From: a virus
Strand: one strand, 5' to 3'
Length of the DNA stretch: 53,575 nucleotides
Virus record (IMG/VR): IMGVR_UViG_3300009285_000009
Location: 1 to 53,575 of that record
In this document: positions 1 to 53,575 of the stretch, piece after piece
Numbering within the stretch: the stretch's first letter is position 1
How the letters are laid out: each line of letters begins with the position of its first letter
Position numbers and translations under genes: made by a program
Notes under the pieces: generated by a model
Told to the model about the DNA's origin: nothing
Database searches by the model: none
Seen by the model: the letters and a program-made list of their open reading frames with translations, nothing else

Positions 1-77
1 TAAAAAGTGTCACGACAAAACTAAAAGAAAATCTATGTGAAATTATAATCATATCCGGGGAAGATAGAAGGGTAAAA
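1..77. repeat. 77-nt terminal direct repeat identical to 53499..53575 (assembly overlap of a circular or terminally redundant genome)
   Basis: taaaaagtgtcacgacaaaac...gatagaagggtaaaa opens and closes the window; unique length 53498 nt. Confidence 0.95.
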
Positions 78-79
78 CA

Positions 80-424
80 ATGAAAGACCTATTGCAATTA
101 AATCAATACCGGGTTACTTATAGAGGACTACTCGGCGATAATAAAAATGGTGCTTTTATATTATCAATCAAAGGTTATGACTATAAGATTATAGCAAGTA
201 ATGGCGGTGGATGGGAACACGTAAGCATATCACCGGTGGATGTTAAACGCCCACCGTCCTGGGATGTAATGTGCCGATTAAAGGAAATATTTTTTAATGA
301 TGACGAGGTGGTAATGCAATTACATCCGGCAAAGGCGGATTATATTAATAAGCATCCTAATTGTTTGCATCTATGGCGGCCTGATAACGGATTTATTCCG
401 ATGCCGCCGAAGGAGTTTGTTTAA
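80..424 (+). CDS. conserved phage protein of unknown function (GGWEHVS...CLHLW motif family)
   Basis: ATG 80 after agaaggg RBS; 114 aa; GGWEHVSISP, QLHP and NCLHLW motifs recur in many phage hypothetical proteins (recalled, not searched). Confidence 0.7.
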   Translation: MKDLLQLNQYRVTYRGLLGDNKNGAFILSIKGYDYKIIASNGGGWEHVSISPVDVKRPPSWDVMCRLKEIFFNDDEVVMQLHPAKADYINKHPNCLHLWRPDNGFIPMPPKEFV

Positions 425-425
425 T

Positions 426-1130
426 ATGGCATTAAATAAAGCACGGGGGAATATGTATGAATTCCTGAACGAAAACGGCAGAGGTTATACTTGGAATGTC
501 ATTAAGGGTATTTGCCCCCACGATTGTATTTATTGCTATATGAAACGATTCCCGCAGAAGGCATTACGATTTGATGAGCAGGAATTGAATACTAATCTGG
601 GTAAGGATAAATTTATATTTGTAGGGAGCAGTTGCGATATGTGGGCAACCGGAATACCAAACGAACAGATAAAAAGAGTGCTTGACCATTGTCTGAAATA
701 TCCAGATAATAAGTATTTATTCCAGAGCAAAAATCCATATAGATTCCAAACCTTCGCCTGTGCCTTTCCGTTAGGGTCAATATTGGCTACCACCATAGAA
801 AGCGATACCAATTATAAGATGGGTATTCCCGGAGTGGAAGAGCGGGCGAAAGAATTATGGAAAATGAAACAATCAGGATTTAAGACGATGGTCACGATAG
901 AGCCGATTATGGATTTTTCTGTATGGGGTTTTATTACTCTTATAAAACGATATGAACCTAATTGGGTTAATATCGGGGCTGATACCGGCAATAATAATCT
1001 GCCAGAACCATCTGGCACAAAATTAAGGGAATTCCTTGTGCAATTAAAGGCAAGCAAAATAGAGGTGAAACAGAAAAACAACCTGTCAAGATTACTATGG
1101 GATGAGGTGAAAAATGAACCAAGAAAATAA
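426..1130 (+). CDS. radical-SAM enzyme, SplB/DNA-photolyase-like candidate
   Basis: CxxxCxxC cluster motif in NVIKGICPHDCIYCYMKRF; track ORF begins at TTG 417, but ATG 426 follows the aaggag RBS and the stop of the previous gene. Confidence 0.7.
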   Translation: MALNKARGNMYEFLNENGRGYTWNVIKGICPHDCIYCYMKRFPQKALRFDEQELNTNLGKDKFIFVGSSCDMWATGIPNEQIKRVLDHCLKYPDNKYLFQSKNPYRFQTFACAFPLGSILATTIESDTNYKMGIPGVEERAKELWKMKQSGFKTMVTIEPIMDFSVWGFITLIKRYEPNWVNIGADTGNNNLPEPSGTKLREFLVQLKASKIEVKQKNNLSRLLWDEVKNEPRK

Positions 1131-1893
1131 CAATGCTTTAGTAACTCCAGCCCCGGCGATATTAGCAGTGGATGCGATATGGAATGGGAAATGCCGACCA
1201 ATGCCGTATACAACAGAGATGATAATAGCCAAGCGTGAGGGGCGCAAATGTATGACAAGGCGAACAAGGGGGCTGAATAAAATCAACGAAAACCCCGATG
1301 ACTGGGAATTATTTCTTGTATTCCCCGGCGATTCCCATACATTACCCCTTTGGAATTTCAGAAAAAAGAATGACCATAGCACTATTGAAATTATTAAATG
1401 CCCTTATGGGATAGTGGGAGACAGGTTATGGGTTAAAGAGACATATTCTGTGTCAGAGCCAGAAGAAGATACTGGTGTAATGGACGATAAGGGCAATTCT
1501 TTGCAGTGCATAGCATATAAAGCGGATACTAAAGATGAATTAGTAAACGGATATAAGTGGAAGCTCGGTATGTTTATGCCGAGATGGGCAAGCCGGATGA
1601 CCGATGAGATTGTATTAATCAGGTGCGAGCGGTTGCAGGAGATAACTGAATCCGATTGCAAAAAGGAAGGAATAGCAAGAATCGTTTATGGAATGAAAGT
1701 TACCGGTATAGATAAAACCGACAATGGGTTTACGGTTAGCGGTGATATTACAAATTCGTCCAACCTCATAAAAGATTATATGGAATTGTGGGATAAAATT
1801 AACGGCAAGAAATTGCCCAGTACGAGAAACCCGTGGCTTTTTGTTCTTGGAACTAAGCCAATATCAGGATATGAAGATAAAGCCAAAAGTTAA
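1114..1893 (+). CDS. conserved phage protein, ASCH/PUA-like candidate
   Basis: 259 aa; CPYGIVGDRLWVKETY and PRWASRMTDEIVLIRCERLQEITESDCKKEG resemble a phage family often labelled ASCH-domain; 17-nt overlap with upstream gene. Confidence 0.55.
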   Translation: MNQENNNALVTPAPAILAVDAIWNGKCRPMPYTTEMIIAKREGRKCMTRRTRGLNKINENPDDWELFLVFPGDSHTLPLWNFRKKNDHSTIEIIKCPYGIVGDRLWVKETYSVSEPEEDTGVMDDKGNSLQCIAYKADTKDELVNGYKWKLGMFMPRWASRMTDEIVLIRCERLQEITESDCKKEGIARIVYGMKVTGIDKTDNGFTVSGDITNSSNLIKDYMELWDKINGKKLPSTRNPWLFVLGTKPISGYEDKAKS

Positions 1894-2095
1894 AATAAGA
1901 AAATGCATCCCAACCAAGCGATGCAGATTTTACGGCGATGAAACGAAATGGTTGAAATTTCTGGCTAATGATAAGGGTAGCCCGATGATATATTGTATCC
2001 ATATTCTTAAAACTATTCCCAAAGAGGAATGCGGGAAGATAGCCCGATATATTAAAAAGGAACAACCGAAAAAGGGCAAAGATGAAAACGGCTAA
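1871..2095 (+). CDS. hypothetical small basic protein
   Basis: Track ORF starts at TTG 1841 inside the previous gene; first ATG is 1871 (MKIKPKV...); overlaps next gene by 14 nt. Confidence 0.4.
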   Translation: MKIKPKVKIRKCIPTKRCRFYGDETKWLKFLANDKGSPMIYCIHILKTIPKEECGKIARYIKKEQPKKGKDENG

Positions 2096-2513
2096 TATTA
2101 TATTTCTGATTATTGAAGGGCAGATTGTGCCATCCGGCAATACACTTACTATGCATTGGGCTAAAAGGGCAAAATTGATTGACAGATGGTATGAGATAAT
2201 CAGATGTGCCAATGGTAATATCGTATGGGAAAAACTACCTCAAGTAAAATGCCGGGTTACCGTAACAAGATACGCCCCAAGGATGTTGGATATAGCCAAT
2301 TTTACCCACGCTGTTGATAAACTTATTCTTGATAATATTAAATGCAATGTTAGGAAACGAATTCCAGTAAGAACGCCATCCGGCTATACCTATAAATCAT
2401 TTATAACCACAGGTTTGATATATGATGATAGCCCGAAATATCTTGACCTTATATTGAATCAACAACCAAGTGGGGGAAATCCCCGGATGGAAATTAAAGT
2501 AGAGAGGATATAA
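2082..2513 (+). CDS. RusA-like Holliday-junction resolvase candidate
   Basis: VPSGNTLTMHW, MLDIANFTHAVDKLILDNI and GLIYDDSPKYLD line up by eye with the RusA PPSxN / DLDNxxK..DAL / DD motifs. Confidence 0.55.
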   Translation: MKTANIIFLIIEGQIVPSGNTLTMHWAKRAKLIDRWYEIIRCANGNIVWEKLPQVKCRVTVTRYAPRMLDIANFTHAVDKLILDNIKCNVRKRIPVRTPSGYTYKSFITTGLIYDDSPKYLDLILNQQPSGGNPRMEIKVERI

Positions 2514-2514
2514 T

Positions 2515-2646
2515 ATGGAACAGATAATTATAAAAAACCAAGAGGAATTCAACAAGATACTTAGAGTTGAAAAAGACCAAGAGGTTATTTTTGAAGCAAC
2601 TAAAATCAGGATAAATGCCACAAATGGCTATAATATAGATATATGA
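2515..2646 (+). CDS. hypothetical 43-aa protein (below ORF-track cutoff)
   Basis: ATG 2515 two nt after previous stop, agagagga RBS; MEQIIIKNQEEFNKILRVEK... Confidence 0.3.
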   Translation: MEQIIIKNQEEFNKILRVEKDQEVIFEATKIRINATNGYNIDI

Positions 2647-2679
2647 CAACGGGAATGACTAAACTGAAAGCGGGATGAA

Positions 2680-2796
2680 ATGACGCTTTGTGTTAGGTGC
2701 GGAACAGCCAAGAGATATAAAAATAAAGTGACTTGCTATGGCTACGGCAAGGAATATAAAAAGCATCTATTCGTAAAAAAAGTGCGGAAGAAATAA
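2680..2796 (+). CDS. hypothetical 38-aa Cys-containing basic peptide
   Basis: ATG 2680, stop 2794-2796 four nt before next gene; MTLCVRCGTAKRYKNKVTCYGYG... Confidence 0.25.
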   Translation: MTLCVRCGTAKRYKNKVTCYGYGKEYKKHLFVKKVRKK

Positions 2797-2799
2797 GAT

Positions 2800-3663
2800 A
2801 TGAATGATATATTGAAATGCAATATGGCTAACATCAATTCGGATATTAATCTATTCGGGGAAAAGACCGATAGATTATCAATGCGGGAACGAATAGGATT
2901 CCTGCCGATAAGCATATGGCAACCTGATTGGTCAATCACTAAGAAACTGAAGGAAATCGTAGGGGATAACTCACAAACAAGGGAGGGCAAAACAAAAACC
3001 ACCTATAATACAGCTATAGGGAATAGGGATAGTAATATCTCTGTTTTCAATCCGCATTTAGCCCAGATGATATTATCAGCATATTGTCCGGCGAATGCTA
3101 ATATATACGACCCCTTCGCTGGCGGGGGAACAAGAGGATTCATTGCCGTAGCAATGGGGCATAAGTATAGCGGAAGCGAAATTAGGGCTGAAGAAGTAAA
3201 CAGGACAAACGAACAGATGAAGATTCTGAATAAGCCCTTTACCCTTAAATGCGAGGATAGCAGGATATACTCATTCGGGGAAGAAGAATTTGACTTCAGT
3301 TATACCTGCCCCCCATACTATAACCTTGAGGTATATTCTAAGATGCCGGGGGATATAAGCAATGCCGATACCTATGAACAATTCATTGCAATGCTTATGG
3401 ATTGTATGTCAGGGGTATACAAAGGGTTAAAGCATAATTCCCTATCTGTATGGGTAGTAGGGAACTTCAGAGATAAGCAGGGCTACCTTATCCCCTTCAA
3501 TAGCGATTTGATAAGGATAGCCGACAGCATAGGATTTAAGCTCCACGATGAATTGATATGGTGGGGAGCAAGCAAGTGTGCATCCCAACGATGCGGGCAA
3601 TTTGAAGCGAATAGAAAATCAGTCAGGGTTCACGAATATATCATAATTTTGAAGAAATCGTAA
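2800..3663 (+). CDS. DNA N6-adenine/N4-cytosine methyltransferase (motif I before motif IV)
   Basis: SAM motif IYDPFAGGGTRG followed about 65 aa later by catalytic CPPYYN (D/S/N-PPY variant). Confidence 0.8.
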   Translation: MNDILKCNMANINSDINLFGEKTDRLSMRERIGFLPISIWQPDWSITKKLKEIVGDNSQTREGKTKTTYNTAIGNRDSNISVFNPHLAQMILSAYCPANANIYDPFAGGGTRGFIAVAMGHKYSGSEIRAEEVNRTNEQMKILNKPFTLKCEDSRIYSFGEEEFDFSYTCPPYYNLEVYSKMPGDISNADTYEQFIAMLMDCMSGVYKGLKHNSLSVWVVGNFRDKQGYLIPFNSDLIRIADSIGFKLHDELIWWGASKCASQRCGQFEANRKSVRVHEYIIILKKS

Positions 3664-3692
3664 CCCGGCAGAATAGCGGAAGAACCGAGTTT

Positions 3693-4292
3693 ATGCCGAA
3701 GAAGATAAAAGCAAGGAAGAAGCCCTACGTAAGCGTAGCAGTAATACCGCCCATAGAAGAACGCAAGAAATGGCAAAGGGTTAATTGGGATACTGTAGCA
3801 TCAGCATATATTACCCGTGATGATTTGCCATCATATGATTACTTGGCTAAGGAATTCGGTATCCACGTAAGCAGTATGCAACGGGTAGCCCACAGAGAAG
3901 ATTGGATAACCCAGAGGAAGATATATTGGGAAAAGGTGGGCATAAAGATGCAGGAAAAGGCAAGCAATAAAGTAGCCGAAATGCGTGCTAAGAATATAGT
4001 TATAGCAAATAAGGCGTTAGAGTATCTGGGGGAATTATTACAGAATAAGTCATTGAATGGGTCTATTAGTGATATAGATAAGATTATCCGCACAATAGAA
4101 TACCTGAATGGCAATCCTGATAGCAGACCTGATGGCGGTGGCTCATTTGAAGAATTCCTTAAACGATTAAATGCTGAACGCAGGAAGGCATATAAGGATT
4201 CAATGGGAGTGAATAATGTGATTGATGTTACGGTAAGCAAAGGGGAAGACGATGATACTGGTAAAAGACCTGATAAGCCAGATAACAAATAG
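3693..4292 (+). CDS. terminase small subunit candidate
   Basis: Basic N-terminus, HTH-like YDYLAKEFGIHVSSMQRVAHRE, acidic tail; positioned upstream of the large terminase; positional call only. Confidence 0.5.
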   Translation: MPKKIKARKKPYVSVAVIPPIEERKKWQRVNWDTVASAYITRDDLPSYDYLAKEFGIHVSSMQRVAHREDWITQRKIYWEKVGIKMQEKASNKVAEMRAKNIVIANKALEYLGELLQNKSLNGSISDIDKIIRTIEYLNGNPDSRPDGGGSFEEFLKRLNAERRKAYKDSMGVNNVIDVTVSKGEDDDTGKRPDKPDNK

Positions 4293-4500
4293 GGCGGTAG
4301 GGTATATACCGTGCTTTGATGAATGGCTTCTGGCACATAAGGGTAAGCCGTTAGCCATAAGGCATAGTGTGATTAATAGGGTAAAGGATTGTATATGTGT
4401 TGCCGAGGTATATACGATAATCTGTAGTTGCAATGAATGCGGTGATGAATATACGGTGATATTGGAGTATAAAATAAATAATAATCCTATAAATACTTGA
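4252..4500 (+). CDS. hypothetical Cys-rich 82-aa protein
   Basis: ATG 4252 after aagggga RBS; overlaps previous gene by 41 nt; CICVAEV..CSCNECGDEY. Confidence 0.35.
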   Translation: MILVKDLISQITNRAVGYIPCFDEWLLAHKGKPLAIRHSVINRVKDCICVAEVYTIICSCNECGDEYTVILEYKINNNPINT

Positions 4501-4524
4501 CAAAACTAAAAATAAGTATAATAT
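4497..4524 (+). promoter_or_regulatory. sigma70-like promoter P0 (TTGACA-16 nt-TAATAT)
   Basis: -35 TTGACA 4497..4502, -10 TAATAT 4519..4524; upstream AATAAT..ACTTGACAA resembles the early-promoter box. Confidence 0.5.
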
Positions 4525-4527
4525 GGG

Positions 4528-4640
4528 TATTATGAGAGCAATGGGTATAACAGAAATAAAAATAAATCAAAGGGGGCGTGGTGCATTTCCTGTATCACAC
4601 AGAAAAACCTATTGCTCTCACAATAAGTAACCACGCTCCC
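4528..4640 (+). ncRNA. structured 5' leader with interleaved stems (pseudoknot-like), copy 1
   Basis: S1 4528..4542 pairs with 4611..4625 (14 bp, 1 mismatch). S2 4572..4582, inside the S1 loop, pairs with 4630..4640 (11 bp, one G-U). 4-nt junction. Confidence 0.45.
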
Positions 4641-4665
4641 ATTATCACTGAAAGGACACATATAT

Positions 4666-6369
4666 ATGATAGAATCCTTAACTTCCGAGCAGGAATTAAA
4701 ATTAAAAGAATACGAGGATAAGTGGACGGCAATCGGTCTGGATACTACGCAGTTTAATGAATCTATCGCAAGACCGATTATCAATAATTTGTATACCGAG
4801 ATATTAGATTACCCTAAAAACCCATTTTTATATATTGCCGAATCCCCGATAGAGGCGTGGTTTGCAGTGATGTTTTTGTATTCTATAATTGAGGACGCTA
4901 AGGTCTGGGATAAGGTCGGGGATAAGGTCGGGGCTAAGGTCGGGGCTAAGGTCAGGGCTAAGGTCGAGGCTAAGGTCAGGGATAAGGTCAGGGATAAGGT
5001 CGGGGATAAGGTCTGGGCTAAGGTCAGGGATAAGGTCGGGGATAAGGTCTGGGCTAAGGTCTGGGATAAGGTCAGGGATAAGGTCGGGGATAAGGTCTGG
5101 GCTAAGGTCTGGGATAAGGTCAGGGCTAAGGTCGGGGATAAGGTCAGGGCTAAGGTCTGGGCTAAGGTCGAGGCTAAGGTCGGGGATAAGGTCAGGGCTA
5201 AGGTCGAGGCTAAGGTCAGGGATAAGGTCAGGGATAAGGTCGGGGATAAGGTCTGGGCTAAGGTCAGGGATAAGGTCGGGGATAAGGTCTGGGCTAAGGT
5301 CTGGGATAAGGTCAGGGATAAGGTCGGGGATAAGGTCTGGGCTAAGGTCTGGGATAAGGTCAGGGCTAAGGTCGGGGATAAGGTCAGGGCTAAGGTCTGG
5401 GCTAAGGTCGAGGCTAAGGTCGGGGATAAGGTCAGGGCTAAGGTCGAGGCTAAGGTCAGGGATAAGGTCAGGGATAAGGTCGGGGATAAGGTCTGGGCTA
5501 AGGTCAGGGATAAGGTCGAGGCTAAGGTCAGGGATAAGGTCAGGGATAAGGTCGGGGATAAGGTCTGGGATAAGGTCTGGGCTAAGGTCAGGGCTAAGGT
5601 CTGGGCTAAGGTCGAGGCTAAGGTCGGGGATAAGGTCAGGGATAAGGTCTGGGATAAGGTCAGGGATAAGGTCGGGGATAAGGTCTGGGCTAAGGTCAGG
5701 GATAAGGTCGGGGATAAGGTCGAGGCTACTTTACCAAATTTTATATACCCCAACATAGATGGGAATTTCTCAGTAAATTATTTTGCTTTTTATGATTTTA
5801 TGCAGGAAGTAATTGGTGTTGAAATATATAATCTCGTAGGGTTATATAATATATACAAGGATACGACTAAATTATCGTTAATTTATCCCTTTGAGGATTG
5901 GTGTGTTGTATGCCAGAAGCCAACAATTATTAATCTTAAAAATAATGAACTTCACAAAGACGGAGGAATGGCTTTAGAATATAGCGATGGTTTTGGATTG
6001 TGGTGTCTTAACGGAACATCTGTAAGTCAAGAAATTGCAGAAACTCCGGCAGAGAAATTACCAGCCACTTTAGTATTGTCTGAAAAAAACGCAGAAGTTC
6101 GGCGTGAGATAGTCAGGAAAATAGGTATAGAGAGGGTCTGCAAAGACCTTAACTCCAAGATTATAGATACAGGAATAGACCATAAGGGCAACTTATGTGA
6201 ATTGCTTGTGCTTGATATTGGGGACGGCAGACAAAGACCATTTATCAAACTGGTAAATCCAAGTATCGGATGTTATCATATAGAGGGGGTGCATCCTGAT
6301 TGTGACACGATTGAAAAAGCATTTAACTTCAGGAATGGAACAATAGAAAAACCAATTTTATTAACTTAA
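4666..6369 (+). CDS. DUF6745-like protein carrying a 69-unit [D/A]-K-V-[G/R/W/E] tetrapeptide array
   Basis: aaagga RBS. N-terminal LTSEQELKLKEYEDKWTAIGLDTT; C-terminal LHKDGGMALEYSDGFGLWCLNG...NAEVRREIVRKIGIERVC, recalled from the bacterial DUF6745 family. Central perfect tetrapeptide periodicity. Confidence 0.85.
   Translation: MIESLTSEQELKLKEYEDKWTAIGLDTTQFNESIARPIINNLYTEILDYPKNPFLYIAESPIEAWFAVMFLYSIIEDAKVWDKVGDKVGAKVGAKVRAKVEAKVRDKVRDKVGDKVWAKVRDKVGDKVWAKVWDKVRDKVGDKVWAKVWDKVRAKVGDKVRAKVWAKVEAKVGDKVRAKVEAKVRDKVRDKVGDKVWAKVRDKVGDKVWAKVWDKVRDKVGDKVWAKVWDKVRAKVGDKVRAKVWAKVEAKVGDKVRAKVEAKVRDKVRDKVGDKVWAKVRDKVEAKVRDKVRDKVGDKVWDKVWAKVRAKVWAKVEAKVGDKVRDKVWDKVRDKVGDKVWAKVRDKVGDKVEATLPNFIYPNIDGNFSVNYFAFYDFMQEVIGVEIYNLVGLYNIYKDTTKLSLIYPFEDWCVVCQKPTIINLKNNELHKDGGMALEYSDGFGLWCLNGTSVSQEIAETPAEKLPATLVLSEKNAEVRREIVRKIGIERVCKDLNSKIIDTGIDHKGNLCELLVLDIGDGRQRPFIKLVNPSIGCYHIEGVHPDCDTIEKAFNFRNGTIEKPILLT
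4897..5724. repeat. 69 tandem copies of the 12-mer G[A/C]TAAGGTC[G/A/T][G/A]G with a 240-nt higher-order unit
   Basis: 828 nt / 12 = 69 units. 4947..5278 is identical to 5187..5518 (offset 240). All three forward/reverse frames are open as a consequence. Confidence 0.95.
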
Positions 6370-6385
6370 AAGAAAGGGGTATAAA

Positions 6386-6685
6386 ATGTTATACCAACAA
6401 GGCGATGTGATTTTGGAGACGGTGGAAATGATACCGGAAAACCTTAAAACCCATAATGGCGTAATCGCAGAGGGTGAAACTACCGGACACGCCCATCGGG
6501 TGGATTTGAGCGGAGTGGATGTATTCGTGGCTGATGATGGAACTCTTTATTGTGAGGCGATGAAAGAGTTTACCATAACCCACGAGGAACATAAACCCAT
6601 TACCTTGCCGAAGGGAAAATATAAGGTTCGTAAGGTGCTGGAATATGACCACTTTGCGGAGGAGGCAAGAGTGGTAAGGGATTAA
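6386..6685 (+). CDS. conserved small phage protein (QGDV...GETTGHAH motif), function unknown
   Basis: aaagggg RBS; 99 aa; the QQGDVIL and GETTGHAHRV pattern is common in phage hypothetical proteins (recalled). Confidence 0.7.
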   Translation: MLYQQGDVILETVEMIPENLKTHNGVIAEGETTGHAHRVDLSGVDVFVADDGTLYCEAMKEFTITHEEHKPITLPKGKYKVRKVLEYDHFAEEARVVRD

Positions 6686-6695
6686 AAAGTGGTGT

Positions 6696-8306
6696 ATGTT
6701 TAAGTTACCAGAATTAACAACGCCGATTGATTACCGCACATTAGGAAAATACGAAGATATATTCAAACGCCCGGCAAGGTATATCCAGAAATTCCTATGG
6801 ATTAAGAATAAGCATTCTGATATTATACCGTTTTTCTTTAATTCTACACAAGTAAGATACCGGCGGATGAAGCGGATAGAATTAGCAAAGGTCAGGGTTG
6901 TTAACCCTTACGCTAAACCGCATTACCTGGTGCTTAAATATAGGCAGGGCGGAATCACCACAGAGGAACAGGGTGAGAATTTTCATCTCATAGCAACAAA
7001 GGAAAACCAGAATTGCATAACACTGGCGCACGATAAGAAGACAACCGAAGAAATATTTGATATAGCCCAGTTATTTGACCGCAACCTTACGCCCGAAATA
7101 AGACCTAAACGGGACTGGGATAATAAGTCAGAGATAGAATATAAGGGGCTTAATTCCAAGTTTCATATCGGCACAGCGGGTAATACGAGTTTTGGCCGTG
7201 GGCAAACATTCCAAAGGGTTCATCTATCTGAAGTGCCGCTTTATGGCAGGAAAAAGCATCAACATACCATCAGCATATCTGACATACAGAATCTAATATC
7301 AGGCATACTCAGGGCGTGTCCTTATGGCGATGTGGTGGCAGAGGGGACAGGCCAGGGCGCAAAGGGGTGGTTTTATCAGACCTGGAATGAGGCGAAAAAG
7401 AGTAAGTGCCGAAATGGATGGATACCGATATTCCTGCCGTGGTTTATTGACCCACTGAATAGTATGCCATTATTATCCGGCGAGGATATAGAATATACCG
7501 ATGAGGAAAAGATATTAATCAGTAGGGCGAAGGAAAATTATGGCGTAGATATGAAACCGGAACAAATTAAATGGCGCAGGTTTATGAAAGAAGAGGAAAA
7601 ACTCTTTGACCAGGAATTCCCGGAGGACGATATTACGGCCTTTATGGTCTCCGGTTCATCCAAGTTTGATATGTTGATATTAAGGGATTTGGTTAAGGAT
7701 TGCGCCAATCCGGTTGAAGAAAAGATACTTGACGGCGGTAGTTTACTTCAGTGGGTTAAGCCGATAGCCGGTAGGCGGTATGTTATAGGCGCAGATGTAG
7801 GCGAGGGGCTGGCTAATTCTGATTACTCAACTGGGACGGTGCTGGATTACGAGACCTGCGAGCAGGTAGCCCGGCTAATGGGGCGATGGAAGCCGGAAGT
7901 ATTCGGGGTTAAACTGGCTAACCTGGGATTGATGTATAACAAGGCATTGATTGGAGTAGAGGCGAATAACCACGGACATAGCACTCTGAATACTTTGCTA
8001 AATACTTTACACTATCCACGATTATATTATCATAAGAACTATGACAATACTGGCGGCCAACAACTGGGCTGGCAGACCAATGCCAAGACGAGGGATTTAT
8101 TGATAGGCGAACTAAAAACAGCCATAGAAGAATACCTAATGAAAATAAATGATACAGAATTTATTGACCAGTGTATGACATTTCAGGATGATGGGACAGG
8201 CAAGTATCAGGCAGAAGAAGGTTGCTTTGACGATTTGGTTCTGGCATATGCAATTGCTTGGCAACTGCGAAAAGTCCACGGCATAAGTCCGAGAATAACC
8301 ACATAG
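6696..8306 (+). CDS. terL: terminase large subunit
   Basis: 536 aa; ATPase-type KYRQGGITTEEQ segment, LSEVPLYG, C-terminal nuclease-like IGADVGEG and FDDLVLAYAIA. Confidence 0.85.
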   Translation: MFKLPELTTPIDYRTLGKYEDIFKRPARYIQKFLWIKNKHSDIIPFFFNSTQVRYRRMKRIELAKVRVVNPYAKPHYLVLKYRQGGITTEEQGENFHLIATKENQNCITLAHDKKTTEEIFDIAQLFDRNLTPEIRPKRDWDNKSEIEYKGLNSKFHIGTAGNTSFGRGQTFQRVHLSEVPLYGRKKHQHTISISDIQNLISGILRACPYGDVVAEGTGQGAKGWFYQTWNEAKKSKCRNGWIPIFLPWFIDPLNSMPLLSGEDIEYTDEEKILISRAKENYGVDMKPEQIKWRRFMKEEEKLFDQEFPEDDITAFMVSGSSKFDMLILRDLVKDCANPVEEKILDGGSLLQWVKPIAGRRYVIGADVGEGLANSDYSTGTVLDYETCEQVARLMGRWKPEVFGVKLANLGLMYNKALIGVEANNHGHSTLNTLLNTLHYPRLYYHKNYDNTGGQQLGWQTNAKTRDLLIGELKTAIEEYLMKINDTEFIDQCMTFQDDGTGKYQAEEGCFDDLVLAYAIAWQLRKVHGISPRITT

Positions 8307-8325
8307 GATGAAAGAGGGGGGATAT

Positions 8326-8628
8326 ATGGAAGAAACAATGGAGAAATTCAGTTTTGAAAAAGCAGTGAGAAGCATCCTTCTTAAAGAAAAACCCAGTTAT
8401 ATTGAGAGAGAATTTCCTGAAATAATAAAGCGAGAAAACACTATCAAGAAACTAATTGACAAGAATGGGTGTATGTTGGCATTGACAAAAACTGATGCTG
8501 ATGAAATAGTTAAGCAATTTGAAAAAGGGGGTAAGCGGGCTATTGCATTTAATCGGGATGGTGGCTATGCGATTATAGAAATAAAAGCGGATGATAATTA
8601 TCTTGAAATAATAAAAATCGTTTATTGA
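8326..8628 (+). CDS. hypothetical protein
   Basis: ATG 8326 has the gagggggg RBS; an upstream in-frame ATG at 8308 is also possible. Confidence 0.5.
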   Translation: MEETMEKFSFEKAVRSILLKEKPSYIEREFPEIIKRENTIKKLIDKNGCMLALTKTDADEIVKQFEKGGKRAIAFNRDGGYAIIEIKADDNYLEIIKIVY

Positions 8629-8660
8629 AATAAAGAATTAGTGAAGAGAGGGGTGGTTAT

Positions 8661-9080
8661 ATGGACTACGCAAGAAAACAATTAGATTGGCTGATAGGAA
8701 TGCATAAGCAGGGTTCGGAACATATGAGTAATTCATCTAAAGCCATAGTAGATATAAAAAGCAACGGAATATTCTGGACAGGGATTGAGGCATCATTGGA
8801 TGAATTATGTCTTTCCCGTGGGGATATAGTTGTAGTAACATTTCCTGTCAATAATATGCTGTCAAATCACCGAAGGATTCGTAATATTATAAGAAAAAAA
8901 ACACAATGTAAACATTCTGTTATCATAGTTGAAACTACCAAAACAGGGTTAAGTAAGATTGACTGGAAACAGGCAAAACTCTTGAGTCAATTTTTCAAGC
9001 AACACAGTAAAATGCCACACCTGCTGGAAACAGAGACAACGCTCGGAACACCGTTTAAGAAAAAGAAAGGGAGCAAGTAA
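8661..9080 (+). CDS. hypothetical protein
   Basis: gagagggg RBS; 139 aa with basic C-terminus; no recognisable motif. Confidence 0.55.
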   Translation: MDYARKQLDWLIGMHKQGSEHMSNSSKAIVDIKSNGIFWTGIEASLDELCLSRGDIVVVTFPVNNMLSNHRRIRNIIRKKTQCKHSVIIVETTKTGLSKIDWKQAKLLSQFFKQHSKMPHLLETETTLGTPFKKKKGSK

Positions 9081-9409
9081 TGGTATACATATTGATAATA
9101 ACTGTATGCCTGATTTTCTTGGCTATTATGCGTAAGCCCGCTTATAGATTAATCCGGCGGATGCTCTGGGGCTGGCACGATAGGCATATGGATTGGCATC
9201 GGATGCATAATCACGATATAGATAAAATGCGGGACGGAATTGAACTCCTAACCGGTATGCAGGTGTTGCATAAAGAACACGGTAAGCAGGTAAGGGAATT
9301 CGTTTCCTTCCAAATGGATATTAATAAAGGATTACTAAAGAAGGGGGTATTGACTAATGAGCAATACAACGATGTCAAGAAAAGAGCTGAAGGAATACAA
9401 TGCACTTAG
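9080..9409 (+). CDS. hypothetical membrane-anchored protein
   Basis: TAATG overlap with previous gene; N-terminal hydrophobic helix MVYILIITVCLIFLAIM. Confidence 0.5.
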   Translation: MVYILIITVCLIFLAIMRKPAYRLIRRMLWGWHDRHMDWHRMHNHDIDKMRDGIELLTGMQVLHKEHGKQVREFVSFQMDINKGLLKKGVLTNEQYNDVKKRAEGIQCT

Positions 9410-9845
9410 GCGAATGGATTTAGCCCGGCAGTTAAATGAAATCTTTATGGGTAAGGCACGGATTGAATTGCAATTAATAGCCAGTAAGCATATCAATAAG
9501 CCAAACTTCAACGCCCAAAAGGTCAGGGTAAATATCAGGCAATTAGTTATTGAATCAATCACCGAGTATAGGCGGAAGAATAGCAATCCACAGGAACGGT
9601 CTATGACTGAAGCCGGGATAATGATATGGGAACAGGGGGCTAATGCACGGTTACAAACGATATGCACATTACGGAACGAGACGATAAAATCGCTAATGGA
9701 GAAACCGCTTGAATTAAAACCGATAGAAAATAAACCGTTGCCGGAAACATTGCAGTCGCCGGTTGACGAGATGCTTTCCAAAGCAGAAAGGAATGATAAT
9801 GACAACTCAAACGCAGGAGGAATTACGGAAGCAAGCCCTGCTTAA
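9357..9845 (+). CDS. hypothetical protein
   Basis: aaggggg RBS before ATG 9357; 53-nt overlap with previous ORF, so a later in-frame ATG (9414) is possible. Confidence 0.5.
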   Translation: MSNTTMSRKELKEYNALRRMDLARQLNEIFMGKARIELQLIASKHINKPNFNAQKVRVNIRQLVIESITEYRRKNSNPQERSMTEAGIMIWEQGANARLQTICTLRNETIKSLMEKPLELKPIENKPLPETLQSPVDEMLSKAERNDNDNSNAGGITEASPA

Positions 9846-9999
9846 AATCCTAATTGATGAATCGGCTAAGATAATCAAAGAGGATTTCTTCGGCAAGATA
9901 ATCTTTGAAGTCAGGAATGGGGCGGTATATCAGATAAGAACAGAGCAGACGAAGGATATAGCCGAAGCGGTATCCAAGATGCAGAAGCAAGGGGGCTAA
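9793..9999 (+). CDS. YezD/DUF2292-like small protein
   Basis: Track ORF starts at TTG 9763; ATG 9793/9799 follow gaaagga; GKIIFEVRNGAVYQIRTEQT resembles the DUF2292 core. Confidence 0.5.
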   Translation: MIMTTQTQEELRKQALLKILIDESAKIIKEDFFGKIIFEVRNGAVYQIRTEQTKDIAEAVSKMQKQGG

Positions 10000-10001
10000 G
10001 G

Positions 10002-10196
10002 ATGAAGCATAAGACAAGAGGCAAGTATAACAAGAAATTATGCCAATGCATTAAGTGCGGGCGTAAGGGCAAGCGGAAGACGATGGTGACCAATGGCTTT
10101 GATTATCCTTATTGCATTGATAGGGATGAATGCAGAAATAGGATAGACCGAAACCTAAAAACTTATATCAACCGGATAAGAAGGGGGCGGAGATGA
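10002..10196 (+). CDS. hypothetical basic zinc-ribbon-like protein
   Basis: aaggggg RBS; CQCIKCG...YCIDRDEC; very Lys/Arg rich. Confidence 0.5.
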   Translation: MKHKTRGKYNKKLCQCIKCGRKGKRKTMVTNGFDYPYCIDRDECRNRIDRNLKTYINRIRRGRR

Positions 10197-10414
10197 GTAA
10201 AAAGATTCAGGGCATTAACCCAATACTGGTATATCTTGAGACAAGTCATAATATCGTTATGAGTATACGCACTTTTAATAATTACCGCAATCGGTATCCA
10301 TTAAGGTGTTTTAATATTACTACCCGGCTGATAACCACCACCGAGGAAATAGACAAGTGGGTAGAGAAACTAAGGAACTGTAAGAAGCGTAATATATTAT
10401 CGGATGCCAAATAG
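10193..10414 (+). CDS. excisionase/AlpA-type HTH DNA-binding protein candidate
   Basis: ATGA overlap; VMSIRTFNNYRNRYPLRCFNITTRLITTTEEIDKWVEK fits the HTH_17-type pattern (HTH, then R..f...eidxW). Confidence 0.5.
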   Translation: MSKKIQGINPILVYLETSHNIVMSIRTFNNYRNRYPLRCFNITTRLITTTEEIDKWVEKLRNCKKRNILSDAK

Positions 10415-10477
10415 AACCTCGTCAACTTGATAAAGAGGTTAATGCTTGCTCAAGATGATGGCAAGAGAAAAACTATT

Positions 10478-10541
10478 GGGGCGGGGCAACGGATTTCTGG
10501 TATAGTCAGTTATTAACTATCAGGAATATCGCTACCGCCCC
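10478..10541 (+). other. 64-nt GC-clamped hairpin in the 218-nt gap upstream of the methyltransferase
   Basis: GGGGCGG 10478..10484 pairs with CCGCCCC 10535..10541, plus inner ATAGT/ACTAT pairing; no U-tract. Confidence 0.4.
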
Positions 10542-10632
10542 GGCATCCGGTATTTAATAGTGATGAAATGGTAGTCATTGAATCGGATATGGAAGGCGAA
10601 AAAGGATTAATGATTCAGATAGGGGGCGAATT

Positions 10633-11358
10633 ATGAACTACCCAGAAGATTACATAGATAAGGTTATACAAGGTGATTGCCTTGAAATAATGAAAGGCAT
10701 CCCAGATAAATCGGTGGACTTGATTCTGACTGACCCTCCGTATGGGATAGATTTCTGCTCGTCCAGGACGAGCAGAAAAGAAAGATTGCAAAACGATAAG
10801 TTAGGCGATTGGCAAGAAATGTTGCCTAAAATGCTAATTGAGTTTAAGCGTATTCTTACGGATACCGGTTGTTGTTGTTGTGGTGGTGGTGGTAAGACCC
10901 CAGTAACCGCATTATTTACCGTTGAGGCGATAAAGCACTTTAACCTTATACAGACGCTTGTATGGCGTAAGTTTATTGGTCTTGGGTGGAAATACCGCCC
11001 GGCTTATGAAAATATAGTTATTTTAAGTAAAAGTAAGGATGAGTATAATTTTTACGATGAGACAAAGAAATGCGGGAATGTTATTGAGGGTATAAATCAA
11101 GACATACCACAATATAACGAACATAAGGCAGGGGGGGTAGATGAACACCCTACGCAAAAGCCAACTGCCTTAATGGAACACTTGATTAAAATACATAGCA
11201 AGCGAAACAACCTAATCCTTGACCCATTCCTCGGAGGTGGGACAACCGCAGTGGCGGCAAAAGAATTAGGACGGCGTTGGATTGGTATTGAGGTCTCTGA
11301 AAAGTATTGTGCTTTGGCACGCAAGAGATTACAATACACAGAGCAACCCCTCTTTTAG
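10633..11358 (+). CDS. beta-class DNA N6-adenine/N4-cytosine methyltransferase
   Basis: Motif IV DLILTDPPYGI first, motif I LDPFLGGGTTAVAAKELGRRWIGIE last (N6_N4_Mtase order). Confidence 0.85.
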   Translation: MNYPEDYIDKVIQGDCLEIMKGIPDKSVDLILTDPPYGIDFCSSRTSRKERLQNDKLGDWQEMLPKMLIEFKRILTDTGCCCCGGGGKTPVTALFTVEAIKHFNLIQTLVWRKFIGLGWKYRPAYENIVILSKSKDEYNFYDETKKCGNVIEGINQDIPQYNEHKAGGVDEHPTQKPTALMEHLIKIHSKRNNLILDPFLGGGTTAVAAKELGRRWIGIEVSEKYCALARKRLQYTEQPLF

Positions 11359-11459
11359 CAAGTCGGCAATATTCGGCAAATACGGAAATCTGCTTGCAAT
11401 GCATTTCTAAATTGTTATATTAAGGTCAACGGATAAAGAATACGATGGTCACGGAAGAA

Positions 11460-11500
11460 CCGAGCCACCGCACTAACAGTGTTGTGGACTCGGTTTTTTT
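11460..11500 (+). terminator. intrinsic terminator-like hairpin plus T7 tract
   Basis: CCGAGCCAC 11460..11468 pairs with GTGG(A)CTCGG 11484..11493 (9 bp, one bulge), followed by TTTTTTT 11494..11500. Confidence 0.6.
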
Positions 11501-11504
11501 ATTT

Positions 11505-13688
11505 ATGCCGAATAAATTAAAAGTAAGACCAAGAACGATTCATCGGATAGCATACCAGAAACCGGCACAGCCGGTAACACCATTATCAACCCAAGCGAAA
11601 ACTTATAAGCCGTCAATAAATATTACTAAAAAAGGTTTAGTAATAGGACAGTCGCAATCGGATATATCATTCTTTAAGTCATTAAGATTGCAATTAGACA
11701 GCAATTCGGTGACAGAGCCATACCGCCAGCATATATGGGTTTATAGTTGTATTTCCACAATAGCGATGAATATCGCCGGAGTGCCGTTTAATATTTATAC
11801 CGGGACAGAAGCAAATCCAAAACTGGTAGAGGAAGGCACAAGGGACGGCAAAGAGGGCGGACTGGTTTATTTATTCAATCATCCGAATCCGCAGATGAGC
11901 CGTTACCAATTATGGGAAGCGTTGATGGTTTATCTTGGACTTGACGGCGAATGTATCTGCCTGCTTAATAAACCCAAAGGCAAAGAGATGGATTTCACGG
12001 CTATACCGACAGAGATATGGCCGATGAGAGCGACTAACTTTGAGCCGATTATAGATAATAATTATTTTATCGGATGGAATTATAAAGTCGGGGGCAAGGT
12101 ATATCAGTTACATCCGGCGCAGGTAATCCAGTTCAAGTATTTCAATCCCTATAATCAATACAGGGGGTTGTCGCCAATCAGTGCGTGCGAAATGGGTATT
12201 AAGCAGGATTGGATGGCCTCAAAATATAATCTGGCATTCTTTGAGAATTCAGGCGACCCCGGTGGATTGCTATTGTATAAAGGCGAGGGTAATTCCGAGA
12301 ACCTTACGCCGGACGAGAAAAAAGAAATACTTGCTAAGTGGAATGACCGGCATATGACACCGGCCAATGCGCACCGGGTAGCATTGCTTGAAGGCAACTG
12401 GGATTACAAGCAAATCCAGATAGACCATAAGACAATGCAGTTCCTTGAGCAATTAGGTTGGAATCGTGACCAGATATGCGCCGCATTTAAGTTATCAAAA
12501 GAAGACATCGGAATAATATCGGAAATGAACTTAGCCAATTCGCTTATACGGGATAAGGTGCTATGGACAAAGAACCTTGTGCCTAAAATGAATTACATCA
12601 CAGACGTATTATGGACTCGGTTATTTAGTAAAATAGGCAATGGCAGTCAATGGGGTTCGTTTGATTACACCAAGATTGAGGCATTACAGGAAGAACTTAA
12701 AAGCAAGATTGAAAGCGGGTTTAAGTTATTCCAGATGGGGTATCCGCCTAACTTCGTCAATAAAAAACTCAACCTCGGTATGCCTGACTTGACGTGGGGC
12801 AACGAGATATTCCTGCCGTTCTCAATGGTGACGGCATCAAGTTTGCTTACCAAACCGGCAGAAGAACCTGAACCCGCACCAGAAAAAGAACCGGCAAAGG
12901 AATTGCCGTCACCTAATAATACCATAGTGGCAAAGATACAAGGCGATGAATTGGATGCCTTATTATTCTCGCTTGGCGAATGGAATAAGAAACTGAAAGA
13001 ACTGACCAAGCCGTTATACGAGACCATAATGACTATGGCCGGACAGCAGATAGGGGAAGAACTGGGCGGACTGTTTGCGTTTAATCTGGCCGACCCGAAG
13101 ATGGTAGAATTCCTAAAGACCAAACTAATCAAGGTAACGGATACTAACGACACAATCCGTAATCAATTAAAAGAATCACTGCAAGAAGGAATATCGCTTA
13201 ATGAAACCGCTAACGAATTGCAGGAACGGATAAAGACAACGTTTAACTATGCCAGTAATAGGTCATTGACCATAGCCCGGACAGAGACGGCAGAGACATC
13301 ATCCGGGGTAAGATTTATCGCTATGCAGGAAGAAGGCGTGGAAGAACAGGAATGGGTATCAGCCCGTGATGACCACGTTAGGAAGCCGCCGGACAGTAAA
13401 TACAACCACGCCATTGACGGTGAACACGTCAAGATAGGCGAGAAGTTTTCAAATGGATTACGTTATGCTTCAGATAATGAGGGTGATGCCGGTAACGTGA
13501 TTAATTGCCGTTGTCTAAATGTGGTTTATAAAGAGGGCAAGGCATTGGCTAACCGTGAACTATTTTGGAAGACATTCGTGGAGCGGATACTTGACCCCAA
13601 CGAGAAGATATTCCACGCCAAGATAAAAGCGTATATTTGGAAATTACGAGTGGCGCAACTCAAACTCTTTGCCAAAATATCTGAATAA
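11505..13688 (+). CDS. portal protein fused to a MuF/SPP1-gp7-like head-morphogenesis domain
   Basis: HK97-type portal segment LFNHPNPQMSRYQLWEALMVYLGLDGECICL; C-terminal SLTIARTETAETSS...NCRCLNVV (MuF-like). Track start 11445 would place the terminator hairpin inside the ORF, and ATG 11505 shares its start context with gene 3693. Confidence 0.85.
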   Translation: MPNKLKVRPRTIHRIAYQKPAQPVTPLSTQAKTYKPSINITKKGLVIGQSQSDISFFKSLRLQLDSNSVTEPYRQHIWVYSCISTIAMNIAGVPFNIYTGTEANPKLVEEGTRDGKEGGLVYLFNHPNPQMSRYQLWEALMVYLGLDGECICLLNKPKGKEMDFTAIPTEIWPMRATNFEPIIDNNYFIGWNYKVGGKVYQLHPAQVIQFKYFNPYNQYRGLSPISACEMGIKQDWMASKYNLAFFENSGDPGGLLLYKGEGNSENLTPDEKKEILAKWNDRHMTPANAHRVALLEGNWDYKQIQIDHKTMQFLEQLGWNRDQICAAFKLSKEDIGIISEMNLANSLIRDKVLWTKNLVPKMNYITDVLWTRLFSKIGNGSQWGSFDYTKIEALQEELKSKIESGFKLFQMGYPPNFVNKKLNLGMPDLTWGNEIFLPFSMVTASSLLTKPAEEPEPAPEKEPAKELPSPNNTIVAKIQGDELDALLFSLGEWNKKLKELTKPLYETIMTMAGQQIGEELGGLFAFNLADPKMVEFLKTKLIKVTDTNDTIRNQLKESLQEGISLNETANELQERIKTTFNYASNRSLTIARTETAETSSGVRFIAMQEEGVEEQEWVSARDDHVRKPPDSKYNHAIDGEHVKIGEKFSNGLRYASDNEGDAGNVINCRCLNVVYKEGKALANRELFWKTFVERILDPNEKIFHAKIKAYIWKLRVAQLKLFAKISE

Positions 13689-13702
13689 AAGGAGATAAAC
13701 GT

Positions 13703-15115
13703 ATGAAGAACACAGCCCCGGCCATCCCGACCGAAAAAGTAATCAAGTATTTTAAGGCGGAAATTGACATCAAGAAGATAGATGAGGTAAACCATCGTGT
13801 CCTCGTAACATTGTCCGACCAGACGATAGACAGTTACAGGGAAGTGATTGATGTTGATGGCTGGAAGCCGCATATGGCACGTTTTAACGGTCATCCTGTG
13901 TTGTTATCATCGCATAACTACAACGGCTTGATGAATCAAATCGGGGTGATGGAAACCCCGCTTATTGTTGAGGACGGCAAGTTAATGGGTTGGGCTAAAT
14001 ACTTCGTAGGCGAAGGCAACGAAGAAGCGGACTGGGCTTGGGTTCTGGTAAAGAATAATACCGCCGCATTTTCGGTAGGGTTTATGACTAAAAACGCCGT
14101 ATGGTGGGATACGCTTAACGAAGACCAGCAGAAAGAGGCCAGGAAAAAATACAAACTCAAAAAAGACCAAACCCCACAGCGGATATATCTTGAGCAGGAA
14201 CTGCTTGAGAATTCCCAGGTGGTGATAGGGGCGAATCCCAACGCCTTGCAGAATTGCCTAAAGACGGCTACCGATGCGGTGGTAAAACGGTCAGCCGAAG
14301 ACACGATTGCCTTAATCAAATGCAAAACCTGCGGCGGATACATTACTTCAATGCGTAAGTGCGATAACTGTGGTAAGTGCGGCGAATGCAAGAATGTATG
14401 CACCTGCAAAGCCCCGGCAACCAATAGCCCTGCGCCTGAAAGCGTGGTAGAAAAGAATGTCATACCTTATCAGGACTTCGGTATCGTGGCCGATGAAGCC
14501 GCACCGTGGAAAGGGAGCAAGGAAACTGCGGCGGCTGATATTACCACGTTAAAGAAGATATGCGCCTGGTATGACGAAACCAAAGCCGACAACAAGACAT
14601 CATATAAACTCCCGCATCATCAGGCGCACGATAACAAGGCCGTATGGAAAGGCGTAAACTCGGCAATGGGTGCTTTGCTCGGCGCACGTGGGGGAACAAA
14701 TATCCCGGACGGCGACCGCAAGGGGGTTTATAGCCATTTGTCAAAGCACTATGCGCAGTTTGGCAAAGACGTGCCGGAGTTTAAGGAATATACGGCAGAT
14801 GAAATAAAGACGATGTTCCCTGATTTATTCGTCTTGACGCTTGAGGATATGTCCGAGTCATTCAAGGAATTGGGCGAACGGATGGACAACACATTGGAAG
14901 GAATCACGGAACTTATTAAAACCCAAACTAAAACATTGCTTGAACTGAAAGAGTTCATTGCCAAGAACCCGGTATCACCACTACAGGACAAGCCCGTTGC
15001 TTCCGGCGATAAGCCAAAGGAAGACGACCAGGGCAAGTCCCACATAGGGGAAATACTGAAGTTAAGCGGCAATGCCTGTAATAAGGTTCAGGAGATGAAC
15101 AAGAAAACCTCGTAA
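13703..15115 (+). CDS. prohead protease fused to a scaffold-like C-terminal region
   Basis: aaggag RBS; DSYREVIDVDGW and HPVLLSSHNY (HK97 protease-like); Cys knuckles CKTCGG..CDNCGKCGECKNVCTC; KLPHH...ALLGARGG motif; acidic coiled tail. Confidence 0.8.
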   Translation: MKNTAPAIPTEKVIKYFKAEIDIKKIDEVNHRVLVTLSDQTIDSYREVIDVDGWKPHMARFNGHPVLLSSHNYNGLMNQIGVMETPLIVEDGKLMGWAKYFVGEGNEEADWAWVLVKNNTAAFSVGFMTKNAVWWDTLNEDQQKEARKKYKLKKDQTPQRIYLEQELLENSQVVIGANPNALQNCLKTATDAVVKRSAEDTIALIKCKTCGGYITSMRKCDNCGKCGECKNVCTCKAPATNSPAPESVVEKNVIPYQDFGIVADEAAPWKGSKETAAADITTLKKICAWYDETKADNKTSYKLPHHQAHDNKAVWKGVNSAMGALLGARGGTNIPDGDRKGVYSHLSKHYAQFGKDVPEFKEYTADEIKTMFPDLFVLTLEDMSESFKELGERMDNTLEGITELIKTQTKTLLELKEFIAKNPVSPLQDKPVASGDKPKEDDQGKSHIGEILKLSGNACNKVQEMNKKTS

Positions 15116-15136
15116 CAATAAAAGGAGAAAAAGAAT

Positions 15137-16318
15137 ATGACACCCGAACAAATAGCCGAACTGATGGCCAAACTGAAAGGCATCAATGACGGTATGGGCG
15201 GATTTAGTGAGAAGTTCAACGCCTTTGATACTAAATTCAACGCCTTAGACCTACGGCTGAAAAACGCCGAAGGCGCATTGGTAAACAGGGTATCCCTCCC
15301 CGGCGTTGAGAACGGCGATGGCAAGCAGAAGTTCTCATTCCGCAAGGCGATGTATGCCATCCTGACCCAGGATTGGACAGATGCCGGTTTTGAGAAATCG
15401 GTGTTTGACGAGACCAAGAAAAAGGCGATGTCCACCAATACCGGCGTGGCTGGCGGATATATCGTCCCGGTGGAAATAGTATCGGAACTCATACCGATGC
15501 TGAATGCCAAGACCATCGTGCGTCAACTCGGCGCAACGGTAATGGATAACCTGGTGGGTTCGCCCGTGCCGATACCCAAGCAATCCGGTGGGGCTACGGT
15601 ATATGACATCGGTGAAAACGAGGACATCACGGAAAGCGACCTGTCTTTCGGCGAATTGAACCTGACACCCAAGAGTATGGGTTGCTTCGTCATCGGCAGT
15701 CGGAAACTGGCTGTTCTCGCCAATCCCAGTTACGAAACGATGGTCAGGGAAGACCTGTCCGGTGCGTTAGCCCGTGGATTGGATTACAGGGCATTACGGG
15801 GCAAAGGTTACGATGCCCAGGCGTTGGGTCTCGTTAATACGACCAATGTCAATTCCCTGCCTCTCGGTACTAATGGCGTTATTCCGACCGTGGATAACCT
15901 GTGGGATTTGATTAATCTCATAGAGATGGCAAACGCCGATGTGGGTAAGCTCGGATGGGCAATGAGTCCGAAAATTCTCAATGTGTTCCGTAAAGTCAAG
16001 GATACCGCCGGGAACTATCTGTTACAGCCAGACCCCAGCGCATCAGGCAAACGGGTACTGTGCGGATATAATGTCCTGACCACAACGCAGTTGCCGATAA
16101 ACCTGGTTAAGGGTAGCGGCACTAACTGTTCGGAAATCATATTCGGCAACTGGGCTGATATGGTTATCGCTCTCTGGGGCGGATTGGTTCTTGAGGCATC
16201 AACGGAATATAAATTCAAGAGCCATCAACTGTGTATCAAGGGCGTAATGGATTACGATATTGGCCTGCGCCACCCGGAATCCTTCGGCCTTATCCCGGAC
16301 GCAAAGGTAGCGGCGTAA
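15137..16318 (+). CDS. major capsid protein, HK97 fold
   Basis: aaggag RBS; follows the protease; N-terminal coiled delta-like region, then GVAGGYIVPVE and GNWADMVIALWGG, typical of HK97-family capsids. Confidence 0.85.
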   Translation: MTPEQIAELMAKLKGINDGMGGFSEKFNAFDTKFNALDLRLKNAEGALVNRVSLPGVENGDGKQKFSFRKAMYAILTQDWTDAGFEKSVFDETKKKAMSTNTGVAGGYIVPVEIVSELIPMLNAKTIVRQLGATVMDNLVGSPVPIPKQSGGATVYDIGENEDITESDLSFGELNLTPKSMGCFVIGSRKLAVLANPSYETMVREDLSGALARGLDYRALRGKGYDAQALGLVNTTNVNSLPLGTNGVIPTVDNLWDLINLIEMANADVGKLGWAMSPKILNVFRKVKDTAGNYLLQPDPSASGKRVLCGYNVLTTTQLPINLVKGSGTNCSEIIFGNWADMVIALWGGLVLEASTEYKFKSHQLCIKGVMDYDIGLRHPESFGLIPDAKVAA

Positions 16319-16364
16319 ATAGGAATACCGGCAGTAGTTGGTATAACCTAAAAGTGTTAATAAC

Positions 16365-16400
16365 GGGGTGGGTAGGGTTTTTCTAAACCTCGCCCACCCC
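16365..16400 (+). terminator. strong hairpin after the capsid gene (terminator/attenuator or mRNA stabiliser)
   Basis: GGGGTGGGTAGGGTTT pairs with AAACCTCGCCCACCCC (16 positions: 13 WC, 2 G-U, 1 mismatch); no clear U-tract. Confidence 0.5.
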
Positions 16401-16423
16401 AAACAAAAAAGGAGCAACAGTAT

Positions 16424-16852
16424 ATGATGAAAGATACAGGCGGTGAGTTACTGACCAAGCGGGCGATGAGTCCGCAGGCCATTAGCGGCAGTTCGGCTGT
16501 TAATGGAGTGGCCATTGACCGCAAGGGATTTGAAAGCGGCGTATTCACCATAGCCAGCGGTGCGGCTGGCGGTACGCCAACTTCGTTCTCAATGGCGATT
16601 AAAGTTCAGCACGCTGATGCGTCTAACTTCGCCACCCCGGTGGATGTTACGACCGCCCAGAACAATGATGGTGCTGTGACGGCAACCATCACGGCCATTG
16701 ATTCAGAGGCGGAGGTTAACGTGGATTTCCGCAAACTGAAACGGTATGTCAGGGTAGTGGTGACACCGACCTTCGTAGGCGGGAGTTCGCCAGACCTGCT
16801 GGTGGCCTCATCGGTAGCATTAGGCGAATGCTACATTAACCCGGCGGCCTAA
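16424..16852 (+). CDS. hypothetical virion protein (decoration/head-associated by position)
   Basis: aaggag RBS; 142 aa, Ala/Gly/Thr rich; directly after the major capsid gene. Confidence 0.6.
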   Translation: MMKDTGGELLTKRAMSPQAISGSSAVNGVAIDRKGFESGVFTIASGAAGGTPTSFSMAIKVQHADASNFATPVDVTTAQNNDGAVTATITAIDSEAEVNVDFRKLKRYVRVVVTPTFVGGSSPDLLVASSVALGECYINPAA

Positions 16853-16871
16853 CCAATTAATCAATGCGGTA

Positions 16872-16902
16872 GGGGGCGGGGTTTAATATTAGCCCCGCCC
16901 CT
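16872..16902 (+). terminator. GC-rich hairpin
   Basis: GGGGCGGGG 16873..16881 pairs with CCCCGCCCC 16893..16901; weak T content downstream. Confidence 0.45.
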
Positions 16903-16931
16903 GTTATCGCATAAAAAAGAGAGGGCGATAT

Positions 16932-17213
16932 ATGGAAGGAACAAACAAATACAAGGTGCTGAATGACTATGCCGTTTATCTCGGCGAAGGCCGTGACAAG
17001 AAGATATACGGCAAGGGAAGCAAGGATGGCATTACCTTTGAGGCGACCGAGGCGGAACTGAAAGGCCAGATGCACAAGGTGGAATTAATATCCGGTAAAC
17101 CGGCGAAGCAAACCCAAGAGCAATCCGGTAATGGCAGTGACGAAGAACCCAAAGGCAAGAATATCGGCACGTCGCCGAAAAACCGGATGCAAAGGCAAGC
17201 ATCAACAAAATAA
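16932..17213 (+). CDS. hypothetical protein
   Basis: agagaggg RBS; 93 aa with a low-complexity basic tail. Confidence 0.55.
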   Translation: MEGTNKYKVLNDYAVYLGEGRDKKIYGKGSKDGITFEATEAELKGQMHKVELISGKPAKQTQEQSGNGSDEEPKGKNIGTSPKNRMQRQASTK

Positions 17214-17234
17214 CTTTAATGAGGGGTCGGTAGT

Positions 17235-18044
17235 ATGAATCTGACATCGTTAAATAGGGCTTTAGAGGCAATGGGTATATCGTTAGGCACAACGGATACG
17301 GCATTGACCAATTCTCTAAACCTTATCATATCTGCTGTATCAAAGCAGATTGAAAATTCACCGTTTTTCTTCAGGTATGCCGAGTTAAAAGCCCGGACGG
17401 AGGATTTTGATATTGAGGCACGGCAGAAATTGGTATCAGTCAGAGCCGTTCCGATTCTTGCTACACCGACCCCTCTTGTTTACAACGATGAGGATAGAGA
17501 GTTTGCCTTAGCCACATTGATTGATGATGATGATTATGGCATAAACTACAATCGGGGTATATTTACGTTTGACAATTATGACCTTGTGGCCGGAAATGGC
17601 GCATTGCGTATCACCTATACCGGCGGGTTAGGATTGCATACGGATAGGATGATAGTAACCGCTGTAACGGGCGGAACGGGCAGTTATACCGCAGATGAAG
17701 AGGTAACAGGGCAGACAAGCGGCGCAAGGGGCAAGTATGTCAGTTTATCAGGAGTTACATTAACCGTAAGCGTATTATCAGGCGAGTTTGTGACCGGGGA
17801 AATAATAAAGGGCAACACCTCCTCAACGGTAAGGACGATAAGTGCTATAACGCAAAACCCAATCGTGATGGCATATCCCGATATTGCGCTGGCTTGTGAG
17901 TTGCAATCAATGTTTATTCAGAAACGCCGTCAGGATATTGGTTTAGGTTCTGAATCTATGCAGGGTGGGTCTATCTCAATAAATAAATCGTTCCAGTTGT
18001 TGCCAGAGGTGGTTGATTTATTGTCACCCTATAGGGTAAGGTAA
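17235..18044 (+). CDS. head-tail connector (gp6-like) candidate with C-terminal insertion
   Basis: Position after head genes; N-terminal LNRALEAMGISLGTTDTALTNSLNLIISAVSKQIEN resembles gp6-type adaptors; extra VTGQTSGARGKYVSLSG / VTGEIIKGNTSSTV duplicated motif. Confidence 0.55.
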   Translation: MNLTSLNRALEAMGISLGTTDTALTNSLNLIISAVSKQIENSPFFFRYAELKARTEDFDIEARQKLVSVRAVPILATPTPLVYNDEDREFALATLIDDDDYGINYNRGIFTFDNYDLVAGNGALRITYTGGLGLHTDRMIVTAVTGGTGSYTADEEVTGQTSGARGKYVSLSGVTLTVSVLSGEFVTGEIIKGNTSSTVRTISAITQNPIVMAYPDIALACELQSMFIQKRRQDIGLGSESMQGGSISINKSFQLLPEVVDLLSPYRVR

Positions 18045-18048
18045 TTAT

Positions 18049-18726
18049 ATGTCAGACGAAAAGATGGAAATAAAATTTGACACTCAAAAACTTGAGCGTG
18101 CATTATCTGTGATGCCTGGCAAGATATTCACTGGTCTTAAGAGGGCTTTTGGCGATGTGGGTGATACATTCCACGCCACTATGGTAAACGAAAGGTTGTC
18201 CGGCCATAGTGCCACATCGCTGGGCGTAAGAACTGGCCATTTGCGAGGGTCATTTAAGAAGGCGGTTACAGGTGGCAATCTGGATGACCTGACAATGTTC
18301 TTTTATACCACCAGTAAGTATGCGGAGATACACGAAAAGGGCGGGACGATATATCCTAAGAACACCAAATATTTGGCGATACCATTATCGGCGGCGAGAC
18401 AACCATCGGGCGCAAGCCAGGGATATAAGCCGAGGAGTTTACCGCTGGTCTATGGTGGACGAAGTAAAGCGGGCAATATCATATTAAGATTATCGCCTTA
18501 TGGTGCGGCTCTTGCAGGGAACAGAAATAAATACACCACGGGTGAAAAGACAGCAAAAGGAAGATTAAAGCGGTTCAAACTAACAGCAGGCGTGCCTATG
18601 TTCGTATTAGTTAAATCGGTAACGATTCCCGCAAGATTAAATATGATGGTGACTTGGAATAGAGATATACCTGTTACTATGGGGATATTAAATAATGCAG
18701 TGGATAAAGTTATTAAAAATAATTAA
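18049..18726 (+). CDS. neck/head-completion protein candidate
   Basis: Positional; YAEIHEKGGTIYPKNTKYLAIPL is reminiscent of virion-morphogenesis proteins. Confidence 0.5.
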   Translation: MSDEKMEIKFDTQKLERALSVMPGKIFTGLKRAFGDVGDTFHATMVNERLSGHSATSLGVRTGHLRGSFKKAVTGGNLDDLTMFFYTTSKYAEIHEKGGTIYPKNTKYLAIPLSAARQPSGASQGYKPRSLPLVYGGRSKAGNIILRLSPYGAALAGNRNKYTTGEKTAKGRLKRFKLTAGVPMFVLVKSVTIPARLNMMVTWNRDIPVTMGILNNAVDKVIKNN

Positions 18727-18741
18727 TAAGGAGAATTAAAT

Positions 18742-19083
18742 ATGTCATTAGTTGTGGACTTTGCTCATTCCGCAGGCACAGGAGGGCTGACTATTTATTT
18801 CAGTATTGAACGGGTTAGTGACGGATACTATTTTGACACATCTGACGCTACTTTTAAGGCAAAGGCAAGCATAGCCGGAACTGATGACCATATAGCAATG
18901 ACTGAGGATGCCGATGAGGTGGGGCGTTATCTTAAAACACAAGCAACCACCAGTCCGGCACAGTTTCTGGACGGGAATTATAAGTGCATCATACGAAATA
19001 GTGCGGGCGATGTGCTATTAGGCATCCACGTTAAATATCTGAAAGACCAAGCGGAGGTTTTCTTCAGATTGAATGAAATATAA
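18742..19083 (+). CDS. hypothetical structural-module protein
   Basis: aaggag RBS; 113 aa. Confidence 0.55.
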   Translation: MSLVVDFAHSAGTGGLTIYFSIERVSDGYYFDTSDATFKAKASIAGTDDHIAMTEDADEVGRYLKTQATTSPAQFLDGNYKCIIRNSAGDVLLGIHVKYLKDQAEVFFRLNEI

Positions 19084-19084
19084 T

Positions 19085-19174
19085 ATGCCCATTAATTGTA
19101 TTTGTCCTGATTGTGGTTGTGAAATTGAAGAGGGTGAATGCATTATTTGTGGTAATTGCCCTGATGAAGAATGA
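19085..19174 (+). CDS. 29-aa Cys-rich micro-ORF
   Basis: ATG 19085 two nt after previous stop; ATGA overlap with next gene; MPINCICPDCGCEIEEGECIICGNCPDEE (7 Cys). Confidence 0.35.
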   Translation: MPINCICPDCGCEIEEGECIICGNCPDEE

Positions 19175-19596
19175 GTATTATAAATCTATTGGTAATAAAG
19201 GAAGAAGTTAAGGCAGACGGCAGATACGCCTATTTGGAACAGGCAGGCGATGACGATTTGCCCATACTTGAGTTATACCCCGAATTCGTCTTTACCGAAG
19301 GTAGGGTATATGATGTCCTGAAATCTGACAACGCAGACGGTATGTTATTGAGGCGTGCCGTTAATGACCGTAAAAAACGAACCTATAAACTGATATGGAA
19401 TATAGCACCGCAGGATGTGGTTGACCGGATAACGGACTTATTTAATAATCGGAAGGGTTCGGCGGGGGCAATGTGGTGGACACCGGTAGACGGGGCAAGC
19501 CAGGTCAAGGTAAGGTTTAAGGCCAATACGCTAACAGTTAATCGTATAGCGTATGATTGCTCTTCAGTTTCCTTTGAACTGGAAGAAGTTTTATAA
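19171..19596 (+). CDS. lambda gpM-like domain protein (second paralog, outside the tip module)
   Basis: AMWWTPVDGASQVKVRF...VSFELEEVL parallels lambda gpM (FLWTPP..IKV.C...VEFSAEFEQV) and ORF 29467 (FYWIPPDATVAIKVC...VEFEEVF). Confidence 0.6.
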   Translation: MSIINLLVIKEEVKADGRYAYLEQAGDDDLPILELYPEFVFTEGRVYDVLKSDNADGMLLRRAVNDRKKRTYKLIWNIAPQDVVDRITDLFNNRKGSAGAMWWTPVDGASQVKVRFKANTLTVNRIAYDCSSVSFELEEVL

Positions 19597-19600
19597 ATAT

Positions 19601-21127
19601 ATGCCTGAATATACTGTTGATTATAAACCCAATGAGGCAATAGCCAAACTTGCCAAGGAACAGGAATTAGGCAGGCCAATAGCCGATTGGGGTTGCATAG
19701 GCGTTGATTGTAAGCAGGAAAAGCGCAGGTGCGTATATTTCATCAATAGGGGTAACTGTCATAAATTATTAGAGCTGGGGAAATGTATGGCGCAGGAATC
19801 AAAATTAAAGCAGATAGGTTCGTTTCTAAACGCCCTTGGTATAAAACCTATTATTAATATTCCAGAATCAGAACCTGAAATAAAAAAGGTTGACATTCAA
19901 GTTGTAGAACCGAAACAAATAGAGGCAGGTAAGCCGGAAGACAAGGTAAACTATAAGGTGACACTAACCAAAGACGGGTTGGGATTCAGACAGGCGTATA
20001 ACGATAGCCCTGAATCATTATCTGAATTCGTAAAGAAACCGGTTGAAAACACGGTTGATTATAATCCACCTCTTGACCAAGGCGGGGTGGTAGGGAGATG
20101 CGTTGAGAATCCTATGCCATTATCAGGGTTTATAAAAGACGGTAAAGAGGCAGATAAAGGCATACTTATCATACGTGCGCAGGGGGGCGTGGGTGATATA
20201 CTTAATACCCGGATGATATTTGAGGACATAAAGAAAATGGCCGGGGGCAGGAAAGTAACCTATGCCGTGTCGGAAAAGTATATCCCGTTACTAACAGACC
20301 ATCCGCATATAGATAAAGTCATATCAAGGTATGATATTAAAAAGGAAGAATATGCCTTTGTCAAGGACATAACCGATAAGTGCGGGCAATACGAAGTCAA
20401 GCATATCCCATTCGTAGATAAACACAGAGCCGATATATGGGCTAATTATGTTGGGCTTGATTTAACTACCCACGAACAGCATATATCGTTTACCAAAGAA
20501 GAAACCAAAAAGGCCAAGAAACTGATGGGCAAGGCCAGGTTAAAGATAGGGATACAGCCGATAAGTTCCAATATATCAAAGGACTGGGGGTTGGTTAAGT
20601 GGCAGGAATTAGTCAACCTGATAAAGAAAACCTATAAGGGCGTTGAGGTATTCTGTTATCACGATAAGCCAATAGAGGGGCTTACCGGCGTTACCGGATT
20701 ATACAATCTTAACCTGCGGGAATGGATGGCCTCGGTAAATGAATGTAATGTTTTACTAACTGTAGCAACCTCAATGTTCTGCTTGGCTAATGGACTACAC
20801 AAGCCGACCGTGGCTATATTCGGCAGTGAGGATTTGGACATTTACGGCAAATACTTCCCTGAAATGGTAGCAATTCAACGCCATCGGAAAAATAAAGACG
20901 GATGGGATGAATGCCCGTGCTGGTCGGCCTGGCGTAATTGCGCAAAGGGTTCTGATATTAGCATAGAAAACCAAAAGATACCGCCGTGCTTAACAAGCAT
21001 AAGCGTAGATGAGGTAATGAAAGGTTTTGAGCAATGCCTAAGAAATTCGGGGCTGATTACTACGATGAGGACTACTTCACGAAAAGAGGGGTTCGTGGGT
21101 GGTATGATAAAAGTGCTTTCGCATTAG
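19601..21127 (+). CDS. GT9 (heptosyltransferase-like) glycosyltransferase with Cys-rich N-terminal extension
   Basis: ATG 19601 just after previous stop; ILIIRAQGGVGDILNT and NVLLTVATSMFCLANGLHKPTVAIFGSED match GT9 signatures; N-terminal CIGVDC..RRC..GNC..GKC. Confidence 0.7.
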   Translation: MPEYTVDYKPNEAIAKLAKEQELGRPIADWGCIGVDCKQEKRRCVYFINRGNCHKLLELGKCMAQESKLKQIGSFLNALGIKPIINIPESEPEIKKVDIQVVEPKQIEAGKPEDKVNYKVTLTKDGLGFRQAYNDSPESLSEFVKKPVENTVDYNPPLDQGGVVGRCVENPMPLSGFIKDGKEADKGILIIRAQGGVGDILNTRMIFEDIKKMAGGRKVTYAVSEKYIPLLTDHPHIDKVISRYDIKKEEYAFVKDITDKCGQYEVKHIPFVDKHRADIWANYVGLDLTTHEQHISFTKEETKKAKKLMGKARLKIGIQPISSNISKDWGLVKWQELVNLIKKTYKGVEVFCYHDKPIEGLTGVTGLYNLNLREWMASVNECNVLLTVATSMFCLANGLHKPTVAIFGSEDLDIYGKYFPEMVAIQRHRKNKDGWDECPCWSAWRNCAKGSDISIENQKIPPCLTSISVDEVMKGFEQCLRNSGLITTMRTTSRKEGFVGGMIKVLSH

Positions 21128-21693
21128 ATAATCAATTCCATAAGCAGGTGGCGGAAATGATTATTGATGTGATACAGCCGAAGAATAGTATCGCCTTATC
21201 AATAGGTTGTGCGCTGGGTAATGTGGTTTATTGGCTTAACAAATTGGGTATCAATGCCTTTGGCGTTGATATATCCGAGTATGCGATAAAACATTCGCAC
21301 GTGCCGGATAGGGTTATGCTGGCTGATATAACGGAAAAGATACCGTTCCCGGATGGACACTTTGATTATGTGTTCAGCCGTGAAACGTTGGAACATATAG
21401 CGGAAGAAGAAATCCCGCAGGTATTAAAAGAAATATTTAGGGTAATGAAGCCGGGCGGAGTAGGGTTATTATCCCCGGCCAATAACTTCTGCGATAAGGA
21501 AGCCAAGAAGCAGGTGCAGGGGAATGACAGCGCAGATATAAGCCATATATGCGTTAAATCGCCTTACTGGTGGGCTAAACGGTGCGAGGAAGCCGGGTTT
21601 ACGATAGATTATGAACGAACCTTATATGCTATGAGCAACGGGCTGGCTTATAAGTTTTATTGGTCAACCGTGGTGATAAGGAAACCATTATGA
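21034..21693 (+). CDS. class I SAM-dependent methyltransferase
   Basis: LSIGCALGNVVYWL (motif I), FDYVFSRETLEHI, MKPGGVGLLS; 94-nt overlap with GT9 gene. Confidence 0.75.
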   Translation: MPKKFGADYYDEDYFTKRGVRGWYDKSAFALDNQFHKQVAEMIIDVIQPKNSIALSIGCALGNVVYWLNKLGINAFGVDISEYAIKHSHVPDRVMLADITEKIPFPDGHFDYVFSRETLEHIAEEEIPQVLKEIFRVMKPGGVGLLSPANNFCDKEAKKQVQGNDSADISHICVKSPYWWAKRCEEAGFTIDYERTLYAMSNGLAYKFYWSTVVIRKPL

Positions 21694-22322
21694 ATAATAT
21701 AGAGCCAATTAAAGTGGATGACAGATTAATTGAAATAGGCAAGAATTTTTACGGCACAAGGATTCAACCCGCTCTATTTTATTCGTCTATGATAATGACG
21801 ATTGCGAATGTGACCCGTGAGCCGCATAAGCCATTAATAATCGTTGAAATAGGTTCTTATCACGGCTTTGCCACTTGTTGCTTTGCATTGGCGTTGAAGG
21901 AAATATACGAATCCACCAATCATAGCAAGAAGGGAATGGTATGGACTTTTGATACCCATCCCGATAATACTGCCGTAACAAAAGCCAATGCGGAAATGTT
22001 GGGTGTATCAGAATTCGTCACAGCCGTTACCGGCGATGGGGCAGGAATGATAACAGCCAATGAACAGTTACGGGATATTGATTTCCTGTTCATTGACGGA
22101 AGCCATAGGCGGGCTGATGTCTATAACGATATTATAGCAACATTTAATTTCGTAAGACGGAATGGGTATATCTTGTGCGATGACTACGGCCAGGAGCAAT
22201 GCAGACAGGGTCAGGATAAGGCATATTATCAAAAAGAACTTGAAGGCCGGGCAATGGAACGGATATATCTGCCCACGGTTGGGGGCGGGATGCTGATACG
22301 GAAACTTACTAACGGGGGTTAA
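21690..22322 (+). CDS. class I SAM-dependent methyltransferase (O-methyltransferase/Methyltransf_24-like)
   Basis: ATGA overlap at 21690; IVEIGSYHGFATCCFALAL, FLFIDGSHRRADV. Confidence 0.7.
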   Translation: MNNIEPIKVDDRLIEIGKNFYGTRIQPALFYSSMIMTIANVTREPHKPLIIVEIGSYHGFATCCFALALKEIYESTNHSKKGMVWTFDTHPDNTAVTKANAEMLGVSEFVTAVTGDGAGMITANEQLRDIDFLFIDGSHRRADVYNDIIATFNFVRRNGYILCDDYGQEQCRQGQDKAYYQKELEGRAMERIYLPTVGGGMLIRKLTNGG

Positions 22323-22326
22323 TAAT

Positions 22327-23391
22327 ATGAGTAGTATAGAAAATTGGTTAGAGTGTGCGGACAAAATCAACTTTACTGTATCGCTTTATTTAGGAGGCGG
22401 AATGGGAGACCTCGGTCATCGTATATATGACAGTCAATACCTACGCCGTTTACGCAGTATTAAATCGGTATTTCCTAACCTAAAGATAGTGCTATTCGTT
22501 GACACCACGAGAAGTTTGGAAACGGCTAAAGCGATGTTTGAATGTAATCCATACATAGACCACGTTATAGTTATGGAGCAGGTATTTCTTAATCAGGACA
22601 TATATATATTCGCTACTAACCTACTGGGCAAGAGAAAAGAATTAATGAATACCTATATCCCTGAAATGGAATCAGAAATGGTATTTCACCGGGTAGTTAA
22701 TCGGATATATGAACTGCTGGCATTCCCACGGATTAGGTCAATAACAATGGATGACTTCTTCCAGCAGATGAAACTGGATATAAACGATTTTGAGATTGAT
22801 GAACCTAAAATCTACTGCAAGCCGGAAGAAATGGAATACGGTATATCCGTAAAGAAGACATTAGTCAAAAAAGACGGCGATAAGATGGTCGGAATACACC
22901 TATTCTCGGCTGACAGTAATCGGATGATAGACCCAACAATGGCAAGAACGATAATTGATAATCTGCTTGAGACCGGCTACAAGGTGGTAATATTCGGAAG
23001 CGGTAAAGAAGCCGATTACAATAATTTCAAGGATGTCAGTAGTAAGATGAGCGATATGGCTTTATTCCTTAACGGTTACAAGGACAATCCTAATGTTAGT
23101 TACCAGTGCAATGACATAAGCATAAGGGAAAAGATAGGGCTTGTGTCAATGTGCGATTACTTCATCGCCTGCGTAAGCGGATTTATGCACATAGCGTGGC
23201 TTCATAAAGTGCCGACCATATCGCTCTTGCGCCCGCAGGAGGTGGCTAATTGGGATGCTTTTATGCGTGTGACCGGGTATTTCTGGGCGATTGCAGAGGA
23301 AAAGCCATACGCCTCGTATATAGTATATAAAGATACCGGTTACTTTGAGGGCAACCTGATAGCACGCAGAATAAAGGAACTTACGAAATGA
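22327..23391 (+). CDS. second GT9-like glycosyltransferase
   Basis: VGIHLFSADSNRMIDPTMARTIIDNLLETGYKVVIFGSGKE and CDYFIACVSGFMHIAWLHKVPTISLL match the GT9 C-terminal pattern. Confidence 0.65.
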   Translation: MSSIENWLECADKINFTVSLYLGGGMGDLGHRIYDSQYLRRLRSIKSVFPNLKIVLFVDTTRSLETAKAMFECNPYIDHVIVMEQVFLNQDIYIFATNLLGKRKELMNTYIPEMESEMVFHRVVNRIYELLAFPRIRSITMDDFFQQMKLDINDFEIDEPKIYCKPEEMEYGISVKKTLVKKDGDKMVGIHLFSADSNRMIDPTMARTIIDNLLETGYKVVIFGSGKEADYNNFKDVSSKMSDMALFLNGYKDNPNVSYQCNDISIREKIGLVSMCDYFIACVSGFMHIAWLHKVPTISLLRPQEVANWDAFMRVTGYFWAIAEEKPYASYIVYKDTGYFEGNLIARRIKELTK

Positions 23392-24470
23392 CAAAAAAGA
23401 AATTGCTTACTATCCACAATAACAACTGGTCAGAATTGGCAAGCGGTGACAAGGCATCGTTTAACCGGGAAGTAACCGGCTTTGTGGTATGTTGCACGGA
23501 CTATATGAATAATACCTATATCAGGAATTGGATGGAAGTAACACCCGAAGAGTGCGAAGGTTACGAATTTGTGCTGATGGTATTATTGCCCGAACAGAAT
23601 CTTGAAAAGATTAACAAGCAGATGAGTATAATCACCAAGCCGGGCAGGACATACAAAACGATTGTTTATATTGCCGATGTTACCGGATGGCAGATGAACC
23701 CGTTTTTACCTGAAAACAAAATCAGGTATATGGATATATTAACTAATTGCGATTATGTATTCAGGTATAATCTGCCAGAAAGCGAGAGTTACTGGAAAGC
23801 GGTAATGAGAGATAAGCCGTCATATTTTATTGAACGGGCGTATCCGGTTGAGATGATTAAGGACATACTGGCTGGTAAAGATGCTTATGCTGAAAAGATT
23901 TTGGCTAATAGCGGTATCAATATAGACGAGCCATATATCTTTATGGGCAAGAGTTTGAAAAATATCAATGAAGAGCGGAATATGGTCTGCACGCTTTACG
24001 TTGCCCGGCAGATACAAAAATCAACCGGGTGGAAAGTGGTATGCTTTGCCAATAATCCGCTTGACCCAAAAGACAAGGATAGGATATATAAAGAATCCTG
24101 CGGACTGGAAAATGTTACCGAACTGCCGGTATGCGGTTGGGCTTCATATATGAAAATACTTAATACCCTGAATATAAATGTTGGCATATATCTTGATTGC
24201 CTTGAAACCCGTGGGCAGGTGGCGTTGGATTGCGCCGGGACAGGCATACCTCTTGTTTGTAGCGGTTCGGTAGCCGGGTATAGGTTATTCCCTCACACAT
24301 TCGTAAAGCATTACCGGGAGATTGATGACGCTACGGAAAAGGCGGTAAAATTATGCGATGACAGCCATTTCAAGAATAAGGTTGTCAGCTATGCCCAGAA
24401 AGGGCTTGCCTTTTATTCATTCGCCCAGACAAAGGAACGGATAGATGCCGTATTGGGGGTAAAATTATAA
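23388..24470 (+). CDS. GT-B fold (GT4-like) glycosyltransferase candidate
   Basis: ATGA overlap; C-terminal RGQVALDCAGTGIPLVCSGSVAG resembles the GT4 nucleotide-sugar-binding segment. Confidence 0.55.
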   Translation: MTKKKLLTIHNNNWSELASGDKASFNREVTGFVVCCTDYMNNTYIRNWMEVTPEECEGYEFVLMVLLPEQNLEKINKQMSIITKPGRTYKTIVYIADVTGWQMNPFLPENKIRYMDILTNCDYVFRYNLPESESYWKAVMRDKPSYFIERAYPVEMIKDILAGKDAYAEKILANSGINIDEPYIFMGKSLKNINEERNMVCTLYVARQIQKSTGWKVVCFANNPLDPKDKDRIYKESCGLENVTELPVCGWASYMKILNTLNINVGIYLDCLETRGQVALDCAGTGIPLVCSGSVAGYRLFPHTFVKHYREIDDATEKAVKLCDDSHFKNKVVSYAQKGLAFYSFAQTKERIDAVLGVKL

Positions 24471-25237
24471 TGCTAAATACAGTTTATACCGATAAGGAAA
24501 AGGAACAGTTCTCTGAATTGATTAATCGCCTATGGGAATTAAGGGCTGATTTAATCAAGCGGGGATTCAATCCACCGTGGAGTGCCACGAGGGGGTGGGA
24601 ATATTCGGTTGTCATCAATGCCACTATGCCAAAAGAAGGCGATAAGGTATTGGATATAGGGTCAATGAATAGCGTTGTGCCTTTTTATCTGAAGCAATAT
24701 GGGGCTAAATGCTACGCCGTTGATGTGGTAATGCCCAATGAAAATGATTTGGCATATTATAAGGAATGCGGGATACCCTATAAAGAAGCGTCAATTATGG
24801 AATTGCCTTTTGAAGACAATTTCTTTGATTTCATTACGAGCGTGTGCGTGCTTGAGCATATATCGCCTTGGAAGAATAACGATGAAATAGTCAGTGAAAC
24901 GGTAAGGGGCTTAATTGAAGCAGGGCGGGTATTAAAATCAGGCGGGATAATGGCTCATTCCTGCGATTTCTATCACCCTGAATTGAATACCTTCAGGACA
25001 TATACCAAGGAATTGCTTGAACGGATTATCTATAGATTATCCCGGAATGGCTTAACCCTTGAAGGTGGGGATGCGGATTATAGATTATTGCCCAGCCCGG
25101 CAGAATACTATCTTAATAATTCCTGCGTTTATGAGAATGAAAAAGACCGTGAAGAGAAGCATTACCGGATATTGCGGGAAGGCGGGAAGCCCGGCAATCT
25201 ATTTACCTGTGCTTCTTTAATATTAAGGAAAGAATAA
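24470..25237 (+). CDS. class I SAM-dependent methyltransferase (Methyltransf_11-like)
   Basis: VLDIGSMNSVVPFYL, CYAVDV, FDFITSVCVLEHI, LKSGGIM. Confidence 0.75.
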   Translation: MLNTVYTDKEKEQFSELINRLWELRADLIKRGFNPPWSATRGWEYSVVINATMPKEGDKVLDIGSMNSVVPFYLKQYGAKCYAVDVVMPNENDLAYYKECGIPYKEASIMELPFEDNFFDFITSVCVLEHISPWKNNDEIVSETVRGLIEAGRVLKSGGIMAHSCDFYHPELNTFRTYTKELLERIIYRLSRNGLTLEGGDADYRLLPSPAEYYLNNSCVYENEKDREEKHYRILREGGKPGNLFTCASLILRKE

Positions 25238-25238
25238 A

Positions 25239-25691
25239 ATGGCTGATTCAATACGTGAGAAAATAATGCTGAACGTGAAATCCACGTTAGAAGGGATAAC
25301 TACACTTGCCGGGTATCAGGTGCAGGTGCAGAAAGTAGTAAAGGATTGGGCTTTAACTAATCTGAATATAGACACTTATCCAACGATAATAATTATCCCG
25401 GATGCAGAGCCGAAAAAACAATCGCCGGTGGAACATTATACCTGCAATCTTAATCTGGCTTTGGAATGTTATGTCAATGCCCAGAGCGATATAAGCAGTC
25501 AGGTTAATATACTGTTGGCTGATGTGGAAAAGGCATTGATGGCTGACCATACAAGGGGCGGATTTGCCATTGATACTACCCTAACCGGTAACAATGCGTT
25601 TTATAGTGTGGTAGATACACCCAGGGCGGGGGTGATAATAACTATCAGGATTGATTATCAACATAAATATAATAGTCCTTATAGTCAATAG
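25239..25691 (+). CDS. tail terminator/tail-completion protein candidate
   Basis: 150 aa immediately upstream of the tube gene; N-terminal IREKIMLNVKSTLEGIT pattern typical of gpU/DUF3168-like proteins. Confidence 0.55.
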   Translation: MADSIREKIMLNVKSTLEGITTLAGYQVQVQKVVKDWALTNLNIDTYPTIIIIPDAEPKKQSPVEHYTCNLNLALECYVNAQSDISSQVNILLADVEKALMADHTRGGFAIDTTLTGNNAFYSVVDTPRAGVIITIRIDYQHKYNSPYSQ

Positions 25692-25706
25692 GGAAAGGAG
25701 TTTGAT

Positions 25707-25880
25707 ATGGGCAAGTATGTAGAAACGGTCAGAAAAGCCGAGACCGTTTATGAAGATAAAGCAGTCATTAAAGCCGTCATAGTGTCTGCTATAACTAAAC
25801 AACCGGCTGAAATAATGCCAGCCGATAATCCGGCTGAACAACCAAAAAAGAGGAATAAGAAGGAGGGCAAGAATAAATGA
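25707..25880 (+). CDS. 57-aa hypothetical protein (below ORF-track cutoff)
   Basis: aaggag RBS 25695..25700; ATGA overlap with next gene; MGKYVETVRKAETVYEDK...KKRNKKEGKNK. Confidence 0.4.
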   Translation: MGKYVETVRKAETVYEDKAVIKAVIVSAITKQPAEIMPADNPAEQPKKRNKKEGKNK

Positions 25881-26806
25881 TAACCAGAAGAAGGCAATTA
25901 GCGTGTAAGGTTGAAACAACGGAAGGAACTGCAATAGCATTAGTAAATACCGATGTGGTGCTATGCAGTGAACCGGTATTTACCAAGGGCAATGATTTCT
26001 ATCGGCGGAATAATGCCAAGGCATCATTGTCGGCTGAAGGCGGTGTGGTTGGCAAACGCCCGGCATCTATTAAGTTCAAATGTGAACTTAAAGGTTCTGG
26101 CACAAAAGGCACAGCCCCGGAATGGGGAAAACTGCTAAGGGCTTGCGGTTTTACTGAAGCCATAGTCGCCGTGACTTCAGTAACCTATACCCCGGCTTCC
26201 TCTTCTATCCCATCTTTAACGATGGCGGTTTATGAGGATGGCAAGATAAAGAAGGCGGTGGGATGCAGGGGAACGGTTAAGTTCACCCATAAAACAGGTC
26301 AGCCCGTTATGATGGAATTTGAATTCCAAGGGGCTTTCCATAGCGATGTTGAAGGGGCAATGCTAACAGGGGTTTCATATGATGCCACCGTACCCCCGGC
26401 TTTCCTGTCTGCGTCATTAACGGTTGATTCCTATGACGCACTAATCAGTTCGCTTGACCTTGATATTGCGAATAAATTAGCCGTCAGGGAAGATGCGAAT
26501 GGGGCGAACGGTTTGAAATCCTGTAAGATAACCAGCCGGGAAGGGGTCGGCTCATTTGACCCGGAAAGCACGCCAATATCCGGCGATGATGGATATGATT
26601 TCCATACCAAGATGGATGCCAATACGCAGTTTGCATTTACGGAAACAATCGGCTCGGTTGATGGGAATAAGTTTATCATAACCGCACCTAAAATGCAATA
26701 TGCCAAGATAAGCCCAAGTGACCGGGAAGGCGTAGCGGTGGATACCATTGAATTGGCTTTAGGGCTTAATTCCGGCGATGACGAATTAAGCATCCAGCAA
26801 CTATAA
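25877..26806 (+). CDS. major tail (tube) protein
   Basis: aaggaggg RBS; 309 aa; sits between terminator-like and chaperone genes in the canonical siphovirus order. Confidence 0.65.
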   Translation: MITRRRQLACKVETTEGTAIALVNTDVVLCSEPVFTKGNDFYRRNNAKASLSAEGGVVGKRPASIKFKCELKGSGTKGTAPEWGKLLRACGFTEAIVAVTSVTYTPASSSIPSLTMAVYEDGKIKKAVGCRGTVKFTHKTGQPVMMEFEFQGAFHSDVEGAMLTGVSYDATVPPAFLSASLTVDSYDALISSLDLDIANKLAVREDANGANGLKSCKITSREGVGSFDPESTPISGDDGYDFHTKMDANTQFAFTETIGSVDGNKFIITAPKMQYAKISPSDREGVAVDTIELALGLNSGDDELSIQQL

Positions 26807-26827
26807 CAAGGGCTTGGGGGGTTGTGA

Positions 26828-27274
26828 ATGCAACTCCCCTTTGCTAAAAGAGAGAGAGGGGAAAGATATATGCCATTAGCGATAGACCCGATGGGAACAA
26901 AGGAATATGTTCTTAAAAGGGAACAGAAGAAACCGGCTGATAACCAGACCCGGTTCAAATTGAAAAACCTGACGGCACGGGAGCGGGCATTTATTGACGA
27001 TAATATGTCGCAGTTCACGGCGGACGGCAGGGTATTGCTCAATTCCAACCTGACGGCGATAAGGGCTTTAGAATGCGGGCTGGTAGGTTGGGAAAACTTC
27101 AAGGATGCCAAAGGCAACCAGATTCAGTTTATCAAAGAGCCGCCGAAGGACTGGGATGCCAAAAAGGTGTTCACTATGCCTTGGGATTATCTAAGCCGTG
27201 AAGACCGGCAGGAGTTGGCTGATGCCATTAAGGAAATGGGTCAGTTGACGGAGAACGAAATAAAAAACTCATAA
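26828..27274 (+). CDS. tail assembly chaperone (lambda gpG analogue)
   Basis: Immediately upstream of the tape measure gene; ends with a slippery heptamer; alternative start ATG 26870. Confidence 0.65.
   Translation: MQLPFAKRERGERYMPLAIDPMGTKEYVLKREQKKPADNQTRFKLKNLTARERAFIDDNMSQFTADGRVLLNSNLTAIRALECGLVGWENFKDAKGNQIQFIKEPPKDWDAKKVFTMPWDYLSREDRQELADAIKEMGQLTENEIKNS
27262..27268 (+). promoter_or_regulatory. -1 programmed frameshift slippery heptamer A_AAA_AAC
   Basis: In the zero frame ...ata aaa aac tca taa. The -1 frame is open from before this site through 27645. Confidence 0.6.
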
Positions 27275-27645
27275 TCGGCGCAGGGTTCTTGACAGGGGAA
27301 TTAACTCATAACTGCAAAGCGTGCGCCGGTAATGAAAAATGCAAGGTAGAATGGGGATGCAACAAGGATGCGCCTGTAGAGGTATTTACCATAAATTGTG
27401 TCAGGTGTTATGGAAGCGATAAAGATTGTCCGGTATGTAAGGGGAAAGACAGGGAACATTTCTACAGGTGTCCAGTCAAGTTGCTGACCAAAGAAACGTT
27501 GGAGTTTCTTAAATATTACAGATTCTTCAAGGATGGGATTATGCCGGTGGCTGGTGGCGTATATGAACAATCTGGGACATTTATCAGAGCCGTGGAGATA
27601 GTAAATAAGGAATTACAGGAAGCCGAACGAAAGCAGAAAGGTTAG
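27262..27645 (+). CDS. -1 frame extension of the chaperone (gpT analogue), Cys-rich
   Basis: No ATG (track uses TTG 27289). Reads KKLIIGAGFLTGELTHNCKACAGNEKCK...CVRCYGSDKDCPVCKGKD. Ends 2 nt before the tape measure ATG. Confidence 0.55.
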   Translation, partial: KKLIIGAGFLTGELTHNCKACAGNEKCKVEWGCNKDAPVEVFTINCVRCYGSDKDCPVCKGKDREHFYRCPVKLLTKETLEFLKYYRFFKDGIMPVAGGVYEQSGTFIRAVEIVNKELQEAERKQKG

Positions 27646-27647
27646 AT

Positions 27648-29465
27648 ATGGCTGACGAGCGCACATTAGAAGTCCTCTTAAAACTTCGTGACCTTGCCTC
27701 GGCGGAATTAAAGCGGTTTTCCGATGAAACTAAAAAAGCCGGGAAATCTGTCACGAATGAGTTTAAGCAGGTTAAGAATTCGTTGGTTGAAGTGCGAAAT
27801 GCAATCGGTAATTTACTTGGCATACCATTAACAATAGCAGGCATCGCTTTGGCGGTAAAAGGACTGTTTACTGAAACATTGGCGTGGGGGCAAGAAATAA
27901 CAACATTGGCAACCACGCTCGGTATTACTGTAGACCAGATGATTAAACTGGATGCGGTGGCGGTTAGGGTTGGTTATAATACCGAAGGATTGCAGACAGC
28001 ATTTAGAAATTTGTCACAAATAATGGAAAATGCCCGTGACGGAGATACGAAATCAATCATCCTTCTTGATATGATGGGCATTAAATACGAAGAAGTAACA
28101 AACGGAACGCTAAATTTATATGATGCTTTTGGCAGGGTAGTAAATAGATTAAGTCAGATGGAAAAGGGGTCTTATCGTAATGTTGTCGCTGGAGATTTGT
28201 TTGCTAAACAAGGACAAAAATTACTGGAAATAGCGGACGAGGGAAAAGGGAAATTTAATGATTTTGCGGATGCTTCGGCTAAAGCAGTTCATTCGCTTGA
28301 TAATTTAGATGTAGAAAAATTGAACAAATTAAAAAAGGATTTTGACACTACCAAAGAATCCGCATTAAATTTGGGACGAGAGGTGGTGGTTACTAATACA
28401 AGTTTGAAAGGATATGGAATTGTCGGTAATATCATAGCCGCAATTTTAGGACGGGAAACAGTTTTGACAGATGCCGAGACCGAAGCATTAAAAAGAAGAA
28501 ATGAGGAGCAGGAAAAATATTTAATATCATTGGGAGAGGTACAACTAAATAATCCAGAACTGGTGGCGCAAGCAAAAGAATTTATTAAGCATCAGAAAGA
28601 AATTGCTGACGCAACGAAATCTGCCAAAGAGCAAACAGAAGCTCTGGGGCAGGTATTTAAGCGGGATATATCTAATGCGACTATTAACGCCAACGGGAAT
28701 CTGCGTTTATTATTAGAGAATCTGAAAGAATTCAGGAATGTTATGGCGAAGCAAACTGGCGGGCAAAAATATGTAAAAGAACTGGATATGCTGATTGAAA
28801 AGGTAGATGCCCAGTTATTATATACCAGTGATACGGCTGGGGGTTTTGGTCGGGCTTGGGATGTAGCGATGAACAGGGCAACAGACACCACAATAAATTG
28901 GATAGATACTATGAATCAAGGTGTTGACTCATTCAAGACGATGTGGTCTGACGCTTTCTATGGTATGATGACCGGAACATTTAAGACCAAAGAGGTATTC
29001 CGTAAATTCGCACAGGATATATTCAGGATAATATCAAACCTAATGGCACAACAAACGGTAGCGTCATTTTTTAGTATGTTCGGCGGGGGGGCAACAACGG
29101 GTTCAACTATTCAGAAAGTTGGGACTACTACATCAGTTGGAGTTAAAGCCGCAAACGGTGGGGTATTCCCAACCTTAACTCCATTTTCTAACGGTGGCGT
29201 AGTGGACAGGACAACACTGGCAATGATAGGCGAGGGGTCTAATAGGGAAGCCGTTGTGCCGTTACCCGATAACCGGTCAATACCCGTCAAGATGATTGGC
29301 GGTGGCGGTGACAGTAAGGCGGTTAATGTCAATTTTACCATAGTGGCTAATGACGCAAAGGGATTTGATGAACTATTAGCCAAACGCAAAGATATTATCG
29401 TTAGCATAATGAGTGAAGCGATGAGAACTAATCGGGATTATAGAAAAAGCATAGCGACTACATAA
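27648..29465 (+). CDS. tape measure protein
   Basis: 605 aa, helical/low-complexity; follows G/GT; C-terminal GGVFPT..FSNGGVVDRTTLAMIGEGSNREAVVPLP is typical of tape measure proteins. Confidence 0.85.
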   Translation: MADERTLEVLLKLRDLASAELKRFSDETKKAGKSVTNEFKQVKNSLVEVRNAIGNLLGIPLTIAGIALAVKGLFTETLAWGQEITTLATTLGITVDQMIKLDAVAVRVGYNTEGLQTAFRNLSQIMENARDGDTKSIILLDMMGIKYEEVTNGTLNLYDAFGRVVNRLSQMEKGSYRNVVAGDLFAKQGQKLLEIADEGKGKFNDFADASAKAVHSLDNLDVEKLNKLKKDFDTTKESALNLGREVVVTNTSLKGYGIVGNIIAAILGRETVLTDAETEALKRRNEEQEKYLISLGEVQLNNPELVAQAKEFIKHQKEIADATKSAKEQTEALGQVFKRDISNATINANGNLRLLLENLKEFRNVMAKQTGGQKYVKELDMLIEKVDAQLLYTSDTAGGFGRAWDVAMNRATDTTINWIDTMNQGVDSFKTMWSDAFYGMMTGTFKTKEVFRKFAQDIFRIISNLMAQQTVASFFSMFGGGATTGSTIQKVGTTTSVGVKAANGGVFPTLTPFSNGGVVDRTTLAMIGEGSNREAVVPLPDNRSIPVKMIGGGGDSKAVNVNFTIVANDAKGFDELLAKRKDIIVSIMSEAMRTNRDYRKSIATT

Positions 29466-29466
29466 A

Positions 29467-29844
29467 ATGACAGATTATATTGAAGTGACTATCCCCGGCG
29501 AAGGAACGGCAAGCGAAACATTCGCTTGGATTCCTAATGCTGTCTTGGCTGTAGAAAATAGATATGAAGGTGTTAAGAAGAATTTTGATAATGGGGCTTC
29601 AATATCATTTCCAACCGTAGGGAAAAATAGGCGGATATGGAAATTGACATTTGATTATAGAACAGAAACAGAACGAGATGCCATCCTTGCTTTTATTGAA
29701 AGCAGGATAGGGGCGGAAGAAGCGTTTTATTGGATACCGCCGGATGCCACAGTAGCGATTAAGGTATGTTCCGGCGACCCGGTAGCAAGCAAAATAGCCC
29801 CTGATGTCTATATCATTACGGTAGAATTTGAGGAGGTGTTTTAG
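29467..29844 (+). CDS. distal tail protein, lambda gpM-like
   Basis: RIWKLTFDY...AFYWIPPDATVAIKVC...ITVEFEEVF parallels lambda gpM; position right after the tape measure gene. Confidence 0.65.
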   Translation: MTDYIEVTIPGEGTASETFAWIPNAVLAVENRYEGVKKNFDNGASISFPTVGKNRRIWKLTFDYRTETERDAILAFIESRIGAEEAFYWIPPDATVAIKVCSGDPVASKIAPDVYIITVEFEEVF

Positions 29845-29967
29845 GTGAAAAATAAGCAGGCAGTCATATTAACGCTTTTAACTATTGTAGTGGTTTCTGC
29901 GATAGTTTCATTCGGGGTTTCAATAGCATTCTATATCAGCAGCATTCTATATCAGCCGGAATCCTGA
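29845..29967 (+). CDS. 40-aa membrane-helix micro-ORF, apparently frame-shifted by a 16-nt duplication
   Basis: aggagg RBS 29831..29836, GTG 29845; VKNKQAVILTLLTIVVVSAIVSFGVSIAFY... Confidence 0.35.
   Translation: MKNKQAVILTLLTIVVVSAIVSFGVSIAFYISSILYQPES
29925..29956. repeat. perfect tandem duplication of 16 nt (agcattctatatcagc x2)
   Basis: 29925..29940 = 29941..29956. Confidence 0.9.
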
Positions 29968-30015
29968 TAAGAATCTGCTGGAATTATTAAGCGGTTTATT
30001 AAAGGCGATATTCTA

Positions 30016-30636
30016 ATGAAAACGTTAGCAACAATATTGAAGACCCAGAAGAATAAATTGAATATCACAGACCCTTGGTGCTATTTGTTTATTCTTCAGG
30101 TCAATGCCACGGATGCGATGTATATGACCAATAATCCTGAAGCAATCGGATATAATAGCCATACTTATAGTCCATTTCCGATTAAGATGGGGGAGATAAC
30201 GGAAGATAGCAAAGGGAATCTTCAAACACTTAATATTGGGGTGTCAAATATTAATCGGATGGTAATGGCTTATATGGAAACGGCGGATGGTTTGGTTGAT
30301 AAAACTGTTCAGATATATCTGGTGAATAAGAAGGATACTTCACAGGCGATTAATCTGGGCATCTACGATATTCTTAACAGTTCGGCTAATGCGGAATTCG
30401 CTAATTTCGTATTAGGGCATTACGATTTCTTTGATATTAAGTTCCCAAGGAATAAATATATCCGGGGATTATGCAGATGGCTATATAGGGGAACTGAATG
30501 TGGCTATGCGACATCGCCGGGGTTGCCCACCTGTGATAAGACACTTGAAGGGGCAGATGGTTGTCGGGTGCATACTAATCAGGCAAGATTTGGTGGCTTC
30601 CCCGGTATTCCATACGGAAAGATGTCTACGAGATAA
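30016..30636 (+). CDS. minor tail protein, lambda gpL-like
   Basis: Position; Cys motif CRWLYRGTECGY...PTCDKTLEGADGC typical of gpL/BR0599-type Fe-S tip proteins. Confidence 0.7.
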   Translation: MKTLATILKTQKNKLNITDPWCYLFILQVNATDAMYMTNNPEAIGYNSHTYSPFPIKMGEITEDSKGNLQTLNIGVSNINRMVMAYMETADGLVDKTVQIYLVNKKDTSQAINLGIYDILNSSANAEFANFVLGHYDFFDIKFPRNKYIRGLCRWLYRGTECGYATSPGLPTCDKTLEGADGCRVHTNQARFGGFPGIPYGKMSTR

Positions 30637-30640
30637 ATAT

Positions 30641-31045
30641 ATGATTAATTGCGATGATTTAATTGGTATTCCGTTTGTGCATAAGGGCAGGGATAAACGA
30701 ACTGGCTTTGATTGCTGGGGGGTTGTTCTGGAAATATTAAAGCGTAATGGCAAGGTGATAGAAGACCCAGTGCCGGATTATAAGCAGGATTGGCAGAATG
30801 ATGTCGGATGCCAAAATTATCTATTGGAAAATTATGCGAAGCAATGGCGTAAATTGGATGCAGGGGAAGCGTATCAGGAACTGGATATAGTACTGATAGG
30901 TAAGAACCCGGACTACCCGCATCATATAGGAATAATAATAGATGATTATTCAATCTTACATTCAACGGAAAAGACAGGGGTTATTATAACCAAGATTAAT
31001 TCTATTGATAAGTTTATAAACGGGATTTATAGGTTAAAGGGATAG
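30641..31045 (+). CDS. NlpC/P60 tail-tip peptidase, lambda gpK-like
   Basis: ATG 30641 five nt after previous stop; catalytic FDCWGVV Cys and YPHHIGIII..ILHS His; the track ORF start at 30431 lies inside the gpL-like gene. Confidence 0.8.
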   Translation: MINCDDLIGIPFVHKGRDKRTGFDCWGVVLEILKRNGKVIEDPVPDYKQDWQNDVGCQNYLLENYAKQWRKLDAGEAYQELDIVLIGKNPDYPHHIGIIIDDYSILHSTEKTGVIITKINSIDKFINGIYRLKG

Positions 31046-31047
31046 AT

Positions 31048-31197
31048 ATGAAAATCAAAGCATTGATTGTTTTCATTTATGGGATGGTCGGGGTGGTGAG
31101 TATTCTTTTATTATCAATCCTTATCAGGTTTTTGGATATAACCAGATGGGGTGCGAATTGGCTTTTTAATAGGATAGAGAATTCTACGAGAAAATGA
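31048..31197 (+). CDS. 49-aa membrane-helix micro-ORF
   Basis: ATG 31048 two nt after previous stop; ATGA overlap with J-like gene; MKIKALIVFIYGMVGVVSILLLSILIRF... Confidence 0.4.
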   Translation: MKIKALIVFIYGMVGVVSILLLSILIRFLDITRWGANWLFNRIENSTRK

Positions 31198-34100
31198 TAA
31201 CAATCAGAACAATAAATAATTTATTTGACCTTACCGGAAGGAAGACAGATAGCGTGAGCCATTCCGGGAAGGCGTTATATTATTATATCCCGGAAGAATT
31301 GCTTAAATTGAATCTGCCTTTAAGGATAATTGTTAATGGCAAGGGCATCCCATCGGAAGTATGGTACGCTTTAACTCCCAAGGATAATGATGAAATAGTT
31401 TGTGCGGTAGAGCCATATGGCGGAGTAGCCGTATTTGCCATAAATCTTTTCAAATATTTTGCCATAAGTATGGCGATTGGGGCGATTAATACTTGGTTAT
31501 TCCCGCCCCCGGATATTGAAAATCCTGAAGACACCACAATATATGGATGGAATGGGATAAGAAATACAGCAAGGAATGGGCAACCTATCGGAATAGTTTA
31601 CGGGCAACATAAAGTAGGCGGACAGATAATCAGTATGTTTACCCGGACTATAGCAACCAATAAAACAGAACTTAATATGTTAATAGCCCTATGCGAGGGA
31701 ATTATTCAGGATGTAGCGGGATTAACTACAGCCCAAGATGATTTAACTGCCGGGGCGATTCCAGCCAGCATCAAGATAAATGGCAATTCAGCATCCAGTT
31801 ATAAAGATGTCAAGGTGTCAACCCGGATTGGAACAAATTCCCAAACAGTAATCCCCGGCTTTGAGGATATTACCAACAATTATGATAAGGGCTTGGCATT
31901 GCTTTATAATAATGCAGTAACCATAACTACTAATGGCAGTATAGATGCCTATGTATTACATCTGCAATTCCCGAATGGTATTATGAATACGCCAGCAGGT
32001 AAAGCAGTTTGGTATGGCGGTTCGGTTTCATTTAGCATCAGGCATAAGAAATCAGGCGGGGCTTGGTCAGCACCGGTAGTTAAAACAGTAAGCGGATTTT
32101 CTCTTACGGTTATTGATGATACTTATCGGGTGGATGGATTATCCACCGGCGTTTATGACATAGAAATAACCAGAACAACCGCCGATGAATCAGCCATATT
32201 TGTTGGGGCTTCCACATTAGATACCGTAGATGAAATAATATACGATGATTTGGCATATCATAATACCGCATTGCTGGGAATTAAAGCAATGGCAACCGAC
32301 CAGTTATCCGGGGCAACCCCGATAATAACATCCATTATTAAGGGTAGAAAAGTTCCGATATGGAATAATGATGACCCGGCTACATTCACGGAAACTTGGT
32401 CGGATAATCCGGCTTGGTGCTTATTGGATTTATTAACTAATACCCGCTATGGATTAGGCGATTATATAACAACAGATGATTTGGATTTGACTTCATTCAA
32501 GGCATTCGCTGATTACTGCGATTATCTGGTGGATGATGGGGCGGGGGGAACGCATAAGAGGCATACCTTGAATATAGTATTTGATGAGCCAATGCCGGTA
32601 TGGGATGCGGTGAATATGATATGCTCTACGGCAAGGGCTACGCTAATTAAGACCGGAAAGATAATTAAGATTAAGATTGAAGAAGCCGGAAGCCCCGTTC
32701 AATTATTTACGATGGGCAATATCGTTAAGGATTCATTCAGCATTGAATATCAATCAATAAAAGACCGCCCCAATTTTGTAGAAGTTCAATTCCTTAATCA
32801 GGATGGGATTGATTATGACCAAGATATAATTTCAATAGAAGACCCGCAGGCGTATGCTAATGGGGAAGATTTCAGGAAGAAAACGGTTTCTCTTTATGGG
32901 ATAACCCGCCGAGCACAGGCATATCGGGAAGCACTATTCCTGCTTAATATAAATCGTTACTTAAAGCGGACTATTAAATTTGAAGCCAGCATAGATGCTA
33001 TCGCTTGCGAGGTGGGCGATATAATCAACTTCCAGCACGATGTGCCTTCGTGGGGTGCAGGCGGGCGGGTGGTATCGGCTACGGCATCAAGCATAACATT
33101 TGACCAGCCGATAGTTATTGGGGCGGGAACTTATAAGGTCAGGGTTAGGCATAATAGCGATGTTGAAGAAGAACAGACGGTTACTGATGGGGCGGGAACT
33201 TACACTACGGTTAATATTAGTGGCTCGTGGACGACAATTCCAAAGGCAGATGAATTATATGCCATTGGGGTTGAGAATATTTTGGTTAAGCCATTCAGGA
33301 TAGTTGAGATAAGGACAGCCAGCGATTTAACCCGGAAGATAACAGCCATAGAATATAATGCCAATATCTATACTACTGCGATTGGAACTATTGAAACGCC
33401 GACCTATACCCAATTACCAAATCCCAGTCAGATGCCCCCGGATGTAACTGATTTATCAGCAGTGGAAAAAGTGACCATTCTTCCTGATGGCACATTGAAA
33501 AGTTCAATAGATATTTTCTTTGCTATTCCGATTGATACCGGGATTATAGCGACTGCGGATATATGGATAAAGGAAAATGGAACGGCATTCTGGCGATATG
33601 CGGGCAATACTAAAACAGGATATTTCAATTATGGCAATGATATAGCCGTAGGCACTACTTACGATATAGCCGTTTCCACAACTTCAATATATGGCACAAG
33701 GAAAGACCCGGAAGATGCCCCATCAGATACCGTTGCCATAACCGGGCAGGCAACAGCCCCGGATGACGTAACCGGGTTCGGGCTTACCCGTGTAGGTGAT
33801 AATCTTTATCTGCGGTGGGATGCAGTTTCTAATCTTGACCTTAAAGGATATGAAATAAGAATAGGGGCGGATTGGGTCAATAGCGTTGTTCTGGCTACCA
33901 ATATAACCGGCACACAATTCCAAACGACAAACTTTGCAAGCGGGATTCAGACATTCCTGATAAAGGCATTTAATACATCAGGGGTATATTCGGCAAATCC
34001 TGATATTATTATTGCTGATATAGGGGATAGAATAAATCAAAATATCGTTGTGATACAGGATGAAAAGGGCTTGGGATTCCCCGGTGCTAAGGTTAATTGT

Positions 34101-34730
34101 GCTGTAAATGCTGATGGCGACCTTGAATTAACTTCCGGGGAATTAAGCGGAAGTTATGAATCGCAGGTGATTGATTTGGGGGCGATTTTAACATCAAGGG
34201 TAACGCTTAATTATTCGGCATATCAGAAGGATAATTCCTTATTATGGCAGGACGCTACCTTTGCTTGGAATTCGGCTGAAGCATTAGCCCGGACAATAGC
34301 CGGAAGTTTATCTACCCCATATGTCTCAACAGTAATTAAATTTAGATATTCGGAAGATAATATTGTTTGGTCAAGTTGGGCTGATTTCGTGGTTGGCGAT
34401 TTCCAATTCAGGTATTGCCAATTCCAATTCACTTTTACATCGTCAGATATTAATTATGCCATAGTAGTTAATGAAATGACACAGACGGTTGATGTGCCTG
34501 ATGTATTTGATAGCGATAAAGATGTTTCATTGATTGCGGGCAATAACGATATAAGTTTTACCAAAATATTCTTGGTAGTTCCGGCTATAGCCGTGGCTAT
34601 ACAGGACGGTGCGACCGGGGATTATTACGAAATAACATTAAAGACAATAACGGGTTTTAGAATCGTGGTAAAAGATTCGGCAGGGGTAGTTAAGACGGCG
34701 GTTATTGACTGGGTTTGCCGGGGGTATTGA
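31194..34730 (+). CDS. central tail fibre/host-specificity protein, lambda gpJ-like
   Basis: 1178 aa after the M-L-K series; WSDNPAWCLLDLLTNTRYGLG is the conserved gpJ/GTA-g15 type segment. Confidence 0.85.
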   Translation: MITIRTINNLFDLTGRKTDSVSHSGKALYYYIPEELLKLNLPLRIIVNGKGIPSEVWYALTPKDNDEIVCAVEPYGGVAVFAINLFKYFAISMAIGAINTWLFPPPDIENPEDTTIYGWNGIRNTARNGQPIGIVYGQHKVGGQIISMFTRTIATNKTELNMLIALCEGIIQDVAGLTTAQDDLTAGAIPASIKINGNSASSYKDVKVSTRIGTNSQTVIPGFEDITNNYDKGLALLYNNAVTITTNGSIDAYVLHLQFPNGIMNTPAGKAVWYGGSVSFSIRHKKSGGAWSAPVVKTVSGFSLTVIDDTYRVDGLSTGVYDIEITRTTADESAIFVGASTLDTVDEIIYDDLAYHNTALLGIKAMATDQLSGATPIITSIIKGRKVPIWNNDDPATFTETWSDNPAWCLLDLLTNTRYGLGDYITTDDLDLTSFKAFADYCDYLVDDGAGGTHKRHTLNIVFDEPMPVWDAVNMICSTARATLIKTGKIIKIKIEEAGSPVQLFTMGNIVKDSFSIEYQSIKDRPNFVEVQFLNQDGIDYDQDIISIEDPQAYANGEDFRKKTVSLYGITRRAQAYREALFLLNINRYLKRTIKFEASIDAIACEVGDIINFQHDVPSWGAGGRVVSATASSITFDQPIVIGAGTYKVRVRHNSDVEEEQTVTDGAGTYTTVNISGSWTTIPKADELYAIGVENILVKPFRIVEIRTASDLTRKITAIEYNANIYTTAIGTIETPTYTQLPNPSQMPPDVTDLSAVEKVTILPDGTLKSSIDIFFAIPIDTGIIATADIWIKENGTAFWRYAGNTKTGYFNYGNDIAVGTTYDIAVSTTSIYGTRKDPEDAPSDTVAITGQATAPDDVTGFGLTRVGDNLYLRWDAVSNLDLKGYEIRIGADWVNSVVLATNITGTQFQTTNFASGIQTFLIKAFNTSGVYSANPDIIIADIGDRINQNIVVIQDEKGLGFPGAKVNCAVNADGDLELTSGELSGSYESQVIDLGAILTSRVTLNYSAYQKDNSLLWQDATFAWNSAEALARTIAGSLSTPYVSTVIKFRYSEDNIVWSSWADFVVGDFQFRYCQFQFTFTSSDINYAIVVNEMTQTVDVPDVFDSDKDVSLIAGNNDISFTKIFLVVPAIAVAIQDGATGDYYEITLKTITGFRIVVKDSAGVVKTAVIDWVCRGY

Positions 34731-34757
34731 ACTTAAAATAAAAGAGAGGATAGGATT

Positions 34758-35354
34758 ATGAGAAATATATTAGATAGGATTGATACCGGGAATAAGGCAA
34801 TGCTTAAAGGGGATTTAACCTTAACCTATTCTGCTGTTGTTATATTATCGGCGGATATAAAAACAGAAGAATTGCCCAAGGGAACTGCATTACCTACCAT
34901 AATGCGGTATAATGTCAAGCCGAATACGAAATGGGATAATAAAATGCAGGACGCATTGATTAATTTTATAGCCACATTGACCAATAAAGCACAGGCGGAA
35001 AATAAAAGGGTGCTTATAATTTCCGATGATGGGATGACCAGACCATCCGGGGCGGTCATCCGGCTATTGATACGGTTCGGATTCGTCAAAAAGGATGCTA
35101 TAAATGTAATCAGGAAGAAGACAGGGTTTGCCCCGGATGATAAGACGATGGCTTCTTTCCCTAATATAGATGAGAAAAGATTCCCGGTAATTGCTATGAA
35201 GGTATTTGGGCGGAAGAATGCCCTGATAGCAACCAAAGCAACAATTAAGCAGTTTGGGCTGGATGATGATGAAATAAAATTAATCCCGGATGTTCAAAAT
35301 GCCGAGGCGGAAAAGGTTGCCGAGGAACTATTGAAACCTAAATCCATAATATAA
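34758..35354 (+). CDS. hypothetical protein (weak phosphatase-fold resemblance)
   Basis: agagagga RBS; VLIISDDGMTRPSGAVIRLLIRFG resembles a PTP/DSP P-loop with Ser in place of Cys; speculative. Confidence 0.55.
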   Translation: MRNILDRIDTGNKAMLKGDLTLTYSAVVILSADIKTEELPKGTALPTIMRYNVKPNTKWDNKMQDALINFIATLTNKAQAENKRVLIISDDGMTRPSGAVIRLLIRFGFVKKDAINVIRKKTGFAPDDKTMASFPNIDEKRFPVIAMKVFGRKNALIATKATIKQFGLDDDEIKLIPDVQNAEAEKVAEELLKPKSII

Positions 35355-35364
35355 AGGATGTGAT

Positions 35365-36897
35365 ATGAGCCAAATTTATGTGAATATTCTTGCGACTGAT
35401 TTGATTAGTGACAGCCGGATTAATATTACCGACCGTGACGACACCAATCGGTCTTGCTGGCTCGGAACAGCCGAACCATCAACAATGGTAGCCGGGCAAT
35501 TATGGATTGATACTACGGCATCGCTGGTTAAATTACGCAATGCTACAAATACGGCTTGGTATACTTTGGGAACTTATGCCACTAATTTGGGGCTTCTGGC
35601 ATTAGCCGGGGGAACGATGACAGGGAAGATAACCCTTGACGGTAATCCCACATTAGCATTACACGCCGTGCCAAAACAATACGCCGATTTATTCTTGTTG
35701 CTGGCAGGCGGGACAATGAGCGGTGCAATCAATATGGGTGCTAATAAGATTACCAATCTTGCATTATGCACAGACGCTACGGACGGTGCGAGGAAGGGGT
35801 ATGTTGACGGGCTTGGTTATGCAATCAACAAAGGCAAGGCGTGGATAAGCCACGGCGATAATGTAATAACCTTTGCCAACGCTCACGGCGATACTGCGTA
35901 TAAAATCATAGCCACATTGGTGAATACTGCAATGGGCGGAGTAACTACAAGGGGCAATGCACATACGCAACCGTTATCAGTATTGGTAAAAAATGATACA
36001 GCCAGCAGGGGGTTGGTAAGAATAAACGGCGGGTATGGCTTTACCACGTGCGGATATGTAGCCGCAGTTTCAGCAGTAACTGAACGGTATGATAACGTCA
36101 CTAATGCGTGGACTGCAAAAACTTCTGCTACTACCGCAAGGCAATTATTGACAGGATATTCTCTTAATGGATTGGGGTTTGGTAGTTGTGGTGAAACTGC
36201 TGGTGCTAATACGCCAACGGGGGTGACAGAACGGTTTGATGATACAATCAATGCCCATACGGCAAGATTAAGTGCTACCGCAAGATACCGCCCATCTGGG
36301 TATAGTTTAAGTGGATATGGGTTCTCCAGTGGTGGGTATAATGCAATAGATTCTGTAGCAACAACCGAACGATTTGACGATGTAGCGAATACGCATACGG
36401 CACGGACAAATCTTAATACGGCAAGGAATGGTCTTGCAGGTTATTCCCTAAATGGCTATGGCTTTACCACGTGCGGATATATAGCCGCAGTTTCAGCAGT
36501 AACAGAAAGGTTTGATGATGTTGCTAACACGCACACGGCACGGTTAGATGCTACGGCACGGTTTACTCTCGCAGGTTATTCATTGGGTGGATTAGGGTTT
36601 ACATCAGGTGGTAATGTAGCAGGCGTATCATCAACAACCGAACGATTTGACGATGTAGCGAATACGCACACGGCACGGACAAATCTTAATACGGCAAGAG
36701 ACCAATTAGCAGGTTTTTCACTTAATGGATTTGGATTTACGGCTGGCGGGTTCGTTGCCGCAGTTTCGTTAGTAACAGGACAACTTGACGATACCGCTAA
36801 TACTCAAACTGCAAAAGGAAACCTTAATACTGCTCGTAGTGGTTTATCAGCATATTCCACCACCGATTACTTTATTAACTACGTAACATACGCATAA
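35365..36897 (+). CDS. tail fibre 1 with C-terminal ~46-aa blade repeats
   Basis: N-terminal WIDTTA..LRNATNTAW, LALAGGTMTGKITLDGNP fibre motifs; six TERFDDVANTHTAR...GYSLNGYGFT..G repeats. Confidence 0.8.
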   Translation: MSQIYVNILATDLISDSRINITDRDDTNRSCWLGTAEPSTMVAGQLWIDTTASLVKLRNATNTAWYTLGTYATNLGLLALAGGTMTGKITLDGNPTLALHAVPKQYADLFLLLAGGTMSGAINMGANKITNLALCTDATDGARKGYVDGLGYAINKGKAWISHGDNVITFANAHGDTAYKIIATLVNTAMGGVTTRGNAHTQPLSVLVKNDTASRGLVRINGGYGFTTCGYVAAVSAVTERYDNVTNAWTAKTSATTARQLLTGYSLNGLGFGSCGETAGANTPTGVTERFDDTINAHTARLSATARYRPSGYSLSGYGFSSGGYNAIDSVATTERFDDVANTHTARTNLNTARNGLAGYSLNGYGFTTCGYIAAVSAVTERFDDVANTHTARLDATARFTLAGYSLGGLGFTSGGNVAGVSSTTERFDDVANTHTARTNLNTARDQLAGFSLNGFGFTAGGFVAAVSLVTGQLDDTANTQTAKGNLNTARSGLSAYSTTDYFINYVTYA

Positions 36898-37031
36898 GGG
36901 GGCTAAACGATACGCCACAATAGGCGTTCCGATAGGGGTTTAAGGGGCAAGGTGGGGCTGAAACAGCCCAAAAGCGGTTAGATAGGATATGAAACTGCGT
37001 TTAATGCGTTTTAAGCATAAATAAGGATATT

Positions 37032-38579
37032 ATGAGCCAAGATTACGATACTATATCGCCGACCGATGTTTTGACCGATGTCAGGCAGAAGATTCTGAAT
37101 AGGGATGAAGCGGTGCGTTCTTTATTCTTAGGAACTACTGAACCTTCTGTGATGGAAGCCGGGCAACCTTGGATTGATACCACAGCCAATGTAATTAAGA
37201 TTAGGAATAGCACAAATTTGGCTTGGATAACTATTGGTGCTTATAATACACAATTTTCAGACCTGCCATTAGCAGGGGGAACAATGGCTGACAAGATAAC
37301 CCTTGACGGTGTGCCAAGCGACCCTTTACATTGTGTCACCAAGAGTTATATGGATACGTTCCTATTGCTTACTGGTGGAACTTTGGCTGGCGTTCTAAAT
37401 ATGGACACGGCATATAAAATAACCAATGTAGGCACGCCTACGGATTCAGGCGATTTGGCTAATAAAGCGTATGCCGATTCTGGCAAGCCGATAAACTCCG
37501 GCAAGGCGTGGATTTCGCACGGGGATAATGTCATTACTTTAGCGGTAGCCCAGAGCGATGCAAATTATATCGTGCTGGCTTCTTTGGTCAATGCTCCTAT
37601 GGGCGGGATTACCACAAGGGGCAACGGTCATTCTTTTACTGCTGGTCAGGCAGGTAGTCCGTTAGAATTATTAACTACTAACGAAAGCACTACGAGATTA
37701 AAAGTAAGGATAAATGGCGGATATGGGTTTACAAGTGGTGGGTATGTCCCTCCGAATGCAGTAGGCACGACCGAACGTTTTGATGATGTAGCGAATACCC
37801 ATACCGCACGCACTGCATTAACTACAGTAAGGAGATACCTTTCTGAATATTCTTTGAACGGCTATGGCTTTACCACGTGCGGATATATAGCCGCAGTTTC
37901 AGCAGTAACAGAACGGTTTGACGATGTGGCTAATACCCATACAGCGAGAACAGATGCAACGGCAAGATATACACCAGCGGGATATTCACTTAACAACTAT
38001 GGATTTACTTCGTGTGGGTTTATCGCCGCAGTTTCCGGGGTAACCGAACGGTTTGACGATACGGCGAATACTCATACCGCACGCACAGGGGCTACGGCGA
38101 GGCGGTTTACAAATGGATATGCACTTAATAATTATGGGTTTACATCGGGTGGTTTGATTGCTTCACCCACCGGCATTACCGAACGTTTTGATGATGTAGC
38201 GAATACCCATACCGCACGCACTGCATTAACTACAGTAAGGCAATCTATGGGAGAATACTCCACTGGTGGATATGGATTCACCTCTTGTGGTTATAATGCA
38301 GGATATTTAGGCACGACCGAACGATTTGACGATACGGCGAATACTCATACCGCACGCACAGGGGCTACGGCGAGGGCAGGGACTGCTTGTTATTCTCTTA
38401 ATGGTTGTGGCTTTACTTCGTGCGGGGATACAGGCGTTGCTTCCGGGGTAACCGAACGATTTGACGATACGGCTAACACGCAGACCGCACGTACCAATAC
38501 TACCACATCAAGAAATGATTTATCGGGTTATGCTACCAACGAATATTTTATAAACTACGTAACTTTTAATAACGGGTAA
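37032..38579 (+). CDS. tail fibre 2, paralog of fibre 1
   Basis: Same N-terminal motifs (WIDTTANVIKIRNSTNLAW, LPLAGGTMADKITLDG); six to seven blade repeats; 54-nt tract identical to fibre 1. Confidence 0.8.
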   Translation: MSQDYDTISPTDVLTDVRQKILNRDEAVRSLFLGTTEPSVMEAGQPWIDTTANVIKIRNSTNLAWITIGAYNTQFSDLPLAGGTMADKITLDGVPSDPLHCVTKSYMDTFLLLTGGTLAGVLNMDTAYKITNVGTPTDSGDLANKAYADSGKPINSGKAWISHGDNVITLAVAQSDANYIVLASLVNAPMGGITTRGNGHSFTAGQAGSPLELLTTNESTTRLKVRINGGYGFTSGGYVPPNAVGTTERFDDVANTHTARTALTTVRRYLSEYSLNGYGFTTCGYIAAVSAVTERFDDVANTHTARTDATARYTPAGYSLNNYGFTSCGFIAAVSGVTERFDDTANTHTARTGATARRFTNGYALNNYGFTSGGLIASPTGITERFDDVANTHTARTALTTVRQSMGEYSTGGYGFTSCGYNAGYLGTTERFDDTANTHTARTGATARAGTACYSLNGCGFTSCGDTGVASGVTERFDDTANTQTARTNTTTSRNDLSGYATNEYFINYVTFNNG

Positions 38580-38599
38580 AAGAGAGAGGGAAAACGGAT

Positions 38600-39313
38600 A
38601 TGGAAAACAAAAGCGAGGAAAACGCCCTGTTGATGATAACTGGCAAGGCGGAATGTGAAATGGTCAAGGGCGTGCAGGGTATGGTTCGTAAGTTCCGCAC
38701 GGGGCATACGGCTATACAGATACAAAACTTCATTTTGAATGATGTTGAGTATCCCACGCCTTATGGTAAGTTCCAGCAGGCACGAGAGGAAATGTCTGCC
38801 CGATATTATCGTATCGTGGACACTTACTTTGACATCAGAGAAACTGAAATCAAGATAAAAATGGAACAGGCGAAACTGCCGGATACAAAAGGGGCTCTGG
38901 AATATGAATTGGTTGAATTGGGCATTGAGAAACTGCAACTACAATTACAAGGTAAGAAGGCGGGGCTTGATGTTATCCTGCGTGAAATGGGCGAGTTCTA
39001 CAAGGTCTATGAAGGTTGCCCTGAATTTCATAACCTTACCCCTGAAAAGGAAGCCGAATTGGAAGCCGAACAATGGGCGAGGAAAGCCGTGAATAATCCG
39101 TTGGTATTCATTGAACGCTATGGCGATGAGTTTATGAAAAAGGCGTGGGGTGAAAAGTTCTACGGCGAGTCCCACGCCTTGCTACAAAAGAACGGTATGA
39201 CCTTGCCACGTGAATTGATAAAGGTGGGCGAATTATCGGGCGATGCCCGTAAGGGTTTGCCCTTACCTTCAACACTATTAAAATCTGCTAAAGAGAAAGC
39301 AACTGACAAATGA
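38600..39313 (+). CDS. hypothetical protein
   Basis: agagagaggg RBS; 237 aa, helical/charged; no motif recognised. Confidence 0.55.
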   Translation: MENKSEENALLMITGKAECEMVKGVQGMVRKFRTGHTAIQIQNFILNDVEYPTPYGKFQQAREEMSARYYRIVDTYFDIRETEIKIKMEQAKLPDTKGALEYELVELGIEKLQLQLQGKKAGLDVILREMGEFYKVYEGCPEFHNLTPEKEAELEAEQWARKAVNNPLVFIERYGDEFMKKAWGEKFYGESHALLQKNGMTLPRELIKVGELSGDARKGLPLPSTLLKSAKEKATDK

Positions 39314-39684
39314 TGAGTGCAGATGACTGGAAAGAACTTGGGGTAATGCACGCTAATATGGTGCAACAGTTTAATGATAAAATTGATGATGTGGCGGTGC
39401 ATATACACGAACGGATTGATGCCGTTAATGCGTCTATATCTGACCAAAAGGGGATAATTATGCTTGCTAAAGAAGCATCTAATCGGGTGTATGAAGGTCT
39501 TGATAAGCATAAGCGTGACCTATGCCCTAAAATAGAAGCGGGAATTAACGAACACTATAAGACCGAACATAAACCGCTTGCGGGGAAGATATTAAAAACC
39601 GTCTTGTTATGCTTAGGCGGGATTTTAACATTGATGACAATAGTAAGCGGACTTTATTGGGTGGCTACGCATATTAGCTTATAA
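39310..39684 (+). CDS. C-terminally membrane-anchored protein (holin/spanin-type candidate)
   Basis: ATGA overlap; single C-terminal TM ILKTVLLCLGGILTLMTIVSGLYWV; directly upstream of the lysin. Confidence 0.5.
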   Translation: MMSADDWKELGVMHANMVQQFNDKIDDVAVHIHERIDAVNASISDQKGIIMLAKEASNRVYEGLDKHKRDLCPKIEAGINEHYKTEHKPLAGKILKTVLLCLGGILTLMTIVSGLYWVATHISL

Positions 39685-39696
39685 AAAGGGGGTTAT

Positions 39697-40140
39697 ATGA
39701 AATGGTTAATAAGTGGATTGATTTTATTTCTGATGGCCGGGACAATTAAAGCCCCTACTCACAGTATAGTAGGGTGGAAAACGGACAGGGTATTGCATAA
39801 TTACCGTATTACGGCATACTCAAGCAAACAACCGAGAGAAGGCAACAAGACGGCAACGAATAAATGCGCCAAGAACGAAATAGGATTCGCCACGCCTCGT
39901 AACGGCTCAATAAAACTTGGCGAATATGTTCGGTTGCCTAATAATGAAATTCGGATTGCGGATGATAAAACAAGCAAGTGGGCAAGCCGGAAATTTAAGG
40001 GCAGATTGATTGATGTGCGATATTATCAATCTATTAAATCAAAACCGGAAACTAAAAGCGTAACAAAAGAATTATGCAGGCGATTTGATATGGGGCGAGA
40101 TGATATAGAAATAGTTAAACCTATATACAGGGAAGATTAA
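39697..40140 (+). CDS. 3D-domain (MltA/RlpA-like) cell-wall hydrolase with signal/anchor
   Basis: aaggggg RBS; N-terminal MKWLISGLILFLMAGTIKA; YRITAYSS...GNKTATNK...GRLIDVRYY fits the 3D-domain pattern. Confidence 0.65.
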   Translation: MKWLISGLILFLMAGTIKAPTHSIVGWKTDRVLHNYRITAYSSKQPREGNKTATNKCAKNEIGFATPRNGSIKLGEYVRLPNNEIRIADDKTSKWASRKFKGRLIDVRYYQSIKSKPETKSVTKELCRRFDMGRDDIEIVKPIYRED

Positions 40141-40156
40141 AAATGGCGACACTTAT

Positions 40157-40696
40157 ATGATAAATAAAAGAGTGAGTTGGTGGAAGGGTAAAAAACTTTC
40201 CGAGAAATATAAGGAAAGAATTAGTCAGGGAATGACCGGAAAAAAGAATATGTTGGGGCATACCCATAAAAAAGAAACTAAAGACAAAATAAGGAGTTCC
40301 TTATTAGGGCATAAACATTCGCCGGAAACAATAGAAAAAATAAAAATGGCCGCACGTAAACCGGCAGAAATCAAACGCAAAAAATTTGATATACTTGGGA
40401 GGGTGACCCCTATAACGAAACTTATTCGTCACTCCCGAAAATATGCAGAGTGGAGAATGTCAGTGTTCATTAGAGATGACTTCACCTGCCAAGAGTGTGG
40501 CGAACGGGGCGTTTATCTCGAAGCACACCATCATATTAAAAGAAAAACATTCAGCGAATTAATAAAAATAGCAAAGAATACGTTTCCATTATTCCCATTA
40601 TATGATGCGGCGTTACTATACACGCCATTATGGGATATATCTATTGGTATAACGCTTTGTAATAGATGTCATAACAAACACAAAAAGAAAGGGTAA
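40157..40696 (+). CDS. HNH homing endonuclease with NUMOD3-like repeats
   Basis: GHTHKKETKDKI / GHKHSPETIEKI repeats; KYAEWRMSVFIRDDFTCQECG..LEAHH...LCNRCHNKH. Confidence 0.85.
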   Translation: MINKRVSWWKGKKLSEKYKERISQGMTGKKNMLGHTHKKETKDKIRSSLLGHKHSPETIEKIKMAARKPAEIKRKKFDILGRVTPITKLIRHSRKYAEWRMSVFIRDDFTCQECGERGVYLEAHHHIKRKTFSELIKIAKNTFPLFPLYDAALLYTPLWDISIGITLCNRCHNKHKKKG

Positions 40697-41212
40697 ATGA
40701 TGAAGTATCTGTTTATTGTCTGGCTAATAGTTCTATCTATAACCATAACTGGTTGCAGGACAACTGGCGTTTACGGTGAAATAAGTAAGGTAATAACTGC
40801 CGAGGGTAGGACTGTCCCTATTGAAATTTCTGCGCATGGTATAGTTACACTCGAACTAAATTATTTTAGCGACTATGATATATCAACTATAGCCATAGAG
40901 GTAAAAAAATGCGTCTCCGCTTGGTTTTGGTGCTGGCTTATCTTTACTGCCTTGATGTGCGGGCTTACTGAACTGGCAGTATTTATTCCCTATGGTATAG
41001 GCAAGGTTTTTGCTTTTATCGGGAAGCGATGGTCTACCTTAGTATGGGCTATAGCCGGGTGGTTATTTATCAGGTATATAATGGGAGGCGGTTATATATT
41101 TACTACATCCGTGACCGGGCTGGTATTGATAACGGCAAACTGTGGTTGGGAATTGATATGGAATTCTTTTGGCAGAAAAATCAAAGAAAGAATAATGAAG
41201 AAGAACTCTTGA
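40697..41212 (+). CDS. polytopic membrane lipoprotein candidate (lysis-cassette member?)
   Basis: Lipobox ITITGC after a hydrophobic leader; at least three further hydrophobic helices. Confidence 0.55.
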   Translation: MMKYLFIVWLIVLSITITGCRTTGVYGEISKVITAEGRTVPIEISAHGIVTLELNYFSDYDISTIAIEVKKCVSAWFWCWLIFTALMCGLTELAVFIPYGIGKVFAFIGKRWSTLVWAIAGWLFIRYIMGGGYIFTTSVTGLVLITANCGWELIWNSFGRKIKERIMKKNS

Positions 41213-41246
41213 TTTTTATTATGATAATGATATATATTAATACTAT

Positions 41247-41837
41247 ATGATTAATAGAAGAATCCATAGCATATCAACAAGGAATAAAATAAAACTGGCT
41301 CTTATGGGACATCTTGTATCGGAAAAAACTCGGAAAAAACAGAGAATGGCTAAATTAGGCAAACATCTTTCCGATGACCATAAACGAAAGATAGGGGATG
41401 CGAGTAGAGGACATATTGTAAGCGAAAAAGTAAGAAGGGAAATAGGAGATGTTCATAGAGGAATGATTCATTCTAAAAAATCCCGTAAAATGATGAGTAT
41501 AACCCATAAAAAAATGTATGCACTTGGGATAAATAGACCACCACCAAGAAAAGGCATTAGAACATCTACCACGATGAGTCAAAAGGAATATGAAAGACGA
41601 GTAATGTATTCATCTATAGAATGGCAAACTATACGAAAACAAGTTTATAAAAGAGACAGATATACTTGTCAGATTTGCGGAATAAGATTTCGTGACCATA
41701 AAGGAAACGGAATGAATGCCCACCATATTATACCATACCGTATTAATAAGGACAACTCATTAGAAAATCTTATAACTTTATGTAATTCGTGTCATAGAAA
41801 AGAAGAAGTAAAATACTATAATTCTATTAAAGTATAA
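41247..41837 (+). CDS. HNH homing endonuclease with NUMOD3-like repeats
   Basis: GHLVSEKTRKKQ / GKHLSDDHKRKI / GHIVSEKVRREI repeats; YTCQICG...NAHHIIPY...LCNSCHRK. Confidence 0.85.
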   Translation: MINRRIHSISTRNKIKLALMGHLVSEKTRKKQRMAKLGKHLSDDHKRKIGDASRGHIVSEKVRREIGDVHRGMIHSKKSRKMMSITHKKMYALGINRPPPRKGIRTSTTMSQKEYERRVMYSSIEWQTIRKQVYKRDRYTCQICGIRFRDHKGNGMNAHHIIPYRINKDNSLENLITLCNSCHRKEEVKYYNSIKV

Positions 41838-42117
41838 TTAAAAGGTGGCTATTTCCAAAATATTCAAAAAGAAACCAGATAAAAAATAAAAGCCCGCTTC
41901 CACGGGTATATCCCTCTCTTTCGGTGGGGTGGCTGGTAAGTGGTTTGCCGGTCACCTCGCCACCCATTTCCTCATTTAGGCAATAAAAATCTTTTATTTT
42001 TAAGCATATTTATTAAAACGGCGTAAGCACCATCGCTAAAAACGCCACGAATACCGCATAAAACAAGGGTTATAGGGTTTTAGCCCTCTCGGATTCTCCA
42101 AGGGAATATTTTGCAAT

Positions 42118-42161
42118 AATAATATTATTTTACTTGACAATTTGTCAAGAATGGTTATAGT
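42118..42161 (+). promoter_or_regulatory. early promoter P1 with 23-nt conserved box and palindromic -35 region
   Basis: Box AATAATATTATTTTACTTGACAA 42118..42140; -35 TTGACA 42134..42139; -10 TATAGT 42156..42161 (16-nt spacer); palindrome TTGACAATTTGTCAA 42134..42148. Confidence 0.6.
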
Positions 42162-42230
42162 ATACAGTAGAAGCGGGGAAGATGAAAGCCCGAAGCAAAA
42201 CAGTAACATCCTGAAAGGGGGTGATTTTAG

Positions 42231-42443
42231 ATGGACTATACAAAAATGCCTGTGGCAATAGTAGGATTCCCGTATAGCAGAACAGAGGAGGGCAAAGGAA
42301 CGCTAAAGGCGATTAGTTGGGCAGAAGGTAATGACTTACCGGAATATGGAACAAGAATGAAGGATTACTCTGGCACTACTTGGTTGATTTTAGGTGTAGA
42401 TGAAAAACATCGGATAGTAACAATGGTGTCTTGCGTTAAATAA
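42231..42443 (+). CDS. hypothetical early protein
   Basis: aaggggg RBS; 70 aa. Confidence 0.55.
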   Translation: MDYTKMPVAIVGFPYSRTEEGKGTLKAISWAEGNDLPEYGTRMKDYSGTTWLILGVDEKHRIVTMVSCVK

Positions 42444-42552
42444 CCGCCTCCTAACTTGGGGCGGACGGCTTGAATGCTCATCTCAAGCCGGAGGGTTGAT
42501 AATTAATGAGCGATTAGAAACCGCCGGGGGTGGCGAGAGGGTCACCCCCGGC
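42444..42552 (+). other. three consecutive GC-rich hairpins
   Basis: 42444..42464 (CCGCCTC/GGGGCGG), 42466..42490 (CGGCTTGA/TCAAGCCG), 42523..42552 (GCCGGGGGTG/CACCCCCGGC); no U-tracts. Confidence 0.4.
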
Positions 42553-42591
42553 ATCCGGCTAACAGAATGAATTAAGAAAGAAGGAGAGAAT

Positions 42592-42858
42592 ATGTATTAT
42601 GCGATATTGATAAAAACAGGTAAGGAATGGCAACCTGTATTTAAGAGTGACCCCGATAGAACAGCGAACAATCAACGATATTGGGTTGGCGGAACAGCAC
42701 TAATGCCGTGTATTTATACACACGCACGGACGGCTAATGCTGAACTAAAGAAAATAAAAAAAGAATTTGCAAAAGGATTCTGGAACGACTGTCCGATAAT
42801 TGTCAGGGAAGTAGTTATAGAAGCACGCTTGTATAATTACGACTTAAATAAAAAATAA
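42592..42858 (+). CDS. hypothetical early protein
   Basis: aaggag RBS; 88 aa. Confidence 0.6.
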   Translation: MYYAILIKTGKEWQPVFKSDPDRTANNQRYWVGGTALMPCIYTHARTANAELKKIKKEFAKGFWNDCPIIVREVVIEARLYNYDLNKK

Positions 42859-42869
42859 AATAATCATAA

Positions 42870-43067
42870 GTGAAGATTATGAAAATGAAACTAATCCATA
42901 AGATTACTATTATAAAGCAGGAATTAATGAGAGGGGTAATAACATACGACCAAGCCAAGGCGAAAGCAGAGCAGGTTATTAATGAGATGAATCGCCGGGG
43001 CGAAGAAATAGCCAAGAGGCACAATAGGAAATTTCATAAATTCGGATTTACGGAATTGATGAGGTGA
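42870..43067 (+). CDS. hypothetical early protein
   Basis: 65 aa, helical and basic; alternative ATG 42876. Confidence 0.5.
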   Translation: MKIMKMKLIHKITIIKQELMRGVITYDQAKAKAEQVINEMNRRGEEIAKRHNRKFHKFGFTELMR

Positions 43068-43088
43068 TTATGAAAGGAGGTAATAATA

Positions 43089-43421
43089 ATGTTAATCGTT
43101 AGAAGCCACATAAGGAAAATGGCAAAGGAACGCAATATGCGAGTGCCTACCGGATTAGTAGACACACTTAACGCAGTTGCAGTAGCCATTACCGAAAGCG
43201 TGCTGGATGGGAAGCAGGTAACTGCCGGGGATATTGAGCAGGTTTGTTTAAGGCATAACCTTGATTCAAAATATATCCATCAGGCATTGGAAGCCCTGAA
43301 AGCATCCGGTGAATTAGACCAAGGGAAACTGTTTTTAACCGCCAGACAGTTAATGGCAAAAGAGAAGGGAATAAAAGAAGCCGATATACCCGAAGGGCAA
43401 TTAGTGCTAAATCCGGCGTAG
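43089..43421 (+). CDS. DUF1931/histone-fold-like small protein candidate
   Basis: aaggagg RBS; LIVRSHIRKMAKERNMRVPTGLVDTLNAVAVAITESVLDGKQVTAGDIEQV resembles bacterial DUF1931 histone-fold proteins (recalled). Confidence 0.6.
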   Translation: MLIVRSHIRKMAKERNMRVPTGLVDTLNAVAVAITESVLDGKQVTAGDIEQVCLRHNLDSKYIHQALEALKASGELDQGKLFLTARQLMAKEKGIKEADIPEGQLVLNPA

Positions 43422-43854
43422 CACAAAAGGAAATGAATATATGTTTAATAAAATGATGATTCCGCTTTTCATACTAATGATAAGGGAATTAATATTAGGA
43501 TATGTGTCCTAATAATAGGAATAATTAAGTATGCTAAAATTCTGTGCGTGGCATTACCTGTATTTTCCTGATGAGGTTAAGGGGCAGATAGAACCAAGAG
43601 ATTATCCTCTGGGGGAAGTAGAACCGTTAGATAACAAAAAGAAAAGCCACGGAATTTGTGACCGATGCTTAGAGAAACAATTAAAGGAAATAGAAGATAG
43701 GAGATGAGGACACAAGATGTTAAAGAAAATAAATATAACTGGCGATGAATTCCTGATGGGCTTTACTGTATTCTCTGTGTTCTTTTCATTCGTAACAATA
43801 TGGCAGTATTTGCCATAATAAAACTGATAAAAAATTGAGAGGGGGTGATAATTA

Positions 43855-44541
43855 ATGCGTAACTTTAGCGAGTTAAGCGAAGCGGAAATCCGGGCTTTAA
43901 CATCTGATGAAGTAGTTCATTTCATCAAGGTGGGCTGTATGGAATCCGGGGTTAAATTGCTTGCCAAGCCGGAAGAGGTGGTTATACCGGTATTTGAAAA
44001 GACCCTAACTGCATATAAGGTTGATGGGATGGATGGCTACGTGCTGACAATGGAAGAAGCGGAAAAACTGCAAAAGGCATTGCAGGGGGTTAAGGTTTTC
44101 AATAGTAATTGGCACAGCAATTACAAAAACCTTGAACATCAACAAAGGGAAACAACTGCCGGGATAAGCCAGCAACTTTTCTATGATGATGTTACCGGTA
44201 AGCAGGTTGACGAGGTGGAAGCAAAACTAAAGCCCCTGCGGGATGCTTATGAAAAAGCATTAAAGGAATGGAAGGAAAACGATGGACTTGCCGGGGCAAT
44301 CAGGGATGAAATCTGGGGGAAATTCCATAGCGTAAGGGAAAAGTATGACCGGCTGGATGAAATGGCGGTTAAGTTTGCTGAATACTTTATCTTGGCTAAA
44401 CAGGATTATGCCGAAGCGGAAAAGTATTTTGCCAAGGCATTTAGCCCTACCCCGGAAGAATTGGATTACATCAAGGGCAATTACGAGAAAACCGTAGCAG
44501 ACGAAAAAGCATTAGCAGAAAAGGCACTTAAACAGGCGTAG
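43855..44541 (+). CDS. hypothetical early protein
   Basis: gaggggg RBS; 228 aa, helical C-terminal half. Confidence 0.65.
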   Translation: MRNFSELSEAEIRALTSDEVVHFIKVGCMESGVKLLAKPEEVVIPVFEKTLTAYKVDGMDGYVLTMEEAEKLQKALQGVKVFNSNWHSNYKNLEHQQRETTAGISQQLFYDDVTGKQVDEVEAKLKPLRDAYEKALKEWKENDGLAGAIRDEIWGKFHSVREKYDRLDEMAVKFAEYFILAKQDYAEAEKYFAKAFSPTPEELDYIKGNYEKTVADEKALAEKALKQA

Positions 44542-44551
44542 GAATTAATAT

Positions 44552-44577
44552 GGGCTGGGGTGAAATATCCCCAGCCC
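44552..44577 (+). terminator. 9-bp GC hairpin
   Basis: GGGCTGGGG 44552..44560 pairs with CCCCAGCCC 44569..44577; only TT follows. Confidence 0.45.
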
Positions 44578-44590
44578 TTGAGGAATGATT

Positions 44591-44830
44591 ATGAAATTAT
44601 CACCTGTAAAAAAGAAGGTTTACAACTTTATAAAGAAACATCCGTATTGCGATATTGATGATATTGTGGAACACCTTAAAGTCCGTAAAAATATAATTTC
44701 CCGGATATTGCCTATTCTTGACCAAGATGACTGCTTAATAAAGTGGGCTATGATGAAAGATTCTATAGGAAATAACAAGATGGGGGCTTGCGATTCATAT
44801 ACCACGCCTTGTGGTTGGATTATTAGATAA
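44591..44830 (+). CDS. winged-helix DNA-binding protein candidate
   Basis: gagga RBS 6 nt before ATG 44591 (track start 44585); VYNFIKKHPYCDIDDIVEHLKVRKNIISRILPILDQDDCLIK. Confidence 0.55.
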   Translation: MKLSPVKKKVYNFIKKHPYCDIDDIVEHLKVRKNIISRILPILDQDDCLIKWAMMKDSIGNNKMGACDSYTTPCGWIIR

Positions 44831-44832
44831 AA

Positions 44833-45258
44833 ATGAAATATACTGCTATATTATTATTAATAATGTTGTGCGGATGCGTATCTGACTGGACTTATAAAGA
44901 TACATTGAGACAAGCGGGAATAACTTCCCTTGTTCTCATTGACCGTAATCAAACCAAAAGGTTTTTAGAATCCGGGAAAATGGAAGAATCTAATAGATTG
45001 CTGGGCGACCATCCGTCTTTACATAAAGTTGATAATTATATGGCTTGCAGTTTACTGGGGAATTTTATTGTTAGTTCGTTACTTGATAGTGGGGATAGGT
45101 CAGTATGGCAAACGGTTTCGCTGGGCGTAAACTTTTCTTTTGTATCCGGGAATTATAGGCGGTTCAAAGCGTATAAAAATGAAATAGAAATAAAACCGCA
45201 AACCATTCACTATTATTGGTATTGGAATGGATACTACTGGACAATTAGAACGAGGTAA
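44833..45258 (+). CDS. lipoprotein
   Basis: Signal peptide with lipobox LLIMLCGC; 141 aa. Confidence 0.6.
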   Translation: MKYTAILLLIMLCGCVSDWTYKDTLRQAGITSLVLIDRNQTKRFLESGKMEESNRLLGDHPSLHKVDNYMACSLLGNFIVSSLLDSGDRSVWQTVSLGVNFSFVSGNYRRFKAYKNEIEIKPQTIHYYWYWNGYYWTIRTR

Positions 45259-45286
45259 TGGGGTATGCCCATAAAAATATTAAATA

Positions 45287-45330
45287 AATAATATTATTTT
45301 ACTTGACAAATAATAAGATTATGCTAAAAA
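45287..45330 (+). promoter_or_regulatory. early promoter P2 with the same 23-nt box
   Basis: AATAATATTATTTTACTTGACAA 45287..45309 identical to P1; -35 45303..45308; extended -10 TGcTAAAAA 45322..45330. Confidence 0.55.
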
Positions 45331-45355
45331 GGGTTTTAGGAAAGAGAGGGCAATA

Positions 45356-46618
45356 ATGTTAGCAGACATACTACATAAGAACTCTTTGGCGAGGGCGGAT
45401 GAAGCCGGGGAATGGAAATTCTCGCCCCGACCATCATCGGCTGGAACGGAAAGATGCACCCGCCAGATGGTTTATCACGGATGCGAAGTGCCACGTGATA
45501 ATAAAATGTCAGGCAGGATGTATGAAACAATGGATGATTCTTCTTTCCACGAAGAATTGACCATTGACCGCCTGCGTGATAGTGCCTTCAAAATCCATTC
45601 AAGACAGATGGGCATATCAATAGAAGGGATGTTCCCTTCACTTTTGGGCGATAAGCATTGCCGGGAATGTTCTGAAAACTCCAAGGTGGAAATGAAAGTG
45701 CAACGCAGTTGCCTGCACGGGCATATTGATGGTATTATAACCAATCTGATGCTGGAAGATTTATTATTTGAACATAAAGCCATCAATCATTTTACTTGGC
45801 AGAAATACTGGAAGGGCGATGAAATGCCCCTTGATTATATAACGCAATGTGCCATCTATCTAAGGGGATTGCATTTCGTCATCCCGGATATTCGCCGGGG
45901 CGTATTGCTTCTGAAGAATAAGAATACCAGCCAATATATTGAATATATATTGGAATACGATTTTGATAAGGATATTATATCCATAGTGGAAATGGTATCC
46001 TCTATCGGCGATGAACGGAAATACCCTGATTTCAAAATAGAGAATATAGTGCATAACGCAGTAGCCAAATTCAATCAGGTGCTTAAATATATTAATGATA
46101 AGCATCTGCCTAAGCGGGAATACGACCTTGATGATTGGAGATGCGAGTATTGTGGATGGCAGAATACCTGCTGGGCTGATTATCAAAAAGAATTCGGCGA
46201 AATGACTAAGGGCGTTGAATTATCGCAAGATTGCGTAGATGCCTGTGCCTTATTTAATCAGACCAAGGGGCAGATAAGGACGCTTGTAAAAGTGGCTGAT
46301 GATGCCCAAGAACAGGTAAAGCAGATAATGATTGATGCTAATTGCACCGAAGGATATGCCAAACATAATGGCGAAGTATATGCTATTAGCAGAAAATTCG
46401 GTGAATCGCATAGGATAAACAAGGAACTTATCCCGGCTGATATATTACTAAAGGTAACAAAAGTAATCCCTACCGAAACTCTAACGATTAAAAATATAAC
46501 TGAAAAGCCGGAAAACGAAACCAAAGCGGGCAAAAAACCACAACCTAAAAAGCCCGCTAAGAAGGAGGGGGAGGATGGAAAACAAGTTTGCGGTGATAAA
46601 AAACCCAAAGATATTTGA
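45356..46618 (+). CDS. Cas4-like PD-(D/E)xK exonuclease with Fe-S cysteines
   Basis: HGHIDGII...LLFEHKAI (D..ExK); N-terminal TERCTRQ Cys plus C-terminal CEYCGWQNTC (CxxCx5C). Confidence 0.8.
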   Translation: MLADILHKNSLARADEAGEWKFSPRPSSAGTERCTRQMVYHGCEVPRDNKMSGRMYETMDDSSFHEELTIDRLRDSAFKIHSRQMGISIEGMFPSLLGDKHCRECSENSKVEMKVQRSCLHGHIDGIITNLMLEDLLFEHKAINHFTWQKYWKGDEMPLDYITQCAIYLRGLHFVIPDIRRGVLLLKNKNTSQYIEYILEYDFDKDIISIVEMVSSIGDERKYPDFKIENIVHNAVAKFNQVLKYINDKHLPKREYDLDDWRCEYCGWQNTCWADYQKEFGEMTKGVELSQDCVDACALFNQTKGQIRTLVKVADDAQEQVKQIMIDANCTEGYAKHNGEVYAISRKFGESHRINKELIPADILLKVTKVIPTETLTIKNITEKPENETKAGKKPQPKKPAKKEGEDGKQVCGDKKPKDI

Positions 46619-47837
46619 TAAGCAACGGAGGTTGCGATTCCCATTATTGGGAACTATCCGGTTGGGCATCAAGGAAAAATCCATAAAAACAGGCGAAGAA
46701 CATCCCAAGGATGTTTCTTACTTCGTTGTGCCGGATGAAATCAAAAGGGCAAGGCGACCAAAGGAATTAGGGGGCGAACCTTACGGCGAACAACCAAAGG
46801 AACTGGATGTTATGTTCCCCTGCGATGATGAATCAATGGTATTCCCGCAAGCCCTGAAATGGTATAGTATGTCTTCAGGGCTATTATGCCGGGGCAATGG
46901 GGTAGAAGCGGAAAGATGGAATAAGGATTCCCTTAAATGGGAAGCCAGAGAATGCTCCGAGGAATGCTCGGTATATCTGGCAGGCGATTGCAAATTAAGG
47001 GCAACCTTATTTATTATAGTCTATACCGTTAATATGGGCGGTGTTTACAGAATCATATCCAGCAGTGGCACTTCAATAGGCGATGTCTTTAGCGGGTTCG
47101 CATTTCAGACCCTTAAAACCAAACGATTCAGTCGGATTCCGCTGGTGCTTCGCCGGGAACGGATGGAAATGGCTTACGTCAATGATAAATTGAAGAAGAA
47201 GGTCAAATCCATTCATTACCCGTTAAAATTAATATCAATGTTATCGCTTGAGCAGGAAGCCCAATATCGGAATAACATTGAATTAATGTCAGGGAAAGAA
47301 CCGGAAAAGGTATTGTTGCCGATATTAGACCCGGATGCTGATAATCCTTTGAAGGATGAAGGGGCTGTTGTTATTCCGGTGTCTGAATTCACCGATGAGG
47401 AACATATCCTTGAAGCCGAACAGCCGAATGATGCCAAAGAAGCCCCGGCATTGCCTACCCCATCGCCGGAAAAGCCAGCCCCGCAGTTAGCCCCGGAACA
47501 ACCTGCCAAGGTTGAACCCAAAGCCCCGGCGAATGAAGCGGATGTGACAACGGAAGCCCATCCGGTAAAGATAACGGATAAGGAAATTTCCGACAGGCAA
47601 AGGCGGAAGATGATGGCTATCTGCACTACCATCAAAATGGGGGATAAGGAACGCCACGAATTGACCCAATTCTTATTCAGCAGGAAAAGTTCATCCGAAC
47701 TTGAGGTCAATGAAAAAGGTTATCTAATCCATATCCTTGAAGGATTGCAATCCGGCTTATATCAATTAAAGCGGAATGATGCCAAGGCGATTATTAAGAT
47801 ATGGGATACTAAAATAAACAAAGAGGTGAAATTCTAA
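46575..47837 (+). CDS. conserved early protein, possible recombination/ssDNA partner of the nuclease
   Basis: aaggaggggg RBS; RFPLLGTIRLGIKEKSIKTGEEHPKDVSYFVVP N-terminus; Pro/Ala/Glu linker; function inferred only from position. Confidence 0.65.
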   Translation: MENKFAVIKNPKIFDKQRRLRFPLLGTIRLGIKEKSIKTGEEHPKDVSYFVVPDEIKRARRPKELGGEPYGEQPKELDVMFPCDDESMVFPQALKWYSMSSGLLCRGNGVEAERWNKDSLKWEARECSEECSVYLAGDCKLRATLFIIVYTVNMGGVYRIISSSGTSIGDVFSGFAFQTLKTKRFSRIPLVLRRERMEMAYVNDKLKKKVKSIHYPLKLISMLSLEQEAQYRNNIELMSGKEPEKVLLPILDPDADNPLKDEGAVVIPVSEFTDEEHILEAEQPNDAKEAPALPTPSPEKPAPQLAPEQPAKVEPKAPANEADVTTEAHPVKITDKEISDRQRRKMMAICTTIKMGDKERHELTQFLFSRKSSSELEVNEKGYLIHILEGLQSGLYQLKRNDAKAIIKIWDTKINKEVKF

Positions 47838-47849
47838 CCCGGCTGGGTG

Positions 47850-47873
47850 GGGCTATCAAGAGGGAGATAGCCC
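47850..47873 (+). terminator. 8-bp hairpin after the recombination genes
   Basis: GGGCTATC 47850..47857 pairs with GATAGCCC 47866..47873; no U-tract. Confidence 0.4.
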
Positions 47874-47894
47874 TGCCCATATAAAGGAGTAATT

Positions 47895-48221
47895 ATGATA
47901 AAAGAAATAAAAACAAAGAAACAATTATTAGAGGCATTAAAACCGCTTCCGATAAACAGCGAGAGCCACAGGAATTCAATAATATGTTCCCTAATAGGGC
48001 ATTCTAATATATGCACTATTTGTTTTGGATATAGGTATTGTGGTCGGTGCGGAGACCAACTTGGTGATTCATTAGGGTCGGTTGATTCCGGTGCTAAAGA
48101 TTGTGTTATTATAGGACATAATTGTCAAACTTGCCAAGTAAATTATAAGAAAAGCACTTGGAAAGATAAACTTTATGTTCAACCACCATTCACAAAGAAT
48201 GGCATAAAAAGTGAGGAGTAA
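47895..48221 (+). CDS. hypothetical Cys-rich protein
   Basis: aaggag RBS; CTICFGYRYCGRCG...CQTCQ. Confidence 0.55.
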   Translation: MIKEIKTKKQLLEALKPLPINSESHRNSIICSLIGHSNICTICFGYRYCGRCGDQLGDSLGSVDSGAKDCVIIGHNCQTCQVNYKKSTWKDKLYVQPPFTKNGIKSEE

Positions 48222-48223
48222 TA

Positions 48224-48547
48224 ATGGGTAAATATACTAATGGAGTTACCGGCAGGCATTGTTCTGAATGCGGTGAACCATTCCTAAAGGATGAAACGAT
48301 AAGGCATAGTATTTGCCCGGCGTGTGAAAAGAGATTAAAAGAAGAACATAAGGATACCGCCCCGGTAATTACTGTGAATTGCCCTGATTGCGATGAAATC
48401 CCTAATGCACCGATGGCTATTAGTTACCTTAAATTATTCAATAGATGTTGGGATTGCGATAAGCACGATTGGGAGCGTGGGCAGATGCCATTAAAGGATT
48501 TTGAAAAGCGGGAACAGCAGGCGTTAGATGATGCCTGCAAAACATAG
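48224..48547 (+). CDS. hypothetical zinc-ribbon protein
   Basis: gaggag RBS; CSECG..CPACE..CPDCD..CWDCD. Confidence 0.55.
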   Translation: MGKYTNGVTGRHCSECGEPFLKDETIRHSICPACEKRLKEEHKDTAPVITVNCPDCDEIPNAPMAISYLKLFNRCWDCDKHDWERGQMPLKDFEKREQQALDDACKT

Positions 48548-48595
48548 AGAGGATATAAGCGGTTGCTTAACACTAAAAGATTTATCGGATTTTTA

Positions 48596-48623
48596 TTGAC
48601 AAATAATACTATTATCCTATAAT
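48596..48623 (+). promoter_or_regulatory. promoter P3 (TTGACA-16 nt-TATAAT)
   Basis: Consensus hexamers at 48596..48601 and 48618..48623. Confidence 0.65.
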
Positions 48624-48629
48624 GACGGA

Positions 48630-48738
48630 TGTGAATGAAATGAGTAATAATCTTAAACAGATAATCAGCAGGGATAGGGCAGGAAGCAGGTCAATTTATT
48701 GCTTGTTTCATTCACACTGTTCTATACCCTGCTTTTTT
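48630..48738 (+). ncRNA. interleaved-stem structured RNA ending in a U-tract, copy 2 (leader or discrete small RNA)
   Basis: S1 48630..48650 pairs with 48696..48716 (21 bp, 3 G-U). S2 48667..48677 pairs with 48722..48733 (11 bp, one bulge). TTTTTT run spans 48733..48738. Confidence 0.5.
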
Positions 48739-48745
48739 ATTTAAT

Positions 48746-49399
48746 ATGCCACAAAAGGTATTTCCCGATTCAAGGGGCAAGGCCAGTATAAGTCAATGCC
48801 TAATGTGTGGGAAAAATATTAGAATAATACCGGCCATGGTAAGACAGGAAAAAGGTAAGTTTTGTTCCCGCAAATGTGTGTGGCAATGGAGTTCTAAAAA
48901 TAGGAGTGGGATAAATAGTCCTGGATGGAAGAGGCAACTAAGGCAATGTAAGGAATGCGGCAATAATTTTTATGCCCTTATCTCACAGATTAAAATAGGG
49001 AGCGGTAAATTCTGTTCAAGAAAATGTAAAGGGAAGGGACAAATAAAAAGATTAATAGGTAATAGATATGGATGGAAGGGTGGCTTAACTCCGGCAAGCA
49101 CATTAATCCGTTCTTCAGATAAATACAAAAATTGGCGTTCACAAGTATTCATCAGGGATAACTTTACCTGTCAGAAATGCGGAGATAGTACAGGTGGAAA
49201 TTTAGAAGCACATCATAAACGAGGATTTAGAATATTAATGAGGGAGGCACACGAATATATGCCCTTGTTCTCATTATATGCCGCTTGTATGATTTATGCC
49301 CCGCTATGGGATATTAACAATGGTAAGACACTTTGTAAAAAATGCCACGATGAAACGAGAGGAAGCATTTATGCCAGAAGAAAATATAACGATAGATGA
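48746..49399 (+). CDS. HNH homing endonuclease
   Basis: KYKNWRSQVFIRDNFTCQKCG..LEAHH..PLFSLYAACMIYAPLWDINNGKTLCKKCH; two GKFCSRKC zinc-knuckle repeats; no SD upstream. Confidence 0.85.
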   Translation: MPQKVFPDSRGKASISQCLMCGKNIRIIPAMVRQEKGKFCSRKCVWQWSSKNRSGINSPGWKRQLRQCKECGNNFYALISQIKIGSGKFCSRKCKGKGQIKRLIGNRYGWKGGLTPASTLIRSSDKYKNWRSQVFIRDNFTCQKCGDSTGGNLEAHHKRGFRILMREAHEYMPLFSLYAACMIYAPLWDINNGKTLCKKCHDETRGSIYARRKYNDR

Positions 49400-49745
49400 A
49401 ACAATTACACACGAAGAAAGAATGCTTAATTTTATAATAAGTTCTGGGGGTATTGTTAACACAATTCAAATCCGTAGATATGGGTTAGAAAATGGCATAT
49501 TGCAAGCAGATAGAAGAGTGAGGTGTTTGCGACAGAATTATCCCAATGGCTTTGATAAATTCGGGTATCCTGATATATGCTTGGATAGCCGGGATATTAA
49601 CCCAACCGAAATGAACCAGTGGGGCATTAAATGCAAACGGATAGCGGTTTATTTCATTAAGCCGGTTGAAGCCCAGCCGATAACGAATGAAGGCGTGCAA
49701 CTTAATCTGCCCGAATCTGTTAAAATGGGAAATACTGTAGCGTAA
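49371..49745 (+). CDS. hypothetical protein
   Basis: ATG 49371 after gagaggaag; track start 49296 lies deep in the HNH gene. Confidence 0.5.
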   Translation: MPEENITIDETITHEERMLNFIISSGGIVNTIQIRRYGLENGILQADRRVRCLRQNYPNGFDKFGYPDICLDSRDINPTEMNQWGIKCKRIAVYFIKPVEAQPITNEGVQLNLPESVKMGNTVA

Positions 49746-49823
49746 TAAGATATTAAAAACTAACTCAAAACTATTTAATTGGAAGGACGACTAATATGCC
49801 AAAGAATACTGAAAGGAGGTCTT

Positions 49824-50210
49824 ATGCCAGAAATAAAGAGTTGTGAGAATTGTATCAATGAATATAAGTTCAGGCGTGAGAAGGTATGCTTGGAGTGCGA
49901 CTTTCTGCACGCAAAGAAGAACTGGCAACCCAAACCAGACGAAATGATTACAGTGGAAACCACAATCTTAGAGCAGGATAATATGACAGGGGAACTGTGT
50001 CACAAAGAAATTATGATTGAAGTTTCCACCGCCCAACTCCATTCACTCGGCTATTATAAACTTAATGAGGTGGAGATTGATATTGATTATTTAACAAGAG
50101 TTTTTTGTAAATGGGATAATTCTATTCCGACCAAAATTTTGAGTGGGGATAGAAAAGAAATAGTTGATGTTATAGTAAAAGCCAACCCAATCAAACCTAA
50201 AAACAGATAA
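49824..50210 (+). CDS. hypothetical protein with N-terminal CxxC pairs
   Basis: aaggagg RBS before ATG 49824 (track uses TTG 49779); CENC...CLEC. Confidence 0.55.
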   Translation: MPEIKSCENCINEYKFRREKVCLECDFLHAKKNWQPKPDEMITVETTILEQDNMTGELCHKEIMIEVSTAQLHSLGYYKLNEVEIDIDYLTRVFCKWDNSIPTKILSGDRKEIVDVIVKANPIKPKNR

Positions 50211-50343
50211 AGAATTTGAGTAACTATTCTTACGGTATTGTTTGTGGAAGTCTACACTGGTTTGTGTCTGAAAAAGAACTTTCTGAACCACCTAAACAGT
50301 TGAAATATAAGGTGGGGGATATGGTAATTTAATATCTTTAATA

Positions 50344-50388
50344 AATAATATCATTTTACTTGACAAATTGTTTGATTTTGTTTAATTA
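50344..50388 (+). promoter_or_regulatory. early promoter P4 with the 23-nt box (1 mismatch)
   Basis: AATAATATCATTTTACTTGACAA 50344..50366; -35 50360..50365; -10-like TAATTA 50383..50388. Confidence 0.55.
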
Positions 50389-50411
50389 TCGCCAGAAGGA
50401 GAGAGATACTA

Positions 50412-50666
50412 ATGACCAAATGGAATAAAACAAGAACAAGCCGGATGCCATCTAATCAGCAGAAGGTTAGGATGTGGCTGGAATCTAATGACCGCAAGCC
50501 GTGTTACTTGGCTAAATTAACCAAGGTTACCCGGACGACCATTAGTTGTTTTCTGCAAAATAAGTATGTTAGTAATAATGTGCTTATCAGGATTTCAAGG
50601 GCAACAGGGCTTCAAATGGAATTGACCTTTGGAGACCATAAGCAAAAGATTAAACTGGGAAAATAA
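50412..50666 (+). CDS. Cro/XRE-type HTH regulator candidate
   Basis: aaggagag RBS; CYLAKLTKVTRTTISCFLQNK helix-turn-helix-like segment. Confidence 0.65.
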   Translation: MTKWNKTRTSRMPSNQQKVRMWLESNDRKPCYLAKLTKVTRTTISCFLQNKYVSNNVLIRISRATGLQMELTFGDHKQKIKLGK

Positions 50667-50681
50667 TTATTTACTAAATGC

Positions 50682-50708
50682 TTGACAAACATTTTAATAT
50701 AATATATC
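50682..50708 (+). promoter_or_regulatory. promoter P5 (TTGACA, -10 ambiguous)
   Basis: TTGACA 50682..50687; AT-rich TATATC 50703..50708 at 15-nt spacing; weaker than P3. Confidence 0.4.
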
Positions 50709-50717
50709 CTAATTTTA

Positions 50718-50829
50718 TGACAAGGATATACGGCGTAACAGTACACTCAATGAGGCGGGGAAGCAATTCGTCTAAACAACCATTTGCTATATGTCCTTGT
50801 CAGACACCTCGCCTCACTTTTCTTATTTT
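50718..50829 (+). ncRNA. interleaved-stem structured RNA ending in a U-rich tract, copy 3
   Basis: S1 50718..50730 pairs with 50790..50802 (13 bp, one G-U). S2 50751..50760 pairs with 50807..50816 (10 bp, one G-U). Followed by CTTTTCTTATTTT. Confidence 0.45.
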
Positions 50830-51414
50830 ATGAGAGAAATTATCACCATAGTGGCATATAAGCAATTCGTTAAGAGCAACACCGATAATGCTATTACTCT
50901 TCACGGCACATCTATCAGGGCTGATATGGGATATAGGGCTTTATCGCCTATGGCTAAATTAATGTTTTTTAACGCTCTATTAATATCTAATAAAGACGGA
51001 AAGTTATACCATACATTCTCTGACAACCCATACACCGCAGAAGAATTAATTAGGTCTGTAAGTAGTCATAACAATCGCAACGATTTATTAGGTAAGGCAT
51101 TTTTAGAATTGATACATTATGGGCTAATTCATTCCAATATTAAATATGACAGGGTTAGTAAAATCGCACACGATAAATATTCTACAGATTGGACTGAAGA
51201 TTTAAGAATGGCTGTTAGAAAAAGGGACGGTTATAAATGCAGAGTATGCAGTAAAGACGGTATACAGGTGCATCATATTGATTATAATAAATCTAATTGC
51301 GACCCTGGAAATCTCGTTACATTATGCTCCCGATGTCATAACAAAACAAACATCCGGCGTGAGTATTGGAAGAAATATTTTACAGAAAGAAAAGATAATG
51401 CCAGACATTATTAA
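50830..51414 (+). CDS. HNH endonuclease with N-terminal putative DNA-binding domain
   Basis: YKCRVCSKDGIQVHHIDYNKSNCDPGNLVTLCSRCHNKT; track start 50791 lies inside stem S1, and ATG 50830 follows the U-tract as at 48746. Confidence 0.7.
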   Translation: MREIITIVAYKQFVKSNTDNAITLHGTSIRADMGYRALSPMAKLMFFNALLISNKDGKLYHTFSDNPYTAEELIRSVSSHNNRNDLLGKAFLELIHYGLIHSNIKYDRVSKIAHDKYSTDWTEDLRMAVRKRDGYKCRVCSKDGIQVHHIDYNKSNCDPGNLVTLCSRCHNKTNIRREYWKKYFTERKDNARHY

Positions 51415-52243
51415 CAAGCCACCGGAGATACCGGGGGGATTTGTTCTTATAGCAAGAGGGATAGCCAAAAGTTCTCTTATGACAACTCCTTCTAATGCTT
51501 TCAAGGTATCAATATGGATGCTGGCAAAGGCAAGGTATGAAGATTATAAATGGTTTGATTCTATCCGTAAAAAAGACATCGTTATCAAAAGGGGGGAACT
51601 AACCTTTAACTATGATGACATTGTTGAAACGACTAACCTGACTTATTCTCAAGTAAGGACGGCAGTAGAGCATTTATTAGGTCACGGATTTATACAAGAC
51701 CTGACACCTAAAGAAGTTAAAGTAGCACACGGATATATGCATTTTAGGATAGTTAAGTTTGAACACTACCAATTAATGAATAATTATTATAGCAATCAAA
51801 TCGCACAGGGGTCGCACACCCATCTATCAGGTAGCGATAACGATTCGCACCTATTAAAGGAAACTAAAGAAGGTATAAGTAATAAAGATATATGCAATCG
51901 TATTTTTACCCATTGGAATGCTATGATGGGAAAGGTAATAGAGCATAGGAAACTAACTGATAAAATGATTAGGGTTATTAATGCCCGGCTATCAGAAGGA
52001 CACACAGAAGAAGAAATTAAATCAGCCATCACTAATTACAGCAAGATATTATCGGATAAGGTTACTTATTATTTTAATTATGTTTGGACATTGGAGTTAT
52101 TCCTTAAAAGACCGAATGGATTTCCTCAATTTATGTCTTGGGAAATAGCCCATAATAATTGCAAGCGGGGCGGAGCGATTAATAAACCGAAGGCAACTGA
52201 ACAGGGTACGTTCAGCCGGGGTGGTAATTACTTCAAGAAATAA
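51398..52243 (+). CDS. replication organiser/initiator (DnaD-like C-terminal domain)
   Basis: ATG 51398 (track uses TTG 51278); C-terminal FTHWNAMMGK..RVINARLSEGHTEEEIKSAI...TLELFLKRPNGFPQFM resembles the phage TIGR02220/DnaD-type domain. Confidence 0.7.
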   Translation: MPDIINKPPEIPGGFVLIARGIAKSSLMTTPSNAFKVSIWMLAKARYEDYKWFDSIRKKDIVIKRGELTFNYDDIVETTNLTYSQVRTAVEHLLGHGFIQDLTPKEVKVAHGYMHFRIVKFEHYQLMNNYYSNQIAQGSHTHLSGSDNDSHLLKETKEGISNKDICNRIFTHWNAMMGKVIEHRKLTDKMIRVINARLSEGHTEEEIKSAITNYSKILSDKVTYYFNYVWTLELFLKRPNGFPQFMSWEIAHNNCKRGGAINKPKATEQGTFSRGGNYFKK

Positions 52244-52246
52244 TAT

Positions 52247-52876
52247 ATGGATATAAATCAATATAAAGATAGCAGGAAACCGCTTAAAAAGGTTTTGACT
52301 ATACCGCCCAGATTTGAAGGCACTGCATTAGAGATAGACAATCAATGGTGTAAGGATTGGGTATTGCAGGCGGTTAATGGCAGGGTAAAGAAATCACCTA
52401 TGCTTGCCGGGGCGACCGGGGTAGGGAAAACATATCAGTTGTATGCAATGGCAAACGAAATATGCAATATAGTTAATCAGCGTAATATAGACGAATGGAA
52501 TAAAATAATTGATTATACTTCGCCTGTTTACAAATATCCCCGGATGAAAATAATAACTGAAGTTGATTTATTTTATCGGATGCGGGAAGCCCCAAATCAG
52601 CAGGCGGAATGGCATCTGCTTAAAGATATAAGAACTATTGATATTTTATTGATTGATGACATTGGAACTGCTAATGCCGGTAATAAGGCATTAGAGACAT
52701 TATTTAATATATTAGATTGGCGGGGTAAAAACTGTTTGGCAACAGTTATAACTACCAATATGACTATTCAAGAAATAGCACAGGGGTATGGTGAAAAAAT
52801 AGCAAGTAGGATTATAGAAATGTGTAAGGTTATTATTATGAACGGTGAGGATTACAGGGTTAAAGATAACATATGA
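52247..52876 (+). CDS. DnaC/IstB-like AAA+ helicase loader
   Basis: Walker A GATGVGKT; Walker B LLIDDIG; follows the organiser gene. Confidence 0.8.
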   Translation: MDINQYKDSRKPLKKVLTIPPRFEGTALEIDNQWCKDWVLQAVNGRVKKSPMLAGATGVGKTYQLYAMANEICNIVNQRNIDEWNKIIDYTSPVYKYPRMKIITEVDLFYRMREAPNQQAEWHLLKDIRTIDILLIDDIGTANAGNKALETLFNILDWRGKNCLATVITTNMTIQEIAQGYGEKIASRIIEMCKVIIMNGEDYRVKDNI

Positions 52877-53538
52877 TAAAAAGATGCCCCATTTGTAACA
52901 AGAAAATTAGTAATAGGGCAAAGTATTGCTGGAAGCATTGTCACACCAAAGAATGGCGTGAGAAGAACGGAACAATTCATAGGAAACCTAATACACACAG
53001 ATTTTGTAAATCCTGTAATAAAAGGATAGATAGTCGTTCGGAATATTGTGCCATTCATTACAGGGAATATTCCGATTGGATTAAGAACCAGAGTAAGTCA
53101 CATATGGGGAAAACCCCCCGATTGGGAATGAAGCATACAGATAAAACAAAAAATAAAATTCGTGCGAAACAATTAGGTAGAAAATATTCAGTTGAAATTA
53201 ATAGAAAAAAGGGCTCTAAGGGAAATAGAAATCCTAATTGGAAGGGAGGGATAACAACCACCATTCAATTACTTAGACAGTGCGTGCAATACAAAAAATG
53301 GCGACAAGATATATTTATAAGGGATAACTTTACTTGTTGTGAGTGTGGGCAAAAAGGCGGATATTTAGAAGCCCATCACATAAAATTATTTAGTAAGTTA
53401 GTGCAGGAAGCAAGAAATTATATGCCATTATTCCCATTATATGACGCTTGTATGCTTTATACGCCATTATGGGATATTGATAATGGGATAACTTTATGTA
53501 AAAAGTGTCACGACAAAACTAAAAGAAAATCTATGTGA
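52873..53538 (+). CDS. HNH homing endonuclease
   Basis: ATGA overlap; NUMOD3-like GMKHTDKTKNKI; KKWRQDIFIRDNFTCCECG..LEAHH..PLFPLYDACMLYTPLWDIDNGITLCKKCH; its last 40 nt are repeated at 1..40. Confidence 0.85.
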   Translation: MIKRCPICNKKISNRAKYCWKHCHTKEWREKNGTIHRKPNTHRFCKSCNKRIDSRSEYCAIHYREYSDWIKNQSKSHMGKTPRLGMKHTDKTKNKIRAKQLGRKYSVEINRKKGSKGNRNPNWKGGITTTIQLLRQCVQYKKWRQDIFIRDNFTCCECGQKGGYLEAHHIKLFSKLVQEARNYMPLFPLYDACMLYTPLWDIDNGITLCKKCHDKTKRKSM

Positions 53539-53575
53539 AATTATAATCATATCCGGGGAAGATAGAAGGGTAAAA
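53499..53575. repeat. second copy of the 77-nt terminal repeat
   Basis: Identical to 1..77. Confidence 0.95.

Follow-up and report, generated by a model that had tools for sequence, protein, structure and literature searches.

Interleaved-helix leaders behind three promoters of an uncultivated groundwater phage

The E. coli pyrBI leader is an attenuator built on an intrinsic terminator, with a leader open reading frame (ORF) running through the terminator. In T4 I-TevI and Aeh1 mobE, a simple hairpin hides the ribosome-binding site and is combined with a late promoter; to our knowledge, no pseudoknot, terminator or repeated design has been described for either. Cassettes of a strong sigma-70-like promoter and a stem, termed PeSL (promoter-early stem-loop), are repeated in the genomes of T4-like phages (PMC2839356, PMC4122927). 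Type III toxin–antitoxin and AbiF/RCd22 modules consist of a promoter, a non-coding RNA, a terminator and a toxin, with the terminator setting the RNA:protein ratio (PMC5086642, PMC12373285).

The leaders described here come from an uncultivated phage of groundwater metagenomes, analysed as its whole 53,575-nt contig, referred to below as the window. Copies 2 and 3 follow the pyrBI arrangement of promoter, leader ORF, GC hairpin with a T-tract inside the ORF, and gene. They differ from pyrBI-type leaders in that no antiterminator competes for bases of the terminator, the 5′ end pairing instead with a loop inside the terminator; in addition, copy 1 carries no terminator, and the leader start would here be leaderless. 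We know of no described attenuator type whose terminator hairpin captures the 5′ end in one of its loops. Shared with T4 I-TevI and Aeh1 mobE are the dedicated promoters and the presence of selfish nucleases that would be held low by RNA structure at the translation start.

What the leaders share with PeSL cassettes is a strong sigma-70-like promoter preceded by an AT-rich stretch, a stem of a G-run and a C-run, and a position before accessory genes. The single stem-loop of PeSL, however, overlaps or adjoins the promoter boxes and stops transcription arriving from upstream, and about 100 bp of PeSL sequence is conserved, serving as a recombination site (PMC2839356, PMC4122927), whereas the phage leaders here carry two interleaved helices 5–115 nt downstream of the −10 box and are barely conserved in sequence. 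With stems that begin after the −10 box and weak leader similarity (z = 3.0 for copies 1/3, 1.8 for 1/2 and 0.0 for 2/3), they fall outside the PeSL definition (PMC2839356). In type III toxin–antitoxin and AbiF systems, too, the promoter is separated from a potentially toxic protein gene by a structured RNA, which in ToxI is a pseudoknot, and by a terminator, but the cargo here comprises HNH or DUF6745 proteins. The leaders contain no tandem RNA repeats and no abiF motif, no ToxN, Abi_2 or AbiF-family protein was found, and PADLOC returned generic HNH similarity and nothing more; we therefore do not assign the leaders to these systems. The design appears to be undescribed, and is so far confined to three copies in one uncultivated phage.

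Architecture of the three leaders

All three leaders lie directly 3′ of TTGACA promoters with 10–12 of 12 consensus matches, and all coordinates below are on the + strand, on which every gene of the window is also encoded. The promoter of copy 1 (4497–4524) consists of the −35 box TTGACA (4497–4502), a 16-nt spacer and the −10 box TAATAT (4519–4524), matching the consensus at 10 of 12 positions; an alternative −10 box, TATAAT at 4517–4522, would leave a spacer of just 14 nt. Upstream of the −35 box is an AT-rich stretch (4471–4496), and the box itself contains the TGA stop (4498–4500) of an upstream 82-aa ORF. Sites of the form TTGAC[AT]-N14-19-TAnnnT occur five times in the window, copy 1 included, and four of the five are intergenic.

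Beginning at the predicted transcription start of copy 1 (~4529–4532) is the 5′ arm of helix S1 (S1a, 4528–4546), and its 3′ arm (S1b, 4607–4625) is placed within the 3′-side internal loop of the S2 hairpin. The S1 core joins 4528–4542 (TATTATGAGAGCAAT) to 4611–4625 (ATTGCTCTCACAATA) with 14 of 15 positions paired and an A·C at 4532/4621. The helix is longer than this core, extending over 19 positions (4528–4546 with 4607–4625; 17 Watson–Crick pairs, one G·U and one A·C), with a duplex energy of −22.7 kcal/mol. Located within the S1 loop is S2a (4572–4582, GGGGGCGTGGT), which pairs with S2b (4630–4640, ACCACGCTCCC) in 11 pairs, 10 of them Watson–Crick and one G·U (duplex energy of −21.2 kcal/mol); S2b starts 4 nt 3′ of S1b, after the junction AGTA (4626–4629). 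A local hairpin H (4578–4598, GTGGTGCA with TGTATCAC) competes with S2 for S2a in minimum-energy folds. The helices of copy 1 are stronger than those of copies 2 and 3. The sequence 3′ of S2, ATTATCACTG, contains no T-tract, and copy 1 thus does not have the form of an intrinsic terminator. It is followed by a Shine–Dalgarno-like AAAGGA (4651–4656), 9 nt before ATG 4666.

A preliminary description of this DNA had placed the promoter, the S1 core, S2 and the 4-nt junction at these positions and had recorded the missing U-tract and the ribosome-binding site aaagga ahead of ATG 4666, all of which holds, except that S1 reaches further than was drawn. Its view of the element as two interleaved stems is right as to the pairing, and the structure is better put as a hairpin whose 3′-side internal loop captures the 5′ end of the transcript. 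That three copies of one design are present, each after a TTGACA-type promoter, is borne out by the scan reported below.

The leader of copy 2 (48596–48745) precedes ATG 48746 of the HNH-1 gene. Its promoter (48596–48623; TTGACA, 16-nt spacer, TATAAT) matches the consensus at 12 of 12 positions. S1 (48630–48640 with 48706–48716) is formed by 11 Watson–Crick pairs, and S2 has a lower stem of 16 pairs with one bulge (48667–48682 with 48717–48733), topped by an upper stem (48683–48690 with 48702–48709) that carries the 7-nt bulge ATTCACA on its 3′ side; this bulge and four bases of the upper stem are the partner of the transcript 5′ end. Immediately after 48733 is the T-tract TTTTTTATTT (48734–48742) with a run of six T, as in intrinsic terminators.

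Copy 3 (50682–50829) precedes ATG 50830 of the HNH-2 gene and has the promoter TTGACA-17-TATCCT (50682–50710), S1 (50718–50730 with 50790–50802) and S2 (50751–50760 with 50807–50816), together with a hairpin H (50753–50759 with 50767–50773) and an upper hairpin (50762–50766 with 50784–50788). Here too the hairpin has the feature of an intrinsic terminator, the T-rich tract CTTTTCTTATTTT (50818–50829) after 50816. In copies 2 and 3, the T-tracts extend to the HNH starts, which have no purine-rich ribosome-binding site, and S2 ends 8–13 nt before the start; unlike these starts, the neighbouring genes possess GGAG-type sites.

Common to the three copies is the onset of S1a 4–7 nt downstream of the −10 box and the strand order S1a–S2a–S1b–S2b, which is that of interleaved helices of the H-type or long-range pseudoknot. 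The helix sequences are wholly different among the copies, with pairing retained. Covariance models do not accommodate interleaved helices, and MAFFT alignment of the leaders did not bring the arms into register. By eye, the copies share a few short motifs in corresponding positions: TTGACAAA, the ATG where transcription is predicted to start, AACAG within the first loop, and AAYYWWTTGCT, which opens S1b in all copies; AACCTATTGCT in S1b of copy 1 also recurs in the other two. We discarded a resemblance of TGCTCTCACAA in copy 1 to boxA, since copies 2 and 3 offer no match. The leaders behind the promoters at 42134 and 45303 do not represent additional copies.

In predicted folds, S2 forms the base of a GC-rich hairpin that carries a small upper hairpin, the 3′-side internal loop contains S1b, and S1a, the first stretch of the predicted transcript (11–19 bases), is complementary to that loop. 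Nested-state energies for the S1 state and the hairpin state are −28.1 and −26.4 kcal/mol in copy 1, −24.9 and −33.9 kcal/mol in copy 2, and −26.9 and −23.5 kcal/mol in copy 3; as modelled, the two states are similar in energy in each copy. In the S1 state of copies 1 and 3, S2a is held by the local hairpin H. Stepwise folds of the growing transcript give S1 as the minimum-energy structure once S1b exists and before S2b does. The loops of copy 1 measure 25 and 24 nt for helices of 19 and 11 bp. Judged by loop lengths, a pseudoknot would be allowed in copies 1 and 3 and would be tight in copy 2 at full helix length, the latter being a geometric estimate and not a computation. The junction between S1b and S2b is merely 0–4 nt, and S1 and S2 could therefore stack into a rod of 23–30 bp, the combined helix lengths being 30, 27 and 23 bp.

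Rarity, strand preference and searches for relatives

The rarity of the design was assessed by scanning the whole window for all combinations of two ungapped stems whose strands interleave within 150 nt, the score being the sum of the two stem scores. The three leaders occupy ranks 1–3 on the + strand with scores of 66, 65 and 59, followed by a site scoring 55. None of 40 dinucleotide-preserving shuffles of the whole window reached 59 (maximum of 57). As decoys served the matches listed, at least 117 IMG/VR regions of other phages, to a degenerate DNA pattern made of the promoter core and the shared short motifs; among these, the best promoter-adjacent interleaved score was 42, and the fold was absent from all. 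Nowhere else in the window is there a partner for any of the leader arms. Ordinary minimum-energy z-scores of the three leaders are modest (−2.2, −3.7 and −2.0), because nested folding cannot count both helices. The interleaved design is thus real, and in this genome it is confined to three sites after TTGACA promoters.

The core helices comprise 80 paired positions, 73 of which are Watson–Crick. Among the others, six are G·U on the + strand and one (the A·C) becomes G·U when the − strand is read; in the scan, the + strand outscores the − strand at all three sites (66/62, 65/48 and 59/51 for +/−). The 6:1 asymmetry and the higher scores identify the + strand RNA as the likely folded species, and this sequence-level signal points to selection on sense-strand RNA, as against a DNA feature or an antisense transcript.

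Relatives of the leader were sought at several levels. Rfam 15 covariance models gave no match over the whole window at the gathering threshold; at E ≤ 10 there were chance matches to miRNA and sRNA models, far under threshold. Neither of the two leader regions compared by blastn with 50,697 phage records had a match. A search of related genomes, as the preliminary description had proposed, brought no further leader: the large terminase (TerL) retrieved just two contigs from IMG/VR and JGI metagenomes, at 60% identity, and both are without it. Searches of IMG/VR with the Cas4-like exonuclease and HNH-1 revealed no phage relatives, HNH-2 found distant HNH domains only, and TerL and portal searched against GTDB genomes gave no prophage relative. 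In public runs the sequence was identical in every run, with no natural variants, and metatranscriptomes of the same study held no reads or contigs of this phage. As the relative and pattern searches (IMG/VR, JGI metagenomes, GTDB and public runs) gave neither variants nor orthologous leaders, covariation is available among the three paralogues only.

Leader ORFs, cargo genes and genomic setting

An ATG is present 6–8 nt 3′ of the −10 box in all three copies (4532, 48629 and 50717). In copy 1 it opens an ORF of 32 codons (4532–4629), which ends with TAA (4627–4629) in the junction before S2b, 37 nt short of the array gene. The first ATG of copy 2 is immediately followed by TGA, and an ORF of 34–37 codons runs from GTG 48631 or ATG 48640 to TAA 48744, ending 1 nt before the HNH-1 ATG. 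The ORF of copy 3 spans 38 codons from ATG 50717 to TGA 50833 and overlaps the HNH-2 start as ATGA. ORFs as long as these arise in 15% (copy 1), 8–11% (copy 2) and 16% (copy 3) of shuffles, or ~0.003 jointly, for a pattern that was spotted after the fact. Since such lengths are reached in 8–16% of shuffles for each copy, the pattern is suggestive and no proof. The remaining reading frames of the leaders are likewise mostly open, and the leader peptides show no conservation among the copies. The preliminary description did not mention an ORF running through each copy.

Downstream of copy 1 is the array gene (4666–6369), encoding a protein of 567 aa with an N-terminal domain, a repeat array and a C-terminal DUF6745 domain, for which more than 250 homologues were found. 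The array is built of 68.7 copies of a 12-nt unit encoding [D/A]KV[G/R/W/E] (4899–5722). Between the array gene and TerL (6696) is a 99-aa ORF (6386–6685). An ORF of ~100 aa also follows the DUF6745 gene by 10–16 nt in two of three homologous loci examined (L146 and L148), and this type of partner ORF, as judged from gene neighbourhoods, travels with DUF6745 genes. Neither 6370–6385 nor 6686–6695 contains a hairpin with a T-tract; with no terminator after the array gene or the 99-aa ORF, a transcript from the copy 1 promoter would continue into TerL.

The cargo of copy 2, HNH-1 (48746–49399), is of homing-endonuclease type (phrog_1271), and that of copy 3, HNH-2 (50830–51414), is an orphan sequence followed by replication genes (O-like and DnaC-like); both lack a Shine–Dalgarno sequence. 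HNH-1 has more than 100 homologues, many with NUMOD3 and HNH domains in a homing-endonuclease architecture. The claim that the cargo genes are unrelated is upheld, HNH-1 and HNH-2 sharing the HNH motif as their sole common part and the array gene encoding a DUF6745 protein. To describe the leader as HNH-linked is apt for the two copies that precede HNH genes, but there are five HNH genes in the window, of which only these two carry it, and it is absent before HNH-1 homologues in other phages, where the full-length genes examined directly adjoin the preceding gene. Before DUF6745 homologues it is absent in the three examined, each of which overlaps the upstream gene or starts 76 nt after it. 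The absence before homologues of both genes argues that the leader belongs to this phage genome and not to its cargo.

The genome is lambdoid-like in layout and not T4-like. A switch region near 42134 is followed by the Cas4-like exonuclease, copy 2 with HNH-1, a helix-turn-helix gene, copy 3 with HNH-2, the O-like and DnaC-like replication genes and a third HNH gene. Spanning the contig ends are RusA, a methyltransferase and a TerS-like gene, after which come a small zinc-ribbon-like ORF, copy 1 with the array gene and the 99-aa ORF, and TerL. The small ORFs that precede the three copies encode proteins with no relation to each other, and a tRNA/tmRNA search of the window was negative.

In the nearest relative (L013, a distant one with a TerL of 60% identity), the homologue of the TerS-like gene (3693–4292) abuts TerL, and positions 4293–6695 are therefore extra in the window. 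The contig of another phage parts from the window at 4470, which is 27 nt before the −35 box of copy 1, and one freshwater run has only 4281–4470 in common with it. The array gene had been called an independently transcribed moron of the late region. Like a lambdoid moron, it is an extra gene with its own predicted promoter between conserved late genes and is missing at this position from the nearest relative; it differs in lying on the same strand as, and continuous with, the operon, and the strict definition fails because there is no terminator downstream.

Proposed mechanism and implications

We favour, with a probability of roughly 0.5, a reading of copy 1 as a cis-acting 5′ leader or attenuator transcribed from its own sigma-70-type promoter, one of three paralogues and possibly gated by the leader ORF; we infer its transcription start, folding order in vivo, termination and all functional consequences from the sequence. 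The three leaders would probably act to throttle three add-on genes. As S1b is made before S2b, S1 would form first, tying the 5′ end of the transcript onto the hairpin; S2b, emerging 0–4 nt later, could then pair only as a pseudoknot or by displacing S1 and hairpin H. In copies 2 and 3, where a T-tract follows S2 and a start without a Shine–Dalgarno sequence lies 8–13 nt on, most transcripts would stop as an RNA of ~105 nt and those reading through would be poorly translated. The terminator-bearing fold would block a start codon that has no ribosome-binding site and hold down the level of a potentially harmful nuclease. Copy 1, lacking a T-tract, cannot terminate, so that the three copies cannot all be explained by one mechanism; it most likely works at the post-transcriptional level, and may protect the 5′ end and mRNA stability or tune how strongly the DUF6745 array gene and its 99-aa partner are translated. 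The leader ORF, running from the predicted 5′ end through the fold, is a possible opener of the structure.

A stronger role for this ORF is conceivable, though we regard it as tentative. In a pyrBI-like scheme, an early ribosome on the 5′ AUG would keep S1 and S2 open and permit read-through, with the HNH start reached by termination–reinitiation, whereas without a ribosome the fold would close, hide the AUG and terminate. The position of the ATG shortly after the −10 box in all copies is consistent with such gating, as are ORFs that span the fold with a joint shuffle frequency of ~0.003 and that stop 1 nt before (copy 2) or overlap (copy 3) HNH starts devoid of a Shine–Dalgarno sequence. Set against it are the TGA behind the 5′ ATG of copy 2, where the long ORF requires GTG 48631 or ATG 48640, the largely open other frames, the unconserved peptides and the post hoc nature of the pattern; in copy 1, moreover, the ORF ends 37 nt short of an array gene with its own ribosome-binding site. 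Regulatory roles are known for short terminated transcripts of phages, and a strong promoter with a terminator directly behind it gives copies 2 and 3 equally the look of small-RNA genes, above all copy 2 with its perfect promoter and its long hairpin with T6. In such stand-alone genes, both ends of a ~105-nt RNA would be paired and thus protected, the HNH genes would have landed behind the terminators, and copy 1 would have lost its terminator or be processed. The absence of the leader from the same cargo in other phages would fit. For copies 2 and 3 this reading is a serious competitor, but we are doubtful of it, since copy 1 has the best-kept helices but no terminator, a single-stranded seed region is not evident, and the HNH starts, with no Shine–Dalgarno sequence, a hairpin 8–13 nt away and ORF stops upon them, suggest a functional link to the cargo.

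The remaining explanations are less probable still. RNase III sites are a familiar feature of phage leaders, and if S1 and S2 stacked end to end, as the short junction and the combined lengths would permit, the near-continuous duplex of 23–30 bp could be cut to set mRNA stability or translation. Such stacking across a pseudoknot junction is an assumption, however, and the T-tracts of copies 2 and 3 would go unexplained, which makes a cleavage site unlikely. Cis antitermination resembling HK022 put, in which the fold modifies its own polymerase to ignore downstream terminators and copy 1 licenses the late operon, would account for a structure repeated after strong promoters in one genome with its shape kept and its sequence not, and for copy 1 heading TerL and the structural genes with no terminator between. 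We consider it very unlikely, because put consists of two side-by-side stem-loops that are not interleaved and because copies 2 and 3 carry a terminator inside the element itself. Finally, insertion events could have left the arms behind as inverted repeats, the arms could bind protein and play no part as RNA, or the pairing could be due to chance. The elements do stand at the borders of inserted genes, with the contig of the other phage diverging 27 nt before the −35 box of copy 1, but no shuffle or decoy reaches their scores, the G·U asymmetry is 6:1, the arms have no further copies, and no single protein could read arms whose sequences differ between copies. An origin by chance or at the DNA level is effectively excluded.

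If the cis-acting leader reading is right, low HNH output would fit the way in which phages hold selfish nucleases down. Phage genomes are rich in such nucleases and in add-on genes, and how these are expressed harmlessly is little known outside T4. Here, one compact RNA design is found on three unrelated cargo genes and is missing from the same cargo elsewhere, which suggests that the resident genome supplies the control element. It is conceivable, if rather speculative, that the leaders represent a class of phage riboregulator in which a leaderless-type 5′ start codon is caught by the loop of a downstream hairpin or terminator, shutting off transcription and translation unless a ribosome loads within the first ~80 nt, and through which a resident genome imposes control on incoming genes. 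If true, this would be a simple, portable device gating transcription and translation together.

Relatives of the window phage

The TerL open reading frame of L014, a contig from a related phage, spans positions 186–2837 and encodes 883 residues. Residues 21–310 and 312–535 of the window TerL match the flanks of an in-frame insertion of ~1.08 kb in this protein, which looks like an intein.

Immediately 5′ of the portal homologue in L013, the contig of the nearest relative, is a unit (13007–13200) composed of a TTGACA promoter, a ~150-nt leader and a strong terminator with a T-tract. The interleaved stems are absent from this unit. The segment GTTCGGA occurs in it twice, an arrangement that could allow a classic choice between antiterminator and terminator. 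At positions 1823–2066 of the same contig, ~8 kb upstream of TerL, a ~33-nt unit (CGGCTTGGGCTGAGTATAAGAAGATTCAGCAAC) is repeated in tandem.

HNH genes, a palindrome and a hairpin-rich spacer

Five separate HNH endonuclease genes are present within this one 53.6-kb phage genome (40157–40696, 41247–41837, 48746–49399, 50830–51414 and 52873–53538), and the last of these and HNH-1, the gene behind leader copy 2 (48746–49399), both match the same HNH gene of L014. The public gene call for HNH-1 (L140 344) begins at ATG 48836 and gives a product of 187 residues; with that start a CxxC motif, which pairs with a later CxxxC, is lost. The start at 48746, directly 3′ of the leader, is the better choice.

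At positions 42119–42163 is a palindrome (TTGACAATTTGTCAA) at which promoter-like sites, each with 11 of 12 matches, face one another on the two strands; the site resembles an operator or genetic switch located where the early region begins. Located 3′ of the open reading frame at 42231–42443 is a GC-rich 150-nt spacer (42444–42590) containing several strong hairpins, with the arms CCGCCTC/GGGGCGG, GGCTTGA/TCAAGCC and GCCGGGGGTG/CACCCCCGGC. A further option, CCTCC...GGAGG, could give rise to alternative pairings in this spacer.

The DUF6745 module and its upstream flank

Upstream of leader copy 1, and overlapping the end of the TerS-like gene, is an 82-residue open reading frame with CxxC-type motifs (4252–4500). 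Within it, a 190-nt island (4281–4470) shares ~95–97% identity with contigs from one freshwater metagenome run, a run that otherwise has almost nothing in common with the window phage. This identity ends at position 4470, 27 nt upstream of the −35 element of copy 1.

The 12-nt array in the DUF6745 gene behind copy 1 comprises 68.7 copies (4899–5722), an unusual expansion given that DUF6745 homologues span 200–375 residues. The public assembly contig carrying copy 1 stops ~36 nt inside this array (window 4899–4936), and the array length in the window therefore depends on repeat assembly. Following the DUF6745 gene by 10–16 nt, in the window (both genes, 4666–6685) and at two of three homologous loci (L146, 2501–3902; L148, 3001–4332), is an open reading frame of ~100 residues, which suggests that the two genes form a conserved module.

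What the first reader, a model, noticed from the sequence alone, without database searches (positions are those of the whole stretch)
4666..6369. 69-unit tetrapeptide array ([D/A]-K-V-[G/R/W/E]) in a DUF6745-like protein inserted between the terminase genes
The central 828 nt (4897..5724) of this 567-aa ORF are 69 head-to-tail copies of G[A/C]TAAGGTC[G/A/T][G/A]G. Every copy uses the same AAG GTC codons for Lys-Val. All variation sits at three nucleotide positions and is non-synonymous: Asp/Ala at residue 1 and only Gly/Arg/Trp/Glu at residue 4. The TAG and AAG combinations those positions allow never occur. That pattern fits either concerted evolution with selection on two residues per unit or a targeted diversification process. 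The globular ends (LTSEQELKLKEYEDKWTAIGLDTT...; ...LHKDGGMALEYSDGFGLWCLNG...NAEVRREIVRKIGIERVC) resemble the bacterial family I recall as DUF6745. Members of that family carry similar x-x-V-x tetrapeptide tracts, and no function is known. Here the gene has its own TTGACA promoter and structured leader and interrupts the packaging module. Possible roles are a length-variable decoy or anti-defence protein, or a periodic Lys/Asp nucleic-acid binder or mimic.
Basis: partly seen in the sequence, partly recalled or inferred. Interest (0 to 1): 0.85.

Follow-up and report, generated by a model that had tools for sequence, protein, structure and literature searches.

The report
Tetrapeptide-repeat phage protein with conserved partner
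A phage gene carries a real, in-frame run of about 69 four-amino-acid repeats inside a conserved protein of unknown function (Pfam DUF6745); such fast-changing repeat runs are typical of this family, which almost always sits next to a small histidine-rich partner gene, and no function is known for either.

Summary
Positions 4897-5724 are 69 perfect 12-nt units, G[A/C]TAAGGTC[G/A/T][G/A]G, in frame in a 567-aa ORF. Only 8 unit types occur and none differ synonymously. The C-terminal domain passes Pfam DUF6745 (50 bits against a cutoff of 27).

The array is a family hallmark, not a one-off. 101 of 162 relatives carry x-x-[V/L/I/A]-x arrays at the same site, up to 65 units. Variation concentrates in the first two bases of codons 1 and 4. 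AlphaFold predicts a helix looped out of one compact core with no PDB match.

Near-identical paralogues in one genome differ about 9-fold more in the array than outside it, and almost only by amino-acid changes. No reverse transcriptase or template copy exists, so slippage, unequal recombination and selection explain the pattern better than targeted mutagenesis.

- A roughly 100-aa His-rich partner gene (6386-6685) is adjacent on the same strand in 117 of 134 loci.
- Independent assemblies all break inside the array and allow a 42-unit solution, so "69" is not secure.

"Between the terminase genes" is unproven: TerL is confirmed, TerS is not. Function remains unknown. I favour an evolvable interaction module of a mobile two-gene accessory cassette.

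The parts
4497..4524 (+). Promoter-like site, TTGACA-16 nt-TAATAT, upstream of the cassette. It may equally serve the downstream TerL and structural operon.
   Evidence: 10 of 12 consensus matches. Such sites are not enriched in the region (12 found, 8.6 +/- 2.5 in shuffles). Function not shown.
4528..4643 (+). 5' leader with two interleaved inverted repeats: 4528-4546 with 4607-4625 (19 nt, 89% complementary) and 4569-4582 with 4630-4643 (14 nt, 86%). They form either a pseudoknot or mutually exclusive hairpins.
   Evidence: One search gives the arms; each stem is longer than the best stem in all 500 dinucleotide shuffles. MFE -31.4 kcal/mol, z -1.96; no Rfam family. Role unknown.
4666..6369 (+). 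DUF6745-family gene, 567 aa. It has a Shine-Dalgarno-like AAAGGA 8-13 nt upstream of the ATG.
   Evidence: phrog_31813, E 1e-15; P0317.
4666..4896 (+). N-terminal conserved region, residues 1-77 (LTxEQE...KW..IGLxT...SPxxAW helix). In array-less homologues it packs with the C-terminal part into one compact core.
   Evidence: A1 consensus. AlphaFold model of array-less P0027: pLDDT 92.5, pTM 0.81. Not covered by the Pfam model.
4897..5724 (+). The array: 69 x 12 nt encoding [D/A]-K-V-[G/R/W/E]. It is predicted helical, has a net charge of +46, and is 55.8% GC against 41.8% for the window.
   Evidence: (helix 61-355 with breaks at 113, 193 and 297; pLDDT about 50-81).
4947..5518 (+). Higher-order repeat inside the array: a 240-nt (20-unit) block present about 2.4 times. 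Positions 4947-5278 equal 5187-5518 exactly. This marks recent block duplication and cannot be resolved by short reads.
   Evidence: at lag 20, 29 of 49 units identical; 332-nt exact run; 412 of 1073 127-mers not unique.
5725..6366 (+). C-terminal conserved domain, residues 354-567. The Pfam DUF6745 match covers residues 405-510 (nt 5878-6195). It contains a MORN-like hairpin (LHKDGGMALEYSDGFGLWCLNG), NAEVRREIVRKIG, NPS and YHIEGV.
   Evidence: invariant H430, G450, N475, R479, R480, E481, K485, G487, N531, P532, S533, E540; MORN-like hairpin hits.
6386..6685 (+). Conserved partner gene, 99 aa (QQGDV...GE[AT]TGHAH...HEEH...EYDHF.EE.R.V.D). It starts 16 nt after the DUF6745 stop and ends 10 nt before TerL.
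   Evidence: present in 117 of 134 loci, always on the same strand; 2865 relatives, none with a Pfam domain; only phrog_27831 (unknown function); no Pfam, NCBIfam, PADLOC or PDB hit.
6696..8306 (+). Terminase large subunit. Context only: this is the first recognisable late or structural gene.
   Evidence: phrog_2 and phrog_24361; 815 phage records, annotated as terminase large subunit.

Best explanation
The gene is a bona fide member of the uncharacterised DUF6745 family. It forms the larger half of a mobile two-gene accessory cassette (DUF6745 protein plus a roughly 100-aa His-rich partner) that moves among unrelated tailed phages and into bacterial genomes.

SHOWN:
- The tetrapeptide array sits at one fixed site, after the helix SPxxAW... 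and before FVYPY..DG. In array-less relatives this site is a loop of about 12 residues within a single compact core.
- The array is the family's variable insert, ranging from 0 to about 69 units, with a different unit in each lineage.
- Within an array the synonymous sites are homogenised. Variation is confined to the first two bases of codons 1 and 4.
- Arrays change faster than their flanks, and almost only by amino-acid replacement and unit gain or loss.

INFERRED mechanism of variation: replication slippage and unequal recombination or gene conversion between 12-nt units and larger blocks (here 240 nt) keep the units alike. These processes also reshuffle, expand and contract the array without changing the reading frame. 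Selection keeps residue 3 hydrophobic and residue 2 small and polar (Lys in this lineage), and favours diversity at residues 1 and 4.

INFERRED structure: a long alpha-helical excursion, most simply a hairpin, because both ends are anchored in the same core. On a helical wheel residues 2 and 3 form a constant face and residues 4 and 1 form a variable, solvent-facing one.

INFERRED function (weakest step): the array is an evolvable, length-adjustable interaction surface on a cytoplasmic protein. That protein acts with its metal-binding-looking partner during the replication or middle phase of infection, in phage-host or phage-phage conflict. It is not a virion part and not a general nucleic-acid mimic.
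For: Family membership and conserved flanks.

The array is a family-wide feature at one site:
-.
- of 162 distinct full-length-like proteins, 101 have 4 or more units, 29 have 20 or more, the maximum is 69 here, and the next is 65 (L055).
- Non-repetitive inserts occupy the same site in Ma-LMM01 gp174 and P0030.

One compact core with a loop at the insertion site: AlphaFold on array-less P0027 gives pLDDT 92.5 and pTM 0.81, with helix 60-71, a loop, then helix 84-99. The array is predicted helical in the window protein.

Codon pattern:
- Mean entropy per nucleotide of the unit over 46 arrays is 0.42, 0.71, 0.22, 0, 0, 0.08, 0, 0, 0.14, 1.26, 0.63, 0.27.
- Pooled codon-4 usage is AGG 213, GGG 199, TGG 189, GAG 86.

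Concerted evolution:
- The Lys codon is AAG in 69 of 69 units here, but AAA in 13 of 13 units in the related DKV array of P0003.
- GTC is the rarest Val codon in the window (80 of 804) yet is used in every unit.

Faster, replacement-only change: in paralogous elements more than 10 kb long and 96-99% identical within one Marinacidobacterales genome, arrays have 14 or 17 units. Between L091 and L092, 29 of 207 array nucleotides differ (24 of 26 codon changes alter the amino acid). Outside the array 13 of 840 differ (2 of 13 alter the amino acid).

Block duplication: 332-nt exact repeat at lag 240.

No DGR machinery.

Partner and mobility:
- Partner adjacent on the same strand in 117 of 134 loci (76 downstream, 41 upstream). 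In 13 of the 17 exceptions the DUF6745 gene lies at or within about 800 nt of the 5' end of the locus.
- Neighbourhoods differ between phages.

Expression: Ma-LMM01 gp174 and gp175 both fall in middle class B5 together with replication genes (PMC5780444 supplement).

Charge is kept near zero family-wide.
Against: - No experiment or structural match bears on function. Foldseek against PDB and BFVD and profile searches against PDB sequences give only uncharacterised relatives. PADLOC gives nothing.
- The helix prediction for the array has only moderate confidence (pLDDT 50-81). Its topology (three breaks, arms of unequal length) is not resolved, and I could not inspect coordinates.
- A strict 4.0-residue period does not fit a straight coiled-coil seam (3.5-3.67). 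The hydrophobic stripe would precess about 40 degrees per unit.
- 38% of relatives have fewer than 4 units, and some have unrelated inserts. The array is therefore dispensable for the core function and could be a tolerated expansion.
- Apparent fast change inside arrays may partly be unit reshuffling rather than point substitution.
- Length differences between short-read assemblies (L001 against L016) may be assembly collapse.
- This lineage's array is strongly basic (+46). A nucleic-acid-binding role for this particular protein is not excluded.
Confidence: 0.55

Rival explanations
1. Neutral minisatellite. The 12-nt repeat is a slippage-prone expansion tolerated in a permissive surface loop. 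It has no function of its own, and its pattern reflects only the need to avoid stops and keep the loop soluble.
For: - 61 of 162 relatives have fewer than 4 units, and others carry unrelated inserts at the same site.
- Unit number varies enormously.
- Codon usage in the array is not adapted: it uses the rarest Val codon.
- Recent block duplication.
Against: - The same architecture recurs in lineages whose unit codons have diverged: a hydrophobic residue 3, a constant small polar residue 2 (Lys only in the DKV arrays), a binary residue 1 and a hypervariable residue 4.
- The same residue-4 alphabet (R/G/W/E) also recurs.
- Differences between near-identical paralogues are 24 of 26 amino-acid-changing inside the array, against 2 of 13 outside.
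- Net charge is balanced.
Confidence: 0.2
2. Targeted diversification. A dedicated mutagenic system, DGR-like or other, rewrites the three variable nucleotides of each unit.
For: Variation is restricted to 3 of 12 nucleotides and is all non-synonymous. The same nucleotide positions vary across 46 arrays.
Against: - No ORF of 150 aa or more in the window has a YxDD reverse-transcriptase motif.
- There is no second (template) copy of the unit anywhere in the 53.6-kb window.
- The variable bases are A/C, G/A/T and G/A, not adenine-specific.
- All 8 combinations of the two variable sites occur and exact higher-order blocks are present. That fits shuffling of a small set of pre-existing units.
- The cassette travels without any conserved enzyme other than the 100-aa partner.
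Confidence: 0.04
3. Assembly artefact. The long array is created or inflated by the assembler.
For: - Every independent assembly of the same project breaks inside the array.
- L135 has a different interior unit order.
- L141 and L135 overlap by 115 nt, giving a 42-unit solution.
- A 332-nt exact internal repeat exceeds short-read length.
- The 567-aa product is seen on one contig only.
Against: - Both ends of the array (14.7 and 26 units) are reproduced base for base by independent assemblies.
- Arrays of 40-65 units occur in unrelated contigs.
- Arrays are present in a MAG with megabase-scale contigs.
- The array is in frame with conserved flanks.
- So the array itself is real. Only the count and interior order are doubtful.
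Confidence: 0.1
4. Nucleic-acid binder or DNA mimic. The periodic Lys/Arg/Asp helix binds or imitates DNA or RNA, for example as an anti-restriction decoy near the methyltransferase genes.
For: - This array carries 69 Lys and 24 Arg against 39 Asp and 8 Glu, a net charge of +46.
- Orphan DNA methyltransferases and HNH genes lie nearby in several loci.
Against: - Lys at residue 2 is lineage-specific. Other arrays use Ser, Gln, Asn or Ala there.
- Net charge per unit has a median of -0.035 (14 arrays below -0.25, 59 within +/-0.25, 3 above +0.25). Neither polycation nor polyanion is a family property.
- The methyltransferase is a neighbour within 2.5 kb in only about 5 loci.
- No match to known anti-restriction or defence models.
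Confidence: 0.08
5. Toxin-antitoxin, abortive-infection or exclusion cassette. The two genes form a self-contained conflict module, with the variable array acting as sensor or specificity element.
For: - An obligate, tightly linked pair with variable gene order.
- Mobile among phages, prophage-like repeated elements and bacterial chromosomes.
- Some chromosomal copies lie near an HSP90-like ATPase, SLFN_AlbA_2 and DUF4265 genes.
- This partly overlaps the best explanation.
Against: - No PADLOC, Pfam or NCBIfam hit for either protein.
- No recognisable toxin or nuclease fold.
- In lytic Ma-LMM01 it is expressed with the replication genes.
Confidence: 0.15

Closest known systems
Pfam PF20530 (DUF6745) / PHROG 31813, e.g. 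Microcystis phage Ma-LMM01 gp174 with its neighbour gp175
   Same: - The C-terminal domain passes the Pfam threshold.
- The AlphaFold model of an array-less homologue matches the Ma-LMM01 DUF6745 protein in BFVD (E 7e-19).
- The same partner gene is adjacent (gp175).
- The insert is at the same site.
   Different: - gp174 has a non-repetitive insert of about 60 aa instead of a tetrapeptide array.
- Identity is only about 30%.
- Its position is in a replication module rather than upstream of TerL.
- Nothing is known of its function beyond middle-class expression.
Tetra-amino-acid (12-bp) repeats in the central conserved region of type I restriction-modification HsdS subunits (EcoR124I against EcoR124II, TAEL x2 or x3). 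From my own knowledge (Price et al. 1989, J Mol Biol), not checked here.
   Same: In-frame 12-nt tandem units encode 4 residues of an alpha-helical spacer. Unit number changes by slippage or recombination and alters a helix length without shifting the frame.
   Different: - HsdS has 2-4 units between two DNA target-recognition domains, and unit number sets the DNA spacer length.
- Here there are tens of units and no HsdS or Methylase_S domain.
- Both ends of the array are anchored in one compact core.
- Two residues per unit are hypervariable.
Pentapeptide-repeat proteins (Pfam PF00805; right-handed quadrilateral beta-helix)
   Same: Very short tandem units with one conserved hydrophobic position and variable neighbours. 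Common in environmental bacteria and cyanobacteria.
   Different: The period is 4, not 5. There is no Pfam hit. The array is predicted alpha-helical, not a beta-helix.
Diversity-generating retroelement (DGR) variable proteins
   Same: Localised, non-synonymous hypervariation in a phage accessory protein.
   Different: There is no reverse transcriptase, no template repeat and no adenine specificity. Variation here is combinatorial reshuffling of a few unit types plus changes in length.
Tandem-repeat surface antigens that evolve in concert (Plasmodium CSP NANP/NVDP tetrapeptides, streptococcal M proteins). From my own knowledge.
   Same: Short in-frame repeats, homogenised codons, length polymorphism and a few alternative unit types.
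   Different: Those are extracellular immune targets, and the CSP repeats are turn-like or disordered. This protein has no signal peptide, is predicted helical, and is embedded in a conserved intracellular core with a partner.

Membership tests
Pfam DUF6745 (PF20530) | Score above the curated gathering threshold of the Pfam model | tested here: met
   50.3 bits (C-terminal part alone) and 47.9 bits (whole protein) against a cutoff of 27; E 2.4e-13. The match covers residues 405-510 and profile positions 41-144 of 206.
Pfam DUF6745 (PF20530) | Family-invariant motifs of the C-terminal domain: LH.DG.PA, LNGV, NAEVRRE..RK.G, NPS, YH.EGV | tested here: met
   all invariant columns (H430, G450, N475, R479, R480, E481, K485, G487, L513, N531, P532, S533, E540, P563) are present in the window protein.
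Pfam DUF6745 (PF20530) | N-terminal helical region (LTxEQE...KW..IGL.T...SP..AW) joined to the C-domain through the variable insert site | tested here: met
   Consensus of A1. AlphaFold models. Arrays or inserts at the same site in relatives.
DUF6745 + partner cassette (defined here) | Adjacent, same-strand gene of about 100 aa with GD...GE.TGH.H...H.EH...V.D | tested here: met
   Window 6386-6685. (invariant G6, D7, H35, H37, H66, H69, V97, D99). (117 of 134 loci).
DGR variable protein | Nearby reverse transcriptase and a template repeat; adenine-specific substitutions | tested here: not met
   no YxDD motif in any ORF of 150 aa or more; no other copy of the unit; variable bases are A/C, G/A/T and G/A.
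Type I R-M HsdS tetra-amino-acid repeat ruler | Repeat lies between two target-recognition domains of an HsdS (Methylase_S) protein | tested here: not met
   no Methylase_S hit. The flanks are DUF6745 regions that form one compact core.
Pentapeptide repeat family | 5-residue period, A(D/N)LXX consensus, Pfam PF00805 hit | tested here: not met
   Period is 4. No PF00805 hit at E <= 1.
Known anti-phage defence systems (PADLOC-DB v2) | Match of either protein to a defence-system model | tested here: not met
   no hit at E <= 1 for the partner, the N-domain, the C-domain or the upstream ORF.
Terminase small subunit (claimed upstream neighbour, ORF 3693-4292) | Similarity to a TerS family or to annotated TerS genes | tested here: not met
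   only phrog_32085, unknown function, E 2e-4; weak HTH_36, E 0.0066, below cutoff; one weak hit to a hypothetical protein.
Alpha-helical hairpin or coiled-coil insert | Experimentally helical, with the two arms paired | not testable with these tools
   Only an AlphaFold secondary-structure string is available: helix 61-355 with breaks at 113, 193 and 297, pLDDT 50-81. The hairpin is inferred from the short loop in array-less P0027.

The most novel reading that the evidence does not exclude
DUF6745 plus its His-rich partner is a previously undescribed, widespread two-component phage conflict (or takeover) system: about 1500 and 2900 protein clusters respectively in the searches run here. Its x-x-[V/L/I]-x array would be a new class of period-4 alpha-helical repeat. 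It would act as a rapidly evolvable, length-tunable specificity or sensor module, diversified by unit shuffling rather than by a dedicated mutator.
Probability: 0.3. Interest if true: 0.85.

Novelty: new member of a known kind. Interest (0 to 1): 0.6.

Why it matters
The gene itself is a new member of a catalogued but wholly uncharacterised family, and it has the longest array seen here.

What the follow-up adds is a testable picture of that family:
- a conserved core with a fold that has no PDB match;
- an obligate small partner;
- a single hot-spot loop that has been filled repeatedly with fast-evolving tetrapeptide arrays whose two exposed residues are under diversifying pressure.

If the array is an interaction surface, this would be a simple way for a phage to generate combinatorial protein diversity and length variation without a mutator enzyme. 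It would be comparable in purpose to DGRs or tail-fibre cassettes, but built on slippage.

The period-4 helical repeat would also interest structural biology and protein design.

Practically, these arrays break short-read assemblies, so the family is probably under-counted and truncated in metagenomic catalogues.

Tried and rejected
- Rfam over the whole window at gathering thresholds: no hit, so the leader belongs to no known RNA family.
- Megablast of 3600-8400 against INPHARED phages: no close relative.
- Foldseek of the array-less model and of the full model against PDB: nothing below E 0.5.
- Profile searches of both protein families against PDB sequences: 0 hits at E <= 10.
- NCBIfam and PADLOC for both proteins: nothing.
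- The Pfam hits in the array region (Cornifin, YpjP, HNOB and others) are low-complexity artefacts.
- Literature searches for DUF6745, PF20530 and tetrapeptide or 12-bp repeats in phages: nothing relevant.
- DGR: rejected.
- Direct or inverted repeats flanking the cassette, as would mark a mobile-element boundary: none of 11 nt or more.
- Charge-pair statistics (i to i+3 or i+4) meant to support the helix are confounded by differences in composition between arrays. I use them only as evidence for charge balancing.
- DNA-pattern scans for DKV-type arrays in IMG/VR and JGI metagenomes gave mostly single chance matches. Only one informative relative emerged (L158).
- The minus-strand ORF 4809-5756 and the +2-frame ORF 4889-5758 are by-products of a stop-free repeat, not genes.
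Full report
**1. The observation**

ORF 4666..6369 (+) encodes 567 aa. Its central 828 nt (4897..5724) are exactly 69 head-to-tail copies of G[A/C]TAAGGTC[G/A/T][G/A]G. Nine of the 12 positions never vary. Position 2 is A or C (39/30), position 10 is G, A or T (26/24/19, never C), and position 11 is G or A (61/8).

Only 8 unit types occur: DKVR 14, DKVG 12, DKVW 11, AKVR 10, AKVW 8, AKVG 6, AKVE 6, DKVE 2. TAG and AAG never occur at codon 4, and there is no synonymous difference among the 69 units.

Tandem Repeats Finder reports period 12, 68.7 copies, score 1095. The unit pattern matches 73 times (1 mismatch allowed; the 69 array units exactly) against 1.67 expected, and 0 of 100 shuffles reach that. 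A 20-unit (240-nt) higher-order block is present about 2.4 times, and 4947-5278 is identical to 5187-5518.

**2. How secure is "69"?**

The window is a whole JGI contig, and its 567-aa product is seen only there (P0317). Using the partner protein and the upstream ORF as handles, I found seven other contigs of the same phage from the same groundwater project and others. Every one ends inside the gene, and those that extend far enough end inside the array.
- L141 (34.6 kb) reproduces the first 14.7 units exactly.
- L135 (18.8 kb) reproduces everything from 5412 onward (the last 26 units and 5 kb beyond). It has 14 differences in the 129 nt upstream of that point, all at the three variable positions, so its unit order is different.
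- The end of L141 and the start of L135 overlap exactly by 115 nt, which would give a 42-unit array.

The internal 332-nt exact repeat is longer than short reads, and 412 of 1073 127-mers across the region are not unique. The array and its alphabet are therefore real. The unit number and interior order are either one assembler's solution or reflect true heterogeneity.

**3. Family membership**

The C-terminal 214 aa hit Pfam DUF6745 (PF20530) at E 2.4e-13, 50.3 bits against a cutoff of 27, and PHROG 31813 (unknown function) at about 1e-15. A search with the C-terminal domain found 252 relatives, all PF20530. A profile search found 1512.

The N-terminal 77 aa also align with the family (consensus MIxxLTxEQE...YxxKWxxIGLST...SP), although the Pfam model does not cover them. 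No paper in the library mentions DUF6745 or PF20530.

**4. The array is a hallmark of the family**

Relatives carry x-x-[V/L/I/A]-x arrays at the same place, between the helix SPxxAW... and the motif FVYPYxDG. Examples are NQV[GRWE], [DA]SV[RGW], [DA]NI[RGW], [DA]NL[RWG], SQL[YDNHR], [DRY]QAT and [DA]AA[WR].

Among 162 distinct full-length-like proteins:

| Units | Proteins |
|---|---|
| fewer than 4 | 61 |
| 4-9 | 34 |
| 10-19 | 38 |
| 20-39 | 24 |
| 40 or more | 5 |

The window's 69 is the maximum and the next is 65 (L055). Some members have a non-repetitive insert at the same site (Ma-LMM01 gp174, P0030).

Net charge per unit has a median of -0.035, and the DKV type of this window (+0.67) is at the positive extreme. 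Arrays with Asp at residue 1 rarely use Glu at residue 4 and vice versa. That fits charge balancing, though the statistic is confounded by array type.

**5. How the array evolves**

Over 46 arrays the mean entropy per nucleotide of the unit is 0.42, 0.71, 0.22, 0, 0, 0.08, 0, 0, 0.14, 1.26, 0.63, 0.27. Variation sits in the first two bases of codons 1 and 4, and third positions are nearly fixed within an array. Pooled codon-4 usage is AGG 213, GGG 199, TGG 189, GAG 86, GTG 39, CGG 26.

Between arrays the synonymous sites do differ. The related DKV array of P0003 uses AAA for Lys in 13 of 13 units, where the window uses AAG in 69 of 69. GTC, used in every unit here, is the rarest Val codon of the window at 80 of 804. 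This is the signature of concerted evolution.

A Marinacidobacterales MAG with megabase contigs holds at least 8 copies of an element more than 10 kb long and 96-99% identical that carries the cassette.
- Their arrays have 14 or 17 units.
- Between L091 and L092, 29 of 207 array nucleotides differ, and 24 of 26 codon changes alter the amino acid.
- Outside the array 13 of 840 differ, and 2 of 13 alter the amino acid.

Two phage contigs 99.7-99.9% identical over 13 kb differ by 21 units (L001 against L016), although assembly collapse cannot be excluded there.

The window has no reverse-transcriptase motif in any ORF of 150 aa or more and no second copy of the unit. A DGR-type mechanism is therefore rejected. 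Slippage, unequal recombination or gene conversion among units and blocks, with selection for diversity at residues 1 and 4, is the best-supported process. Mechanism inferred, pattern shown.

**6. Structure**

AlphaFold on an array-less relative (P0027, 42-sequence alignment) gives pLDDT 92.5 and pTM 0.81. The N- and C-terminal parts form one compact core, and the insertion site is a roughly 12-residue loop between helices 60-71 and 84-99.

The window protein (pLDDT 81.6) is modelled with the same core and a helix running from 61 to 355, with single-residue breaks at 113, 193 and 297 and pLDDT of about 50-81. Because both ends are anchored at one loop, the array must leave and return. A helical hairpin is the simplest reading (inference).

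On a helical wheel residues 2 and 3 (constant) lie at 100 and 200 degrees, and residues 4 and 1 (variable) at 300 and 360 degrees. That gives one constant and one variable face. With 4.0 residues per repeat these faces precess about 40 degrees per unit, so the arms would have to wind around each other or be distorted. This is a testable oddity.

Neither model has a PDB match (best E 0.56 and 1.5). BFVD returns only DUF6745 or uncharacterised phage proteins and short MORN-like hairpins.

**7. A conserved partner**

Clustering of neighbouring ORFs showed one recurrent neighbour, a protein of about 100 aa (QQGDV...GE[AT]TGH[AS]H...HEEH...EYD.F.EE.R.V.D). In the window it is 6386-6685, starting 16 nt after the DUF6745 stop and ending 10 nt before TerL.
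- With a profile it is found in 117 of 134 loci, always on the same strand: 76 downstream and 41 upstream.
- In 13 of the 17 exceptions the DUF6745 gene lies at or within about 800 nt of the 5' end of the locus.
- Invariant residues are G6, D7, H35, H37, H66, H69, V97 and D99, which looks like a metal site (inference).
- It has 2865 relatives and no Pfam, NCBIfam, PADLOC or PDB match.

**8. Context**

The window is a siphovirus-like genome: TerL at 6696, portal at 11445, major head protein at 15122, tape measure at 27609, J-like tail fibre at 31173, and replication genes near its end. The cassette lies at the junction between the RusA, methyltransferase and unknown genes and the late operon.

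ORF 3693-4292 is not demonstrably a small terminase.

Elsewhere the cassette sits in replication modules (L001; Ma-LMM01 between the UDG and DNA polymerase genes), between a methyltransferase and an HNH gene (L003, the Marinacidobacterales element), or in bacterial chromosomal contigs. In the chromosomal copies only the C-terminal core is conserved, near an HSP90-like ATPase, SLFN_AlbA_2 and DUF4265 genes. It is thus a mobile two-gene module.

In Ma-LMM01, gp174 and gp175 are both in expression class B5, the middle class, together with replication and repair genes (PMC5780444 supplementary table).

**9. Promoter and leader**

A TTGACA-16-TAATAT site exists at 4497-4524, but such sites are not enriched locally. 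The 140-nt leader holds two interleaved inverted repeats, 4528-4546 with 4607-4625 and 4569-4582 with 4630-4643. Each is longer than any stem in 500 dinucleotide shuffles. The MFE z-score is only -1.96, and there is no Rfam match.

The leader is real as a sequence feature, but its role is open. It may be an attenuator or pseudoknot for the cassette, or for the whole late operon.

**10. Verdict**

- **Observation:** confirmed, with the unit count uncertain.
- **Interpretation:** partly supported. DUF6745 membership, family-wide tracts and concerted evolution with selection are supported. Targeted diversification, "between the terminase genes", and the Lys/Asp binder or mimic as a family property are not.
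- **Best explanation (confidence 0.55):** a slippage-driven, selection-shaped, helical variable insert in the larger protein of a mobile two-gene phage accessory cassette. It probably acts as an evolvable interaction surface used in intracellular conflict during the middle phase. The functional part is inference.
- **Novelty:** a new, extreme member of a catalogued but uncharacterised family.
- **Most novel reading still open (p about 0.3):** the family is a new two-component conflict system with a new kind of period-4 helical diversity module.

Noticed in passing
window 4528-4643: Two interleaved long inverted repeats (19 nt at 89% and 14 nt at 86% complementarity) lie in the leader upstream of the cassette and the late operon. 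Their topology is a pseudoknot or alternative hairpins. Each exceeds all 500 shuffles, there is no Rfam family, and no U-tract follows.
   Followed up: partly
L158 = L026 (IMGVR_UViG_3300029922_000173) 1-1160: The contig starts inside a [DA]KV[GWR] array of at least 27 units, built from the very same 12-mers as the window (GCTAAGGTCTGG and so on). That ORF stops 12 codons after the array and is followed by a complete, array-less DUF6745 gene. The array may exist as a separate ORF or be exchanged as a module.
   Followed up: partly
L209 (Ga0114899_1067784) about 990-1060, minus strand: A tiny ORF of about 50 aa is made almost entirely of DKV/YKV-like tetrapeptide units, outside any recognisable DUF6745 gene.
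   Followed up: no
L084, L086, L087, L091-L094, L123 (Ca. Marinacidobacterales MAG CBDFHB01): One genome holds at least 8 copies of an element more than 10 kb long and 96-99% identical. The element carries partner, DUF6745, HNH, C5 methyltransferase and N6/N4 methyltransferase genes and looks like a multi-copy prophage or mobile element. L091 and L093 have identical arrays but 41 differences in the C-domain, which suggests mosaic gene conversion.
   Followed up: partly
L143 6832-8327; L145 7078-8333: Bacterial chromosomal contigs (291 and 336 kb) carry the pair with only the C-terminal core conserved. These copies have no array and a different N-terminal region, and lie downstream of an HSP90-like HATPase_c_3 gene and near SLFN_AlbA_2, WD40 and DUF4265 genes.
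   Followed up: partly
window 4897-5724 and 46 arrays in the loci: C is almost never the first base of codon 4 (0 of 69 here; pooled CGG 26 against AGG 213). Yet CGG makes up 21% of Arg codons elsewhere in the window. This is unexplained: founder effect, mutation bias or sequence avoidance.
   Followed up: partly
window 37862-38221: A 135-nt tandem repeat (2.7 copies, 74% matches) lies inside the tail-fibre-like ORF 37005-38576 (phrog_32680).
   Followed up: no
window 2800-3663 and 10633-11358: Two orphan N6/N4-type DNA methyltransferase genes flank the packaging region. A Cas4-like exonuclease gene lies at 45317-46615.
   Followed up: no
L141 1-308 against the window ends: An independent 34.6-kb contig extends about 29.5 kb upstream of the window start, and that sequence does not match the window's 3' end. 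The 53.6-kb window is therefore not the whole genome or a simple circle.
   Followed up: no
L001 10001-10903 against L016 6001-7143: Two phage contigs from different datasets are 99.7-99.9% identical over 13 kb (25 mismatches, no gaps) but differ by exactly 252 nt (21 units) in the array. This is either real length polymorphism or assembly collapse.
   Followed up: partly

Follow-up and report, generated by a model that had tools for sequence, protein, structure and literature searches.

A phage from groundwater carries one two-helix RNA fold in three copies (A, B and C), each lying directly 3′ of a promoter, and the fold most likely meters how strongly one inserted gene and a pair of selfish nuclease genes are expressed. 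As for the mechanism, we give odds of roughly two in five to a leader that would gate downstream expression through translation of a 5′-proximal short open reading frame (ORF), locking of its start codon by the first helix (S1), and conditional termination by the second helix (S2) together with a U-rich tract. The window, that is, the whole stretch of DNA analysed, comprises 53,575 nucleotides (IMG/VR record IMGVR_UViG_3300009285_000009).

Architecture of the three elements

All three copies are found on the + strand in intergenic DNA, and the element is about 105 nt long, or about 135 bp with its promoter (Table 1). Each promoter has a perfect -35 hexamer, and the base of S1 falls 0-3 nt from the predicted +1. 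The sequence-only reading had seen in A a consensus promoter, a 21-bp stem, a loop segment pairing 5 nt past that stem, a U-tract and an HNH gene start that has no Shine-Dalgarno (SD) motif, and had noticed the same arm topology at a second and a third site. Every sequence statement in this anatomy holds, including the recurrence, for which arm pairing was computed at B and C. The promoter of A is the only 12/12 match in the region from 40 to 53.6 kb. Arm comparison and direct reading agree that S1 of A, at 21 nt, is 86% Watson-Crick (18 Watson-Crick and three G-U pairs), and S2 of A consists of 11 bp with A48726 bulged. Directly 3′ of S2 in A is TTTTTATTT, followed by ATG 48746 with no purine-rich SD upstream. 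Three other promoters of the same type in the window are without such a leader.

The arms are arranged in all three copies as 5′ arm 1, 5′ arm 2, 3′ arm 1, 3′ arm 2 (S1a, S2a, S1b, S2b), which means that the helices are interleaved. S1 pairs the U and G of the 5′-terminal AUG and the next 11-19 nt with a segment about 70-88 nt later; its first two pairs, U-A and then G-C, involve the U and G of the +1 ATG and are invariant. S1 measures 21 bp (A), 13+3 bp (B) and 14 bp (C), with duplex energies of -22 to -24 kcal/mol. Four extra S1 pairs of C (4528-31/4622-25, giving full arms of 4528-46/4607-25) could form only in transcripts starting upstream. In S2, a G-rich stretch within the loop of S1 pairs with C-rich sequence that begins 4-5 nt 3′ of S1; in B this is a 10-bp helix closing a branched loop. 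Counted from the ATG, the positions vary little: S2a begins at +35 to +41, S1 is closed at +86 to +89, and the end of S2b falls at +100 to +109. The connectors from S1 to S2b are CUGUU, GACA and AGUA, the gap between S2a and S1b is 18, 29 and 24 nt, and L1 is 16-22 nt long. The pentamer AACAG in L1 is common to all three copies (chance about 0.02), and its residues are the sole loop nucleotides in common. No nucleotide belongs to both S1 and S2; the overlap of S1b with the inner part of an extended S2 hairpin is confined to A.

The fold had been called H-type pseudoknot-like. The topology bears this out, since the helices interleave in 3/3 copies and the connector after helix 1 is short (4-5 nt). 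The helices, however, are long (13-21 and 10-11 bp), and with an inter-helix segment of 18-29 nt rather than 0-2 nt a coaxial H-type knot is not implied.

Elements A and B precede HNH genes, and B (span 50682-50830) is in addition upstream of genes for a replication initiator and a DnaC-like loader. Homologues favour ATG 48746 as the start of HNH-A, because the first CxxC lies 18 residues in; for HNH-B, the in-frame ATG 50791 within S1b is an alternative start. Element C (span 4497-4666) stands before a 567-aa ORF that belongs to an insertion of 2.4 kb; the insertion separates the TerS-like gene from the TerL gene, and in the nearest relative (L017) these two genes adjoin. All three cassettes look like accessory insertions, two being free-standing HNH genes and the third the insertion with C. 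There is no U-tract 3′ of S2 in C, and its downstream gene is SD-led and not an HNH gene; the element is therefore not HNH-specific, and a terminated small RNA does not describe all of its copies. A lambda-like Q antitermination cassette (PR′-tR′) was considered for C and rejected: the upstream 199-aa gene is TerS-like, and its homologue abuts TerL in L017.

Table 1. Coordinates of the three elements and the genes that they precede
Feature	Position	Strand	Description
Promoter C	4497..4524	+	TTGACA, 16-nt spacer, TAATAT; 10/12 match; predicted +1 U4531 or A4532
Short ORF of C	4532..4630	+	ATG at or next to predicted +1, 32 codons; stop TAA 4628-30, 36 nt before SD-led ATG 4666
S1 of C	4533..4620	+	4533-46/4607-20 (14 bp); AACAG 4549-53
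S2 of C	4572..4640	+	4572-82/4630-40 (11 bp); arms as scanned 4569-82/4630-43
Gene downstream of C	4666..6369	+	567-aa repeat protein, DUF6745 match, own SD
Promoter A	48596..48623	+	-35 TTGACA 48596-601, 16-nt spacer, -10 TATAAT 48618-23; 12/12 match; predicted +1 A48629 or U48630
Mini-frames of A	48629..48643	+	ATG-TGA 48629-34; ATG-AAA-TGA 48635-43
S1 5′ arm, A	48630..48650	+	pairs with 48696-48716; duplex -24.3 kcal/mol
Short ORF of A	48640..48744	+	34 putatively translated codons, MSNNLKQIISRDRAGSRSIYCLFHSHCSIPCFFI; stop TAA 48742-44, 1 nt before HNH ATG
L1 of A	48651..48666	+	AACAG at 48656-60
S2 5′ arm, A, G-rich	48667..48677	+	AGCAGGGATAG; pairs with 48722-48733; duplex -14.8 kcal/mol
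S1 3′ arm, A	48696..48716	+	arm pairing computed
S2 3′ arm, A, C-rich	48722..48733	+	CTATACCCTGCT; starts 5 nt (CUGUU) after S1
U-rich tract, A	48734..48745	+	UUUUUAUUUAAU, between S2 and HNH start; with nested S2 hairpin resembles an intrinsic terminator
HNH endonuclease gene A	48746..49399	+	217 aa, no SD
Promoter B	50682..50710	+	TTGACA, 17-nt spacer, TATCCT; 10/12 match; predicted +1 A50717
Short ORF of B	50717..50833	+	ATG at predicted +1, 38 codons; stop TGA 50831-33 overlaps HNH-B ATG 50830 as ATGA
S1 of B	50718..50802	+	50718-30/50790-802 (13 bp) and 50732-34/50786-88; AACAG 50737-41
S2 of B	50751..50816	+	50751-60/50807-16 (10 bp); 4 nt (GACA) after S1; then CUUUUCUUAUUUU
HNH endonuclease gene B	50830..51414	+	194 aa from ATG 50830, no SD

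Pairing and folding

When both strands were scanned for interleaved stems, C and B ranked first, with minimum stem scores of 14.4 and 12.9; A was under-scored (10.3) because of its bulge. When the whole window was dinucleotide-shuffled 25 times, the best values were 9.7-13.7, and a value of at least 12 was reached in just three shuffles.

The three copies have almost no sequence in common, yet all core pairs are kept. Within the common core (13 bp of S1 and 10 bp of S2), 69/69 cells are standard pairs and 16 of the 23 pairs have changed on both sides between copies; the comparison comprised the three paralogues in an alignment that was hand-anchored and fitted to the structure, and the pair counts are to be read as supporting evidence only. 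With the 3′ partner slid by 1-3 columns, pairing fell to 37-52% with 0-1 double-changed pairs. Pairs were counted by script because MAFFT alignment, whether natural or length-equalised, ignores the helices.

Folding of the + strand is stronger than in shuffled controls for all three copies (z = -4.0, -2.6 and -3.9). Nested alternatives come close to the interleaved fold in stability. A rough energy sum for the two-helix state gives about -33, -33 and -38 kcal/mol, compared with -34.8, -26.9 and -29.1 kcal/mol for the best nested folds; the sum is additive and ignores sterics, and on it the coexistence of both helices is plausible. The nested hairpin 48667-48733 of A reaches -31.4 kcal/mol (z -6.7) and is followed by U5AU3. 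If S1a is blocked, as it would be under a ribosome, A folds to a hairpin of -33.6 kcal/mol with U5AU3 directly 3′.

A DNA cruciform or minus-strand signal was rejected on two grounds: the minus-strand fold of A is weaker (-21.8 vs -32.1 kcal/mol), and that strand would have A-C mismatches in place of 7-9 G-U pairs. For B and C, minus-strand folding does not discriminate.

Short reading frames and their junctions

In all three copies an ATG lies at the +1 predicted from hexamer spacing; two of the -10 hexamers, TATCCT in B and TAATAT in C, are weak. An ATG positioned 6-8 nt after the -10 hexamer is found in 3/3 elements, as compared with 16 of the 166 other promoter-like matches in the window (9.6%). 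The +1 ATG of A is directly followed by TGA, and the stop of a second mini-frame overlaps ATG 48640 as ATGA. Open frames run for 38 (B) and 32 (C) codons from the +1 ATG, and for 34 codons (A) from an ATG at +12 that has no SD. These lengths (38, 32 and 34 codons) have probabilities of 0.016, 0.010 and 0.03 under whole-region shuffles; under segment-wise shuffles, frames of at least 30 codons arise at 0.14-0.22 per element and so are not rare. Stop codons are depleted because the 5′ arms are purine-rich and the 3′ arms pyrimidine-rich. The sequence-only reading had overlooked the short ORFs, of which there is one in each copy.

Coupling is defined by a stop that overlaps a start or lies a few nt from it (NTGA, about -4 to plus a few nt), and ATGA is its commonest motif in prokaryotes (PMC12548453). 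The junction is ATGA 50830-33 in B and TAA-T-ATG 48742-48 in A, where the U-tract is read as Phe-Phe-Ile-stop in the short-ORF frame; in C the gap is 36 nt and the gene downstream is provided with an SD. An SD is absent from both HNH starts but present at other genes in the window. A frameshift fusion of short ORF and HNH gene at the U-run is out, the HNH frame being +1 in A and -1 in B relative to the short ORF.

The three peptides are pairwise no more similar than shuffled ones (P 0.19-0.46), match no PHROG family and contain no regulatory codon runs. Their dissimilarity and the lack of a PHROG match fit a frame whose translation counts, rather than its product. Judging from the reading frames, the transcript is probably coding in part and not purely non-coding. 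Initiation by 70S ribosomes is known to take place on AUGs that form the 5′ end or lie very close to it (PMC9031893). On another metagenomic contig (L016), exactly 7 nt separate a 48%-identical HNH homologue from an extended -10 consensus promoter upstream; this spacing predicts a leaderless mRNA, and 5′-terminal initiation therefore appears to be used in the HNH family.

Known RNA families and relatives

The element had not been matched by eye to any known RNA family, and database searches agree. With Rfam 15 the whole window gave no match at the gathering threshold, and the individual elements, at E up to 10, gave only far sub-threshold chance matches, mostly to plant and animal miRNA and lncRNA models. 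The families covered included HDV-like, hammerhead, twister, pistol and hatchet ribozymes, group I, HEARO, C4 and riboswitches. The reported absence of tRNA arms is likewise borne out, as ARAGORN found 0 tRNA or tmRNA genes in the window.

Searches for relatives returned no orthologue of the element from GenBank phages in near or distant mode. No second instance came from IMG/VR searched with the HNH-A, Gp3-like, ORF 4666, TerL, HNH-B and DnaC-like proteins, from GTDB genomes searched with TerL, or from a database of 5.8 billion proteins searched with HNH-A and Gp3-like. The only copy found elsewhere, in a groundwater metagenome (L004), is identical. The nearest relatives are 53% (HNH), 38% (Gp3-like) and 60% (TerL) identical, and the element is absent from every locus fetched from the contigs of the best homologues. 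The conserved promoter 22-mer of the phage had no match in IMG/VR; in metagenomes it matched nine unrelated contigs, all without the element.

Two further classes of RNA were considered and set aside. A trans-acting antisense RNA is not indicated, since the rest of the genome has no complementary or repeated site of more than 13 nt. HDV-like and other self-cleaving ribozymes, as well as riboswitches, are opposed by the helix lengths, by the lack of conserved core nucleotides and by the lack of an Rfam match. An HDV-like ribozyme, a nested double pseudoknot, needs a P1 of about 7 bp starting with G-U, a P3/L3, a P4 and a catalytic C before the 3′ strand of P2, whereas helix 1 is here 13-21 bp long and starts with U-A, and there is no P4 and no conserved C in the connectors. 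The earlier suggestion of a ribozyme or ligand-sensing fold is thus unlikely, with AACAG alone shared in the loops.

Discussion

Of the readings originally offered, an attenuator or riboregulator that gates homing endonucleases is favoured by the evidence, with the correction that the gate is not exclusively for HNH genes. We suggest that every copy serves as 5′ leader to a gene cassette with a promoter of its own. The 5′ start codon would be free only while the RNA is nascent, and S1 would lock it as soon as the S1b arm has been made (about +86 to +89 in each copy). A ribosome loaded in that interval would translate through the fold and prevent the formation of S1 and S2, and in A and B it would also suppress the S2/U-tract terminator. 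It could then terminate on the HNH start (B, AUGA) or 1 nt before it (A, UAA-U-AUG) and re-initiate. If no ribosome is loaded, S1 and S2 would fold, transcription may stop at the U-tract (A and B), and the HNH start would go unused. The net effect would be that potentially toxic selfish nuclease genes are expressed at a low level that depends on translation. Element C may be adapted such that, with no U-tract, the essential terminase goes on being transcribed, and an SD of its own serves the downstream gene.

Several features fit the gate less well. Open frames of at least 30 codons are not rare once local composition is kept, the +1 ATG of A runs straight into TGA, HNH-B could start at ATG 50791 instead of 50830, and S2, with a 'loop' of about 45 nt, departs from a canonical terminator hairpin and is not called by the consensus scan. 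Element C is outside both its terminator and its coupling parts, and the gate gives no reason for the helices to interleave instead of nesting. A more speculative version, which we regard as a long shot, is a 'one-shot' gate. Only the pioneer ribosome on the nascent RNA would enter the 5′ start codon, block the terminator helix and hand over to the SD-less nuclease start; the 5′-terminal pseudoknot would then shut initiation and may resist 5′ exonucleases, so that about one nuclease molecule would be made per transcript. As part of the same speculation, the design would be portable, since a single phage genome has put it to use for inserted genes three times.

The core idea of the sequence-only reading was a purely non-coding pseudoknot RNA in which both helices form together, either a terminated small RNA of about 105 nt or a riboregulator that is protein-bound or otherwise sensed; the short frames would then be incidental. 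Both helices are strongly kept across three divergent copies, the two-helix energy sums stand up against the nested folds, AACAG is common to L1, U-rich tracts end A and B, and the open frames are just mildly unexpected when local composition is kept. Such an RNA would nevertheless leave unexplained the +1 ATGs in 3/3 copies and the stop/start junctions with SD-less HNH genes; loops conserved only at AACAG argue against a ligand pocket or catalytic core, and C without a U-tract, the empty Rfam search up to E 10 and the want of a complementary target longer than 13 nt elsewhere in the genome also count against it, and we consider it unlikely. A role at the 5′ end of the mRNA would have precedents, as 5′-terminal stem-loops stabilise bacterial mRNAs and phages put RNase III sites after early promoters. 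The leader might thus protect against 5′-end-dependent decay (RNase E/RppH or RNase J), or S1 might be an RNase III site as in T7 or SP82 early mRNAs, with S2 adding compaction. The placement of the S1 base at the predicted +1 in all copies and the stability of S1 would suit this role, and a structure that is kept while its sequence is not is the outcome expected of selection by a structure-specific host enzyme or for end protection. However, a simple hairpin would do, which leaves the conserved interleaved second helix unexplained along with the +1 ATG and the stop/start junctions; S1 of B and C is shorter than the roughly 20 bp of near-continuous duplex that RNase III usually needs (the 21 bp of A reach this length, and the 13+3 bp of B are borderline), and three other promoters of the same type have no leader. 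We find this role quite doubtful.

Termination without a ribosome is a simpler idea: ahead of the HNH genes, S2 together with the U-tract would constitutively end most transcripts, whether they come from the cassette's own promoter or from further upstream. Consistent with such a promoter-proximal terminator or insulator are U5AU3 after the nested S2 hairpin of A and CUUUUCUUAUUUU after S2 in B, and T4 mobE and segF transcripts are limited by internal terminators (PMC2988022). It seems very improbable, however, that this is all that the elements do, in that C is without a U-tract, the stems close loops of 44-47 nt and a consensus terminator scan calls none, the replication initiator and DnaC-like loader genes downstream of B need transcription, and neither S1 nor the conserved geometry would have a role. 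There is scarcely any likelihood that the copies are instead paralogous genes for functional small proteins (32-38 aa) with secondary helices. The frames are of similar length, with Arg-x-Gly in all three at residues 13-15 and Cys at residues 21-28; yet the peptides resemble one another no better than shuffled ones and match no PHROG, conservation is far stronger in the helices than in the peptides, and the shared Arg and Gly are a simple consequence of reading the G-rich S2a arm.

Several known systems resemble the gate in part. For the start site, parallels are the MS2 maturation-gene leader, the MS2 coat-replicase long-distance interaction and hok/mok mRNA, in which a start site is shut by long-distance pairing that arises only after downstream RNA has been made, and a toxic or tightly limited product is expressed via coupling to an upstream frame. 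In those RNA phages and plasmid toxin loci it is the SD region that is paired, not a 5′-terminal AUG, and an interleaved second helix is not known; the present elements, in contrast, are promoter-proximal leaders of dsDNA phage cassettes. The put antiterminator RNA of HK022 consists of two adjacent, non-interleaved stem-loops downstream of early promoters, unlike the interleaved arms of A, B and C. A G+C-containing helix followed by a U-rich run makes A and B similar to intrinsic terminators, which differ in enclosing a loop of 3-8 nt rather than 44-47 nt and in standing at the end of an operon rather than after a promoter; C has no U-run.

Leader-peptide attenuators, including leaderless mycobacterial ones (bioRxiv 10.1101/834739, PMC4633059), also have a short ORF at the transcript start with helices inside it or nearby. 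Further points of likeness are the candidate U-tract terminator of A and B and a gene downstream whose expression would depend on leader translation. The present elements differ in that the leader start codon is itself paired and the stop/start overlap couples to an SD-less start. Compared with attenuators of the trp or erm type, there are no codon runs, and the pairing is 1:3 and 2:4 rather than a competition of 1:2, 2:3 and 3:4.

Free-standing homing endonucleases and other inserted genes need to be expressed without harm to the phage, and phage homing endonucleases are typically restrained by hairpins, internal terminators and promoter choice (PMC2988022). In the T4 solutions (I-TevI/II/III, segB, mobE and seg43(25); PMC2988022), as here, cis RNA structures or terminator-like elements lie just upstream of endonuclease genes that have their own promoters, and the presumed purpose, low or timed nuclease expression, is the same. 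In T4, however, one local hairpin sequesters a consensus SD and is relieved by a late promoter inside the hairpin, whereas the HNH genes described here have no SD and start 12-13 nt 3′ of S2, outside the structure in an unpaired U-rich stretch. Two long-range interleaved helices with a short ORF running through them, and one copy serving a non-nuclease gene, are further differences. The phage appears to use a different, modular solution, copied three times, that combines a consensus promoter, a 5′-end start codon, interleaved helices and stop/start coupling.

Finally, we note a caution for RNA-motif hunting, namely that beneath a structure that 'covaries' strongly there can be a short reading frame, which changes the interpretation. 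If the proposed mechanism is confirmed, the elements would represent a new architecture among cis-regulatory leaders and an example of leaderless-type initiation serving as a regulatory input in a dsDNA phage. They would also provide a compact part, promoter included, for very low, translation-dependent expression of toxic genes.

Structure and surroundings of the leader

The leader at 48.6 kb (copy A) had been described in a sequence-only reading as a consensus promoter followed by two interleaved stems and a U-tract before an HNH endonuclease gene, and each of these elements is present (see table). The 5′ arm of the second helix, S2, sits in the loop of the first, S1, and its 3′ arm starts 5 nt past S1. 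After S2 come UUUUUAUUUAAU and then the ATG of the gene HNH-A at 48746, which has no Shine-Dalgarno (SD) sequence; homologues agree with a protein start at about this codon. The claimed recurrence of the topology also holds, in that copies B (50.7 kb) and C (4.5 kb) share the arm order of A, a connector of 4-5 nt and similar spacings. Copy C is without a U-tract.

Coordinates of the leaders and of other features of the phage genome
Feature	Position	Strand	Remarks
Promoter of A, TTGACA-16-TATAAT	48596-48623	+	Sole perfect promoter match within 40-53.6 kb
S1 of A	21 nt from 48630, with 48696-48716	+	18 Watson-Crick and 3 G-U pairs by direct reading
S2 of A	48667-77 (AGCAGGGAUAG) with 48722-33 (CUAUACCCUGCU)		One bulged A
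GCAGG, three in a row (A)	48668, 48679, 48685 (48668-48689)
GGAAGCA directly after the S2 5′ arm	48681-87 (A), 50758-64 (B)		Common to A and B
AACAG, first loop of each copy	4549, 48656, 50737		Chance about 0.02
AACAG, two other 5′ leaders	42199, 16416
TerS-like gene	3693-4292
First ORF behind C	4666-6369		567 aa; DKVW-type repeats, DUF6745 match
Second ORF behind C	6386-6685
TerL	6696-8306
Three further promoters of this type	42134, 45303, 50360		Short ordinary leaders with SD sequences
Regions of these three promoters, sharing AATAAT AT(T/C)ATTTTACTTGACAA	42119-42163, 45288-45330, 50345-50389	+
GC-rich, very stable intergenic hairpins	16365-16400, 42523-42552		Region z-scores -5.3, -5.6; no U-tract after them on the coding strand
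Third HNH gene	52873-53538		HNH-A paralogue (45% identity), in overlap with the DnaC-like loader gene at the latter's stop

An interleaved-stem scan of both strands ranked C and B at the top, with A under-scored owing to its bulge. The earlier reading had named shuffled controls as one test of the fold. Plus-strand z-scores for the three copies are -4.0, -2.6 and -3.9, and the minus-strand fold of A is much poorer. When the whole window was shuffled 25 times with dinucleotides preserved, the best interleaved pair came up to B's level in only 3 cases. What such shuffles do not measure is the coincidence that all three copies lie on the coding strand, between genes, and begin at the +1 that a perfect -35 hexamer predicts. 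Identity of the stem columns between copies is low (41-52%). In a common core of 23 pairs, all 69 cells are standard pairs, 16 pairs have changed on both sides, and pairing falls to 37-52% when the partner is slid by 1-3 nt; because the alignment was anchored on the helices, these counts are supporting evidence only. All comparative evidence comes from the three paralogues. We conclude that the leader is a real, triplicated, strand-specific structured element. The triple GCAGG of A means that the C-rich 3′ arm of S2 could pair there in shifted registers.

The phage genome, of about 53.5 kb with nearly all genes on one strand, has identical first and last 77 nt (1-77 and 53499-53575). It is therefore circular, or circularly assembled, and the replication module at the window's end runs on into the genes at its start. 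Copies A and B lie in this module (Cas4-like exonuclease, Gp3-like protein, replication initiator, DnaC-like loader), each directly upstream of one free-standing HNH gene. Copy C lies between the TerS-like gene and TerL. In the closest relative found (L017 6406-8542; TerL identity 60%) these two genes are adjacent or overlapping, so C, together with its two downstream ORFs, is a 2.4-kb insertion (4293-6695). The third HNH gene lacks both a promoter and a leader; a structured leader is thus not obligatory for the HNH genes of this phage.

Extensive searches found one other copy, identical, in a groundwater metagenome (L004), and none of the next relatives (38-60% protein identity) carries the element. 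The closest non-identical HNH-A homologue (P0002, 53% identity) has upstream a hairpin within a stem (ACCUC...GAGGU) and a U-tract (L014 20-71); the 3′ arm of the hairpin is its SD, and the contig ends 71 nt upstream of the gene. About 100 nt upstream of a second homologue, P0004, L016 490-575 holds a tRNA-like T-arm (GGTTCAATTCC) and an acceptor-like GGGGGTG/CGCCCCC pairing, for which ARAGORN makes no call.

Other signals were noted. The 42134 promoter holds a palindrome, TTGACAATTTGTCAA, that faces a minus-strand promoter match and looks like an operator. A 22-mer of the motif-sharing promoters occurs also in nine unrelated metagenome contigs (L029-L037), two of which (L030, L033) have a similar palindrome, which hints at a widespread promoter/operator type. 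The GC-rich hairpins, one of which comes after a capsid-like gene, may be terminators lacking a U-tract or mRNA 3′ stabilisers.

Short frames and a possible mechanism

Not seen in the sequence-only reading were short frames inside the leaders. In all three copies the predicted +1 carries an ATG (48629, 50717 and 4532 for A, B and C), which begins 6-8 nt past the -10 hexamer; of the window's other promoter-like matches, only 9.6% have an ATG at this distance. Its U and G form the first two S1 pairs, which are invariant. The frame that it opens in B has 38 codons, and the TGA of this frame overlaps the start of HNH-B, the HNH gene there (ATGA); the frame in C has 32 codons and stops inside the S1-S2 connector. 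Directly after the ATG of A comes a TGA, and a chain (ATG-TGA, then ATG-AAA-TGA, overlapped by an ATG at 48640) runs into a frame of 34 codons, with its TAA 1 nt upstream of the HNH-A start. The chance of such frames is 0.01-0.03 each in whole-region shuffles and 0.14-0.22 each with separate shuffling of the purine-rich and the pyrimidine-rich arms, so openness alone is weak evidence. Stronger evidence is the +1 ATG in three of three copies, with stop/start junctions at exactly the two SD-less genes. Should the frames be used, what counts is that they are translated.

We suggest, with a probability of roughly 0.4, that the leader is a translation-dependent gate on downstream expression. The 5′ start codon would be accessible only until the 3′ arm of S1 is made, which in each copy is at +86 to +89. 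A ribosome that got in before then would read through the fold, so that neither S1 nor S2 could form and, in A and B, no S2/U-tract terminator either; it would afterwards re-initiate at the SD-less HNH start. Were no ribosome to enter in time, the RNA would fold, transcription might stop and the HNH start would be silent. Modelled as nested alternatives, the S1 and S2 states are close in energy (-24.4 vs -31.4 kcal/mol in A, -26.1 vs -22.2 in B, -28.9 vs -26.4 in C). In the computed fold of A with the S1 5′ arm unavailable, a long hairpin has U5AU3 directly 3′ and looks like a terminator. A rough sum of the two helix energies, about -33, -33 and -38 kcal/mol for the three copies, matches or beats every nested fold; it ignores sterics, so the pseudoknot is a candidate structure. 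This gate model fits initiation of 70S ribosomes at 5′-terminal AUGs (PMC9031893) and the rank of NTGA overlaps as the commonest coupling motif (PMC12548453). The gene for P0004 (48% identity) starts exactly 7 nt past a TTGACA-16-TGgTATAAT promoter (L016 597-633), so that its mRNA is predicted to be leaderless. The gate model has gaps: C has neither a U-tract nor coupling, the 5′ ATG of A is a start-stop, and no reason is given for interleaved rather than nested helices.

There are several other possible readings. A purely non-coding pseudoknot RNA is unlikely in our estimation. A 5′ stabiliser or RNase III site is somewhat less likely still. That the leaders are constitutive terminators or insulators is improbable. 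That they are small-protein genes is a reading we give very little weight; the three peptides have neither mutual similarity nor a family match.

A ribozyme or riboswitch is unlikely, because, AACAG apart (P about 0.02), the copies have no loop nucleotides in common and there is no match to any Rfam model, in line with the first, by-eye comparison. Genome-wide, AACAG is not enriched (80 observed vs 83 expected). Q-type antitermination, antisense targeting, a frameshift fusion and DNA-level signals were also examined and rejected.

No RNA family described so far includes the leader. Its closest functional parallels are known controls based on leader ORFs or on structure, and the hairpins that regulate phage homing endonucleases, although its architecture is distinct from these. 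Phage homing endonucleases are generally under several layers of negative control (PMC2988022), which fits the proposed translation-dependent gate. All three elements head accessory cassettes, which the phage probably acquired.

Follow-up and report, generated by a model that had tools for sequence, protein, structure and literature searches.

What is the element that separates a promoter from an HNH endonuclease gene at positions 50682-50829 of this phage DNA, and what does it do to the gene behind it? An earlier note had described it as the second copy of an RNA with two interleaved stems and a U-tract, and had taken it for a functional RNA fold. To our knowledge, the control of free-standing homing endonuclease levels is known in detail only for T4-like phages.

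The window, i.e. the whole stretch of 53,575 nt that was analysed, is a complete phage genome of ~53.5 kb from Rifle groundwater. Its ends share a 77-bp repeat (1-77 and 53499-53575), and the join between them is read across by an independent assembly, so that the genome is circular or circularly permuted and complete. All large ORFs lie on the + strand, and no tRNA or tmRNA was found. No phage in GenBank is similar to it; IMG/VR searches with HNH-A, the O-like protein, the Gp3-like protein and the initiator of a distant phage (L177) returned no relatives or only the query itself, and exact-protein look-ups recovered clonal Rifle contigs only, which differ by 0-4 SNPs, with 0 SNPs inside the elements. 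The closest TerL relatives in genome bins (loci L188-L190, 44-53% identity) are from Planctomycetota, including a Candidatus Kuenenia bin, which suggests a planctomycete host, although this is only a hint. The phage group is rich in selfish elements: in a related phage (locus L104), the terminase and portal genes are interrupted by inteins that include a LAGLIDADG domain (187-2838 and 3871-7104), and another relative (L105) has a TnpB/Cas12f-like gene (20778-21554). Two of the four HNH genes in the window (41247-41837 and 52873-53538) have no interleaved leader; one of these lacks an SD and follows an AT-rich gap, and the other is a paralogue of HNH-A that overlaps the end of the DnaC-like gene. 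Related phages are polymorphic or recombining at the HNH-A locus, since downstream of 49193 the window is identical to a contig of different sample origin (L013, 1-156) whose sequence for the N-terminal portion of the HNH gene is a different one.

Every coordinate given earlier for the element at 50682-50829 (copy B; Table 1) proved right to the base when the sequence was read directly. Helix S1 has, as claimed, 13 bp with a single G-U pair (U50727-G50793), and is also present in the list of inverted repeats of the window (I20). Helix S2 has 10 bp, one of them G-U (G50758-U50809), and is joined to S1 by GACA (50803-50806). The start of the transcript, predicted from the promoter consensus only, is at about 50717. 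The element is flanked by an 84-aa HTH gene on one side and by HNH-B and an O-like gene on the other.

Table 1. Positions of the leader copies, their genes and other features discussed in the text; coordinates refer to the window unless the locus of a related phage (L023, L177) is named.
Feature	Coordinates	Strand	Description
Copy A, whole	48596-48745		
Copy A promoter	48596-48623	+	TTGACA, 16-nt spacer, TATAAT (12/12)
Copy A S1	48630-48644 / 48702-48716	+	15 bp; encloses S2 5' arm
Copy A S2 5' arm	48668-48677	+	
Copy A S2 3' arm	48722-48732	+	one bulge; then 13-nt U-tract to 48745
Copy A upstream ORF	48640-48744	+	34 codons; TAA ends 1 nt before HNH-A ATG
HNH-A endonuclease gene	48746-49399	+	217 aa; no SD
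Copy B promoter	50682-50710	+	TTGACA 50682-50687, 17-nt spacer, TATCCT 50705-50710; 10/12 match in promoter scan
Copy B S1 5' arm	50718-50730	+	
Copy B S2 5' arm	50751-50760	+	G-rich; within S1 loop
Copy B small hairpin P3	50762-50788	+	AGCAA 50762-50766 / TTGCT 50784-50788
Copy B S1 3' arm	50790-50802	+	
Copy B S2 3' arm	50807-50816	+	4 nt past S1
Copy B U-rich tract	50817-50829	+	13 nt from S2 to start codon: CTTTTCTTATTTT
Copy B upstream ORF	50717-50833	+	38 codons; AUG at predicted 5' end; TGA overlaps HNH-B ATG (ATGA)
HNH-B endonuclease gene	50830-51414	+	194 aa; no SD
Copy C, whole	4497-4665		new copy
Copy C promoter	4497-4524	+	TTGACA, 16-nt spacer, TAATAT
Copy C S1	4528-4546 / 4607-4625	+	18/19 paired
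Copy C S2	4572-4582 / 4630-4640	+	11 bp, one G-U; 4-nt junction AGTA
Copy C upstream ORF	4532-4630	+	32 codons; stop within S1-S2 junction
Copy C gene	4666-6369	+	567-aa (D/A)KVx-repeat protein with DUF6745; own SD
Copy D promoter	L023 3910		TTGACA
Copy D S1	L023 3944-3962 / 4015-4032		
Copy D S2	L023 3989-3998 / 4035-4044		followed by U-tract
Copy D upstream ORF	L023 3967-4056		29 codons; TGA overlaps HNH ATG (ATGA)
Copy D gene	L023 4053 (ATG)		95-aa HNH protein
Copy E (probable) upstream ORF	L177 1007-1120		37 codons
Terminase, portal and capsid genes	6696; 11445; 15137		
Recombination/replication module	45-53 kb		
HNH genes (n = 4)	41247; 48746; 50830; 52873		starts
23-nt boxes	42118-42140; 45287-45309; 50344-50366		

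Loci around TerL homologues were collected as relatives of the phage and scanned with purpose-made descriptors. Copy A, whose S1 (I1) is the longest short-range inverted repeat in the window, precedes HNH-A. Copy C was found from the list of inverted repeats (I4); it lacks a U-tract and has instead an SD (GAAAGGA) upstream of its gene, the product of which consists mostly of ~70 tandem tetrapeptides, (D/A)KV(G/R/W/E), followed by the DUF6745 domain. Copy C and this gene are absent from the nearest relative (L023, TerL 61% identical), where the flanking genes abut, and thus look like a moron-type insertion. The same relative carries copy D. What is probably a fifth copy (E) is present in a distant phage (L177, TerL 28%), with an 89-aa gene on one side and a DnaD-like replication gene on the other. 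The position of E matches that of copy B, which suggests that copy B once served replication genes and that HNH-B was inserted behind it later. The genes that follow copies A, B and D belong to three different, unrelated HNH families. The link to HNH genes noticed earlier is therefore real for A, B and D, but it is positional and not exclusive, since C precedes the 567-aa protein gene and E the DnaD-like gene.

The order of parts is the same in all five copies, namely a TTGACA-type promoter, the S1 5' arm, the S2 5' arm, the S1 3' arm and the S2 3' arm, and so is the orientation relative to promoter and gene. In every copy, the predicted transcript start coincides with the S1 5' arm or lies only a few nt from it. 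The S2 helix is G/C-rich and 8-13 bp long, its 3' arm begins 0-8 nt beyond S1 (5/5 copies), and a U-tract follows it directly in A, B, D and E, but not in C. The stems, in contrast, have no sequence in common: blastn-short found no cross-matches among copies A-D (E was not in the comparison), and MAFFT alignments of the copies were not structure-consistent. The segment that the earlier note had pointed out in A and B (GGCRGGRAAGCA; GGC[A/G]GG(G)AAGCA) is really common to both, but is not enriched as a motif in the window; AACAG occurs in the first linker of A, B and C and is absent from D and E. The view that conservation is architectural rather than sequence-based is thus supported and can be extended from two copies to four or five.

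The independent evidence for this architecture is its position and its rarity. An alignment of the stems comprises 23 pairs, all of them paired (92/92 stem cells) and 21 of 23 changed on both sides, but it is an illustration and no independent test, since the stems were selected because they pair, and four to five copies are too few for a proper covariation statistic. Pairing alone is likewise weak evidence, as a loose interleaved-stem descriptor found ~1.25 matches per 53 kb strand in Markov-simulated sequence. A strict descriptor (U-tract plus ATG, S2 and S1), run on both strands of ~0.8 Mb of metagenome loci, the earlier loci and the window, matched only B and D. An energy descriptor applied to 2.06 Mb gave -49 kcal/mol for D and -43 kcal/mol for both B and A, against -37 kcal/mol for the next match; 1.34 Mb of additional sequence contained nothing comparable. 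When the search was anchored on promoters and run over 3.4 Mb of related phage DNA, C, A, D, E and B came out as the top five of 24.

Each of the five leaders contains an ATG-started ORF of 29-38 codons that overlaps the stems and runs through S2, the S1 3' arm and the U-tract; that of copy C ends already in the S1-S2 junction. The stop codon lies on the HNH start or 1 nt before it in A, B and D. In dinucleotide-shuffled sequences with the stop fixed at the HNH start, such ORFs are rare (P = 0.014 for A, 0.012 for B and 0.016 for D; combined Fisher P = 2.7e-4), and 1.8% of shuffles reach the length observed in copy E. The ORF of copy C stops 36 nt before a gene that has its own SD, so that coupling is unneeded there. 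Copies A-D keep one reading frame across the S2 5' arm (AGG GCA GGA, AGG CGG GGA, AGG GGG CGU, GAA GGG CGU). The position of the AUG relative to S1 varies: in B and C it is at the outer edge and coincides with the predicted first base of the transcript, copy A has it in the inner part of S1, in D it follows the arm at a distance of 5 nt, and that of E is a loop position; the S1 5' arm of A and D holds the start codon or an SD-like GAGGGG. The peptides show no conservation, no obvious regulatory codons and no codon runs. The possibility that frameshifting fuses the upstream ORF with the HNH gene was considered, and no feature requires it. The claim of a functional RNA fold, in the sense of a non-coding RNA, is therefore doubtful and not supported in the form in which it was made, since the leaders carry these ORFs.

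HNH-A and HNH-B lack an SD, as had been stated for ATG 50830: their anti-SD duplex energies (+2.2 and +1.9 kcal/mol) are the two weakest of 55 genes, the median being -6.0 kcal/mol. For HNH-B, an alternative ATG at 50791, which had been suspected to be wrong, sits inside the S1 3' arm. The upstream ORF, the absent SD, the spacing between S2 and the ATG (exactly 13 nt in both A and B) and the JGI gene call, which starts the 194-aa product at 50830, all favour a start at 50830. The HNH frames of copies A and D contain no start earlier than the called ATG. Matches to homologues reach only the C-terminal HNH part of HNH-B and do not inform the N-terminus. The annotation should be amended accordingly, with the start of HNH-B most probably at 50830 and with short ORFs inside the 'intergenic' regions.

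The copies have folding z-scores of -2.7 to -4.4 and helix energies of -14 to -21 (S1) and -12 to -21 kcal/mol (S2). Once its 3' arm is transcribed, S1 is part of the minimum-energy fold in all five; with the S2 3' arm also present, the nested fold still contains S1 in B, C and D, whereas S2 replaces it in A and E. The nested folds are a long rod in A and E and a three-way junction in B, and in B, C and D they hold the S2 5' arm in small, weak inner hairpins, so that S1 might just as well oppose termination. S2 resembles an intrinsic terminator in that a G/C-rich helix is followed by a U-run (A, B, D, E), but its arms are 36-46 nt apart, whereas the loop of a canonical terminator hairpin has 3-8 nt, and a consensus terminator scan did not report the S2 helices.

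Taking together the parts and their order, their recurrence in four to five diverged copies, the non-random upstream ORF and the absent SD, we tentatively read the element, with slightly less than even confidence, as a cis-acting 5' leader that combines a translation-gated attenuator with a translational coupler and limits accessory genes, mostly HNH endonucleases. Its purpose would most likely be to keep the expression of accessory genes low. A strong sigma70-type promoter would start the transcript at or a few nt from the S1 5' arm, which would hold or adjoin the initiation region of the upstream ORF. If no ribosome arrived in time, S1 would form first and bury this region; S2 would then close beside the U-tract, transcription would stop, and an RNA of ~110 nt would be released. 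A ribosome, once loaded, would translate both arms of S2, the S1 3' arm between them and the U-tract, and since a translating ribosome is proposed to prevent both helices, the polymerase would read on. The ribosome would stop on or next to the SD-less HNH start (ATGA or TAAnATG) and reinitiate at low efficiency. We infer that transcription terminates at the U-tract, that the upstream ORF is translated, that reinitiation follows, and which fold corresponds to the on and which to the off state. There are precedents: an intrinsic terminator is suppressed when ribosomes translate as far as its helix or across it (PMC4824070), and structured RNA, termination and overlapping ORFs from which translation reinitiates restrain phage homing-endonuclease genes (PMC2988022).

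A description of this interleaved layout with a 5'-end clamp was not found in the literature consulted. It is conceivable, if rather doubtful, that the elements represent a previously undescribed family of 'pseudoknot attenuators', in which a 5'-end clamp over a leaderless or near-leaderless ORF start is interleaved with the terminator helix. If true, one fold would decide on termination, initiation of the upstream ORF and reinitiation on the SD-less gene, and would act as a ribosome-sensing valve that needs no ligand, moves together with accessory or selfish gene cassettes and may be common but overlooked.

The order of arms is that of an H-type pseudoknot (5' arm 1, 5' arm 2, 3' arm 1, 3' arm 2) in all five copies, and S1 and S2 have no nucleotides in common. 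An alternative that we consider unlikely is a translation-independent, non-coding leader RNA in which S1 and S2 form together as one compact fold of the nascent transcript and the upstream ORFs are incidental; it would act by put-like processive antitermination, by a steric 'tug-of-war' with the terminator or by binding a phage factor. Both helices might coexist as a pseudoknot, as the S1 state and the S2 duplex sum to -37, -38 and -46 kcal/mol before any pseudoknot penalty; by this rough estimate, the pseudoknot is at least as favourable as the nested folds in B and C, which does not hold for A. An RNA of this kind would suit the promoter-proximal position, which is shared with putL of phage HK022 (PMC9378689), the location of B and E between an HTH regulator gene and replication genes, which corresponds to nutR/putR-tR1 in lambdoid phages, the place of copy C at the head of a late operon with internal hairpins (I18, I9), and the observation that structures just upstream of terminators can suppress them (bioRxiv 10.64898/2026.06.17.733018). 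It leaves unexplained why upstream ORFs end on HNH start codons that lack an SD, and a U-tract right after the last helix resembles a terminator, not an antiterminator. Neither the sequence nor the shape of the elements matches put, which consists of two tandem stem-loops and no pseudoknot, or any Rfam family.

Helices at the 5' end are known to stabilise mRNAs. The elements might instead be insulating modules, with S2 and the U-tract as a plain terminator that keeps transcription out of the accessory gene, S1 as a stabilising 5' clamp, and the reading frame and the interleaving without function. This agrees with the U-tract in four of five copies and with the location of the elements at the borders of accessory cassettes, including that of copy C and its gene, which are missing in L023. 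We regard it as quite improbable, however, because an insulator with its promoter upstream of the terminator would mostly terminate its own transcripts, and because neither the interleaving in five of five copies with a junction of 0-8 nt nor the statistics of the upstream ORFs would be expected from it. A feature of the DNA itself (operators, an origin-related structure, or a homing or recombination site of interleaved inverted repeats) is very improbable in spite of the short palindromes over -10/+1 in several copies and the replication genes next to B and E, since the stem sequences differ completely among copies, which makes a common binding protein implausible, the G-U pairs of S1 and S2, which favour RNA of the + strand, would be A-C mismatches on the other strand, and the orientation relative to promoter and gene is fixed in every copy.

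Among known systems, the translation-gated leader that we prefer resembles ribosome-mediated transcription attenuators. In the pyrBI attenuator, the leader ORF reportedly runs through the terminator. The trp and his attenuators share with the elements a promoter-proximal leader ORF and a G/C-rich helix with U-tract just before the gene, and a ribosome on the leader is expected to prevent the terminator helix (PMC4824070). Unlike in these attenuators, there are no regulatory codon runs and no classical overlapping, mutually exclusive antiterminator helix; the terminator arms are interleaved with a 5'-end helix, the stop of the leader ORF overlaps an SD-less start, and the targets are selfish or accessory phage genes and not biosynthetic operons. 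In T4-like phages, hairpins sequester the RBS of I-TevI, I-TevII, I-TevIII, segB and mobE, and terminators lie in mobE and segF (PMC2988022); there too, HNH or homing genes are restrained by structure, termination and weak reinitiation, and the position of the promoter decides which fold is formed (PMC2988022). By contrast, HNH-A and HNH-B offer no SD or RBS to sequester, S1 covers the start of the upstream ORF, and a dedicated promoter, an upstream ORF and two interleaved long-range helices are combined, also before genes other than HNH.

The put RNAs of HK022, antitermination RNAs encoded immediately behind PL and PR, are likewise cis-acting, ~70-110 nt long and near the 5' end of the transcript, with several copies at operon heads (PMC9378689), but are formed by two adjacent stem-loops of ~70 nt with conserved sequence and have neither a U-tract of their own nor an ORF (PMC9378689). 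No similarity between put RNA and the elements was detected. Rfam 15 gave no match at the gathering threshold in the whole window, and only sub-threshold chance matches to miRNA and snoRNA models around A, B, C and D at E<=10. The preQ1, fluoride and ZTP riboswitches and 'tug-of-war' designs also have interleaved helices that adjoin an intrinsic terminator; the elements differ from them by the absence of an Rfam aptamer match and by long (10-19 bp), sequence-variable helices with no conserved ligand pocket. In type III toxin-antitoxin systems (ToxIN), how much RNA is made per protein depends on the terminator, and the RNA folds into pseudoknots. The succession of promoter, structured RNA, terminator and protein gene is the same, but the proteins here are HNH DNases or unrelated to these, not ToxN-type RNases, and one copy has no terminator; tandem repeats are absent from 48500-50900 except for two trivial 10-nt duplications. 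HEARO/omega-RNA of the IscB type was rejected, as there is no Rfam match, the proteins have 95-217 aa with an HNH domain only, and no complementary targets were found. A guide or antisense role is also argued against, since besides the missing cross-matches blastn-short found no trans targets of the elements in either phage (window, L023).

A phage lineage that is uncultivated and not related to the T4-like phages uses a different, reusable module before three unrelated HNH families as well as before one or more further accessory genes. Should the model be correct, this would be a new terminator design, in which a 5'-end clamp separates the arms and a leader ORF reads them, and would provide both a search pattern for cis-regulators in phage dark matter and a compact synthetic part.

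Some minor features of the promoters were also observed. A palindrome, ATATCCT-N12-AGGATAT (50704-50729), spans the -10 box of copy B and the first bases of its S1 5' arm, and comparable short palindromes cross the -10 box and the first S1 bases at 4518-4533 in the window, 3930-3945 in L023 and 964-982 in L177. They could be operators or, alternatively, could form a hairpin that blocks the formation of S1 in transcripts reading in from upstream. A second promoter class is marked by an identical 23-nt box, AATAATAT(T/C)ATTTTACTTGACAA, with three occurrences against 0 expected by chance. The boxes head operons without the interleaved leader (the early region, the exonuclease/Gp3-like genes and the Cro-like HTH gene), so that the two promoter classes may be temporal classes, and the box is probably a shared operator or UP element. 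A perfect palindrome, TTGACAATTTGTCAA (42134-42148), provides two overlapping -35 boxes, one per strand, in the 390-bp gap after the late genes; a minus-strand terminator (41893-41906) adjoins this region, which could be a divergent promoter or switch region.
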